This document shows, one piece after another, positions 1 to 29,854 of a stretch of 29,854 bases of DNA; within the stretch, counting starts at the first letter, position 1, and every line of letters begins with the position of its first letter. Source of the DNA: Nanobdellota archaeon (GTDB lineage: Archaea > Nanobdellota > Nanobdellia > SCGC-AAA011-G17 > JAFCDX01). The notes below the pieces were generated by a model that was not told the origin of the DNA, did no database searches, and saw only the letters and a program-made list of their open reading frames with translations. The stretch spans positions 1 to 29,854 of the forward strand of contig JAHIVQ010000047.1 of assembly GCA_018816585.1 (NCBI GenBank), read 5' to 3'. A program made the position numbers and the translations under genes.

Positions 1-256
1 CATTAACATTAAAATTAGTTATATGACCTGAAGCCTTCCAAGTTCTAGGGTGAGATATTATAGACGCTTCAATTCCAACCATATTTTCTTTATCTTGAAC
101 AAAAAATTTCCACCAACTATCCTTTATATTTTTGAATAATTCCACTCCTAAAGGACCAAAATCAAAGAATCCAGATAAACCTCCATATATCTCAGAAGAG
201 GGATAAACAAAACCCTTTTTTTTACAAAAAGTTGCTATATCTTGTATTGTAATCAT
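1..256 (-). CDS. glyS: Glycine--tRNA ligase, N-terminal part (runs off window start)
   Basis: Manual translation from ATG at 256: MITIQDIATFCKKKGFVYPSSEIYGGLSGFFDFGPLGVELFKNIKDSWWKFFV...HPRTWKASGH, the typical N-terminus of eukaryote/archaeal-type GlyRS. The ATG overlaps the dph2 TGA (ATGA). Not in the ORF track. Confidence 0.93.
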   Translation of the reverse strand, partial: MITIQDIATFCKKKGFVYPSSEIYGGLSGFFDFGPLGVELFKNIKDSWWKFFVQDKENMVGIEASIISHPRTWKASGHITNFNVN

Positions 257-861
257 AATTCTGGTAAATCTTCAAGGTTTATAATGTTTTTGCCTTCTAT
301 TCTTGTACAGGCAGTATTAATCCATATATCTATATTTCTAAAATTTTCAAACTCATTTTCATTTATATTATTACAAATAAAGATATAAGAATTCTTTAGC
401 TTTTTTCTTAATAATTCTGCTTTTTTTAAATTATATTGGCCATTTTTTGTTGATACTAAAATACCATAAGATTTTGCAGCAAAAAATTTACTTAATTTAC
501 CTTTTAATCTTTTTTCATAATCTTGTATTTCAGATTCTTCTATTTTAGAAAACTCATCTGTATTTGGATTTAAAATATAAACAGGTTTTTTTAATTTTTT
601 AGCAATTTGAATTGGATGAAATCTTCCAGAACCAATGTAAAGAAAAGAATCTACTTTATCTTTTATTTTCTCAGCATTTTTTACATTACATCCAAGTACT
701 TGCCCTCCAATTACAGAATTTTCTATTAATTTAGATGCTTTATCTAATTGATTAAAAAACTGAATAGTTGTTATTAAACCTATTTTACCTTTTATACTCA
801 CTTTTTTTAGTGATTTTTCTATATCAATAATCGATCTCGCAGGAATAAATAGTGTTTTCAT
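253..861 (-). CDS. dph2: Diphthamide biosynthesis protein Dph2, short two-domain form
   Basis: Motifs GLITTIQF, GQVLGCN, YIGSGRFHP, GILVSTKNGQ and NTACTRI match Dph1/Dph2. At 202 aa it lacks the N-terminal domain. Confidence 0.85.
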   Translation of the reverse strand: MKTLFIPARSIIDIEKSLKKVSIKGKIGLITTIQFFNQLDKASKLIENSVIGGQVLGCNVKNAEKIKDKVDSFLYIGSGRFHPIQIAKKLKKPVYILNPNTDEFSKIEESEIQDYEKRLKGKLSKFFAAKSYGILVSTKNGQYNLKKAELLRKKLKNSYIFICNNINENEFENFRNIDIWINTACTRIEGKNIINLEDLPEL

Positions 862-1382
862 TTAACTTTCATCTTTTCAACAATGGCTTTATCTGAAAGA
901 ATAGCAGAATTTCCATTTGGATCTTCAATTACAATTTTTAATGGAATATCACCACATTTTACTTTCCATATTTTCTTTAATAAATTCTTTGCAGCTGTTC
1001 TTGCTTCATTATCTTCTGCACTATCTCTTTCACTAATTAAAATATCTTCAAATTTTTTTAATAAACCTTCCATATTTGAAATAAATCCTATAGATGCAGG
1101 TCCTGGTCTTGAATCCATCCTTAATTGTGGTATTTTTACTGTTGCTGTTCCTGATTTTATAACTTTTACATTAAGATCCTTTTCATTTTCTATTGTAAAT
1201 GTGTATCTGCTTGGATCATTTATACCCTCACATTCAACATCAGACATATGATAGTTGCACTTAGAGCAAGTCATAGAAAAAATAAATACTTTACCAAAGT
1301 GAGGAATATCATTTGTGTCTTCTCTAAGCACTAAATTTTTAGTATTACACATTGGGCATTCTTCATTTTTGATTTCTTCCAT
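858..1382 (-). CDS. ZPR1-family zinc finger protein
   Basis: CPMC...IPHFGKVFIFSMTCSKCNYHMSDV, plus DLNVKVIKS and IEDPNGNSAI. Start placed at the second Met (MEEIK, 1382); the track starts at 1403. Confidence 0.9.
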   Translation of the reverse strand: MEEIKNEECPMCNTKNLVLREDTNDIPHFGKVFIFSMTCSKCNYHMSDVECEGINDPSRYTFTIENEKDLNVKVIKSGTATVKIPQLRMDSRPGPASIGFISNMEGLLKKFEDILISERDSAEDNEARTAAKNLLKKIWKVKCGDIPLKIVIEDPNGNSAILSDKAIVEKMKVK

Positions 1383-1449
1383 TATTAAAAAGATAAAAAA
1401 CAATTTATAAATTTTGTTATTGTAATAAATCTAGTTTAGAAAAAGAATT

Positions 1450-1863
1450 TTATTCCATTTTTGATTTATCATCAGTGCTTGGGAGCTCTTCTGCTACACC
1501 TGCTCTGTAAACTTGTGCAAAATTTGGAGTAACAACAATCCAATCTTCTCCAAAACCTGCTATATCACCTTCAATAGCATCGCATGTTTTCTTTAGTTTA
1601 TTAACAGCTCTTTTTAATTCAATAAGATCCTTTTCCTTTAATGGACCAATATTAACTAGAGCTATAGTATAACCTTCTCTTAAAGAATCAAGAGCTGGTT
1701 TAATATCTGGAAAATCTTGTATTATAAAAGGTCTTACAACTATCTTTGATTTAGGCCCTATATTCTTTTTAGTATCAATTTCAACATAATCTTCCTTAAA
1801 CTCTTCAGGAAAATCAGAATAATTACCTTTGAATTTGTCTTTTATTTTGGATAATATGCTCAT
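1450..1863 (-). CDS. sepF: Cell division protein SepF
   Basis: DIKPALDSLREGYTIALVNI...LKRAVNKLKKTCDAIEGDIAGFGEDWIVVTP is the SepF core, in the conserved UPF0147-SepF-ZPR1 neighbourhood. Start is probably MSIL (1863). Confidence 0.88.
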   Translation of the reverse strand: MSILSKIKDKFKGNYSDFPEEFKEDYVEIDTKKNIGPKSKIVVRPFIIQDFPDIKPALDSLREGYTIALVNIGPLKEKDLIELKRAVNKLKKTCDAIEGDIAGFGEDWIVVTPNFAQVYRAGVAEELPSTDDKSKME

Positions 1864-1912
1864 TTTCTTACCCCTATGCAATTATTACAATGATACACAT
1901 ATATAAATATTT

Positions 1913-2158
1913 CTATTGTCTACTCTCTAATATACTTACAGCATTCCAAATCTGGGTTTTAGCATAAACAGGTAAACCTGGGTCATCTGCGAGACAATCA
2001 AGTTCTTGTATTGCCTTATCAATTATTGTGCAGTCATTTGATTGTTCAAGACAGTTGATAGTACCTCTTATTTTAACACGCATATTTTTTGGTATAGTAT
2101 CATCATTTTCCATCTCAGCAAGAATATCTATAATACTAATCATTTTTTCATTTTTCAT
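1913..2158 (-). CDS. UPF0147 family protein
   Basis: DDTIPKNMR ... DDPGLPVYAKTQIWNAVSILES signature; located next to sepF. Confidence 0.85.
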   Translation of the reverse strand: MKNEKMISIIDILAEMENDDTIPKNMRVKIRGTINCLEQSNDCTIIDKAIQELDCLADDPGLPVYAKTQIWNAVSILESRQ

Positions 2159-2486
2159 TTTCTATCTTTGACATTACCTCTTTCTGTAACTCTGATGCTT
2201 TTTCTTTTATTTTATTTTCCTGTTTTTCTATATTTTTTATTCTTAAATCAATTATTTCCTTTTTTTCATTTAAATCCTTTTCAAGATCTTCTTTTTTTGA
2301 TTTTATCATAATAGAACCAATTATTTTATAAGCATCTTCTTTTGTTTTCTTTAATTCTTCAATTGCATTCTCTATTTCAGTCTGTGTAATCTGGAATCTT
2401 TGCTTTTGCATAGCAAAATTATTCAGATTTTGTTCAAAAGTCTGTAATTCTATGATCTTTGCTTCTGTTTCCTTGGATAATTTCAT
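2148..2486 (-). CDS. pfdB: Prefoldin beta subunit
   Basis: Coiled coil with EIENAIEELKK...AYKIIGSIMIK...LRIKNIEKQE; follows rpoP. Confidence 0.9.
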   Translation of the reverse strand: MKLSKETEAKIIELQTFEQNLNNFAMQKQRFQITQTEIENAIEELKKTKEDAYKIIGSIMIKSKKEDLEKDLNEKKEIIDLRIKNIEKQENKIKEKASELQKEVMSKIENEK

Positions 2487-2620
2487 TCTGCTTTTACCTT
2501 TGAACTTATAGTTCTTGGTTTAAATAGTATTTTAGAACCACAAAATGGGCATCTTACTTTTCTCTTTACATATTCATCCTTTACTTCTTTCCTGCAATCG
2601 AAACATTTGTATGCTGTCAT
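2483..2620 (-). CDS. rpoP: DNA-directed RNA polymerase subunit P (Rpo12), 45 aa
   Basis: Manual translation MTAYKCFDCRKEVKDEYVKRKVRCPFCGSKILFKPRTISSKVKAE*: CxxC...RCPxCGxKILFK zinc ribbon between rpl37ae and pfdB. Missed by the ORF track. Confidence 0.93.
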   Translation of the reverse strand: MTAYKCFDCRKEVKDEYVKRKVRCPFCGSKILFKPRTISSKVKAE

Positions 2621-2621
2621 T

Positions 2622-2840
2622 TTATTCCACGAAATATGCTTTATTTGTAAATTTTTTTTTGCATTTTTTACAATGCCATATGCCTGCTGCTAATCTTTTG
2701 ACTTGTCCTGTTTTTTTACAATAAGGGCATTTCTTCTTTTTTCTTTGCTTTTGTTCAATATCAATTACTCGCTGCCTTACTCCCTTTCCATATCTTGAAC
2801 CAAATCTTCCAGCAGACTTAACTTTTTTTGTTCCTACCAT
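2622..2840 (-). CDS. rpl37ae: 50S ribosomal protein L37Ae (eL43)
   Basis: SAGRFGSRYG, CPYC and GIWHCKKC motifs. Confidence 0.95.
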   Translation of the reverse strand: MVGTKKVKSAGRFGSRYGKGVRQRVIDIEQKQRKKKKCPYCKKTGQVKRLAAGIWHCKKCKKKFTNKAYFVE

Positions 2841-2936
2841 TTTTAAATCTTTTTAAAATCCATTATTTATAAATGTTTAGTATGGGGCTACCCGGATTTG
2901 AACCGGGGTCGCAAGGTCCCAAACCTCGAAGCGTAA

Positions 2937-2963
2937 TTGCTTTTGGTTTTATTATTTACCAAC
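2937..2963 (-). other. tRNA intron 2 (27 nt, D-loop position 19/20)
   Basis: GCTT/AAGC central helix, bulges GGG and AAT, inner TTGGT/ACCAA hairpin, short TA/TA outer helix. Removal gives the D-loop AGCTTGGTTA. Confidence 0.85.
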
Positions 2964-2980
2964 CCAAGCTAGCCCATAGC

Positions 2981-3007
2981 GTGATGCTTTATTATTTATT
3001 TTAAAGT
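2981..3007 (-). other. tRNA intron 1 (27 nt, position 3/4 in the acceptor stem)
   Basis: CCCATAG/CTATGGG outer helix, GATG/CATC central helix, bulges GGA and ACG, inner CTTTA/TAAAG hairpin. Cleavage after the second bulge nucleotide restores GGGGCTA, which pairs with TAGCCCC. Confidence 0.85.
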
Positions 3008-3013
3008 CCCATC

Positions 3014-3826
3014 CTATGGGTTATATATTACCCCATTAGCTTTACAAGGTTGTATATCATTAATAAATCTTACTACTTCATCTTTTCTGTACAAGCAAGC
3101 ATTTCTTTTATTCGCCTTTGCAAAGGAATATCCTAAATTTTTAGTTACTTCTTTAAAATCATCTAATAATTGCTGATTAAAATTTGTGAACTTTATATAA
3201 ATATGTTTCTCTCTTTTACAAAAATAAATACAACCATCAGTATCGATTAAACCACCTATGCATCTTTTTGAATATAATTTATTATTCTTAATCCAATTAG
3301 GGATTCCAACTTGGCTTTTTATTTTATCTCCTTTTTTAAGACCTAACTTAACTAACCTTTTAATTAAATTTTGATTATAATAATACAAATGTGCTTCATT
3401 TCTTTTTGGATTAATTCTTTTTTTAAATTTAAGATTAAAAGTTTCTTTAAATAAATTATTTACATATTCTATATAATTTGTATTTCTTTTATCGAAAGTG
3501 ATATTTAATGTATTTTTATATACACTTCCATCCCCCAATATTATTCCAATAAATTCTGCTAATTCTTTATTTTTTCTAATTGGTTTAACAGGTTCTGAAT
3601 ATGCGTATTTTCCTAAATTTTTAACATAATCAAATTTAATCTCTTTTAATTTTATCTTTAAATTCAGCATTTCTTCTAATTTTTTAAGGTGATTCTCATT
3701 TATACTTAAATTTCTATAATAAATATTCTTTACTTCAAAACCCAATTTTTGCCTTATTTGTCTTAAACTGTAACCACTTTTTCTTATACTTCTTTTTAGT
3801 TCATTATTTATTAGATATCTCTTCAT
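3014..3826 (-). CDS. Free-standing LAGLIDADG (DOD/intein-type) homing-endonuclease-like protein with putative N-terminal HTH
   Basis: Two motifs, LAEFIGIILGDGSV and CIGGLIDTDGCI, both with the catalytic-position Asp. No intein splicing blocks or host extein are visible. The N-terminus has LKRSIRKSGYSLRQIRQKLG. Confidence 0.8.
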   Translation of the reverse strand: MKRYLINNELKRSIRKSGYSLRQIRQKLGFEVKNIYYRNLSINENHLKKLEEMLNLKIKLKEIKFDYVKNLGKYAYSEPVKPIRKNKELAEFIGIILGDGSVYKNTLNITFDKRNTNYIEYVNNLFKETFNLKFKKRINPKRNEAHLYYYNQNLIKRLVKLGLKKGDKIKSQVGIPNWIKNNKLYSKRCIGGLIDTDGCIYFCKREKHIYIKFTNFNQQLLDDFKEVTKNLGYSFAKANKRNACLYRKDEVVRFINDIQPCKANGVIYNP

Positions 3827-3851
3827 TTAATAAAAATAAAGGAAATTTCCC

Positions 3852-3916
3852 TTATAAACCCTGCGCGCACACTTTGCAAGTTGCAATTTACTCTAAAATA
3901 TATATTACAGAATATA
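3852..3916. repeat. 65-bp dispersed element, copy 1 (TATA box plus upstream palindromes)
   Basis: ttataaaccctgcgcgcacactttgcaagttgcaatttactctaaaatatatattacagaatata; 64/65 identical to 11995-12059 in the same orientation. Confidence 0.95.
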
Positions 3917-4020
3917 GATTAATGTTTCTGCTAAAGAAAAAACTAATTTACTGAATCTCATTTACAAATTCCACCTGAAAATAGAATACTAATTAAGTTA
4001 ATTGCTAAATACTTAAGAAA

Positions 4021-4323
4021 TCACTTATTCAACTTCAATTCCAATCCATCTGGAGTTAAGAGAACTTCATAATTACCAGAATTTATTTGATCTTTTATAT
4101 CTTGGTAACCTCTTTTTGCATCAATCTCATTATTCCAGCTTTTAATCTGATAACCATGAATACTTGGAGTTATGGAAATAAAAGCTATGTAATTACCACT
4201 CCAATCTTTTTCAAGAGATAAGGCTAATTTAGAATCTTCAGAAATCCTACCTATCTTAATTTTATCTCTTTCCAGAGAGAATTCAGTTAAATCAATATTA
4301 TCAAGTGGGTCTGGCATATGCAA
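4021..4323 (-). CDS. Hypothetical protein (100 aa)
   Basis: Clean ORF with normal composition; no motif recognised. Confidence 0.6.
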   Translation of the reverse strand: MHMPDPLDNIDLTEFSLERDKIKIGRISEDSKLALSLEKDWSGNYIAFISITPSIHGYQIKSWNNEIDAKRGYQDIKDQINSGNYEVLLTPDGLELKLNK

Positions 4324-4380
4324 TAAGATAGAAATAATTGTATATAATACTTTTGGTAATATAACAATTTTAGGGTTCCA

Positions 4381-4695
4381 TTAAGGGTTATTGCTAAGAC
4401 TAACTTTTGGAAAATATATACATATGGGATTTGGATTAATTTTAAGATAATTATCAACAAAATTGTCTATATGCTCATTGAGTAATTCCAAGAAGTCAGA
4501 TGTAGCAAATCCTTCTCCACGTGAAGTTACAAATCCCCATTCAATAAGATTACTCAAATATAGATTGACTGCTTTTTCTGGCAGTCTTGCCTGTTTAGAA
4601 ATAGCTTGTAAGCTCAGATGTTCTTCTGAATCCAAATCATCTGGATCATGAGGTTCATTATTATATATCAATTCGTAAATATCAAATTCTATCAT
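4381..4695 (-). CDS. Hypothetical protein, possible winged helix-turn-helix
   Basis: LSLQAISKQARLPEKAVNLYLSNLIEWGFVTSRGEGF resembles HTH plus wing. Confidence 0.55.
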   Translation of the reverse strand: MIEFDIYELIYNNEPHDPDDLDSEEHLSLQAISKQARLPEKAVNLYLSNLIEWGFVTSRGEGFATSDFLELLNEHIDNFVDNYLKINPNPICIYFPKVSLSNNP

Positions 4696-4734
4696 TCGGT
4701 ATATTAATTGATTATAATATATAAATATTACTAA

Positions 4735-5085
4735 TTATTTTTTTGGATGCCATCCAACAAGTTCTGCTATTTTTTTAAATCCATCTAAATCTCTAAAGAA
4801 AGTGTAATGAACATAATTAAATTCTGTTCTGGTTTCAAGAACACTAGCAAGAATAAACATATCCCTATATGTTAAATATGTAATTCTATCATTTGTTATT
4901 TGTACCGTATCATATGCAATTTCACCTGACCTAATCTGCCATCCTATTTTTGGTACATCCCATTTTGGTGCTTCATAATATTCTTCAACAAACTCTTTAG
5001 TTTCAATGAAAAAGTCATCAATTATCTTTGAAATTTCTCCATGATAATCTGTATTTAGAGTAATTGGATTTGGAACTGGTTTCAT
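4735..5085 (-). CDS. Hypothetical protein (116 aa)
   Basis: Clean ORF; no motif recognised. Confidence 0.6.
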   Translation of the reverse strand: MKPVPNPITLNTDYHGEISKIIDDFFIETKEFVEEYYEAPKWDVPKIGWQIRSGEIAYDTVQITNDRITYLTYRDMFILASVLETRTEFNYVHYTFFRDLDGFKKIAELVGWHPKK

Positions 5086-5110
5086 TTTAATCCTAAATCA
5101 GAACTCTTTT

Positions 5111-5800
5111 TTATTTCTTAGCTTCTTTTTTCTCTGCTGGTTTCTTTTCAACTGCAGCAGGTTTAGTCTCAGTTGTAGGAGCAGCACCTTCAGCAGGAGT
5201 AGCAGTTGATTTTTTCTCTTTAAGTTCTTCCTCTTCTTTCTTCTTCTTAAGTCTATCACTGAATTTCTGATTCATTTCTTCAAGTGTTTTCTTTAATTCA
5301 CTTCTTTTTTCAGCACTTACTTCAGTTTCTTCTTTAGAGATAATTTTATCATAAACTCCATTTTCAACATCTTTTGATACATCCTTTGCATCTTTATTCT
5401 CAACTAAAACACCCATTTGATTGCATGTTCCCAAAATTGTTTTTATTGCTGATTTAAGATTATTAACAAGTAATCCAAGTCTTTTCATCTTTGCTATTTT
5501 TATTACATCTTGTACTGCAAGATTACCTATTTTTTCGAGTCTTGTATAACCTGCTCCTTTTTCTGCTTTTAATTCACTCTTAATTAATTCAGAAGCAGAT
5601 GGAGTTCCAATAGTTATATTATAGGTTTTATCTTTATTAACATCTATTTCAACAGGAACTTTAATACCCTTAAAATCAACTGTTTTTTGATTTATATCAT
5701 TAAGAACATTTTGCATTATACCTAATGGACCTAAAGCCTGAGCAAACTGTGGATTTGCAGTTGCTTTCCCTCCATCAACAATTAATTTAAGCTTACTCAT
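5111..5800 (-). CDS. rpl11: 50S ribosomal protein L11 (uL11) with C-terminal low-complexity extension
   Basis: GGKATANPQFAQALGPLG, IGTPSASELIK and KTILGTCNQMGVLVE motifs; follows spt5. Confidence 0.95.
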   Translation of the reverse strand: MSKLKLIVDGGKATANPQFAQALGPLGIMQNVLNDINQKTVDFKGIKVPVEIDVNKDKTYNITIGTPSASELIKSELKAEKGAGYTRLEKIGNLAVQDVIKIAKMKRLGLLVNNLKSAIKTILGTCNQMGVLVENKDAKDVSKDVENGVYDKIISKEETEVSAEKRSELKKTLEEMNQKFSDRLKKKKEEEELKEKKSTATPAEGAAPTTETKPAAVEKKPAEKKEAKK

Positions 5801-6257
5801 TTTCTTCTTCAGCTTCTCCTTCTCTTCTAATTACTTTTACAGAATCCATTTTTACTGTTATTGGTATTGGAACTGTTGCTTCTAATAATTCAACAACAAC
5901 TTCATCTTTTGTTTCATCAATTTTTTTAACCTTTGCTTTTTCTCTTTTGAAAGGACCTGAGATAATTTCAACAATATCATTTTTTTGTATATTTACTTGA
6001 ACTTTAACTTGTTCCAGCATACCTTCTATTTCAGAATATTTTATTGAATTAGGAAGAACTTTTTTTGCATAAGGAACACCTTGAGCGGCTAATTCTGCTT
6101 CTTCTAATTTTGATGCTTCTATTATGATATATCCCCTTAATCCATGAGGTTTTATTATTGAATATACTTCAAGTTTTTTCTTTTCTGCATTAGTTGATAC
6201 AAAATCCATTACTTGATCTTCTCTATTTGCAGTTGTTTTTAATATGAAAATTGTCAT
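5793..6257 (-). CDS. spt5: Transcription elongation factor Spt5/NusG
   Basis: NGN domain (HGLRGYIIIEA) plus KOW (DIVEIISGPFKREKAKV...VELLEATVPIPITV). Confidence 0.95.
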   Translation of the reverse strand: MTIFILKTTANREDQVMDFVSTNAEKKKLEVYSIIKPHGLRGYIIIEASKLEEAELAAQGVPYAKKVLPNSIKYSEIEGMLEQVKVQVNIQKNDIVEIISGPFKREKAKVKKIDETKDEVVVELLEATVPIPITVKMDSVKVIRREGEAEEENE

Positions 6258-6451
6258 AATATTACTCCTTTAACTACCTGCCATAACATGAATATTATAA
6301 ATCCTATTAATCCTATTAGTAACATTCCTATTCCAGTAACCTTTGCAATTGAAGTAAACTCTTGTTTACTTGGCTTTTTAGTTACTAAAAATACTCTTCT
6401 ACATTCTAGTATAAAGCTTTTAAACTTTACTAATAATTCTTTAAAGTTCAT
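6254..6451 (-). CDS. secE: Protein translocase subunit SecE/Sec61-gamma
   Basis: ECRRVFLVTKKPSKQEF...GIGMLLIGLIGFII single TM; canonical position. Confidence 0.95.
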   Translation of the reverse strand: MNFKELLVKFKSFILECRRVFLVTKKPSKQEFTSIAKVTGIGMLLIGLIGFIIFMLWQVVKGVIL

Positions 6452-6491
6452 CTTATAAAAGGATAAAAGGTATTTAAAAAGGTTATTATTC

Positions 6492-6743
6492 CTATTGAGA
6501 ATTGCTTGCTTTCACTTCTAAATCATCTAAATGAGTATTAAAAGGTTCTGTACTATGTCTTGATTCATGATATTTATCAGCTTCATATATTACATTTATT
6601 CTTTTTAAATCTTCTATTCCATGAAATTCTCCAATTTTATATCTTCTACGTGTCTTACTATCAGGGTTATATATAAATGTTTTACCTACTAGACTTTTCT
6701 TAAATTCAGTTAAATAATCTATTAAAGTTTTTTCTTCTGCCAT
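6492..6743 (-). CDS. Hypothetical protein (83 aa)
   Basis: ORF between ftsZ and secE; no recognised motif. Confidence 0.55.
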   Translation of the reverse strand: MAEEKTLIDYLTEFKKSLVGKTFIYNPDSKTRRRYKIGEFHGIEDLKRINVIYEADKYHESRHSTEPFNTHLDDLEVKASNSQ

Positions 6744-6745
6744 TT

Positions 6746-6919
6746 TTAATCTTCATAAATAAAACTTATCATTCTATATTGAGGATCAAATCCACTTTCC
6801 ATACTAAGCGTATCAGGCCCACTTCTAATAGCATATTGATCTGGACTTGAAGACTTAAGTTTTATACCATACTTCTCACATATAGAATAGTCTTCTTTTG
6901 TTTTATCTTCTTCTTCCAT
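6746..6919 (-). CDS. Hypothetical small protein (57 aa)
   Basis: Manual translation MEEEDKTKEDYSICEKYGIKLKSSSPDQYAIRSGPDTLSMESGFDPQYRMISFIYED*. It fills the gap from the ftsZ stop (9 nt away) to the next ATG (2 nt away). Not in the track. Confidence 0.6.
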   Translation of the reverse strand: MEEEDKTKEDYSICEKYGIKLKSSSPDQYAIRSGPDTLSMESGFDPQYRMISFIYED

Positions 6920-6928
6920 TTTATCCTT

Positions 6929-8014
6929 TTAATCTATGAATTCAATGCCTAATTCGTTTTCAATTTCTTTTCTTTTTTTAGTATTTAATTGCATTCTTCT
7001 TGATCCAAATATTTGCGGACTTGAAACACCTGTAATAATAAGCATTGTTCTTAGTGTTTTATCCATATCTTCAGATATTTGTGCTCCCCATATAATCCTT
7101 GCATCCTCATCAAGTCTTTCAGAAACAGTTTCAACTACTTTTCTTGCTTCTTCAAGTGTCATATCCGGACCACCCGTAATATTAATTAAAGCACCTTCTG
7201 CACCATTTATATCAACATCAAGTAATGGATTCTGAATTGCTTTTTCAACAGCTTCTATTGCTCTATTTTCAGTATCAGACTCTCCAACACCAATTACTGC
7301 AACTCCACCCTTACCCATTACTGTTTTTATATCTGCAAAATCAAGATTTACAAGTCCTGGTCTGGTTACTAATTCAGCAATTCCTTTTACAGCATTTGTT
7401 AAAATTTCATCTGCTACTTTGAAAGCAGTGTGCAATGGCAAGTCAGGAGCTAAATCTAATAATTTATCATTTGGAATTACAATTAAAGTATCAACAATAT
7501 TTTCAAGCTTTTCAAGGCCAATTACAGCATTTTCATATCTTCTTTGCCCTTCCATAGCAAAAGGCATTGTAACAATAGCAACTGTCAAGATCCCCAATTT
7601 TTTTGCTACATCAGCAATAACAGGAGCAGATCCAGTACCTGTACCACCACCCAAACCACAGGTAATGAATACCATATCAGCTCCCTCTAATTTTTGTTTT
7701 ATATCATGCTCACTTTCCCGGGCAGCCTCTTCTCCTACTTGTGGCACACTTCCTGCACCTAAGCCACGAGTAAGTTCTTTTCCGATTAATATTTTGCAAT
7801 TAGAATTAACATATAATAAATCTTGGGCATCAGTATTAATTGCAATGGTTTCAGCACCGGAAATACCTACTTCTGATATCCTATTAATAGTATTTCCACC
7901 ACCACCACCGCAACCTATAACTTTTATTTTTGCTTTTTGTAAATTTACTAACTGTTCAAGCTCTTCATCAATCTGAGAAACCTTTTGTGGTGTTGTTTTA
8001 AAACTTATATCCAT
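6929..8014 (-). CDS. ftsZ: Cell division protein FtsZ (secE-linked FtsZ1 type)
   Basis: GCGGGGGN, GLGGGTGTG tubulin signature, NLDFADIKTVM. Confidence 0.98.
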   Translation of the reverse strand: MDISFKTTPQKVSQIDEELEQLVNLQKAKIKVIGCGGGGGNTINRISEVGISGAETIAINTDAQDLLYVNSNCKILIGKELTRGLGAGSVPQVGEEAARESEHDIKQKLEGADMVFITCGLGGGTGTGSAPVIADVAKKLGILTVAIVTMPFAMEGQRRYENAVIGLEKLENIVDTLIVIPNDKLLDLAPDLPLHTAFKVADEILTNAVKGIAELVTRPGLVNLDFADIKTVMGKGGVAVIGVGESDTENRAIEAVEKAIQNPLLDVDINGAEGALINITGGPDMTLEEARKVVETVSERLDEDARIIWGAQISEDMDKTLRTMLIITGVSSPQIFGSRRMQLNTKKRKEIENELGIEFID

Positions 8015-8086
8015 TTTAACCCATTAAAAGTATTATGAAACATATATAAAGATATCTTAACTTTAAACTATATATTAAAAATTATT

Positions 8087-8761
8087 TTATTTTTTTATAT
8101 CCTTTTCAATATCTAATTCAATCTTTACTTTTTTTACTTCAGGCACTAAATCAAGGACCTTTTTTTCAAGCATTTCTTTTAAGGTCTTGTCTAAATGAGC
8201 TTTTAATCTTATGATTGTTTCATCTTTATTAAGTTCTATTTCAAATTTATCGTCGGTAAGATTCATGAATTTCATACATGCTGTCAATTTTTCCTTTTGA
8301 TCTTTTACTTCACGTAAAATATTCACTTTGTAAACTAATTCTCTGTCTGCTAAAGGATGATTGAAGTCAACTATTACTCTTCCACCTGAAAAACTTCTAA
8401 TAGTGCCTAACGTTCCATCTATATTAATTTGCAATCCAGGCATAGGCATTATATTACTTTTCTTGAAAACATTGACATTAATTAGTTTCATTAGTTTTGG
8501 ATTTCTTTTCCCAAATCCATCTTCTGGTTTTATTGTAAATTCATACTCTTTTCCAACTTCTTTATCTATTAAGTTGTCATCAATACCTTTTAGAATATTC
8601 TTTTCACCTACACAAATTATTATTGGCTTGTATTCATGCTCCATTTGTATATTATTTTTCTCTGCAATTTCTTTATTTGTAAGGTCAAATATCTGATCAG
8701 TTGATTTTACTTTTCCAATATAATCTATTTCTATAAAATCATGCTTTTTTATCTTTGTCAT
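8087..8761 (-). CDS. FKBP-type peptidyl-prolyl isomerase (long SlyD-like archaeal type)
   Basis: DFIEIDYIGK, PEDGFGKRNPKL and GRVIVDFNHPLA motifs. Confidence 0.92.
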   Translation of the reverse strand: MTKIKKHDFIEIDYIGKVKSTDQIFDLTNKEIAEKNNIQMEHEYKPIIICVGEKNILKGIDDNLIDKEVGKEYEFTIKPEDGFGKRNPKLMKLINVNVFKKSNIMPMPGLQINIDGTLGTIRSFSGGRVIVDFNHPLADRELVYKVNILREVKDQKEKLTACMKFMNLTDDKFEIELNKDETIIRLKAHLDKTLKEMLEKKVLDLVPEVKKVKIELDIEKDIKK

Positions 8762-8858
8762 TTTCTTTACTCTTTATAGATATTATTTAAATCTTGTTAA
8801 TATATAGTTATCACTTTTAAATGGAAATATTTATAAATTATCTCTTCCTAATTAAACT

Positions 8859-9113
8859 ATGAAAAATAACTGGAGAGATAATGTTGAAGTATATTTAAGA
8901 AAACACCTTGAATTACAGATACGCGAATCTTTCAAACATAAGGAAGCTTATGAAAATTCACAGAATCCAAATACTGCTCAGTTATGGATAGCAATAGCAA
9001 ACTTATCCAAAGAAATGTTTGAAATGAATTTAAGAATGAAATTTCTTGAAAAAACAATTTATGATTTAACAAGTAAAATTAATGAAGAAACACATAAAAA
9101 AAAGAAAAAGTAA
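8859..9113 (+). CDS. Hypothetical coiled-coil protein (84 aa)
   Basis: Helical ORF divergent from FKBP; no function recognised. Confidence 0.6.
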   Translation: MKNNWRDNVEVYLRKHLELQIRESFKHKEAYENSQNPNTAQLWIAIANLSKEMFEMNLRMKFLEKTIYDLTSKINEETHKKKKK

Positions 9114-9171
9114 TTTTTTTTGAAAGTAAATTAATCAAAACCTTTATAAATTTGATATAATAAAAAACTCT

Positions 9172-9558
9172 ATGTCAGATATAAAGCATGTTGAACCAAA
9201 TTCTTTAAGAGTAGGAAATTATGTAATAATTGATGGTGTAGCTTGTATAATCAAAAAATTAGACAAATCAGCACCAGGAAAGCATGGGCATGCAAAATTC
9301 AGGGTAGAAGCCTCAGGTATTATTAATAATGAAAAGAAAATTGTTGTAAGATCAGCCCATGATAAATTTGAAGTTCCAATTATAGAAAAAAAGAGTGCTC
9401 AGGTATTAAATATTTCAGGAGATTCAGCAAATGTAATGGACAGTGAGACATTTGAAACATTTGATATAAAAATACCTGAAGAATTAAAAGGAAAAATAGA
9501 AGAAGGAAAGACAGTAACATATTGGATTGTATTAGATCAGAAAATGTTAAGAGAATAA
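9172..9558 (+). CDS. eif5a: Translation factor aIF5A
   Basis: Hypusine loop SAPGKHGHAK; VPIIEKKSAQV...VMDSETFETF. Confidence 0.96.
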   Translation: MSDIKHVEPNSLRVGNYVIIDGVACIIKKLDKSAPGKHGHAKFRVEASGIINNEKKIVVRSAHDKFEVPIIEKKSAQVLNISGDSANVMDSETFETFDIKIPEELKGKIEEGKTVTYWIVLDQKMLRE

Positions 9559-9725
9559 TGGTAAAATTTCCAGAAGCAGCAAAGAGATTATTTGGAAGGA
9601 CTTTTGTTTGTAAGAAATGCAAGACTAAAATAAAAGCACCACCACAAAAAGTCATTGATAGAAAAGTAAAATGCAGAAGATGCGGATATAAAATTTTAAG
9701 ACCTATAAAGAAGGGCACCAAATAA
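9558..9725 (+). CDS. rpl40e: 50S ribosomal protein L40e (55 aa)
   Basis: MVKFPEAAKRLF...VCKKCKTK...CRRCGYKILRP. The true start is ATG 9558 (TAATG overlap with eif5a), not 9522. Confidence 0.9.
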   Translation: MVKFPEAAKRLFGRTFVCKKCKTKIKAPPQKVIDRKVKCRRCGYKILRPIKKGTK

Positions 9726-9726
9726 G

Positions 9727-10926
9727 ATGAATTATGACTTATTATTTGCCATAATATTTTATTCAATAATACTTATTTTATTTTTAATCTATAGGAAAAA
9801 ATTTGAAGTTCAGGGTAAGATATTTGTCCTATATAAAACAAAATTAGGATTAAAATTAATGGATAAATTAGCAAAAAAATATCCTAGACTATTAAATTTT
9901 TTATCTTACATAAGCATTTTTACAGGTTTTTCAGGGATGGCTTTTATATTTTATTTTTTGATAAAAGGGACTTATAATTTATTAGTAATTCCAAATGCAG
10001 TTCCTTTATTAGCCCCTGTATTACCAGGGGTTGAAATTCCAGGATTGCCAATATTATCTTTTTGGCACTGGATAATAGCTATTTTATTTGTTGCAACAAT
10101 ACACGAATTTTCACATGGGGTTTATGCAAGATTATGTGATACAAAAATAAAATCCTCTGGTTTTGCATTTTTAGGTCCAATACTTGCAGCATTTGTAGAA
10201 CTTGATGAAAAGCAAATATTAAAAAAAACAAAGAAGCAGCAATTAGCTATTTTATCTGCAGGTCCATTTTCAAATATTGTCGCTGCATTTATAATTTTAA
10301 TACTGACTATTTTTATTATTAATCCAATTGCATCAGCAGTTGTATCACAAAATGGAGTCCAAGTTAACAATCTTGAAAAAAATTTCCCGGCAGATCTTTC
10401 AGGAATAACAATTGGAGAAGAAATACTTTCCATAAATAATATTTCCATACAAAATCCTAAAAATTTCAGTTATGCTTTAAAAGATTTAAAACCCAATGAT
10501 GAAGTTTTAATAAGAACAAATATTTCATCATATAATATTAAAGCAACAGAAAATCCAAATGACAAAAATAAAGGTTATCTTGGAATTATTATATCTGCAA
10601 TAAATGTTTCTGCAAAAGAGAATATAAGAAATAAATATGGAAATTTAATTCCTATGTTTATACTTTGGATTTCAGAATTATTTTTCTGGTTGTATGCAAT
10701 TAATCTAGGAATAGGATTATTTAATTTATTGCCACTTGGTCCTGTTGATGGAGGAAGAATGTTTAGCACATTAATCTCTTATTTTATAAAAAACAAAAAA
10801 ATAGTACAAAAAATATTTTTAATTGTGACTTTATTCTGTTTATTGTTAATTTTTATTAACTTACTTCCATATATAATAAAATTAATTTACTTTATTTTAA
10901 AACCAATTCTATTATTTTTATTTTGA
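9727..10926 (+). CDS. Site-2 protease (M50) with PDZ domain
   Basis: HEFSH zinc motif, AGPFSN, NLLPLGPVDGG, PDZ segment (PADLSGITIGEEILSIN), multiple TMs. Confidence 0.93.
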   Translation: MNYDLLFAIIFYSIILILFLIYRKKFEVQGKIFVLYKTKLGLKLMDKLAKKYPRLLNFLSYISIFTGFSGMAFIFYFLIKGTYNLLVIPNAVPLLAPVLPGVEIPGLPILSFWHWIIAILFVATIHEFSHGVYARLCDTKIKSSGFAFLGPILAAFVELDEKQILKKTKKQQLAILSAGPFSNIVAAFIILILTIFIINPIASAVVSQNGVQVNNLEKNFPADLSGITIGEEILSINNISIQNPKNFSYALKDLKPNDEVLIRTNISSYNIKATENPNDKNKGYLGIIISAINVSAKENIRNKYGNLIPMFILWISELFFWLYAINLGIGLFNLLPLGPVDGGRMFSTLISYFIKNKKIVQKIFLIVTLFCLLLIFINLLPYIIKLIYFILKPILLFLF

Positions 10927-10942
10927 TTAAAACTTTTAATAA

Positions 10943-10956
10943 CGAAAGTTATATAA
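10943..10956 (+). promoter_or_regulatory. BRE plus TATA box for the basic peptide gene
   Basis: CGAAAG TTATATAA upstream of a GAGGTG Shine-Dalgarno (11007-11012) and ATG 11022. Confidence 0.6.
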
Positions 10957-11021
10957 ATAAAATAATCTTATTATAATTAGAAATTTTTTATTAAATTTCG
11001 GGAAAAGAGGTGTAAATTTTA

Positions 11022-11111
11022 ATGGCAAAAAAGAAAGTAATGAAAAAAAAGATGGCTAAGAAAAGAGTCGTGAAGAAAAAAAGAGTTTCTAAGAAGAAAA
11101 AGAGACGTTAA
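11022..11111 (+). CDS. 29-aa Lys/Arg-rich peptide (histone H1/protamine-like)
   Basis: MAKKKVMKKKMAKKRVVKKKRVSKKKKRR*; 19/29 residues are K or R. It has its own BRE/TATA and a GAGGTG SD 9 nt upstream, and converges on the next gene. Not in the track. Confidence 0.8.
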   Translation: MAKKKVMKKKMAKKRVVKKKRVSKKKKRR

Positions 11112-11121
11112 TTTTTTCTTT

Positions 11122-11721
11122 TTATATTAATATTATTTTTCCATATTTTCCAGGATTTATTATTGTTGTGTAGCCTATTCTATCTATTTGTGTTGCAGTA
11201 TCATGAAAGTGTCCACATATAACTAATTTAGGTTTTACTTCTGCAATAAATCTTCTTATGCTTTTATTTCCTCTATGACCTAATGTGCTTAAGTAATCAA
11301 CTTTTGTTCCATAAACAGGTGCGTGACTTACTAAAATTAATTTTTTATTTTTATCAAGATTTTTTTTAAATTTTTCTGCAAGTTCATCAAATTCAGGATC
11401 TTCTTCTGAAAATCCACCTTCACCATAACCTAAGAAACAATATTCATTTACTTCGTAACACGCCTTGTTTATATTTACAGCAAATTTATATTTCTTGCAT
11501 AATTGATTTATTGTACTTGAAGACTCATGATTTCCTGGAATTATCAGCATTGGGATATTTAATTCGCTCAACTCTTTGAATATTTTTTCTATATCATTAC
11601 CAAAATCAGAAATATCTCCAGCACAAACTAAAAAGTCTGGCTGTTTTTCTTTTGCTGTTTTTATTATCTTTTTTAGATAAGTAAAATCACTGTGTAAATC
11701 CACGAATGCAAGTATCTTCAT
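11122..11721 (-). CDS. Calcineurin-like metallophosphoesterase
   Basis: DLH, AGDISD, PGNHE, SHAP and CGHFH motifs. Confidence 0.93.
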   Translation of the reverse strand: MKILAFVDLHSDFTYLKKIIKTAKEKQPDFLVCAGDISDFGNDIEKIFKELSELNIPMLIIPGNHESSSTINQLCKKYKFAVNINKACYEVNEYCFLGYGEGGFSEEDPEFDELAEKFKKNLDKNKKLILVSHAPVYGTKVDYLSTLGHRGNKSIRRFIAEVKPKLVICGHFHDTATQIDRIGYTTIINPGKYGKIILI

Positions 11722-11755
11722 GGATTTTTTGTTGGTTTATTATTTATTAACCTTT

Positions 11756-11854
11756 TTAATCACTGTAACCTTCCATGAATGCTGCTTCTCTTATATCTAT
11801 CTCGTCATCTTCAAGCATCTTTCTTATTCTCCTTTTTGAATAAATGTCATTCAT
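11756..11854 (-). CDS. Small acidic-tail protein (32 aa)
   Basis: MNDIYSKRRIRKMLEDDEIDIREAAFMEGYSD*; the ATG overlaps the upstream ORF's TGA (ATGA coupling). Not in the track. Confidence 0.65.
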   Translation of the reverse strand: MNDIYSKRRIRKMLEDDEIDIREAAFMEGYSD

Positions 11855-11958
11855 TTTGTGCCGAACCTGATAATTCTCTCTGTTGGTAGATTGCTTATAG
11901 TCTCACTAAATATCCTTCTAACTAAGTCTTGGTCCATATTTGGATAGTAAAATTTCAT
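11851..11958 (-). CDS. Small protein (35 aa)
   Basis: MKFYYPNMDQDLVRRIFSETISNLPTERIIRFGTK*; GAGGTGA SD at 11971-11965 and TTTATAAA box at 12001-11994. Not in the track. Confidence 0.6.
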   Translation of the reverse strand: MKFYYPNMDQDLVRRIFSETISNLPTERIIRFGTK

Positions 11959-11994
11959 TTTTTATCACCTCAAATAATAATAAGAATATTTTCT

Positions 11995-12059
11995 TTATAA
12001 ACCCTGCGCGCACACCTTGCAAGTTGCAATTTACTCTAAAATATATATTACAGAATATA
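11995..12059. repeat. 65-bp dispersed element, copy 2
   Basis: ttataaaccctgcgcgcacaccttgcaagttgcaatttactctaaaatatatattacagaatata; one T/C difference from 3852-3916. Confidence 0.95.
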
Positions 12060-12180
12060 CTAAATGTTCGTTTAAAGTATTAAAAAAGAGTGAAAATCCT
12101 TTATTATCTTTAATATAAAGTCGCTGGGAACATAATATCATTAGTTTCAATAATTCGCCTTGATTTATAATATAATCTTC

Positions 12181-13038
12181 TTATAAGTCTATAATACCTG
12201 CTTCAATTAAGTTAGGGATTATCTGCTGAAATAAATATGATAATTGATATTTATTTGCTTTGTAGTCTTTCTTATTTAACCAGATAGCTTTAGATATCTC
12301 GGCGGAAGGTATAATATTTCCTTTCCATTTAATAAGATATAAATGAAATACCAAAATACATTCTGGATCATGCGTTGCACTTGGAGAAAAATATGATTTA
12401 AAATATTTTGCGTCTGTTAATTCTACACCTATTTCTTCTTTTAATTCTCTTGATAAGGTTTCTATATAAGTTTCATCCTTTTCAGCTCTTCCTCCAAGAT
12501 TGATTTAAATATCTGAATCAGCTTTTCTAACAATTAGCAGTGCTTTATTCTTATCAACCATAGCACCAACAACCTTGATAATATTTTTCTTTGCAGGATG
12601 ATTTTTTATGAAATTATCAATTTTTGATTTTAATTCCTTCAGATTAGAATAATCTTCGCATTTTACTGTCGGCGAAAATATAGAACCAGATTTTCCCCTT
12701 ATATATGCTGACACATTATCTCCAACTTTTTTATTGTAGACACAAAGAACAGGTTTTCCCAATTTAGCAGCATCTGCTATTTCGCCACCTACTCCTAAAC
12801 TAGGATTGCTAATCTCTGCAATCATGTAATCACATTCCAAAATCCAGATATAATCTCTATTGTGAATTTGAGTTTCTGATAGAGGAGATTCATCTTCTTT
12901 AAATGTAGCGCTAACTTAGTGTGTGCTCATCAAAGTATGACCCAAAGAGGTTATTATTTCTGGAATTTTCCTTAATTCTTCTTGGTTTACTTGTTTAAAT
13001 CCTCCACGCATAGAGCACGCAAAAAATATTTTTACCAT
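12181..13038 (-). pseudogene. Nucleoside 2'-deoxyribosyltransferase-like (Rcl/DNPH1) - Nudix hydrolase fusion with two in-frame TAA stops
   Basis: One frame from ATG 13038: MVKIFFACSMRGG...STH*VSATF...RDYIWILECDYMIAEISNPSLGVGGEI...KADSDI*INLGGRAEKDETYIETLSRELKEEIG...GIIDL*. Stops at 12918-12916 and 12507-12505. The Nudix box Gx5Ex7RELxEExG is intact. Confidence 0.85.
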
Positions 13039-13086
13039 AAAAATTGAAAATATAACAATATAAAAATGTAACGGTATCAAAAATTA

Positions 13087-14151
13087 TTAAAATTCATCTA
13101 ATTTCTTATTATAACTAACAATAGTTGATTTTCCTGCCCCTTCAAGCTCTTTTGTGGATATAAATCCATTTTTCTCAAGTTTTTTTATCTTATCAAAGAA
13201 TGTCCTATAAGGTATTTCTGTTCCTGAATTAATAAACAATTCATGCAATTCCTTAAGTTTTTTCCCAGAATTATTCTTAACTAATTCTATTATTATCTTC
13301 TCTTTCTCATCAAAAGAATTGTCATTTGACTTGAAATCAACAAGTTTTTTAACTGCATTCTCAATGAATTCTTTTTTAATAGTTCTTGAAGAATTATTTT
13401 CTGCTATAACTGCAGCTTCTTTCATAAGATATAAACCACCCCTTATATCGTTTAATTCAAATGCTTTATCAACAATCATATTAAATGAATCTTCATCCCA
13501 TATATCCTTAACAAATGCATGATCTCTTCTATCTATTAATATTGATTTTGTCTCTTCTTTATTATAAGGTTTGAATTCAAGTAATTCAGGTATTAATCTT
13601 GATTTTATTCTTGGATCAATATCTGATAGAAAATTTTTATTATTTGTAACAAGGATCATTGTTTTTTTATAAATGTCTTCAAGTAAAGAGTAGATTATCC
13701 CCTGTTCAGCTAATTTATCAACTTCATCAAAAATAATTACAGCAGACTTTTTATTTATTATACTACATACATCTCTTATTAATTCATCTGTTTTTTTATT
13801 AAGAACAAATTTATAATTTATTTGCTTGCATATCTCATTTACAATTTTATAATTAGTATCAGTTTTCCAGCAATTAATATAAATAGGAATTACAGAATCA
13901 GTTTCATTTTCCATATCTCTTAAAATGTGTTTTATTGCAAGTGTCTTACCAATTCCAGGACTTCCAAATATAAATAAATTCTTTCCATTTCTTTCCTGTA
14001 ATAAGGGTTTTATACAAGTTGCAATATATTGCTGTTCATTTTCCCTATGTTTTATTATCTTAGGAACATAATCAAAATCCAAAGCTATCTCATCAATTAT
14101 TAAACTTTCAGAATCCTTTAACATATCTTTGAATAATGACATAATTAACAA
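13087..14151 (-). CDS. cdc6: Orc1/Cdc6 replication initiator
   Basis: Walker A GSPGIGKT, YINCW, Walker B IIFDEVD, RIKSRL, GDIR-like NDIRGG, C-terminal wHTH. Start may be 14142 (MSLFK). Confidence 0.95.
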   Translation of the reverse strand: MLIMSLFKDMLKDSESLIIDEIALDFDYVPKIIKHRENEQQYIATCIKPLLQERNGKNLFIFGSPGIGKTLAIKHILRDMENETDSVIPIYINCWKTDTNYKIVNEICKQINYKFVLNKKTDELIRDVCSIINKKSAVIIFDEVDKLAEQGIIYSLLEDIYKKTMILVTNNKNFLSDIDPRIKSRLIPELLEFKPYNKEETKSILIDRRDHAFVKDIWDEDSFNMIVDKAFELNDIRGGLYLMKEAAVIAENNSSRTIKKEFIENAVKKLVDFKSNDNSFDEKEKIIIELVKNNSGKKLKELHELFINSGTEIPYRTFFDKIKKLEKNGFISTKELEGAGKSTIVSYNKKLDEF

Positions 14152-14176
14152 GTGATTGTATTAGATATAAATTTTA

Positions 14177-14527
14177 CTATAATTCTTCAACACCATCTTT
14201 TGTTAAAGCTATTAATCTTATTCCAACACCTAATTTTAATAATGCACTCATAATTGCCATATGTTCTTTTCCAGTTCCAGATACAATGTTTAAAGCAACT
14301 TCCATTTTTAATTTGTCTTTTAATTGTTTTTCGATTTCATCTCTTAATTCTCTTAATCCTGAGCTTGAATTAACTAAAATCAGATTAAATTTTTTCTCAG
14401 AGTGAAAATTTTCCTTTCCAAATTCGTTTGTTACAAGATAAATATTTTCAAATTCCTTATCTTCCATTATTCTATTTACATGACCCCATGTTCCTTTTCC
14501 AGAAGACAAGCATGCGATTAAATCCAT
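14177..14527 (-). CDS. Conserved-looking small alpha/beta protein, CARF-like Rossmann pattern
   Basis: LIACLSSGKGTW / IYLVT / VALNIVSGTGKEHMAIMSALL. The CARF resemblance is a pattern inference. Confidence 0.55.
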   Translation of the reverse strand: MDLIACLSSGKGTWGHVNRIMEDKEFENIYLVTNEFGKENFHSEKKFNLILVNSSSGLRELRDEIEKQLKDKLKMEVALNIVSGTGKEHMAIMSALLKLGVGIRLIALTKDGVEEL

Positions 14528-14621
14528 ATTTTAAAAATGAAATCAACTTTATTTAAACATTTGTAAATTATAGAATATACTTAATAATAACATATTTAAA
14601 TAAGTTAATCTTGATTATAGT

Positions 14622-15071
14622 ATGTCTAACAAAACAATTGCTAGAGACATTCCTTTAGCTGAGATTACGTTAAGGAGATATGAAAATCCTAGCAAACTAA
14701 AAAAAAGAGAATTGATAAGAAAATTATGTTTATCAACAGGATTATTGCAGCCTGGTGATTCCAGGGATGTTATTGTTGATGTTCTTCATTTAATGATTAA
14801 TTCAAAAAATCCCATATCTTCAGAACAAATTCAGTCTGGAGTTATAGGTTTAAGGAAAAAACAAAAATTACCATTAAAAGGTATTGCACATTCCAATATA
14901 AGAAGGCAATTAAAAAGATTAAAGGATTTATTTTTGATAGAAAAAATAAAAGAGGGTTATAGAATAAATGAGAATGAAAAATTAATTAATTTATTTGAGG
15001 AAAAAATTGAAAAATATTATCTACAGAATATTTTATCAAGGGTGAAAGAGTATTATAAACTTGTAAAATGA
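14622..15071 (+). CDS. Winged-helix DNA-binding protein (putative regulator)
   Basis: ISSEQIQ...IAHSNIRRQLKRLKDLFLIEKIKEGYRI is an HTH plus wing pattern. Confidence 0.65.
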   Translation: MSNKTIARDIPLAEITLRRYENPSKLKKRELIRKLCLSTGLLQPGDSRDVIVDVLHLMINSKNPISSEQIQSGVIGLRKKQKLPLKGIAHSNIRRQLKRLKDLFLIEKIKEGYRINENEKLINLFEEKIEKYYLQNILSRVKEYYKLVK

Positions 15072-15580
15072 TATATGAACCTGCAGAGGATTCTTTTTTA
15101 TTGAAAAAGTACGTTTTAGAATATTCTAAAGGAAAGGTTCTTGATATTGGATGCGGTTCTGGAATACTTGCAGAAGCAGCATTGAGAAAAACAAAAGATG
15201 TTCTAGCATCAGATATAGATTCAAAAGCAGTTAAACATTGCTTAAAAAAAGGAATTAATGCTATAGAATCAAATTTATTTTCAAATATTAAAGGAAAATT
15301 TGATTTAATAATTTTTAATCCTCCTTATTTGCCTGAAGACCCAGATGAACCAGAGGATTCAAAATTAATCACAACAGGTGGGAAAAAAGGTTATGAATTG
15401 ATAGAAAGATTCTTGAAAAGTGCAAGAATTCATATGAAAAAAGAAGGAAAAATATTATTAGTATGTTCTTCTTTAACAGGAAATGTTGAAAAATTATTCA
15501 AAAGACACAAATATAAATTTAATAAATTAGAAACACAAAAATCATTCTTTGAACAGATACATGTTTATTTATTACATTAA
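15068..15580 (+). CDS. HemK2/PrmC-like release factor glutamine methyltransferase
   Basis: IYEPAEDSFLL, VLDIGCGSG, FDLIIFNPPYLP, GGKKG motifs. Confidence 0.9.
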   Translation: MIYEPAEDSFLLKKYVLEYSKGKVLDIGCGSGILAEAALRKTKDVLASDIDSKAVKHCLKKGINAIESNLFSNIKGKFDLIIFNPPYLPEDPDEPEDSKLITTGGKKGYELIERFLKSARIHMKKEGKILLVCSSLTGNVEKLFKRHKYKFNKLETQKSFFEQIHVYLLH

Positions 15581-15620
15581 ATGACCGATATCTTTAAATA
15601 CCCCTTGTTTTTAGAATTTA

Positions 15621-15652
15621 AATCCGTCAGAACTACTTAACGTAGGAGGATT
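15621..15652 (+). promoter_or_regulatory. Putative ribosomal protein L1 autoregulatory RNA site overlapping the SD of rpl1
   Basis: AAUCC-GUCAGAA-CUAC-UUAAC-GUAG-GA-GGAUU has two helices around an asymmetric loop with a GA side. This mimics the 23S L1 site (GUGG-GA-GG / CC-loop-CCAC), and the GGAGG SD lies inside it. Confidence 0.7.
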
Positions 15653-15655
15653 AAT

Positions 15656-16351
15656 ATGGAAAAAAAGGACTTCCTAAACACATTAAAAAAATTAAGAGAA
15701 GAAAGCAAGAAAAGAAATTTTTCTCAGTCAGTTGATCTAATAATTAATCTTAAAGGTATTGATCTTAAGAAAGAAGAACACAAAGTTGACCAGTTTTTAA
15801 CATTGCCGCATGAAAGAGGCAAAGCAGTAAAGGTATGTGCATTTGTTGACAAACAATTAATAAAAAATGCAAGGGAAGATTGTGATTTAGCAATACTAAA
15901 TGAAGATTTTCCAGAATATGCAGGCAATAAAAAAACAATTAAAAAACTTGCAAGAGATTATTCTTATTTCATTGCCCAAGTTAATATAATGTCTGAGGTT
16001 GCTAAGACTTTTGGTAAAATAATTGGTACAAGAGGAAAAATGCCTAATCCAAAAGCAGGATGTGTTGTTCCTGGAACAGCAGACCTTAAACCTTTGGTTC
16101 TTAAATTAAAAAAATTAGTAAGAATAACAACAAAAGCAGAGCCAACAATAAAAACAAGACTAGGATTAGAAACAATGAAAGATGAAGAATTAGCAGATAA
16201 TGCATTATACATTTATTCACATCTTATTGATACATTACCTCAAGGAAAACATAATATAAAAAATATATTCTTAAAATTCACAATGAGCAAGCCTCATGAA
16301 ATTAAGGAATCAGAAAATGAAAGTACAAAACTGGAAAAAGCAAGAAGTTGA
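15656..16351 (+). CDS. rpl1: 50S ribosomal protein L1
   Basis: KRNFSQSVDLIINLK, LPHERGK and GKMPNPKAG motifs. Confidence 0.96.
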   Translation: MEKKDFLNTLKKLREESKKRNFSQSVDLIINLKGIDLKKEEHKVDQFLTLPHERGKAVKVCAFVDKQLIKNAREDCDLAILNEDFPEYAGNKKTIKKLARDYSYFIAQVNIMSEVAKTFGKIIGTRGKMPNPKAGCVVPGTADLKPLVLKLKKLVRITTKAEPTIKTRLGLETMKDEELADNALYIYSHLIDTLPQGKHNIKNIFLKFTMSKPHEIKESENESTKLEKARS

Positions 16352-17423
16352 ATCAATCAAAAAATTAATTGAGGAGTATCCTGTAATTGGTATAGTTGAT
16401 GGAACTAATCTGCCATCCATGCAGTTGCAAAAGATACGTTTCAAACTAAAACCAGATGTTCTCATAAAAATGACAAAGTCAAGATTATTGAAACTTGCTT
16501 TAGAACAATTAAAAGATAAAAAGAAAGGTATTGAAAACCTAGAAAATTATATAAGATATAATATTCCAATATTAATTTTTACAAGAGAAGGAGCATTTAA
16601 ACTTTCAAAAAATTTATTGAAAAATAGAAGTTCAGCTGCTGCAAAGCCAGGACAAAAAGCTCCAAATGATATTATAATATCTGCAGGGCCAACAGAATTT
16701 ACACCAGGTCCAGTAATAGGAGAACTAGGACAGATCGGATTAAAAACAGCTGTTGAAGGTGGAAAAATTGTTATAAAAGAAGACAAGCTGGTTGTTAAAG
16801 AAGGTGATTTAATAAATGATAAAGTTGCATCAGTTCTTTCAAAGCTTGGAATACAGCCTATGAAAATAGGAATTAATCTTGTTGTAGCATATGATAATGG
16901 AGATATTTATGGAAAAGATATTTTAAATGTAGATGAAGAAAAATACATAAATGATATTAAATTAGCAGCATCACAGGCATTCAATCTTGCATTTAGTATT
17001 AAATATCCAACAAAAGAGAATATAAAATTATTAATAATAAAGGCTGTTCTTGAAGGGAAATCAATAGAATCAAAAGTAAATATTGGAGAGATAATAAAAG
17101 AAAAAAAGAATGAAGTTCCTGAAACTAAAGTAAAAAAAATAGAAGAACCTATAAAAGAAGTAAAACCAGAAGAAAAACCTATAATAGAACAAAAAGAAAT
17201 TAAAAAAGAACCAATTGTTGAAAAACCAGAAGTTAAAGAGACTAAAGAAGAATCTAAAAAGGAAATTAAAGAAGAAAAAATAGAAGTAAAAGAAGAACAA
17301 AAGATTGAAAAAGAGGAGAAAAAAGAATCTAATATTCCTGATAAATTTGATGAGTATTCAAAGAAAGCACAGGAAATATTGACAGAATTGCAAGATCAAA
17401 AAATTAAAAAAGGAAAATACTAA
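16317..17423 (+). CDS. rpl10: 50S ribosomal protein L10/P0 with long Lys/Glu-rich C-terminus
   Basis: [33 protein letters not shown] and LSKLGIQPM motifs. Start placed at ATG 16317. Confidence 0.95.
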
Positions 17424-17434
17424 CGGAGGTCAAA

Positions 17435-17713
17435 ATGGAATTAATACATGCAGCTATTTTATTGCACGAAGCAGGAAAAGAAATTAACGACGCTAATATG
17501 AAAAGCGTGTTAAATGCAGCAGGAGTTAAGCATGAAGATGCTCAGATAAAAGCATTAATTGCAGCCCTAGATGGTGTGAACATAGATGAAGCTATAAAAG
17601 AGTCAGCTATGCCAGTAGCACAACCTACACAAACAGCAAAACAAGAAGTAAAAGAAGAGAAAAAAGAAGCAAAACCAGAAGCTGCAATTGGATTGGGCGC
17701 GTTATTTGGTTAA
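17435..17713 (+). CDS. rpl12: 50S ribosomal stalk protein L12/P1
   Basis: [17 protein letters not shown]...[11 protein letters not shown]...GLGALFG; GGAGGT SD at 17425-17430. Confidence 0.95.
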
Positions 17714-17726
17714 TTTTTTTACTAAA

Positions 17727-18599
17727 ATGCCAGATGTACAGGAATTACCTAAAGAAAGAAATGATATTGCTAGTGAGATTTCTAATTTAAAGAAGCAATT
17801 AAATCATTATAATGAAAAAAAGGAATTCTGGTTCAAGAAAAAAGAAGATCTTAAACAAGATATAAAAAATCTTATACAGCAGGTAAAAGAAATAAAACTT
17901 AAGACAGATTCCTCAAATATTTCTGTACAGGATATGAAAAAAGAGCGTGATAAATATAATGATCATGTTTCTCATTTGATAGAAGAAATTACAGAGCTTA
18001 ATAAAAAAAAGAAGGAAATATTTGAAAAATATAAAATAAAAGAAGACCCTTATAAAGTTCAGAAGAATATAGAAGCTATAGAAAAGAAATTAGAAACAGA
18101 AACTTCATTTGAAAATGAAAAGAAATTAATGAAAAGATTAAATGCTCTTAAAAGTATATATAAAGAGAGCAAAATAAAGGAATTAATAGAGAGAATTGAT
18201 AAATTAAACAAGGAATTAAAGGATAGCAAAAAAAAATCCCAAGAATTTCATATGAAAGTTTTAAGTACAGCTTCTGATAAGAATGGATATGCTTCATTTA
18301 TTGATTTATCAAGAAAAATAAATAATTTAAGAACTGAACAGGAACAGGCATTTAATAATTTTATAGATAATAAAAAGAAATTTATTGAATTCAATAATTT
18401 ATTAAAGGATAAATTAAAAGCTTCAAGCCTGGAAAGAGCAAGCATACAAAAATCAAGGCATGTTTCTGAAGAAAGAACAAGAGAGAGAATAAAACAAATA
18501 TTAAGAGAAAAAACACAGAATGTTATTGAAAAATTCAGAAAGAAAAAGAAACTTACAACAGAAGATCTTATTGTATTACAAGGCGAAGATAAATCATAA
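17727..18599 (+). CDS. Archaeal coiled-coil protein (COG1340-like)
   Basis: Long K/E coiled coil with IEKKLETETSFENEKKLM and the C-terminal KKKLTTEDLIVLQ. Start placed at MPDVQ (17727). Confidence 0.7.
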   Translation: MPDVQELPKERNDIASEISNLKKQLNHYNEKKEFWFKKKEDLKQDIKNLIQQVKEIKLKTDSSNISVQDMKKERDKYNDHVSHLIEEITELNKKKKEIFEKYKIKEDPYKVQKNIEAIEKKLETETSFENEKKLMKRLNALKSIYKESKIKELIERIDKLNKELKDSKKKSQEFHMKVLSTASDKNGYASFIDLSRKINNLRTEQEQAFNNFIDNKKKFIEFNNLLKDKLKASSLERASIQKSRHVSEERTRERIKQILREKTQNVIEKFRKKKKLTTEDLIVLQGEDKS

Positions 18600-19214
18600 T
18601 CTTTCTTTTATATGCCTATAAACAAAATATATTCCTATAATTAAAATAAATATTGCAATTGGTATTGAAAGATATTCAAAATAATTATTTATTGATTCCC
18701 AATTTTGTCCTACAATAAATCCCAGATAAATCAGAAAAGCATTCCATATGGTTGCACCTGTTACAGTATATAATATGAATCTTTTAAGATCCATCTTTCC
18801 AATGCCGGCAGGTATTGATATCAGATGCCTTACAACTGGTATTAATCTGCTTATGAATATTGTATGATCTCCTTTTTCTTCAAACCATTTTTCTGTTTTT
18901 TTAAGATCTTCTTCATTTAACAAAAAGTACTTGCCGAATTTAAATACAAATTTATTTCCCCCATATAAACCCATATAATATGATAATAATGATCCAAATA
19001 AGCTTCCAAGTGTACTTGCTAGTATTACATAAAAAAAACTGAATCGTCCCTCTGCTATCAAGAATCCTGCAAAAGGCATTATTAATTCTGAAGGTAATGG
19101 AAAGACCATGCTTTCAAGTGCCATTAGTATAAATATTCCTGGATAACCAAGAACAGAAATTATCTTTATACTTATTTCTCCAATATAACTTAATATCCAA
19201 GAGACTGGATTCAT
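18594..19214 (-). CDS. dedA: DedA family membrane protein
   Basis: LMALESMVFPLPSELIMPFAG and FISRLIPVVRHLISIPAG motifs. Confidence 0.95.
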   Translation of the reverse strand: MNPVSWILSYIGEISIKIISVLGYPGIFILMALESMVFPLPSELIMPFAGFLIAEGRFSFFYVILASTLGSLFGSLLSYYMGLYGGNKFVFKFGKYFLLNEEDLKKTEKWFEEKGDHTIFISRLIPVVRHLISIPAGIGKMDLKRFILYTVTGATIWNAFLIYLGFIVGQNWESINNYFEYLSIPIAIFILIIGIYFVYRHIKERL

Positions 19215-19236
19215 AACTAACTAAAAATTAGCCTCT

Positions 19237-19761
19237 TTATAAGTATTTCTTTAGTATACTTTTATTATATAAATATTTTAAATCTGAATATATTGGAATT
19301 GATTTTATCTTAAATAGATAAACAAGTAATATCCATATAAAGGCAACATAAGCACCTGATACAATATACCAGAAGAACATGTGTATTATATTAAACCAAT
19401 TATAATTATAATTCAATACTAAAATACTTAATATTATTATCCTTATTATATTCATTATTAGTATCAAAAAACTTCCACTTAAAAAAATAATTATACTTTT
19501 TTTAATACTCAAATCCTTTGTGAATAATACTAGTAATAATAATAGATAATATGCTGCAGCAGCAATACATGCAGGTGCAAATATCAGTGATTGATTATTT
19601 ACTACCAAGCTATCGAAACTAATATATCCTTTATAACCTATTATATTTAGTATAAAATAAACAGGATATATTGTTAAAGGTTTGAATATAAATAAGAATA
19701 AATTAAATGGTATTAAAATTGCTAAAAAAGCCCTTATTACTAAATTGTAAATATATTTCAT
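19237..19761 (-). CDS. Archaeosortase/exosortase-family protein (pacearchaeosortase-like)
   Basis: Multi-TM with the Cys (PACI), Arg (MNIIRI) and His (IIHMFFW) triad. Start is probably MKYIY (19761); the track's 19851 start overlaps the divergent gene. Confidence 0.8.
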   Translation of the reverse strand: MKYIYNLVIRAFLAILIPFNLFLFIFKPLTIYPVYFILNIIGYKGYISFDSLVVNNQSLIFAPACIAAAAYYLLLLLVLFTKDLSIKKSIIIFLSGSFLILIMNIIRIIILSILVLNYNYNWFNIIHMFFWYIVSGAYVAFIWILLVYLFKIKSIPIYSDLKYLYNKSILKKYL

Positions 19762-19838
19762 ACTATAAAACAATATAATAGTAACATTTAAATAGTAGTT
19801 ATCCCTCAAAAATAGCAACACATTGGGGGTTAGATATA

Positions 19839-21446
19839 ATGAATAAATCAATCACTATCGGAATATTAATATTTTTAGTTATAGTTTTAAGTGTATTTTC
19901 AGCTTATCTAGATGTAGCAAGTCCTGTTACAATACAGGGACAAAGTGGAACAACAGCACATGTTAATTTTAATATAATGAATACAAACTCAACTTATTCT
20001 GTTGCACTTACATCTTCAAGTTTTTCATTTAATACAGCAAAATTCATTGATAATGATGGAGATTCTTCTGTTATATCATTTAGTTCACCAGGAACAATAG
20101 CTCCTTTAAGTTCAGCTAATGTTATCGCAACTGCAGTAATAAGCAGCAAGATGGATGAAGGAACTTATTCAGCAGATGTTCTTGTTTCAAATGGAACATT
20201 TAATGATACATTTATTTTACAATTAGTAATAAATCCAGATATATGTGATGAAGGTATAACAGGTGATTTGTCATTATCAGACTGGGACTTAAAGAAAAAT
20301 CCTGAGACTGATCAAAAAGATGAATATTATCCTGGAGATAAAATAGTTGTACAAAGTATTAAAGTAAGTAATGATGGCAGTGATGAAATAACTGATGTTG
20401 TTGTTGAAGTATCTTTATATGATTTAACTGAGGGTGATGAATTAGATAGTATAAGAAGTGATAATTTTAACTTAAAAAGTGATAAGGAAACAAATGTTGA
20501 TGATTTAGAATTATATGTTCCTTATGATGCTGATGAAAGTGATGATTTTGCAATTTTTGTAAAAGTATATGAAGATGGAAATGAAGATGAAAATTGTAGA
20601 TATGAATCATACAGTGTAGATGTTAAGAGAAGATCAAGAGATATGCAGATAGATTTTACAAACATAAATCCAACAACAGCAAAATGCGGAGATTATGTTG
20701 ATTTTACTGCAAATGTAAAAAATATAGGAACAAAAGATGATAGTTCAATTTATTTCAAAATACAAGATCCTGCTTTAAAGATAACAGGACAGACAGCTGT
20801 ATTCAGTCTTGACAGTGATGATGAAACATCTAAGACAGTAAGAATACAATTACCACAAGATTTAACAGCAGGTTTATACTCAATAGAAGCAGTAGTTGTT
20901 TACTCTGGAACAACACCAAGATCTGCTTTTGGAAACTTAACAGTAACTTGCGAGCCAAAAAATACAGCACCAATAGCAAATGCAGGCATTACACAGACAA
21001 TAGAAACAAATAATATTGTAACTTTAAATGGGGCTTCAAGTTCAGATGCAGAAAATGATCAATTAACTTATTTATGGACACAATTAAGTGGATTACAAGT
21101 TCAATTATCAAATCCAACATCAGCCATTACAACATTTACACCAACAGCTTCTGATACATATGTATTTAGATTAGATGTAAGTGATGGTAAATTAACAAGC
21201 TCAGCAACTACAACAGTAACAGTTACACAATCTTCAATTACAGGAGATGTAACTTACCAGCCAACAGGTTTATTTGATAGCATGTCACAGAATCCATTGC
21301 AGAGTGTAGCTTTTGGTCTTGTAATAATTGTTTTATTGCTTGTAATATCTTATTTGGTTAAACTAATCTTCTTCCCTAAGAAGAAAGTACCACAAATGCC
21401 ATTGCATTCAGGTCCAAAACCAGAGCTTCCAGAATTTCCTGAATAA
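19839..21446 (+). CDS. Putative S-layer/cell-surface glycoprotein with Ig/CARDB-like and PKD-like domains and a C-terminal TM anchor
   Basis: Signal peptide, acidic beta-rich repeats, several N-x-S/T sequons, APIANAG...TLNGASSSDAENDQLTYLWTQ (PKD-like), C-terminal TM + KKK + Pro-rich tail. Divergent from the sortase gene. Confidence 0.75.
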   Translation: MNKSITIGILIFLVIVLSVFSAYLDVASPVTIQGQSGTTAHVNFNIMNTNSTYSVALTSSSFSFNTAKFIDNDGDSSVISFSSPGTIAPLSSANVIATAVISSKMDEGTYSADVLVSNGTFNDTFILQLVINPDICDEGITGDLSLSDWDLKKNPETDQKDEYYPGDKIVVQSIKVSNDGSDEITDVVVEVSLYDLTEGDELDSIRSDNFNLKSDKETNVDDLELYVPYDADESDDFAIFVKVYEDGNEDENCRYESYSVDVKRRSRDMQIDFTNINPTTAKCGDYVDFTANVKNIGTKDDSSIYFKIQDPALKITGQTAVFSLDSDDETSKTVRIQLPQDLTAGLYSIEAVVVYSGTTPRSAFGNLTVTCEPKNTAPIANAGITQTIETNNIVTLNGASSSDAENDQLTYLWTQLSGLQVQLSNPTSAITTFTPTASDTYVFRLDVSDGKLTSSATTTVTVTQSSITGDVTYQPTGLFDSMSQNPLQSVAFGLVIIVLLLVISYLVKLIFFPKKKVPQMPLHSGPKPELPEFPE

Positions 21447-21448
21447 AA

Positions 21449-21745
21449 ATGAAAAAAAAATTAGAAAAAAGAAAAGAAAAATTAATTGAATTAATAAATC
21501 AAGATGGATTTTTTTATATAGCTGATGGAGAAAAACCAGTGCATGCAATACCTATAGATGATCCTAGGATAATATTTGTGCCTAAAACAGATGTCAGGGG
21601 AAATATCTATATCAATGATTTGATCAGAGAATATACAAAAGAAATACCTGATGGTGCCAATGCATTCCATACTAGAGTTAATATGCATCAAGATAAAGAT
21701 GGTGGATCATATATTCCAATTCAATTCTATAAAATTTTTGAATAA
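21449..21745 (+). CDS. Hypothetical protein (98 aa)
   Basis: ORF starts 2 nt after the S-layer stop; no motif recognised. Confidence 0.55.
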   Translation: MKKKLEKRKEKLIELINQDGFFYIADGEKPVHAIPIDDPRIIFVPKTDVRGNIYINDLIREYTKEIPDGANAFHTRVNMHQDKDGGSYIPIQFYKIFE

Positions 21746-21747
21746 AC

Positions 21748-22284
21748 TTAGAGTTCCACTAAATCTATTATTTTTATTATTATAGCTAGTGTTAGAAGTA
21801 ATAAGAATAATCCACCAAGAGTAACCCAATCTACAGGTATATTTGTATAAACCAAGATTATTGCACAATAAGCCAAGAAATTTGTTGGTAATTTTGAAGA
21901 TAGACCAAATGCAAATTCTTTTGATAATAAGTGATAGAAATCTATTAGTGTAAGTATTGCTCCATCTATTATCAATAATACTATTACAAGCGCTTTTACA
22001 TTTATATCTAATAAACCATTATTAAATAAATGTCTTATAAGATCTATTGCAACGAATATCAATACAATACTGTTTCCATAAGCAGTATTCCAACCAAGCT
22101 CTTCTTCTCTATACTTGGCAAAGTATATTTCCATCAAGAAAATAGTTATTAATAAAGGAATAGCAATCCATAACATTTCAGGAATATGATATGGTGCTGT
22201 AAGAATTTCTATAAATCTATGCCAAACTTGCTCTGCATAGATCTCTCTATTTTCAATAAAAACACTAGTAAGATTAGTCACCAT
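21748..22284 (-). CDS. Hypothetical membrane protein (about 5 TM)
   Basis: Hydrophobic segments and EELGWNTAYGNS. Confidence 0.7.
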   Translation of the reverse strand: MVTNLTSVFIENREIYAEQVWHRFIEILTAPYHIPEMLWIAIPLLITIFLMEIYFAKYREEELGWNTAYGNSIVLIFVAIDLIRHLFNNGLLDINVKALVIVLLIIDGAILTLIDFYHLLSKEFAFGLSSKLPTNFLAYCAIILVYTNIPVDWVTLGGLFLLLLTLAIIIKIIDLVEL

Positions 22285-22372
22285 CTTTTTATTTTATTAA
22301 GAATAAGCTATTTATATTGATTTTGTTTTTGTTTTTTTGAAGAAATTTTAAAAACGCACGTTAGGATTTAAT

Positions 22373-22455
22373 AGGGCGCACTGGGATTCGAACCCAGGAT
22401 TCGAGGGTTCTGCATTAAATTGCAGCCTCGTGCCTTACCGCTTGGCGATGCGCCC
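22373..22455 (-). tRNA. tRNA-Cys(GCA) with a 12-nt intron at 37/38
   Basis: GGGCGCA...CGAGG CTGCAA [TTTAATGCAGAA] C CCTCG...TTCGAAT...TGCGCCC T. Intron at 22419-22408 in a bulge-helix-loop; U73 discriminator. Confidence 0.92.
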
Positions 22456-22458
22456 AAA

Positions 22459-22533
22459 CGGGCCCGACGGGATTTGAACCCGCGACCCTCTGCTTAGAAG
22501 GCAGATGCGCTATCCAGGCTGCGCTACGGGCCC
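22459..22533 (-). tRNA. tRNA-Arg(UCU), intronless
   Basis: GGGCCCG TA GCGC...TCTGC CTTCTAA GCAGA...TTCAAAT...CGGGCCC G; 3 nt upstream of tRNA-Cys, so co-transcription is likely. Confidence 0.96.
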
Positions 22534-22557
22534 ATAGAAATATCAACTAGTTTATTC

Positions 22558-22565
22558 TTTTAAAA
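22558..22565 (-). promoter_or_regulatory. TATA box of the tRNA-Arg/tRNA-Cys unit
   Basis: TTTTAAAA about 25 nt upstream of G1 of tRNA-Arg. Confidence 0.55.
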
Positions 22566-22591
22566 CCTTTCGAATAATATCTAGAATTAAT

Positions 22592-22676
22592 ATTTAGTAC
22601 TAATGCCCGAAGTCAAGGTTTGACAAAAAATCCGAAGATCAGATATCATTCCTAAATTCTTCCATTAGCACTAAAT
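22592..22676 (-). ncRNA. Candidate structured RNA: long hairpin with a BHB motif and cUUCGg tetraloop
   Basis: 14-bp terminal stem (a G-U pair on the minus strand that would be A-C on the plus strand), GAAG/CUUC helix between AAU and GGG bulges, further helices, C(UUCG)G cap. TTTATATA box at 22701-22694. Confidence 0.6.
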
Positions 22677-22738
22677 CTTAGTTAATTTCATCATATATAA
22701 AATTTTCGATTTTTAATTTTTGATAAAAAAGTTTAAAT

Positions 22739-23134
22739 ATGATTAAACGACTATTTTTTATGCCAGAAATAAAACTAGTTTATAATGAATTTAATGAAAA
22801 ACCCTTCATGGTTCTAACTAAAAGTCTTGATCCTGAAGAAGGTAATAATTTTAATTTATATGGTAAAAGGTATAATGAAAGATCAATAAGAAGTGTATTA
22901 TACAATTTAATTATTGAAAAAAATGCTACAATATTAATTGATTCTTCAGTTCCAAGTAATCTTGAATTAATTATAGAGAAACTTGCAGATAATGGACAAA
23001 AGAGAGCAAGAGCAAAAATAATATATCAAAAGGGCGGAAAAGAAGCTAAAATAAAAATAATTGAAGATAGAATAACATTATATAAATATATTAAAAATCT
23101 TGAAAAATTAAGAGATAAACAAGCTCAGGCATAA
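22739..23134 (+). CDS. Hypothetical protein (131 aa)
   Basis: Clean ORF; no motif recognised. Confidence 0.55.
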   Translation: MIKRLFFMPEIKLVYNEFNEKPFMVLTKSLDPEEGNNFNLYGKRYNERSIRSVLYNLIIEKNATILIDSSVPSNLELIIEKLADNGQKRARAKIIYQKGGKEAKIKIIEDRITLYKYIKNLEKLRDKQAQA

Positions 23135-23171
23135 TAATAATGTTTAAATAATTATCAATTTCTAATTCTAT

Positions 23172-25628
23172 ATGGTAGATTTGTTGAAGATAGATAAGAA
23201 GTGGCAGAAAGAATGGGAAACTAAGAAAGTATTTCATGTAAAAGAAGATTCTAAAAAAAAGAAATATTTTTTGTTAGAAATGTTTCCATACCCAAGTAGT
23301 TTAGGATTGCATATGGGGCATGCATTAAATTATACTATTGGTGATATTTATTCTAGATTTAAGAGAATGAAAGGATTTAATGTTTTATATCCCATGGGTT
23401 ATGATGCATTTGGATTGCCTGCTGAAAATGCAGCTATAAAAGCAAACGAGCATCCTGCTACATATACAAAAAATTCAATTGCTAATTTTATAAAACAGCA
23501 GAAAGCTCTTGGTTTAAGTTATGATTGGTCAAAGGAATTAATTACCTGTGAGCCAGAATATTATAAGTGGAATCAGTATTTTTTCTTAAAATTAATGGAA
23601 AAAGGTTTAGTCTACAAGAAAAAAGCAGCTGTTAATTGGTGTCCTAAATGTGATACTGTTCTTGCTAATGAACAAGTACATAATGGAAGATGCTGGAGAC
23701 ATGAAAATACAGATGTTGAACTAAAACAATTAGAGCAGTGGTTCATTAAAATTACTGATTATGCTGATGAACTTCTTGAGTTTATACCTAAATTACAATG
23801 GCCTGAAAGAATAAAAATAATGCAGGAAAATTGGATTGGTAAGTCCCATGGAACAGAAATAAAATTTAAAATTAATGGAAAAGATTGGAAAATATTTACA
23901 ACAAGACCAGATACAATTTATGGTGTTACATTCATGGTTATTTCTGCACAGCATCAAAAATTAATGGATTTAGTTACAGAAAAACAGAAAAAAGATATAA
24001 AATATTTTGTTAAGAAATTAAAATCTGTTTCTGAAAAAGAATTGGAAGAAATGGATAAAGAAGGAGTTTTTACAGGTAGTTATGCTGAAAGTCCAATAAC
24101 AAAAGAAAAAATTCCTGTTTATGCTGGTAATTTTGTAATTGCTGATTATGGTTCAGGAATGGTAATGGCTGTACCTGCTCATGACCAGAGAGATTTTGAA
24201 TTTGCCAAGAAATATAAAATACCAATAAAGATAGTTATACAACCAGAAGATTCTGATCTTGATGAGAAAAAAATATCAAGAGCTTATACTGGGAATGGAA
24301 AATTAGTAAATTCTTTTGAATTCGACGGTTCTAATAATATAGAAGCTATTGATGAAATTACAAAATATCTTGAGAAAAAAAACCTAGGAAAAAAAGTTGT
24401 TCAATATAAATTAAGAGACTGGTTAATTTCCAGACAGAGATACTGGGGAACACCAATACCAATTATTTATTGTGATAAATGTGGAATAGTTCCAGTGCCT
24501 GAAAAAGACATACCTGTTATATTACCAAAAGATGTTGAGTTTGGAAAAGGAAATCCTCTTGCTACAAATAAAAAATTTCTTAATGTAAAATGTCCTAAAT
24601 GTAAAGGTAATGCAAAGAGAGAAACAGATACAATGGATACATTTTTTGATTCATCCTGGTATTTTATAAGATTTGCTGATAATAAAAATGATAAAGAAGC
24701 TTTTGACAAGAAAAAAATAGATTACTGGCTTCCTGTTGATCAGTATATTGGTGGTGCTGAGCACGCATGTATGCACTTGATGTACGCAAGATTTTTTGTT
24801 AAGGCCTTAAGAGATTTTAAATTATTAAATTTTGATGAACCTTTTATTAAATTATTCAATCAGGGAATGCTTCATGGTTCAGATGGACAAAAAATGTCTA
24901 AAAGTTTGGGAAATGTTGTTAATCCAATTGATGTAATAGAAAGATTTGGTGCAGATTCATTAAGATTTAATTTAATGTCTCTTGCATCTCCTGACAAGGA
25001 TAGTATATGGAGTGACAAAAGTATAGAATTCAGCTTTAAATTTATTAACAAGGTTGTTGAATATTTTGAAAGAGTAAAAAAAGGAGAATCTTCTGAAAAA
25101 ATTGAAAGTAAATTAAATAAAACAATAAAGGAAGTTTCAGCTGATATTGAAAATTTCAGTTATAATATTGCAATAATAAAAATAAGAAAATTATTTGAGT
25201 CTTTTAATGATGAAGAAAGTAAATTTTCACTTGAATTATTCCTTAAATTACTTCATCCATTTTGCCCACACATAACAGAGGAATTATGGCATAATCTTAG
25301 GAATAAAACATTTATTTCACTTGAAAAATGGCCTGTTGCTGATGAATCAAAAATAAATGAGAAATTTGATAAAGAAGATTTATTAATAGATAATCTTGTT
25401 GATGATATAAATAATATTGTAAAAATAATGAAAGATAAGGGAAAAGAAGTAGCAAAAGCATTTGTTTATGTTATTCCAAAGGAAAAAGAATTGTATTCTC
25501 CTGAAATATTAAAAATTAGAACAAATCTTGAGATTAATATATTTGCAGTTAATGATCCTAAGAAGCATGATCCTCAGAATAAGGCATTAAAAGCTAAATT
25601 ATGCAAGCCCGCAATATTTATAGAATAA
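23172..25628 (+). CDS. leuS: Leucine--tRNA ligase (bacterial-type core, archaeal-type C-terminus)
   Basis: LEMFPYPS..LHMGH, GYDAFGLPAENAAI, CP1 FTTRPDT and AVPAHDQRD, DWLISRQRYWGTPIP, KMSKS; ends DPQNKALKAKLCKPAIFIE. Confidence 0.97.
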   Translation: MVDLLKIDKKWQKEWETKKVFHVKEDSKKKKYFLLEMFPYPSSLGLHMGHALNYTIGDIYSRFKRMKGFNVLYPMGYDAFGLPAENAAIKANEHPATYTKNSIANFIKQQKALGLSYDWSKELITCEPEYYKWNQYFFLKLMEKGLVYKKKAAVNWCPKCDTVLANEQVHNGRCWRHENTDVELKQLEQWFIKITDYADELLEFIPKLQWPERIKIMQENWIGKSHGTEIKFKINGKDWKIFTTRPDTIYGVTFMVISAQHQKLMDLVTEKQKKDIKYFVKKLKSVSEKELEEMDKEGVFTGSYAESPITKEKIPVYAGNFVIADYGSGMVMAVPAHDQRDFEFAKKYKIPIKIVIQPEDSDLDEKKISRAYTGNGKLVNSFEFDGSNNIEAIDEITKYLEKKNLGKKVVQYKLRDWLISRQRYWGTPIPIIYCDKCGIVPVPEKDIPVILPKDVEFGKGNPLATNKKFLNVKCPKCKGNAKRETDTMDTFFDSSWYFIRFADNKNDKEAFDKKKIDYWLPVDQYIGGAEHACMHLMYARFFVKALRDFKLLNFDEPFIKLFNQGMLHGSDGQKMSKSLGNVVNPIDVIERFGADSLRFNLMSLASPDKDSIWSDKSIEFSFKFINKVVEYFERVKKGESSEKIESKLNKTIKEVSADIENFSYNIAIIKIRKLFESFNDEESKFSLELFLKLLHPFCPHITEELWHNLRNKTFISLEKWPVADESKINEKFDKEDLLIDNLVDDINNIVKIMKDKGKEVAKAFVYVIPKEKELYSPEILKIRTNLEINIFAVNDPKKHDPQNKALKAKLCKPAIFIE

Positions 25629-26255
25629 TTATTCTTCTGGTAATTTCATACACATTGCAGGAGATTTTGTTGTATTACAATAAGTATTATACGAGCAACC
25701 ACAATCTTCTTCACAATTAGAGCAAGTCTCTTCCATATCACAAATATTATCACCGCAACCAGTTGGTACAATTATAGGATTAGTATTAGTGCTAGTTTGA
25801 GTTGTTGTATTTTCAGTAACAGGTTCGAGAGGAATCTCATTACTTGTTTCTTCAGATTTTAGCATTGTAGTTAATTTCTTATCATAATTAGTAGTAGTCT
25901 TACAATATTCCTTATCACATACAATTGCATTAAAATCATCAAATGGTTTCTCTATATTTAACACACGATAACAATCATCAGCAGAATTACAATTTACAAA
26001 AGCACCATTTGAATTAACTATTTTTTTAAGCTTTGTTGAGCTGCATATTAGATTTTCAGTCTCTATTGATTTAAACTCATCAAGATTATCTCTTATTTTT
26101 ATACAATCATCTAATCCATCATCATTACATAATACACCCATTGCATTTACATCATTAACTCCATTTCTATACAAACATTCCTTTGTTGCAATGCCTGAAC
26201 AGCCAGCTATAAATAAGGCTGATAACAAAAATAAAGTTATGAACATTTTTTTCAT
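25629..26255 (-). CDS. Secreted Cys-rich lipoprotein-like protein
   Basis: MKK + hydrophobic stretch + lipobox-like FIAGC, Thr-rich linker, C-terminal CGDNIC...ETCSNCEEDCGC module. Confidence 0.75.
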   Translation of the reverse strand: MKKMFITLFLLSALFIAGCSGIATKECLYRNGVNDVNAMGVLCNDDGLDDCIKIRDNLDEFKSIETENLICSSTKLKKIVNSNGAFVNCNSADDCYRVLNIEKPFDDFNAIVCDKEYCKTTTNYDKKLTTMLKSEETSNEIPLEPVTENTTTQTSTNTNPIIVPTGCGDNICDMEETCSNCEEDCGCSYNTYCNTTKSPAMCMKLPEE

Positions 26256-26347
26256 ATCTTTTTGATATGAGATTTATTTATAAAATTTTCTATATACTCT
26301 TTGTATTACAATAATCTTTAAATACTTACATCAAAATTACTAATTTC

Positions 26348-27310
26348 ATGAAAAAAGGGTTGTTATTGCTTATTTTTGTATTATGTTCAATTACAGTAAG
26401 TGCCCTTGATTTAACAGGAAGCAAGTATTCTTCTGACATTTATAAGATAAAATTTGATGATAATCCAAGTATACTTGTTTTTAATAAATCTCTTGGAACT
26501 AATTTTGGTTGCGGTGCAGATGGAAAATTTTTTGTAAAGTTTGATGTTGATTCAGCTATTCATGATAGTTCAAAAATACAATTATATTACAGATTATTTA
26601 GCACAGTTGATTATGATCACAAATTAAATGGGGAATATTATAAAAGAAACTTGCAGACAGGAAAATTTGATAATGTTTCAAGTAAATTGTTTAGTTCAAT
26701 GACTTATTATTTCTTTTCTGATCCTATGTTTACAAATAATAATTATGTAATTAAAACAATTAATCTTGATGGTCAGAACAGAGAAAAAATATTTTACATA
26801 CACTGCCCTGCATTTAGATATAATTGCGAGAACATAAAGCCAGAAATAATTTGTTATAATACTAATGATGAAAAATTAGTAATTGAAATTTCTGGTTTGA
26901 ATATTGATGAAAATGAGAAATTTGATCTAAGTGATTTGCAGATTTATACAAAAGGAACTAATCAAAGGTCCAATTTACTTGATAATACACTTGCAAGTGA
27001 TGCTGTGATGGAGAAAGTAGGGGATAAATACATAATAACAAGCTCATTATTATATGGAAATGAAGACGCAGGAACAAATATAATTGATTATGTTTATTTC
27101 CAGCCAAAGAATTGCATTTATGACATGTATCCTGATGCTTATGTTACTCAAAAATGCCAGGGAATAAAAGAGGTTTCTTCAGATACAAATGAAGTAACAG
27201 GAAATGTTATTGCAGATGTTCAAACATCAAATAATTACTGGATTTATGGTATTATTGGTCTTGTATTTATATTAGTATTATTCTTAGTCTTTAGAAAAAA
27301 GAAGATTTAA
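26348..27310 (+). CDS. Secreted protein with C-terminal TM anchor
   Basis: Signal peptide; C-terminal VTGNVI motif, then TM, then RKKKI. Confidence 0.75.
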   Translation: MKKGLLLLIFVLCSITVSALDLTGSKYSSDIYKIKFDDNPSILVFNKSLGTNFGCGADGKFFVKFDVDSAIHDSSKIQLYYRLFSTVDYDHKLNGEYYKRNLQTGKFDNVSSKLFSSMTYYFFSDPMFTNNNYVIKTINLDGQNREKIFYIHCPAFRYNCENIKPEIICYNTNDEKLVIEISGLNIDENEKFDLSDLQIYTKGTNQRSNLLDNTLASDAVMEKVGDKYIITSSLLYGNEDAGTNIIDYVYFQPKNCIYDMYPDAYVTQKCQGIKEVSSDTNEVTGNVIADVQTSNNYWIYGIIGLVFILVLFLVFRKKKI

Positions 27311-27513
27311 AATTTTATGTATATAAATGTGTATAAAAAATGTTAACTAAACAAGATATAATAGAAATAAACAAGAATTTGATAAAAGAAATATAGTAAA
27401 TGAATTTTATGTCTCTTCAAGTTAAAACTCATATATTAATGAAAAAAATAATTTTTTATCCAATATAATTACTACTTCAAAAGATATTTAAAAGACAATA
27501 AACTGTATATTAG

Positions 27514-28773
27514 ATGGGAATCTTTGATTTTTTAAAGCAATTTTCCGATGAGAAAAAAGTAAAGGAGATCAAGCTGGATAAATTAGATTCTGTGATTGAT
27601 TCCAGATTAAAAAAGATATTTGAAGATAAAGGTCCAGAAATATCAGGTATAAAAATAAGGATACTTAAAGAAAAAGAAAGATTGGAAGAGAATATTCAAA
27701 AGTTAAACAAAGCAGAGCTAAAAAATCCAAATATCCCAGAAAGGGCTAAGCAGATTGGGGAAGGCAACAGATATATATATATTAAAAAATTGAATCTTCT
27801 TGCAAACAAAATTGATTTGCCTGAAAGGTCTGATGAGATTTTGGCCTTCTGCAATTCTTTTGATAAGGATTTAGATTATTTTAGCGAGAGCACCGCAAGG
27901 AGTTACCACATTCTTCAAGAATTTTTTGTGGAAGAATCTGGAGCCATCGTTATAAATATAAGGGATTTGAATATATTAATAAAGAAACTAAAGAAAATAA
28001 CAGAAGATTCTGAAATAAAAAACTTAAATGAATTAAAGAAGAAAGCTGATGAATTTCAGCAAAAAGAAAAACAAAAACAGATTGTTGAAGAAAAAATCAG
28101 GCTGGAAGAAGAAGAAATCAAGAAAAAAAATAAAAAAATAAATGAAAAAGAACAAAAATTAACAGATATTGAAAATGGAAGCGGATATAAAAAATTTATG
28201 GAATTAATTGATAAAAAGAAACTGCAAGAGCAGGAGATAGAGTTTATAAAAAAACAATGTTCTTTTTCTGCGATTGAAAGTTCTTTGAAGAAATATGAAA
28301 GATTAATCTTAGATGATAAATTAGTCAGAAAATATTTAGACAATCCATTAAATGCACTATTGGAAGATAAAGAATTAAAAATAGTGGAAGTTATTAGCAA
28401 AATGAAAGATTCTATTATAAACCAGGAATTAAAGCTGAAGGAGGAAAAAAGAGAAAAAATATTAAAAGAATTAGATAAATTCAATAGAAATTATTTTGAA
28501 GCATTTTTAAGCAAATACAATGAGTTGAATAAAAGATTAAGTAAATTAGAATCAGAAATAGAAAAAATAAGGATTATCGAAGAAGTTGCAAGGCTTAAAG
28601 AAACAATAAAGCAGGATAAAATTGAAATAGAAAGAGATGAATTAAAGACCCAAAAAATGCTTAAAGAATTAGATAGAAATGATATCGAGAATCTAAAGAA
28701 AGATTTGGAAGATAATCTAAAGAACTGCTTTGGTGTAGAATCAAAAATTATTTTTGATGAGAAACAAAAATAA
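27514..28773 (+). CDS. Hypothetical coiled-coil protein (419 aa)
   Basis: MGIFDFLK start and long K/E heptad regions; no catalytic motif recognised. Confidence 0.7.
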   Translation: MGIFDFLKQFSDEKKVKEIKLDKLDSVIDSRLKKIFEDKGPEISGIKIRILKEKERLEENIQKLNKAELKNPNIPERAKQIGEGNRYIYIKKLNLLANKIDLPERSDEILAFCNSFDKDLDYFSESTARSYHILQEFFVEESGAIVINIRDLNILIKKLKKITEDSEIKNLNELKKKADEFQQKEKQKQIVEEKIRLEEEEIKKKNKKINEKEQKLTDIENGSGYKKFMELIDKKKLQEQEIEFIKKQCSFSAIESSLKKYERLILDDKLVRKYLDNPLNALLEDKELKIVEVISKMKDSIINQELKLKEEKREKILKELDKFNRNYFEAFLSKYNELNKRLSKLESEIEKIRIIEEVARLKETIKQDKIEIERDELKTQKMLKELDRNDIENLKKDLEDNLKNCFGVESKIIFDEKQK

Positions 28774-28781
28774 AAAGAGAT

Positions 28782-29060
28782 TTAAACAACTTCTAATTTT
28801 CCAAGTTTTCCAGGAGAAACCTGCATCTCATTATTATAAATACTAGACCAGCCGTTAGTTATTTTTATTGTATCTCCTATATTTACTTTTTCAATGTCAT
28901 TATTCCAGAGACTTACTGTAACAGATCCAGTATCATCCTCTCCTTTTGCATTGCATACTTTTAACTGGCCTCCTCTTACTTCTCTTGCTTCACCTTTTTC
29001 TGTTATTTTAAGAGTCAGCTCATCAACAGGAGCCCTGTCCTTTAATTCATTTACCTTCAT
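28782..29060 (-). CDS. ssb: Single OB-fold ssDNA-binding protein (SSB/RPA)
   Basis: MKVNELK...DDTGSVTVSLWN...IGDTIKITNGW...GKLEVV. Start placed at 29060; no acidic tail. Confidence 0.85.
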   Translation of the reverse strand: MKVNELKDRAPVDELTLKITEKGEAREVRGGQLKVCNAKGEDDTGSVTVSLWNNDIEKVNIGDTIKITNGWSSIYNNEMQVSPGKLGKLEVV

Positions 29061-29162
29061 TTTTTTAAAACACCTCTTTATTTTGGTTATTGAATCATTT
29101 ATAAATTTTATTGTAAAACAAAATATAGGAAGATATATCAATGAAATAAAATTTATTTTTCT

Positions 29163-29420
29163 ATGGTTTGGCAGGATATTGTTATAGCTTTGGCAAATGT
29201 AGTACTTTCAGCGGCATTATTACCTCAAGTAATACATGGATTTAAGAAAAAACGAGGTTTATTGACACTAACAACATCAATACCTACATTTATTGCATTA
29301 TTTGTAATCTCAATAACTTATTACACTTTATCTTTAAAATATGCATTTGTTCTTGCACTAATTTCATCTATTTTATGGTTAATTTTATTTATACAATCAA
29401 TAATATACAAGAGAGCATAA
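29163..29420 (+). CDS. PQ-loop/SemiSWEET-like small membrane protein
   Basis: Three TM helices with ALLPQV in the first. Confidence 0.75.
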   Translation: MVWQDIVIALANVVLSAALLPQVIHGFKKKRGLLTLTTSIPTFIALFVISITYYTLSLKYAFVLALISSILWLILFIQSIIYKRA

Positions 29421-29453
29421 ATGAATGTTATTTTAAAGACAAATTTAAAAAGT

Positions 29454-29854
29454 ATGAAAAAAGCAATTGTTTTAATACTATTACTTTTAATAAGTGGGTG
29501 TGCAAAAACACAGGATACAATGATAAAATTAGATACAAATCAGGGAGAGATTGTAATAGAATTATATAATGATATGCCTATAACAGCTGGAAATTTTGAA
29601 AAATTAGTAAAAGAAGGATATTATGATGGCATTATTTTTCATAGAGTAATTCCTGATTTTATGATTCAAGGAGGAGACCCAACAGGAACAGGAATGGGTG
29701 GCCCTGGATATAAGATAAAAGATGAATTTAATGGTCATAAAAATAATCGTGGAACAATTGCAATGGCAAATTCAGGCCCAGACACAGGAGGAAGCCAGTT
29801 TTTCATAAATCTTGTTAATAATAATTTTTTAGACACTAAACACCCTGTTTTTGG
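29454..29854 (+). CDS. Cyclophilin-type PPIase with lipoprotein-like signal (partial, runs off window end)
   Basis: Manual translation [16 protein letters not shown]...PITAGNF...[19 protein letters not shown]...[21 protein letters not shown]...HPVFG. Not in the track. Confidence 0.93.

Follow-up and report, generated by a model that had tools for sequence, protein, structure and literature searches.

The locus at positions 3010-2883 (minus strand) of the window, by which we mean the whole 29,854-nucleotide stretch of DNA analysed here, very probably serves a tiny groundwater archaeon as the functional gene for its main proline tRNA. This tRNA-Pro(UGG) gene is interrupted by two bulge-helix-bulge (BHB) introns of 27 nt each, one at 3/4 and the other at 19/20, which divide it into three exons (G1-G3, G4-G19 and U20-A73). 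We consider it highly likely that this is a functional gene, and probably the only one for tRNA-Pro(UGG), of a Woesearchaeota-type (DPANN) archaeon, that its transcript is processed by the steps proposed below, and that its introns are old. The type of gene is rare but already known. The assembly that carries it comprises 878 kb in 116 contigs, is 88% complete and has a GC content of 27.7%, and the nearest named relatives of the genome are groundwater Candidatus Woesearchaeota MAGs.

The tRNA-Pro(UGG) gene and its identity

All parts of the gene lie on the minus strand. Exon 1 (3008-3010) consists of the three bases GGG, and its junction agrees with intron-free orthologues. It is followed by intron 1 (2981-3007; full insert ACTTTAAAATAAATAATAAAGCATCAC), by exon 2 (2964-2980), whose 17 nt, from G4 to G19 and including 17a, are given by the spliced cloverleaf, and by intron 2 (2937-2963; full insert GTTGGTAAATAATAAAACCAAAAGCAA), which falls in the D-loop. 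The 54 nt of exon 3 (2883-2936) contain the UGG anticodon arm, the T arm with GGTTCAAATCC and then the 3' part TAGCCCCA with the 3' acceptor strand; the CCA end is not encoded. Directly downstream there is a gene for ribosomal protein L37ae (2622-2840, minus strand), as assigned with Pfam.

The original prediction held that a tRNA-Pro(UGG) gene is split here at 3/4 and 19/20 and so escapes standard scans, and both points were confirmed. On the unspliced locus ARAGORN found nothing, and the Rfam tRNA model reached 22 bits against a cut-off of 29. When both inserts were removed, a 74-nt cloverleaf was obtained, which ARAGORN reported as tRNA-Pro(tgg). The acceptor stem of the spliced product has 7 bp, the anticodon and T stems have 5 bp each, the UGG anticodon sits within a 7-nt loop, and the D stem has 3 bp plus a U13-C22 mismatch; the orthologues likewise carry a pyrimidine-pyrimidine mismatch at 13-22. 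The GC content of the exons is 60.8%, compared with the 27.7% of the genome. The spliced product is identical at 68 of 74 positions to the orthologue in G007, a genome of the same family, and the differences in the D stem are compensatory, while exon 3 shows 94-100% identity to relatives. The gene of G007 has no introns and that of another relative, G005, has intron 2 only, and together they fix the junctions to the base. In addition, L37ae adjoins tRNA-Pro(UGG) in about 35 relatives; since this downstream neighbour is found across the order, the locus is the orthologous tRNA-Pro locus. A real spliced gene is thus by far the best reading of the comparative results.

The codon CCA makes up 50% of the proline codons in the genome, and the only other proline tRNA found in the assembly is that for CGG. 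A second intact tRNA-Pro(UGG), which had been named in advance as contrary evidence, was not found in the 88%-complete assembly. As the gene is hidden and reads CCA, half of the proline codons, standard annotation would conclude, in error, that an essential tRNA is absent. The state of the assembly, with its 116 contigs, its 88% completeness and only about 28 tRNA-like hits in the whole of it, lends something to another reading, namely that the locus is a decaying pseudogene and that the unassembled 12% contains a functional tRNA-Pro(UGG). We find this hardly credible, because each of the four stems is preserved, the exons share 92% identity with the orthologue and show compensatory changes, the locus keeps its syntenic place beside L37ae, and both inserts carry splice motifs at the exact junctions that covary in relatives. 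Moreover, low tRNA counts are to be expected where introns hide genes (PMC5829648).

The same source, Kaneta et al. 2018 (PMC5829648), provides the closest setting for this gene. It describes disrupted tRNA genes in DPANN archaea with an alpha4-type EndA that carries an L3 loop, includes tRNA predictions for one Woesearchaeota and one Pacearchaeota genome, connects EndA of the single-subunit type with incomplete tRNA sets and numerous disrupted tRNA genes, and states that hidden tRNA genes remain for manual discovery. The present locus is such a hidden gene. The available text of PMC5829648 holds no tRNA-Pro gene with introns at 3/4 and 19/20, no leader dependence and no linkage to an endonuclease.

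The sequence of the gene was also followed in contigs of four DNA runs; no RNA run was found that contains the locus. In the X1 and X2 contigs, whose runs are the likely sources of the window, the entire gene was unchanged. Partial coverage came from two further contigs, neither of which includes intron 2 or exon 3 in full: the X4 contig (separate study) covers 2948-3120, with leader, exon 1 and intron 1, and shows zero differences, and the X3 contig (separate study), a depth-2 contig, covers 2959-3120 with one leader substitution at 3018. No intron-free allele of the source organism was seen in the contigs of the four runs; the intron-free tRNA-Pro genes of other organisms in these runs join at 2936.

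Splice motifs, 5' leader and processing enzymes

The archaeal BHB has a 4-bp central helix with a 3-nt bulge on each strand, and the cuts fall after the second bulge base. Such a motif had been predicted at each intron, with cuts that yield an exact cloverleaf, and this proved right at both, intron 1 having a strict motif and intron 2 a relaxed one. Intron 1 reads A-CTTTA-AAATAAATAA-TAAAG-CATC-AC and forms a strict hBHBh' (7/4/5 bp), the 5' strand of which is the leader segment CCCATAGGAT (3011-3020, minus strand), recognized by pairing and covariation. The outer helix has 7 perfect pairs between CCCATAG of the leader and exon nt 5-11, CTATGGG; the central helix GATG:CATC consists of leader GAT plus G1 with the intron bases CATC; the bulges are G2 G3 a and a c G4; and the inner hairpin of 5 bp (CTTTA/TAAAG) closes a 10-nt loop. 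Intron 2 reads G-TTGGT-AAATAATAAA-ACCAA-AAGC-AA. Its BHB has the central helix GCTT:AAGC, an inner hairpin of 5 bp (TTGGT/ACCAA) and the bulges G18 G19 g and a a U20. The outer helix, which lies beside the D stem, has only 2 bp, so that this motif is relaxed, a point absent from the original prediction.

BHB-like motifs as strict as that of intron 1 numbered 33 in the genome and 35 in shuffled sequence. The motif alone is therefore no evidence, and as a stand-alone argument it was dropped. What exceeds chance is that two motifs fall precisely on the junctions whose joining restores a tRNA like its orthologues, and that covariation is seen as well. In ten genomes, the leader:exon and central helices of BHB 1 were paired in 97 of 110 cells, compared with 21-61 when one strand was slid, and double-sided changes were observed at six pairs, for example G-C, A-T and T-A at -4:5. 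The central helix of BHB 2 shows G-C/A-T and T-A/C-G swaps in relatives. An upstream GGGG (3034-3031) was also considered as exon 1, with an intron of about 51 nt at 4/5, and this arrangement is unsupported by any BHB.

From the structure and from the compensatory leader:exon changes in the ten genomes, the dependence of the 3/4 splice motif on the leader is well supported, as the original prediction had claimed. Since the 3/4 BHB needs the 5' leader, splicing would have to take place before the leader is removed. As a case of a splice signal dependent on the 5' leader, the locus is clean and comparatively well supported; this dependence would fix the order of two processing steps in a genome where other tRNA genes look almost leaderless. 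In split and permuted tRNA genes (Nanoarchaeum equitans, Caldivirga), leader and trailer sequences build the BHB (PMC4090602). As in those genes, one strand of a splice motif here comes from sequence that is not part of the mature tRNA and that would later be discarded; unlike them, the present gene is contiguous, and the leader would stay on exon 1 after splicing, so that a separate 5' trimming is needed.

Upstream of G1, at a distance of 23-25 nt, the other tRNA genes of this genome carry a box similar to TTTWTAAA, in most cases with TAT|G after it, and they look nearly leaderless. At the present locus, the TATA-like box TTTATTAA (3067-3060, minus strand), which we presume to be the tRNA promoter, lies within the last codons of an upstream open reading frame (ORF). 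It stands 25 nt upstream not of G1 but of GGGGTAA (3034-3028, minus strand), a decoy copy of the 5' acceptor strand (true strand GGGGCTA) at the presumed start of transcription. As the box is spaced from GGGGTAA rather than from G1, a leader of about 24 nt is predicted. In G154, a relative without the 3/4 intron, the same box, AAGATTTATTAA, is located 24 nt before the true G1. We infer the promoter function of TTTATTAA from its spacing and from this one comparison.

A tRNA without a promoter of its own could instead be made from the 3' end of the upstream endonuclease mRNA, in which case the leader would be the whole upstream message. The ORF does run into the leader, and its ATG is preceded, at about 30 nt, by a clear TATA box. 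We judge this unlikely, given that TTTATTAA is as far from the GGGG at 3034 as the box is from G1 in other tRNA genes of the genome, that G154 has its box at the matching distance from G1, and that relatives without the endonuclease retain the TATA box, the decoy and the leader before the 3/4 intron.

With respect to the processing enzymes, the genome has one alpha-type EndA gene (189 aa), which scored above the Pfam and TIGR00324 cut-offs. Its product can be aligned gap-free with M. jannaschii EndA across the region of Tyr, His and Lys, residues that we take to be the catalytic triad of EndA, and it also aligns across this region with a second solved EndA (two in all). Among solved EndAs it is closest to the alpha subunit of N. 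equitans, whose partner is a beta subunit, and next to the M. jannaschii alpha4 enzyme. An EndA fragment on contig C96 was rejected as a second paralogue, since it is the end of a duplicate contig, 97% identical, and has the same RNase Z-like gene next to it. Protein and NCBIfam searches of the 88%-complete assembly revealed no beta subunit, and NF007085 matched only the alpha gene; a beta subunit could sit in the missing 12% of the genome. RtcB is represented by a partial match to its C-terminal part on contig C44. The RNase P protein Pop5 is present. A search of the 88%-complete assembly for RNase P RNA found none, but all 5 of the relatives tested, one of the same family among them, possess it.

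Single-gene EndA of the alpha4 type has classically been thought to require strict motifs. Given this strictness and that no beta subunit was found, the 2-bp outer helix of BHB 2 counts against the explanation that we favour, as does the failure to find RNase P RNA in the assembly.

Under that explanation, transcription would give the precursor a leader of about 24 nt, which is unusually long. The final ten bases of this leader would form the strict BHB round 3/4 by pairing with intron 1 at its end and with exon bases 5-11, and the second, relaxed motif would form in the D-loop. Both would be cut by the single alpha-type EndA, and the three exons would be joined by RtcB. The real acceptor stem could form only after this joining; RNase P would then remove the leader, and CCA would be added last.

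Non-canonical BHB introns at 3/4 and tRNA genes with several introns are known from the Thermoproteales, in which 3/4 is an extreme case (Sugahara et al. 2008, through PMC4090602). The present gene resembles these in having short introns with a BHB for EndA, more than one per tRNA gene. In contrast, the host here is a mesophilic groundwater DPANN archaeon with 28% GC, and a single alpha-type EndA gene was found, where the Thermoproteales enzyme is an (alpha-beta)2 form with a crenarchaeal loop. The covariation of a leader strand with exon bases 5-11 in ten genomes goes beyond the Thermoproteales case.

Distribution and resemblance of the two introns

A survey of 240 genomes of the order showed that both intron sites are used by many relatives. 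The 3/4 site is occupied in at least 11 of the 240 genomes, the positional homologues being those of G051, G147, G159, G160, G140, G049, G186, G210, G026 and G156, and the 19/20 site in at least 10, with G005, G136, G131, G140, G154, G069, G159, G123 and G049 as occupants. Both introns together were counted in three genomes, including this one, the others being G140 and G159. The 3/4 introns of the relatives have loops of 3-5 nt and other hairpins. In family f22, no clean BHB could be fitted to the 4/5-type inserts of G124, G127, G117 and G111.

The original prediction had stressed the twin architecture of the introns, and this description is accurate: both have 27 nt in the same 1+5+10+5+4+2 layout and have the 11-mer TAAATAATAAA in common. 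From this it had been concluded that one of them arose as an intragenic copy of the other. The equal length, the layout and the common 11-mer do speak for such an intragenic transposition, and a common substring of at least 11 nt had a chance of about 0.001-0.002 when random AT-rich genomic 27-mers or shuffled introns were used; in addition, the other introns of the genome have no such loops and look different from these two. However, given two A-rich loops made of A and T only, the chance of sharing an 11-mer was estimated by hand at about 0.04. The identity of the two introns in register is only 13/27, the 11-mer stands 4 nt out of structural register, and their stems and central helices are unrelated. 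Both sites are occupied across families with unrelated hairpins, and in G005, where intron 1 is missing, intron 2 is present and its loop is likewise A-rich and similar. The search for the same intron core, proposed together with the copying claim, gave no further copy of either intron in the genome, only AT-rich partial matches of 15-18 nt, and in relatives it met with different hairpins. The claim of a recent copy within the gene was thus not borne out, and we hold it to be very unlikely.

The case for BHB introns copied to new sites rests on highly similar introns at different sites or genes (Fujishima 2010, through PMC4090602). High similarity between sites in that sense was not found here: unlike the examples given there, these introns have no more sequence in common than an out-of-register, A/T-rich 11-mer, and the genome contains no further copies of them. 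Judging from the comparison of relatives, both introns appear to be old residents of the gene within the order rather than products of a recent intragenic copy. Parallel A/T expansion, or at most local homogenisation, is the best account of their resemblance.

The LAGLIDADG neighbour and the decoy acceptor strand

The ORF upstream of the tRNA gene (3014-3826, minus strand; 270 aa) encodes a protein resembling LAGLIDADG homing endonucleases. Its coding part (3826-3017) matches Pfam LAGLIDADG_3 (PF14528) with E=1.5e-9 and contains two LAGLIDADG motifs, ILGDGS and LIDTDGC; its stop codon TAG (3016-3014) falls within the leader strand of BHB 1. A search of solved structures with the 270-aa protein gave no significant match. 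Endonuclease homologues are located upstream of tRNA-Pro in six relatives, and G154 has a C-terminal remnant. An endonuclease gene stands beside 7 of the 15 alleles with a 3/4 or 4/5 intron and beside none of about 30 without (the G154 remnant apart), an association with a Fisher p of about 1e-4 to 1e-3, uncorrected for kinship. Between families the endonucleases are only 25-48% identical and so give no sign of recent transfer. This distribution suggests that the 5'-proximal intron moves, or is retained, along with the endonuclease.

These observations bear on the origin of the 3/4 intron, and a proposal compatible with our preferred explanation is that the intron and the leader are the footprint of a homing-endonuclease cassette. 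A free-standing LAGLIDADG enzyme would target the intact 5' end of tRNA-Pro, and an insertion of about 51 nt would break the target; of the inserted sequence, 27 nt would be excised by EndA, and the remainder would be cleaved off by RNase P as leader. The two motifs of the ORF, the position of its stop codon and its uneven distribution among alleles are consistent with this, and so is the decoy GGGG, which is placed relative to the promoter as is G1 in alleles without the 3/4 intron. Against it stand the eight alleles that have a 5'-proximal intron and no endonuclease gene, the divergence of the endonucleases between families, the lack of a known cleavage site, activity or close solved relative, and the fact that shared ancestry followed by joint loss could produce the same association. 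We regard this origin as possible, with the chances somewhat against it.

Collaborative homing, in which a free-standing endonuclease acts with an ORF-less intron, is known from cyanophage F-CphI/psbA (PMC6083498) and from T4 mobE (PMC2790892). The present case may be likened to it in that the endonuclease gene lies beside and not inside the gene, that the nearby intron could interrupt its target, and that the two tend to co-occur. Nevertheless, collaborative homing concerns phage group I introns for which cleavage has been demonstrated, and here we deal with a presumably protein-spliced intron in an archaeon, seen through its genes alone, so that the comparison is meant as an analogy only.

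A more speculative extension, to which we give a little less credit than to the cassette origin, is that intron and leader are the two halves of a single insertion of about 51 nt that shields the 5' end from the LAGLIDADG enzyme. EndA and RNase P, which are unrelated, would each remove one half, and the displaced acceptor strand would be kept as a decoy that clamps the 3' end until splicing. If true, this would be a concrete route for homing endonucleases to create protein-spliced introns near tRNA 5' ends. The endonuclease link and the decoy acceptor strand offer testable leads on the origin of archaeal tRNA introns.

The decoy itself seems to be a real pattern of uncertain meaning, and we infer a clamping function from folding predictions. 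An acceptor-strand-like element lies 22-26 nt past the TATA box in 7 of the 11 alleles with the 3/4 intron, and in a shuffle test the combined p was 5e-5, with kinship ignored. According to RNAfold, the decoy 5' acceptor strand pairs with the 3' acceptor strand in the precursor with a probability of 0.95-1.0, and after splicing the decoy stem and the true stem are about equally likely.

The LAGLIDADG-like gene and the promoter of tRNA-Pro(UGG)

The 270-aa LAGLIDADG-like ORF upstream of the tRNA-Pro(UGG) gene (window 3014-3826, minus strand) overlaps the presumed TATA box and the leader of this tRNA gene. The TATA-like box (GATTTATTAAT) is itself the coding sequence of RFIN, a conserved C-terminal peptide of the ORF, and the box doubles as RFIN coding sequence in two further genomes of the same order (G049 and G154). 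In several families, tRNA-Pro(UGG) genes have a conserved element, ATTGGNTGGA, downstream of the TATA box and ahead of the transcript start. Among the promoters of relatives, it was found both with and without the 3/4 intron (loci L062, L065, L014, L069, L074 and L027).

The genome of this contig (G000) encodes three further LAGLIDADG-like paralogues, which are more distant (25-27% identity). The one on contig C100 (C100:2803-3231, plus strand) is followed ~270 nt downstream by a tRNA gene (C100:3501-3605), and that on C13 (C13:1103-1618, plus strand) adjoins another tRNA; the third lies at C50:1734-2132 (minus strand).

Intron sites in tRNA-Pro and in other tRNA genes

Across the order, up to three sites of the tRNA-Pro gene are in use. 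The 3/4 intron is accompanied by a T-loop intron in G156 (L064) and by an anticodon loop intron in G160 (L054). In family f22, tRNA-Pro carries an insert of ~30 nt after G4, that is, at 4/5 (L042, L044, L045 and L049, from G124, G127, G117 and G111, respectively); a clean BHB was sought for the inserts of these four genomes and none could be fitted. An endonuclease-like gene is found upstream of tRNA-Pro in G127 too.

In the whole genome G000, only ~28 tRNA-like matches turned up, the majority of them intron-bearing. ARAGORN assigned unlikely anticodons to several of the genes that it called (Pyl-cta, Phe-aaa, Asn-att and Val-aac), and these are probably intron-containing genes that were misparsed. 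One further tRNA, whose anticodon region is Val(GAC)-like (C80:4202-4300, minus strand), was overlooked by ARAGORN; its D-loop seems to be broken by a BHB-like insert of ~21 nt (AATCTCTTTGAAGATGGACAA). The T arm plus acceptor of this tRNA ends in GGGCCCA. Within the window, a tandem pair (22373-22534, minus strand) consists of tRNA-Arg(UCU) and a tRNA-Cys(GCA) that contains an intron; the second member could not be named by ARAGORN without intron mode.

Signs of strain heterogeneity and a variant in the leader

The EndA/RNase Z-like gene pair is present twice in the G000 assembly (C38:7227-7793 and C96:2-238), and this double assembly, at 97% identity, points to strain heterogeneity within the bin. 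At window position 3018, a G>T change on the plus strand (C>A on the minus strand, leader position -8) was observed in a single contig of depth 2 from X3, one of the four sequencing runs with contigs covering the locus. In BHB 1, the splice motif of the 3/4 intron, this variant would cost the outer helix its pair with G9.

Follow-up and report, generated by a model that had tools for sequence, protein, structure and literature searches.

A LAGLIDADG gene joined to tRNA-Pro in DPANN archaea: a probable homing-endonuclease cassette carrying the promoter and 5' segment of its tRNA

Background

I-DmoI, I-Tsp061I and I-PorI are LAGLIDADG enzymes encoded within BHB introns of archaeal rRNA genes. 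In T4-like phages, free-standing homing endonucleases such as SegF, SegG and MobE are associated with "intronless homing", and the term "collaborative homing" is used where such a nuclease is paired with an intron close by (PMC2988022), as described for MobE and I-TevIII (PMC2790892). A different kind of mobile element, of the integrase type, is found at a tRNA-Thr locus of Caldiarchaeum, where it leaves a tRNA fragment and accompanies the gain of an intron (Sugahara et al. 2012, PMC3293823). Non-canonical and multiple tRNA introns, as well as split and permuted tRNAs, are known from Thermoproteales and Nanoarchaeum (PMC4090602, PMC4033280).

The window considered here, that is, the whole stretch of DNA that was analysed, comprises 29,854 nucleotides from a Nanobdellota archaeon (contig JAHIVQ010000047.1) and contains a LAGLIDADG gene joined to a tRNA-Pro gene with two introns. 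Like the T4-type nucleases, this gene lies outside any intron or intein, adjoins a conserved gene, has a predicted promoter of its own and is patchily distributed; flanking DNA appears to move with it, and a partnership with the nearby intron is possible. It differs in being of the LAGLIDADG type (the phage enzymes are GIY-YIG or HNH proteins), in its location on an archaeal chromosome with a tRNA gene as putative target, and in that its cleavage activity is predicted. The reading frame, moreover, overlaps the target gene in the family and appears to re-supply its 5' end and to carry its promoter, and the partner intron is of the protein-spliced BHB kind, not a ribozyme. With I-DmoI, I-Tsp061I and I-PorI the locus shares protein fold, domain of life and the splicing machinery of the associated introns; the reading frame here, however, stands upstream of exon 1 and not within the 27-nt intron, and its product has an extra N-terminal domain of ~85 amino acids.

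The arrangement also resembles that of the Caldiarchaeum, SSV and pNOB8 integrase-type elements, in which a 5' tRNA fragment is followed by the mobile element and then by a complete tRNA with an extra intron, filled and empty alleles exist within a lineage, and the element brings the intron in with the copy of the tRNA segment that it carries. In contrast to the SSV/pNOB8 type, a recombinase is absent and the ~0.9 kb cassette encodes only the LAGLIDADG nuclease; the cassette is specific for tRNA-Pro across many lineages, and the predicted TATA box of the tRNA lies within the overlapping reading frame. As in Thermoproteales and Nanoarchaeum, BHB introns occur outside the anticodon loop, several to a gene, and a leader builds the BHB much as in split tRNAs. 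Here, by comparison, a nuclease cassette would have the 5'-most intron as its right end; exon 1 comprises just three nucleotides, and the leader is coding. We regard the gene, with reasonable confidence, as a free-standing, site-specific homing-endonuclease cassette at the 5' end of tRNA-Pro in DPANN archaea, one that carries the promoter and 5' segment of the tRNA.

The interrupted tRNA-Pro gene

The tRNA-Pro(UGG) gene occupies positions 2883-3010 of the minus strand, as defined by in-silico splicing and ARAGORN. Exon 1 consists of G1-G3 alone (GGG, 3008-3010); only by joining GGG to GCUA is a 7-bp acceptor stem formed with the 3' strand UAGCCCC. The first intron (27 nt, 2981-3007) lies at position 3/4 and is assigned as a strict BHB intron from in-silico splicing, RNAfold and homologous introns. 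Exon 2 (nt 4-19, 2964-2980) was delimited by splicing in silico and matches the intron-less tRNA-Pro of a relative, G003. It is followed by a second 27-nt intron (2937-2963) in the D-loop after G19, which from splicing in silico and its fold has a relaxed BHB with a GCUU/AAGC central helix, a UUGGU/ACCAA inner helix and a weak outer helix. An alternative boundary for this intron, giving a 14-nt D-loop, was rejected, as the spliced product does not fold as tRNA-Pro. Exon 3 (2883-2936), likewise from in-silico splicing, runs from the 3' part of the D-loop via the anticodon UGG and the T arm to the discriminator A. Removal of both introns leaves 74 nt, in which ARAGORN recognizes tRNA-Pro(tgg) and which match the intron-less relative.

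This is the sole tRNA-Pro-like gene found in the assembly (88% complete), and the gene must therefore work. It is nonetheless easily overlooked by annotation: ARAGORN reports no tRNA in the unspliced gene, and the Rfam tRNA model scores 22 bits on the 3' part (2883-2965), under its 29-bit cut-off. The junction of reading frame and tRNA is bridged by independent Logan contigs of four metagenomes, and contigs from these same four runs contained no credible cassette-free or intron-free allele. A few "joints" among the Logan contigs have short sides and come from relatives. A search for RNA evidence found that the runs holding the sequence are DNA metagenomes only.

The BHB of the 3/4 intron extends into the pre-tRNA leader (3011-3026), which was delimited by reading the sequence and by RNAfold. 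The leader region contributes CCCAUAG (3020-3014), which covers the last codon and stop of the nuclease gene (CCA, 3019-3017; TAG, 3016-3014), and GAU (3013-3011), which together with G1 (3010) makes up the GAUG strand of the central helix. Thus read, the motif runs CCAUAG-GAUG-(GGA)-CUUUA...UAAAG-CAUC-(ACG)-CUAUGG: an outer helix between CCAUAG (3019-3014) and CUAUGG (tRNA nt 5-10), extendable to 7 bp; a 4-bp central helix, GAUG/CAUC; an inner helix, CUUUA/UAAAG; and 3-nt bulges, GGA and ACG, on opposite strands, each predicted to be cut after its second nucleotide. Two elements of the original prediction, that the last codon and stop lie in the outer helix and that G1 is the fourth nucleotide past the stop, are borne out by this direct reading.

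RNAfold on a 57-nt stretch finds the same three helices in an interior-loop variant, with a 3-bp centre and 2x2 loops in place of the 3-nt bulges; the fold has a z-score of -3.8, and one of 200 shuffled sequences folded equally well. Homologous 3/4 introns are present at L030, L038 and G038. In G038 the outer helix is CCACAA/UUGUGG, and two pairs differ from those of the window on both sides (U-A to C-G and G-C to A-U), so that in this comparison of two sequences the predicted outer helix is supported by covariation. The L038 intron was tried as a strict BHB and not accepted as such: its outer helix pairs poorly, and it is at best a relaxed BHB.

The nuclease gene and its product

The reading frame (3014-3826, minus strand) is open throughout and encodes 270 amino acids plus a stop, with an N-terminal helical domain of ~85 residues ahead of two LAGLIDADG domains. 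The product matches Pfam LAGLIDADG_3 (PF14528) with 38.4 bits (E = 1.5e-9; curated cut-off, 22.5 bits). Both LAGLIDADG motifs of a monomeric, two-motif enzyme are found, each with its catalytic acidic residue, ILGDGS (D99) and LIDTDGC (D197); across the 30 homologues compared, G98-D99-G100 does not vary, and conservation of D195-T196-D197-G198 is 90% or more. An AF2 model of the protein (pLDDT 89.9) has the tandem alpha-beta-beta-alpha-beta-beta-alpha fold, and its top Foldseek matches are I-Tsp061I (2dch, the best), PI-PfuI, I-SceI and I-DmoI, with probability 1.00. In its modelled fold and catalytic residues the protein corresponds to an active enzyme, and nuclease activity is predicted. The gene is free-standing, located outside any intron or intein, upstream of exon 1 of a tRNA whose introns are each only 27 nt, and a search of its surroundings against Rfam at gathering thresholds returned no group I intron or other family. 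No close orthologue was found within the GTDB family, where the best match is 38% identical and covers the nuclease core only.

A family of overlapping loci

Twenty-seven orthologous loci, each from a different species, were assembled from Woese-, Pace- and Nanoarchaeota genomes; all of these relatives are metagenome-assembled genomes, and their intron positions come from heuristic alignment. At 25 of the 27 loci the 3' end of the reading frame overlaps tRNA-Pro. Fourteen loci have the stop codon at tRNA nt 13-15 and four at nt 8-10; in six the frame reads further into the tRNA, and in one it ends inside a 3/4 intron. Some of the open reading frame calls in relatives run through the tRNA. The window locus is a derived member of this family.

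The other border of the gene also carries tRNA sequence. Just before the start of the reading frame, ~17 loci have a decayed copy of tRNA nt 1-27, with a TATA ahead of the copy. A segment of the tRNA is directly repeated at both borders, over 8 nt (GGGGTTAT) in the sister species and over up to 27 decayed nucleotides in the ~17 loci. At L052 perfect pairing with the 3' acceptor strand is shown by the relic and not by the functional copy. In 11 loci the functional tRNA next to the gene has an intact 5' half, which gives no account of how the host allele would escape cutting and counts against a homing interpretation.

Could such an arrangement arise by chance, with an ordinary selfish gene settling near a tRNA in a compact genome and the leader helix being fortuitous? 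The genome is indeed gene-dense, and its further LAGLIDADG paralogues, C50, C100 and C112, lie near tRNAs, with no overlap of the kind seen at the tRNA-Pro locus. The tRNAs next to C50 and C100 have normal promoters of their own, located 25 nt ahead of G1; C112, for its part, faces an apparent tRNA (recognized by eye) on the opposite strand. Yet the same gene family meets the same tRNA in nearly every species of the set, the pairing of leader and exon covaries between loci, and the fold is better than expected from shuffled sequences. Chance juxtaposition is strongly disfavoured and appears extremely improbable.

Distribution and mobility

Orthologues of the gene occur in only nine of 240 genomes (<4%), spread over six of the 29 families of the order, and more than 200 homologues, mostly full-length, are found in metagenomes. 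Filled and empty sites can be compared within genera. In G038, 924 bp replace 47 bp of the congeners G039 and G040; those 47 bp comprise the original promoter together with G1-G3, and on the right the replaced stretch ends precisely at the 3' splice site of the 3/4 intron. The same filled and empty pattern is seen in G094 versus G093, and G091 and G090 differ by presence and absence of the cassette at the same site. The DNA inserted in G038 encodes only the LAGLIDADG gene, as a frameshifted pseudogene, and contains no tyrosine recombinase; in the sister species the neighbours are L11 and L37ae. Decay is also seen in G013, where a mini-ORF retains only the N- and C-terminal ends, and in G075, where only the tail is left.

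Comparison with the sister species gives a dS of 0.56 for the nuclease gene; its neighbours rpl37ae and prefoldin have values of 1.08 and 1.17. As a test of horizontal transfer, identity of the reading frame was set against that of rpl37ae, with which it correlates only loosely (r = 0.55), a value that fits mobility, as it would a short, noisy marker. Because the gene is patchily distributed, has filled and empty sites and decayed copies, shows a halved dS and is preceded by upstream tRNA relics, it is regarded as a mobile, site-specific homing-endonuclease cassette.

The alternative is that the protein has been domesticated as a host factor with a function tied to tRNA-Pro, for example as a DNA-binding regulator or a processing helper, and is inherited vertically and often lost. 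Its dN/dS of 0.12 (against the sister species), the similar length of most of its homologues, its invariant position beside tRNA-Pro and its additional N-terminal helical domain could all be read in this way, and a fixed address combined with strong purifying selection, which also fits a domesticated gene, is a point against the cassette. On the other hand, a gene carried by so few genomes of the order is dispensable, conservation of the catalytic Asp residues is that of active nucleases, pseudogenes occur alongside deletion remnants, synonymous divergence is half that of the flanking genes, and congeners have clean empty sites. Domestication is therefore considered improbable, and the mobile cassette is preferred.

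Promoters and the start of the pre-tRNA

A conserved 65-bp promoter/operator element precedes the nuclease gene (3852-3916, minus strand). It comprises TTGCAA-N-TTGCAA, TGCGCGCA and then TTTATAA (3858-3852), and in each of its 12 genomic copies it is followed by an ATG after ~13-67 nt (mostly 22-26). The sister species has this element ahead of its orthologue as well, and the core is found in three other genera of the family. The TATA box of the element, at the edge of the repeat as had been claimed, lies 25 nt before the ATG of the nuclease gene, and the element is predicted to drive that gene as a leaderless mRNA.

For the tRNA, the original prediction had noted the lack of a TATA box at the normal distance. 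That observation stands, in that there is none 21-25 nt before G1, the distance seen in the other tRNA promoters of this genome; but there is one 49 nt before G1. This predicted tRNA-Pro TATA box, TTTATTAA (3060-3067, minus strand), lies within codons F254-I255-N256 of the nuclease gene and ends 25 nt before the G (3034) of GGGGTAAT (3027-3034, minus strand). The latter, now present only as the codons G-V-I, appears to be a relic of the ancestral tRNA-Pro 5' end: it aligns with G1-U8 of the functional tRNA of the sister species (GGGGTTAT), located at the same place in the reading frame, and in RNAfold predictions of the precursor it pairs with the 3' acceptor strand. It is also the region in which transcription is predicted to start.

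The box is conserved in 17 of 19 core orthologues (both codons counted), and its spacing to G1 is 24-28 nt wherever the reading frame overlaps the tRNA in the usual way. At the other 3/4-intron loci the TATA is likewise far from G1, at ~43-44 nt (L030 and L038) and ~50 nt (G038). The tail of the reading frame, box included, is kept in the two genomes in which the rest is deleted (G013 and G075). Synonymous-codon identity is highest at codons 246-255 (0.75 versus 0.57 overall, the best of 28 windows), a modest signal at the putative TATA codons. F-I-N/K codons are also what an AT-rich genome would choose for a conserved peptide, a point against the TATA reading.

Since the distance between the conserved TATA and the ancestral G1 is the usual one, and the box persists after deletion of the reading frame, the tRNA probably has its own start site inside the nuclease gene. 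From TTTATTAA, transcription is predicted to begin near 3034-3036, giving a leader of 24-26 nt that would contain the whole BHB strand. Such an internal start argues against the obligatory joint transcript of the original prediction, which had itself named an independent tRNA start inside the reading frame as the observation that would speak against it; one transcript for nuclease mRNA and pre-tRNA is no longer needed, though it could still occur.

In its full form that alternative holds that a single transcript from the 65-bp element is split by the splicing endonuclease, and that the nuclease cuts intron-less tRNA-Pro genes while the two introns protect the host allele, as in collaborative homing. 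The stop codon and G1 are only 4 nt apart with no obvious terminator there by eye, the usual tRNA TATA position is vacant, and the mRNA would keep its stop codon after the BHB and RNase P cuts, unlike that of the overlapping relatives. The internal TATA, canonically spaced and kept after loss of the gene, is difficult to reconcile with an obligatory joint transcript, as is L030, which has the same kind of 3/4 intron together with a 64-nt spacer and a TATA of its own.

Introns and the cassette

Are the introns linked to the nuclease? Introns in the 5' part of the tRNA are commoner with the gene (12 of 30) than without it (5 of 39; p = 0.012, phylogeny not corrected for). In two within-genus comparisons (G038 versus G039/G040 and G094 versus G093) the 3/4 intron is restricted to the cassette-bearing allele, and this, like the enrichment, is what collaborative homing would lead one to expect. 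The D-loop intron position is occupied at 10 of the 27 orthologous loci; this intron was considered as a cassette-linked feature (11/30 versus 2/35), a candidacy weakened by its carriage in the cassette-free congeners G090 and G093, which also tells against collaborative homing. Under the latter an intron would interrupt the target in every nuclease-bearing genome, whereas 11 of the 27 tRNA-Pro genes adjoining an orthologous reading frame are intron-less, and the sister species has the nuclease gene with introns only in the 3' half of its tRNA and none in the 5' half.

The proposal that the nuclease targets intron-less alleles from which introns give protection thus fails as a general rule, and, taken together with an obligatory joint transcript, is judged unlikely. 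The broader claim of a mobile nuclease linked to tRNA introns gains some support: the gene is patchy and mobile, 5'-part introns are enriched beside it, and in two genera the 3/4 intron occurs only with the cassette. D-loop introns also exist without the cassette.

Proposed mechanism

The favoured interpretation, a mobile cassette that re-supplies the 5' end of its tRNA, could operate as follows. The putative mobile unit of ~0.9 kb would consist of a promoter, the nuclease gene and, at the 3' end of the latter, a replacement copy of the tRNA 5' segment, with the tRNA TATA box built into the last ~15 codons. Upon insertion, the resident promoter and 5' segment would be either displaced upstream or replaced outright; when displaced, they would decay, and in many lineages may come to drive the nuclease gene. 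The tRNA would from then on depend on the tail of the cassette.

At the window locus, the right end of the cassette would be made up of the relic GGGGTAAT, the 16-nt leader, the 3-nt exon 1 and the 27-nt BHB intron, and through splicing endonuclease and ligase the GGG brought in by the cassette would be attached to the body of the resident tRNA. The pre-tRNA would most likely start within the nuclease gene, at the position predicted above, and its leader would supply the outer BHB strand in the form of the last codon and stop of that gene. Read-through from the nuclease promoter may add to the pre-tRNA pool but would not be required.

Implications

The way in which archaeal tRNA genes acquire introns at unusual positions has long been a question, and one concrete model was found, that of an integrase-type element at the single Caldiarchaeum locus (PMC3293823). 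Full-text literature searches returned no description of the LAGLIDADG/tRNA-Pro arrangement. These loci would constitute a second and widespread system with many natural replicates, in which the cassette is always on tRNA-Pro, overlaps the tRNA and appears to carry its promoter, and in which the 3/4 intron goes with the cassette in at least two genera. The system is also small enough for the bench: it involves a single protein of 270 amino acids and a single tRNA gene, and both the empty and the filled alleles are defined. For annotation, the locus is a case in which the genome's sole tRNA-Pro is missed.

Tentatively, BHB introns may enter archaeal tRNA genes and spread by way of homing-endonuclease cassettes. 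The 3/4 intron would then be no independent element: it would form the right-hand joint of a cassette, to be spliced out, and so allow a promoter, a leader and a 3-nt exon from the cassette to be grafted onto a resident tRNA body; later decay of the nuclease would leave behind an orphan non-canonical intron and a long leader. By taking over the promoter of an essential, single-copy tRNA, the selfish gene would become hard to delete, and the deletion remnants keep exactly that tail.

The tRNA-Pro gene and its nuclease neighbor

The tRNA-Pro(UGG) gene lies on the minus strand, and in-silico splicing divides it into exon 1, a bare GGG (3010-3008), a 27-nt intron 1 (3007-2981), exon 2 (2980-2964), a second 27-nt intron (2963-2937) and exon 3 (2936-2883). 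The spliced product of 74 nt is called by ARAGORN as tRNA-Pro(tgg) with a normal cloverleaf, and it matches the intron-less tRNA-Pro of a relative (G003) that occupies the same place, upstream of rpl37ae. ARAGORN reported nothing for the unspliced gene, and the Rfam tRNA model scored only 22 bits on its 3' part, under the 29-bit cut-off. Another boundary considered for intron 2 gave a product that was not tRNA-Pro. Because this is the only tRNA-Pro-like gene found in the assembly (88% complete, 0.88 Mb, 27.7% GC), it must be functional.

Intron 1, inserted after tRNA nt 3 (the 3/4 intron), has a strict helix-bulge-helix-bulge-helix (BHB) motif, with an outer helix CCAUAG/CUAUGG extendable to 7 bp, a central helix GAUG/CAUC, an inner helix CUUUA/UAAAG, and 3-nt bulges GGA and ACG in which cleavage is predicted to follow the second nucleotide. 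RNAfold gives the same three helices as an interior-loop variant (3-bp center, 2x2 loops; z = -3.8, equaled by 1 of 200 shuffles). The original prediction had noticed that the last codon and stop of the upstream LAGLIDADG ORF (CCA TAG, 3019-3014) fall within the outer helix; they are precisely its 5' strand, and the observation itself (ORF end, BHB, and an ORF TATA at the edge of a repeat) was confirmed. Three bases separate the stop, ending at 3014, from the GGG of exon 1. In a related genome, G038, the leader CCACAA of a homologous 3/4 intron pairs with exon UUGUGG, two base pairs being altered on both strands relative to the window; the outer helix is thus supported by covariation, in two sequences only. 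A contig of metagenome run X3 carries C to A (coding strand) at 3018, which makes the last codon CAA in place of CCA and costs the outer helix one base pair near its distal end.

The ORF itself (3826-3014, minus strand; 270 aa) matches Pfam LAGLIDADG_3 at 38.4 bits (cut-off 22.5). Homologues in Woesearchaeota, Pacearchaeota and Nanoarchaeota numbered 209 in a search of 5.8 billion proteins. Of the 120 that were listed, the majority span the whole protein (about 240-300 aa, 47-88% identity, at least 86% of the query covered), and about ten are shortened. Both catalytic aspartates are retained, since G98-D99-G100 is invariant and D195-T196-D197-G198 at least 90% conserved in the homologue alignment. 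In the AlphaFold model (pLDDT 89.9), ~85 N-terminal residues form a helical domain ahead of two LAGLIDADG domains, and the best structural matches of the model are I-Tsp061I (an archaeal intron enzyme), intein nucleases, I-SceI and I-DmoI.

Overlap of the ORF with tRNA-Pro

A translated T-loop, '...GSNPS.PI', stands at the end of some homologue calls, and this was the lead to an overlap of the two genes. Eighty loci were fetched from species-representative genomes, and an intron-tolerant tRNA-Pro reference was aligned to those whose match spanned the full-length protein (L025-L055 minus three broken or truncated loci), together with the window and the orthologue of a "sister" species (GCA_018302305.1). 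With L053 and L055 (Nanohaloarchaea) excluded as adjoining other tRNAs, 27 loci were counted; all relatives are metagenome-assembled genomes, and intron positions come from heuristic gapped alignment.

The ORF overlaps tRNA-Pro at 25 of the 27 loci. Its stop codon is tRNA nt 13-15 (U13-A14-G15) in 14 loci and nt 8-10 in four, and in six the ORF continues deeper into the tRNA; at L038 exon 1 lies within the ORF, which stops inside the 3/4 intron. Only the window (counted as a 4-nt gap) and L030 (a 64-nt spacer) are non-overlapping, and the 3/4 intron occurs in exactly the window, L030 and L038. The sister ORF ends AAT GGG GTT ATC GGC TAG, with GGGGTTAT... as its tRNA from G1 on. The counterpart codons in the window are AAT GGG GTA ATA, and here a relic of the tRNA 5' end (3034-3027) is followed by a 16-nt leader and then by the real G1.

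A predicted promoter in the ORF tail

The TATA of the ORF (TTTATAA, 3858-3852) lies 25 nt before its ATG and borders a 65-bp repeat (3852-3916, minus strand). In at least 14 tRNA genes of this genome an 8-nt TATA stops 21-25 nt short of G1, so that they are almost leaderless; as had been remarked from the sequence, tRNA-Pro has none at that distance. A conserved peptide near the ORF end, ..VVRFI(N/K)DIKP.., is encoded by ..AGA TTT ATT AA.., and in orthologues with the usual ORF/tRNA overlap TTTATTAA ends 24-28 nt before G1. The predicted tRNA-Pro TATA of the window (3067-3060, minus strand) is the same element; from its end it is 25 nt to the relic G at 3034 and 49 nt to the real G1. The TATA is likewise far ahead of G1 in the other 3/4-intron loci: the distance is 43-44 nt for L038 and L030 (counted manually; the L030 TATA is its own box, within the spacer) and about 50 nt for G038. 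Long leaders therefore go with the 3/4 intron.

Among 19 orthologues, synonymous-codon identity peaks at codons 246-255 (0.75 vs 0.57 overall, the top of 28 codon windows), with the caveat that the TATA codons are also default codons in an AT-rich genome. The most telling evidence that the ORF contains a promoter comes, at the level of sequence, from two genomes that have lost the nuclease: G013 (L149, G013:C2:15677-17100) has an internally deleted mini-ORF with N- and C-terminal ends only, G075 (L150, G075:C50:1668-3100) has just the 3' tail '..SEVRFIKD..', and in both the kept tail abuts tRNA-Pro. With the frameshifted pseudogene of G038 (L151/L152, G038:C21), the TATA-bearing tail is kept in 3/3 of this decay series. 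Transcription of tRNA-Pro is predicted to start near 3034-3036, giving a leader of 24-26 nt that would hold the whole outer BHB strand. When the predicted 154-nt precursor that results is folded with RNAfold, both intron hairpins form and the relic GGGG pairs with the 3' acceptor strand. No RNA run matched among the sequencing runs searched for the window sequence.

Filled and empty alleles

In about 17 loci the ORF start is preceded by a degenerate copy of tRNA-Pro nt 1-27; in about nine this copy stops 0-9 nt short of the ATG, with a TATA ~25 nt ahead of the copy. That of the sister reads TATA-N24-GGGGTTAT, with the 65-bp element directly after. At L052 the tRNA 3' strand CGGCCCC is perfectly complementary to the relic GGGGCCG and needs a G-U pair with the functional 5' strand GGGGCTG, as expected if the relic is the original 5' end of the recipient and the functional copy arrived on a ~0.9-kb cassette of promoter, ORF and replacement 5' tRNA segment.

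Comparison within one genus makes the insertion directly visible. G039 and G040 carry empty alleles, in which an intron-less tRNA-Pro has a normal promoter. The flanks of G038 are 89-97% identical to these, and 924 bp replace 47 bp, namely the native promoter and G1-G3. The 924 bp comprise the LAGLIDADG pseudogene, TTTATTAA, a relic GGGGAT..., the leader CCACAAGAU, GGG and a 23-nt 3/4 intron, and homology restarts precisely at the 3' splice site of that intron. A second within-genus case, G094 (cassette and 3/4 intron) vs G093 (neither), follows the same pattern, and these genomic comparisons point to a real link of cassette and 3/4 intron in two genera. In the cassette-free allele of G090 (L156, G090:C26) the TATA lies 58 nt before G1, and ..CUGGAUGGG.., ~60 nt upstream of tRNA-Pro, resembles leader plus exon 1 of 3/4-intron loci; no BHB is recognisable in this stretch, which may be what a lost cassette or intron left behind.

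Among the 27 linked tRNA-Pro genes, 11 are intron-less, 10 have a D-loop intron at an identical position, three the 3/4 intron and seven 3'-half introns. They were compared with 39 tRNA-Pro(UGG) genes of the same order, taken from genomes in which neither orthologue nor remnant is present; here the D-loop intron occurs in 4/39 and the 3/4 intron in 1/39. Introns of the 5' part are enriched in linked genes plus remnants (12/30 vs 5/39, Fisher p = 0.012), as is the D-loop intron alone (11/30 vs 4/39, p = 0.017), in tests that ignore phylogeny and compare samples drawn differently; 3'-half introns do not differ between these sets. The earlier proposal that the introns protect the host allele cannot be general, because D-loop introns also occur in the cassette-free congeners G090 and G093.

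The 65-bp element and other tRNA genes

The 65-bp element, taken to be a promoter/operator, has 12 copies in the genome, each followed by an ATG: window 3852-3916 and 11995-12059, and contigs C31, C44, C50, C56, C60, C86, C90, C98, C100 and C112. It precedes the Pfam-confirmed ORF, several ORFs with LAGLIDADG-like motifs (identified by eye), an 88-aa ORF with a RadA-like gene behind it, an Lhr-like helicase and several small ORFs (names from translations), and its core is present in three other genera of the family. The distribution looks like that of a recombination/repair regulon in which selfish nucleases share. The second window copy drives a 35-aa ORF and then a 32-aa ORF ending ..EAAFMEGYSD (11757-11958, minus strand). 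The sister gene order is FtsZ-SecE-Spt5-L11-cassette-tRNAPro-L37ae, the cassette coming after ribosomal protein L11 (L105:2156-3000), and upstream of the element the window (3917-4330) has unrelated small ORFs, a difference suggestive of a rearrangement that broke at the repeated element.

Other LAGLIDADG paralogues also adjoin intron-containing tRNA genes. On C50 (~1290-1480, minus strand) the paralogue is followed by a long-intron tRNA that is probably tRNA-Trp, given an anticodon CCA read by eye; on C100 it lies between two tRNAs of 105-107 nt (2558-2664 and 3501-3605, plus strand); and on C112 (~2990-3120) the ORF end appears by eye to overlap the 3' end of an opposite-strand tRNA. The C50 and C100 tRNAs, unlike tRNA-Pro, retain a normal TATA 25 nt before G1. 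Elsewhere in the window (22373-22534, minus strand), tRNA-Arg(TCT) lies 2 nt from a tRNA of 83 nt that ARAGORN cannot identify and that has 14 nt inserted at its anticodon loop.

A proposed life cycle

The 65-bp element would drive a leaderless nuclease mRNA, and tRNA-Pro would use the TATA inside the ORF tail, with read-through as a possible further source. The leader, itself coding sequence, would fold on exon 2 to form the BHB, the splicing endonuclease would excise both introns, and RNase P would trim the leader at G1. On processing of a read-through transcript the window ORF would retain its stop codon; the overlapping ORFs of relatives would not. The presumed substrates of the nuclease are tRNA-Pro genes that lack the cassette, cut near their 5' part; repair would then copy the cassette, and the tRNA relic upstream of it and the tRNA body would be the homology arms. 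Among the closest matches to the cassette are free-standing phage nucleases and collaborative homing (PMC2988022, PMC2790892), intron-encoded archaeal LAGLIDADG enzymes, and the Caldiarchaeum tRNA-Thr locus, where an integrase-type element brought in an intron and a 5' fragment of the tRNA stayed behind (PMC3293823). Full-text literature searches found no nuclease gene overlapping tRNA-Pro, and tied DPANN LAGLIDADG only to rRNA group I introns (PMC6125680).

Orthologues (E <= 1e-30) occur in 9/240 genomes of the order and in 4/107 high-quality genomes, scattered across 6/29 families, and in 0/7 other genomes of the window's own family. Between window and sister the ORF is 88% identical in protein (dN/dS 0.12), vs 78-80% for rpl37ae and prefoldin, and its dS is 0.56, half the values of the two adjacent genes, rpl37ae (1.08) and prefoldin (1.17). 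Intron positions are wholly different, 3/4 and D-loop in the window, next to the anticodon and in the T arm in the sister. Patchiness, low dS, differing introns, and pseudogenes and remnants together argue for the life cycle of a selfish homing endonuclease at a fixed address, and such a gene is what the ORF most likely is, as read from these genomes.

Follow-up and report, generated by a model that had tools for sequence, protein, structure and literature searches.

A conserved family of free-standing hairpin RNAs in Woesearchaeota-type archaea, probably processed by the tRNA-splicing machinery into small circular RNAs

The known substrates of EndA, the archaeal tRNA-splicing endonuclease, comprise tRNAs and rRNA precursors, along with a small number of mRNAs and a single permuted SRP RNA. 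The closest described counterparts of the element reported here are the bulge-helix-bulge (BHB) introns of archaeal pre-tRNAs and the circles derived from them (metazoan tricRNAs also belong here): the helix-bulge-helix-bulge-helix layout as drawn and the predicted cut positions (after the second nucleotide of each bulge) are the same, the same enzymes (EndA and RtcB) are expected, and here too the excised piece would come free as a ring. Further counterparts are the BHB stems of pre-rRNA, which yield circular pre-16S and pre-23S RNAs and a mature circular 23S rRNA whose BHB-derived junction carries a GNRA tetraloop as its cap (PMC12918454). A box C/D sRNA resides within the tRNA-Trp intron of Euryarchaeota, and circular C/D sRNAs exist. 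Beyond tRNA and rRNA, EndA acts on the permuted SRP RNA of Thermoproteus (PMC4731332) and on the HVO_1309 5′UTR in Haloferax (PMC7714728), where a systematic search for EndA substrates added one mRNA leader only (PMC7714728). The introns of cbf5 mRNA are EndA substrates as well. These last cases show that the reaction can serve to circularise an RNA.

The hairpin family described here differs from pre-tRNA introns in having no tRNA around it, 'exons' that consist of a covarying stem only, promoters of its own and tandem arrays; its conserved design lies in the predicted ring and not in the exon. With the pre-rRNA stems it shares a long covarying stem and, if the processing proposed below takes place, an excised and circularised functional inner RNA whose ligation junction would be a tetraloop cap (GNRA in 23S rRNA, UUCG here). 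Unlike the rRNA circles, the predicted rings measure 32 to 73 nt rather than kilobases, lie outside the rRNA operon and carry tetraloops at both ends, the whole ring being one rod. The sRNA of the tRNA-Trp intron is, as proposed for our ring, a small functional RNA made as a BHB-excised circle, whereas our family has no properly spaced C/D boxes, no guide-target complementarity in the two rings of the source genome and no tRNA host. In HVO_1309, cbf5 and the SRP RNA the BHB forms part of an mRNA or of a universal RNA already known, while here the cassette is the whole gene and is present in multiple copies.

We analysed a window of 29,854 nt (the whole stretch of contig JAHIVQ010000047.1) from a Nanobdellota archaeon; its assembly (GCA_018816585.1; 878 kb, 88% complete, ∼28% GC) comes from groundwater metagenomes. 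The original prediction, made from sequence alone, was a stand-alone, non-tRNA BHB hairpin on the minus strand. It corresponds to an 85-nt hairpin at 22676–22592, whose parts, in window coordinates, are as follows.

22694–22701, minus strand: TATA-like box TTTATATA, with an A-rich BRE-like stretch before the box; read directly; putative small-RNA promoter
22663–22676, minus strand: outer (putative processing) stem, 5′ strand; pairs with 22605–22592; the conserved core is the inner 10 nt, 22672–22663
22659–22662, minus strand: BHB central helix, 5′ strand GAAG (consensus G-R-A-G); pairs with CUUC at 22612–22609
22656–22658, minus strand: 5′ bulge AAU; a predicted EndA site separates 22657 from 22656
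22607–22656, minus strand: predicted excised 50-nt RNA, U21 to G70; cut geometry as in the tRNA-Cys intron; circular dumbbell predicted
22629–22640, minus strand: apical hairpin GAUC-UUCG-GAUU with a cUUCGg tetraloop; loop conserved, three of four stem pairs changed on both sides
22609–22613, minus strand: A64 and central helix 3′ strand (A-CUUC); ligation is predicted to turn CUUCGG into a second tetraloop hairpin
22606–22608, minus strand: 3′ bulge GGG (GGA in the family consensus); the other predicted EndA site separates 22607 from 22606
22592–22605, minus strand: outer (putative processing) stem, 3′ strand; supported by pairing and family covariation
22373–22534, minus strand: context, tRNA-Arg(UCU) and intron-containing tRNA-Cys(GCA), downstream on the same strand

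The minimum free energy (MFE) of the hairpin is −28.1 kcal/mol. On the complementary plus strand five G-U pairs turn into A-C mismatches, which limits the fold to −17.6 kcal/mol. For the 110-nt stretch that includes the promoter z equals −4.32, with none of 200 dinucleotide shuffles as stable. The hairpin is a real, strand-specific structure. All the helices originally listed are present at 22676–22592: UUAGG/CUUGA, UGAUA/UGUCA and GAUC/GAUU with its UUCG cap, together with a 14-bp outer helix that includes one G-U pair and whose arms are inverted repeats identical at 13 of 14 positions. The claim that the wobble pairs work on one strand only held too, as did that of an upstream promoter-like box (22701–22694, 18–25 nt upstream of the stem). 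The 14-bp length is correct for the window copy; the stem conserved in the family is ∼10 bp.

The BHB itself held only in part. Two 3-nt bulges on opposite strands with a 4-bp helix between them can be drawn exactly on the window copy and give a legitimate structure of −25.0 kcal/mol, but this is 3.1 kcal/mol above the MFE fold, which is a different one: here a 3×3 loop (GAA/GGG) precedes a GAA/UUC helix from which one C bulges out. A loose scan for BHB geometry through the whole 878-kb assembly (without a shuffled-genome control) returned 4327 matches, and in 10 of these the outer helix reaches 12 bp or more. BHB geometry alone is commonplace in this AT-rich genome and the drawing is no evidence by itself; therefore the significance of the hairpin rests on its homologues.

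Downstream of the hairpin on the minus strand lie tRNA-Arg(UCU) at 22534–22458, with its own promoter, and, ∼150 nt away, tRNA-Cys(GCA) at 22455–22373, with a canonical 12-nt intron (both tRNAs identified by ARAGORN and the Rfam tRNA model). Neither ARAGORN nor the Rfam tRNA model finds a tRNA at 22592–22701, as originally claimed. Where relatives retain the tRNA-Arg/tRNA-Cys pair, no hairpin was found upstream of it, and the tRNA promoter follows directly after the upstream gene; the association with these tRNAs is thus local, not conserved. The original prediction had looked to homologues beside these tRNAs for covariation, which came instead from relatives detected elsewhere with covariance models. 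BLAST of the element against its own assembly gave one match only, the locus itself, and BLASTN against 60 relatives gave chance or coding matches only (e.g. agatttagtgctaatga within a surface-protein gene).

The first covariance model (R1) was built from the window sequence alone with its drawn structure, and yielded matches over the full length in further genera and families belonging to the order. A second model (R2, 8 sequences) matched 14 of the 151 sampled genomes of the order, and a third (R3, 44 sequences) extended the family to a few members from elsewhere in the class, outside this order. R3 also detects a second, diverged copy in the source genome (G000:C88:20952–21035, 49 bits), with its own TTTAAATA box, which only the covariance model recognises, not BLAST. 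In total, about 50 relatives were found, in Woesearchaeota-type genomes; those with a name come from MAGs of Candidatus Woesearchaeota and Nanoarchaeota. Scanning public genome and metagenome contigs for sequence patterns was incomplete and returned mostly noise (largely a Porphyromonas repeat), so that it supplies names and extra members but no census. Presence of the family among genomes is patchy.

All members are intergenic, with no conserved neighbouring gene found across the family loci. In 27 of 44 members a TTTAAATA box (at most one mismatch) precedes the 10-bp stem by 19–28 nt, and those without it are mostly downstream copies within tandem arrays. Such arrays include many of the members, with copies 0–4 nt apart and T-runs after the last copy. 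Searches of Rfam 15 returned no match for the hairpin at E up to 10 and none for a five-element array of a relative at E up to 1; the top overlaps, MIR1444 (20.5 bits, threshold 80) and snR87 (18.5 bits, threshold 37), are noise. We have, almost certainly, a new conserved structured RNA family of Woesearchaeota-type DPANN archaea that is absent from Rfam.

A feature of the DNA, or chance, would be an alternative: a MITE-like repeat, a palindrome bound by a protein, a terminator that works in both directions or a random AT-rich hairpin. The nearly identical inverted arms, the frequency of BHB-like drawings by chance and the patchy distribution among genomes speak for it. Against it, BLAST sees one copy in the genome, the second having diverged, five G-U pairs are valid on one strand only and G-U pairs are abundant across the family, the orientation of the promoter is conserved, covariation spans orders, and among 14 pattern matches in IMG/VR viral contigs none fits the covariance model. 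We regard this alternative as all but excluded. A MITE in particular would be expected as many near-identical copies, not as a single BLAST match in 878 kb. A known Rfam family or a MITE-like repeat would have refuted the original prediction; both were checked for, and neither was found.

Support for the structure comes from covariation. Over the 22 pairs tested, 95.6% of alignment cells are paired, as compared with 78% in column shuffles and 29–45% when partners are slid by 1–3 columns, and 18 of the 22 pairs have changed on both sides across the family. In the outer-stem core all 10 pairs have changed on both sides among 44 relatives, with 95.9% of cells paired; beyond ∼10 bp pairing falls to background family-wide. 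The conserved letters are G15-R16-A17-G18-A19-A20-U21-U22-U23 on the 5′ side and R64-C65-U66-U67-C68-G69-G70-A71 on the 3′ side, along with the apical cUUCGg hairpin. Caution is needed here, as the curated set (n = 44) was chosen on the CUUCGG motif and motif-filtered at the bulge positions, and the model used to build the alignment (A7) already contained the central helix. With this reservation, A20 and U21 are invariant and A19 is kept in 42/44 (rows found by the covariance model only include one C at position 21); C65–G70 is identical in all 44, and in the covariance-model alignment only a type-2 row (see below) differs, with GCUC-UG. Position 71 is A in 42 curated members, G in one and U in one, as expected for a bulge and first exon nucleotide. 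An originally noted echo of tRNA-Pro intron 2 in the bulge strands did not survive: it is loose and apparently coincidental, the family consensus being GGA and not GGG.

Several known RNA classes were considered and rejected. For a box C/D sRNA, the AUGAUGA at 22694–22688 overlaps the TATA box, lies upstream of the conserved RNA, is not conserved in relatives and is unsuitably spaced from the internal CUGA. An H/ACA RNA would need an ACA, which is absent, and the pocket is too small. Most loci have no same-strand downstream ORF, which does not suit a riboswitch, and the defining motifs of an Sm-site RNA and of the small self-cleaving ribozymes are absent.

The central question is which of two registers the conserved letters serve. 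In the BHB register the central helix is G15-C68, R16-U67, A17-U66 and G18-C65, with bulges A19-A20-U21 (5′) and G69-G70-N71 (3′); in the MFE register the pairs are G18-C68, A19-U67 and A20-U66. For the BHB central helix 174/176 cells are paired, two rows are doubly compensated, and R16 is G or A facing U. By contrast, all natural variants of the MFE-register GAA/UUC helix break pairing (8 unpaired, none compensated). The three variants with C in place of G18 all carry G64; in the strict BHB register they have a C-C mismatch.

A second kind of element, which we call type 2 (the window copy and its like being type 1), bears on the same question. Between the two strands of its outer stem it carries GAGC-AAY, a hairpin and GCUC-UGA, in this order, and it often sits directly 3′ of a type-1 copy with a gap of 0–4 nt; one genome has five elements in a row with the types alternating. 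From one type to the other, two of the four pairs in the central helix have swapped both partners (A-U to G-C and G-C to C-G). For the two L071 elements and for L257 the MFE structure (RNAfold) is the canonical 3-4-3 hBHBh′; L056 has the 5′ half of the motif only, and L068 shows no BHB fold. The inner helix covaries too, and the comparative data indicate that the central helix and both flanking helices of the BHB really form. Still, the evidence for the central helix amounts to a handful of variants plus 5–6 type-2 elements, because the type-1 3′ strand CUUC never varies, and the type-2 elements are few and related and do not represent independent events.

One detail of the original drawing failed family-wide. 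The inner helix had been started at U22-A64, and this strict register (U22-N64) fails at the third pair, holding in 13/44, whereas U21-R64 pairs in 44/44 and U22-R63 in 42/44. Type 1 thereby has an extra nucleotide, R64, that faces the 5′ bulge and gives a 2-nt bulge or a 3×1 loop, another difference from pre-tRNA introns. As this register leaves no clean 3-nt bulge, cleavage would need a tolerant EndA or fraying of one A-U/G-U pair.

The main rival reading, possible but less likely, is that the RNA is never cut and that the whole 75–85-nt hairpin is a functional linear small RNA, its purine-rich 3×3 loop and UUCG hairpin forming a protein platform; the G-R-A and G-G-A purines might then make tandem purine-purine pairs in the loop. 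This reading matches the MFE fold of the window copy and of most type-1 relatives, and processing has never been observed; searches gave no RNA sequencing run that contains this locus or an array from a relative. Conserved purine-rich internal loops, moreover, typically bind proteins. Against it stand the uncompensated breaks in every variant of the GAA/UUC helix and the type-2 relatives, which cannot adopt the fold and the clearest of which are canonical BHBs. It also leaves unexplained why CUUCGG repeats the apical loop, why arrays combine identical inner parts with unrelated outer stems (described below) and why copies abut at 0–4 nt.

A kink-turn RNA bound by L7Ae was also considered, with the outer stem as C-stem, G-R-A as the bulge and G18·A71 and A19·G70 as sheared pairs. 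The letters suit the first three non-Watson-Crick pairs in most relatives, but the essential G·A is lost where position 71 is G (the window copy, giving G·G) or U (L072 in the curated set, L069 in the covariance-model alignment), no non-canonical stem follows (U·C, U·U and U·U come next), the inner helix is in the other register, and the motif is absent from type-2 elements. The upstream AUGAUGA is of no help to this reading, since it shares letters with the TATA box and lacks a D box at the right distance. We consider the kink-turn very unlikely.

Returning to the BHB reading, a local cutting rule is available from the tRNA-Cys intron, where the cuts fall after the second nucleotide of each bulge. 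Applied to the hairpin, the rule places cuts after A20 (22657) and after G70 (22607) and releases a 50-nt piece; the geometry of the originally predicted piece (22656–22607) thus held, with no cleavage data. Folded as a circle, this piece is predicted to form a double-capped dumbbell in 42/44 members, the window copy included. At its junction C65-G70 closes a UUCG loop, stacked on R64-U21 (circular folding); the type-2 counterpart is Y21-G65 followed by C66(UCU)G70. A dumbbell product would account for the invariance of CUUCGG, for its likeness to the apical loop and for the U21-R64 register, an inference made without RNA data. The conservation of GRAG would likewise follow from its being the complement of CUUC in the precursor.

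Two arrays show which part of the element is kept. The rings of one (L277) are identical at 36/36 positions and those of the other (L117) at 40/40, whereas the outer strands are identical at only 3–4/10 and 6–8/10, respectively; despite this divergence, 9/10 positions of the outer stems are still paired in both. The inner part is likely to be the selected one, again without RNA data, and the pattern agrees well with a processing stem that encloses a released inner RNA, of the kind known from rRNA operons, and poorly with a linear hairpin as the functional molecule. The exon loop differs by type (GRAGAAA in type 1, GAGCAAA in type 2), while the BHB geometry is kept.

These observations weigh against the reverse arrangement, in which EndA processes the RNA but the ligated exon hairpin (a 10–14-bp stem with the 7-nt loop G-R-A-G-A-A-R) is functional and the ring is waste or a regulator of maturation. 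In its favour, the loop sequence is kept within type 1 and the product resembles an anticodon arm or minihelix. On the other side, the loop changes between types while the BHB geometry stays, the sequence and length of the stem vary freely, exon hairpins in arrays would stay concatenated, it is the ring and not the exon that is identical between copies, and pairing with CUUC already explains the conservation of the loop. A functional exon hairpin is, in our judgement, unlikely.

Both enzymes that the BHB reading calls for are encoded in the source genome: EndA (PF01974, G000:C38, 104 bits, inside a 206-aa ORF) and RtcB (PF01139, G000:C44, 97 bits, at a contig end). DPANN EndAs of the alpha4 type with an L3 insert are reported to be associated with more disrupted tRNA genes (PMC5829648), which the authors of that work interpret as broadened specificity. 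At the sequence level, the source genome has non-canonical tRNA introns. Given this association and these introns, an EndA that tolerates the slightly relaxed type-1 motif is plausible, but it is unproven.

We propose, as somewhat more likely than not and with no transcript, junction or cleavage data, that the element is a free-standing 'intron-only' gene whose RNA is a substrate of EndA and RtcB and becomes a circular dumbbell. Transcription would start near the base of the stem from the element's own BRE/TATA promoter, an inference from the conservation of the TATA box at a fixed distance. The transcript would form a ∼10–14-bp processing stem carrying the BHB (G-R-A-G/C-U-U-C with bulges A-A-U and G-G-A/G), and EndA may then cut after A20 and after G70, as inferred from a geometry identical to that of the neighbouring tRNA-Cys intron. 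RtcB would ligate both products: the 50-nt ring, and a short hairpin that has a purine loop of 7 nt and is probably a by-product. Within the ring, CUUC would be freed from GRAG and the G70-U21 junction would shape a second UUCG tetraloop on R64-U21; folding predicts a continuous rod with a cUUCGg cap at each end.

Under this proposal the ring is the likely functional product, although this is inferred without RNA data. As for its role, shape and caps are conserved and sequence is not, hence the suggestion, a weak inference held with low confidence, that it might be a stable double-stranded protein ligand or titrator rather than an antisense guide. A search of the own genome for antisense targets of both 50-nt rings gave only chance-level 12–13-mers. 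For the original prediction as a whole, a free-standing non-tRNA BHB hairpin with a circularisable piece of ∼50 nt, the comparative evidence is supportive (a conserved family with promoters, variation that keeps the BHB, type 2, the second cUUCGg cap, and EndA and RtcB encoded); processing is unproven. Its further ideas of an EndA decoy or an intron reservoir remain speculation.

A bolder reading would see in Woesearchaeota a class of 'intron-only' genes with two interchangeable subtypes, often in tandem under one promoter, and the case for it is as good as the case against. That the sole purpose of these cassettes would be to make tiny, 32–73-nt double-capped circular RNAs by means of the splicing machinery is a claim on which we could argue either side. 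If true, archaea make circular RNAs deliberately and not merely as by-products, and EndA and RtcB gain a new use in producing a new kind of stable non-coding RNA; a design rule for BHB circles would follow, in which the 3′ strand of the central helix refolds into the closing tetraloop. Reduced, host-dependent DPANN archaea would then contain an unstudied and very stable RNA species, and the cassette could be a minimal scaffold for circular RNA production in engineered systems. Should processing be disproved, there would still be a new conserved structured RNA family with more than 50 members that is not in Rfam.

Contigs from four DNA runs contain no ligation junctions and include one partial strain variant of the locus, from a salt marsh, which spans the 3′ half of the hairpin. 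There is one change in that half, at 22593, outside the conserved 10-bp stem core. Set against the state of the flanks, this lends weak support to constraint on the hairpin. The intergenic DNA flanking the hairpin in the same strain has substitutions and a 7-nt deletion.

A second, diverged member of the family is carried by the same genome, outside the window, on another contig of the source assembly (G000:C88:20952-21035, plus strand). This copy has its own TTTAAATA box, and the circularised RNA predicted from it is 50 nt long, like that predicted from the window copy; its apex is GAC-UUCUA-GUC, and the UUCG loop is absent there.

A sister subtype (type 2, GAGC-AAY ... GCUC-UGA) was found directly 3′ of copies of the G-R-A-G-A-A-U ... 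CUUCGG form (type 1), and in one genome the two types alternate in a five-element array with a single promoter. The loci with type 2 are:

L071:1250-1600, minus strand, locus with type 2
L257:11238-11453, plus strand, locus with type 2
L056:1582-1650, plus strand, locus with type 2
L068:1573-1625, plus strand, locus with type 2

Within the order, covariance-model searches detected the RNA in 12 of the 60 genomes that were <90% complete and in only 2 of the 91 that were >90% complete; in a separate high-quality sample of the phylum it was present in 4/150 genomes. The skew to less complete genomes possibly reflects low marker-set scores of the carrier lineages, or some other link between the RNA and incomplete bins. 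One good match (56 bits), at 1215-1311 on the minus strand of locus L090 (CAZHVK010000011.1; contig GC 30%), lies in a bin labelled as a Methanosarcinales MAG. Mis-binning of a DPANN contig is the probable explanation, in which case the match does not count as evidence for the family in methanogens.

The search pattern also accidentally matched a highly repeated ∼130-bp element from uncultured Porphyromonas sp. UMGS107 / MGYG-HGUT-03837, throughout which CCACGTGG palindromes are dotted; it has no relation to the archaeal RNA. Its occurrences are:

L078:7180-7310, Porphyromonas repeat
L086, Porphyromonas repeat
L088, Porphyromonas repeat
L095, Porphyromonas repeat
at least some 30 other loci, Porphyromonas repeat

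Upstream of the window hairpin, the TATA box overlaps at its 3′ end with a perfect C-box-like AUGAUGA (22688-22694, minus strand). Conservation of this motif was looked for in relatives and not found, and the letters probably occur there by chance.

The window also holds tRNA-Cys(GCA) (22373-22455, minus strand), whose anticodon ARAGORN gave as unknown and which contains a 12-nt intron at the canonical position 37/38. In the BHB (bulge-helix-bulge) of this intron the central helix is CUGC/GCAG, the bulges are AA|U and AA|C, and a 5-nt loop replaces the inner helix.
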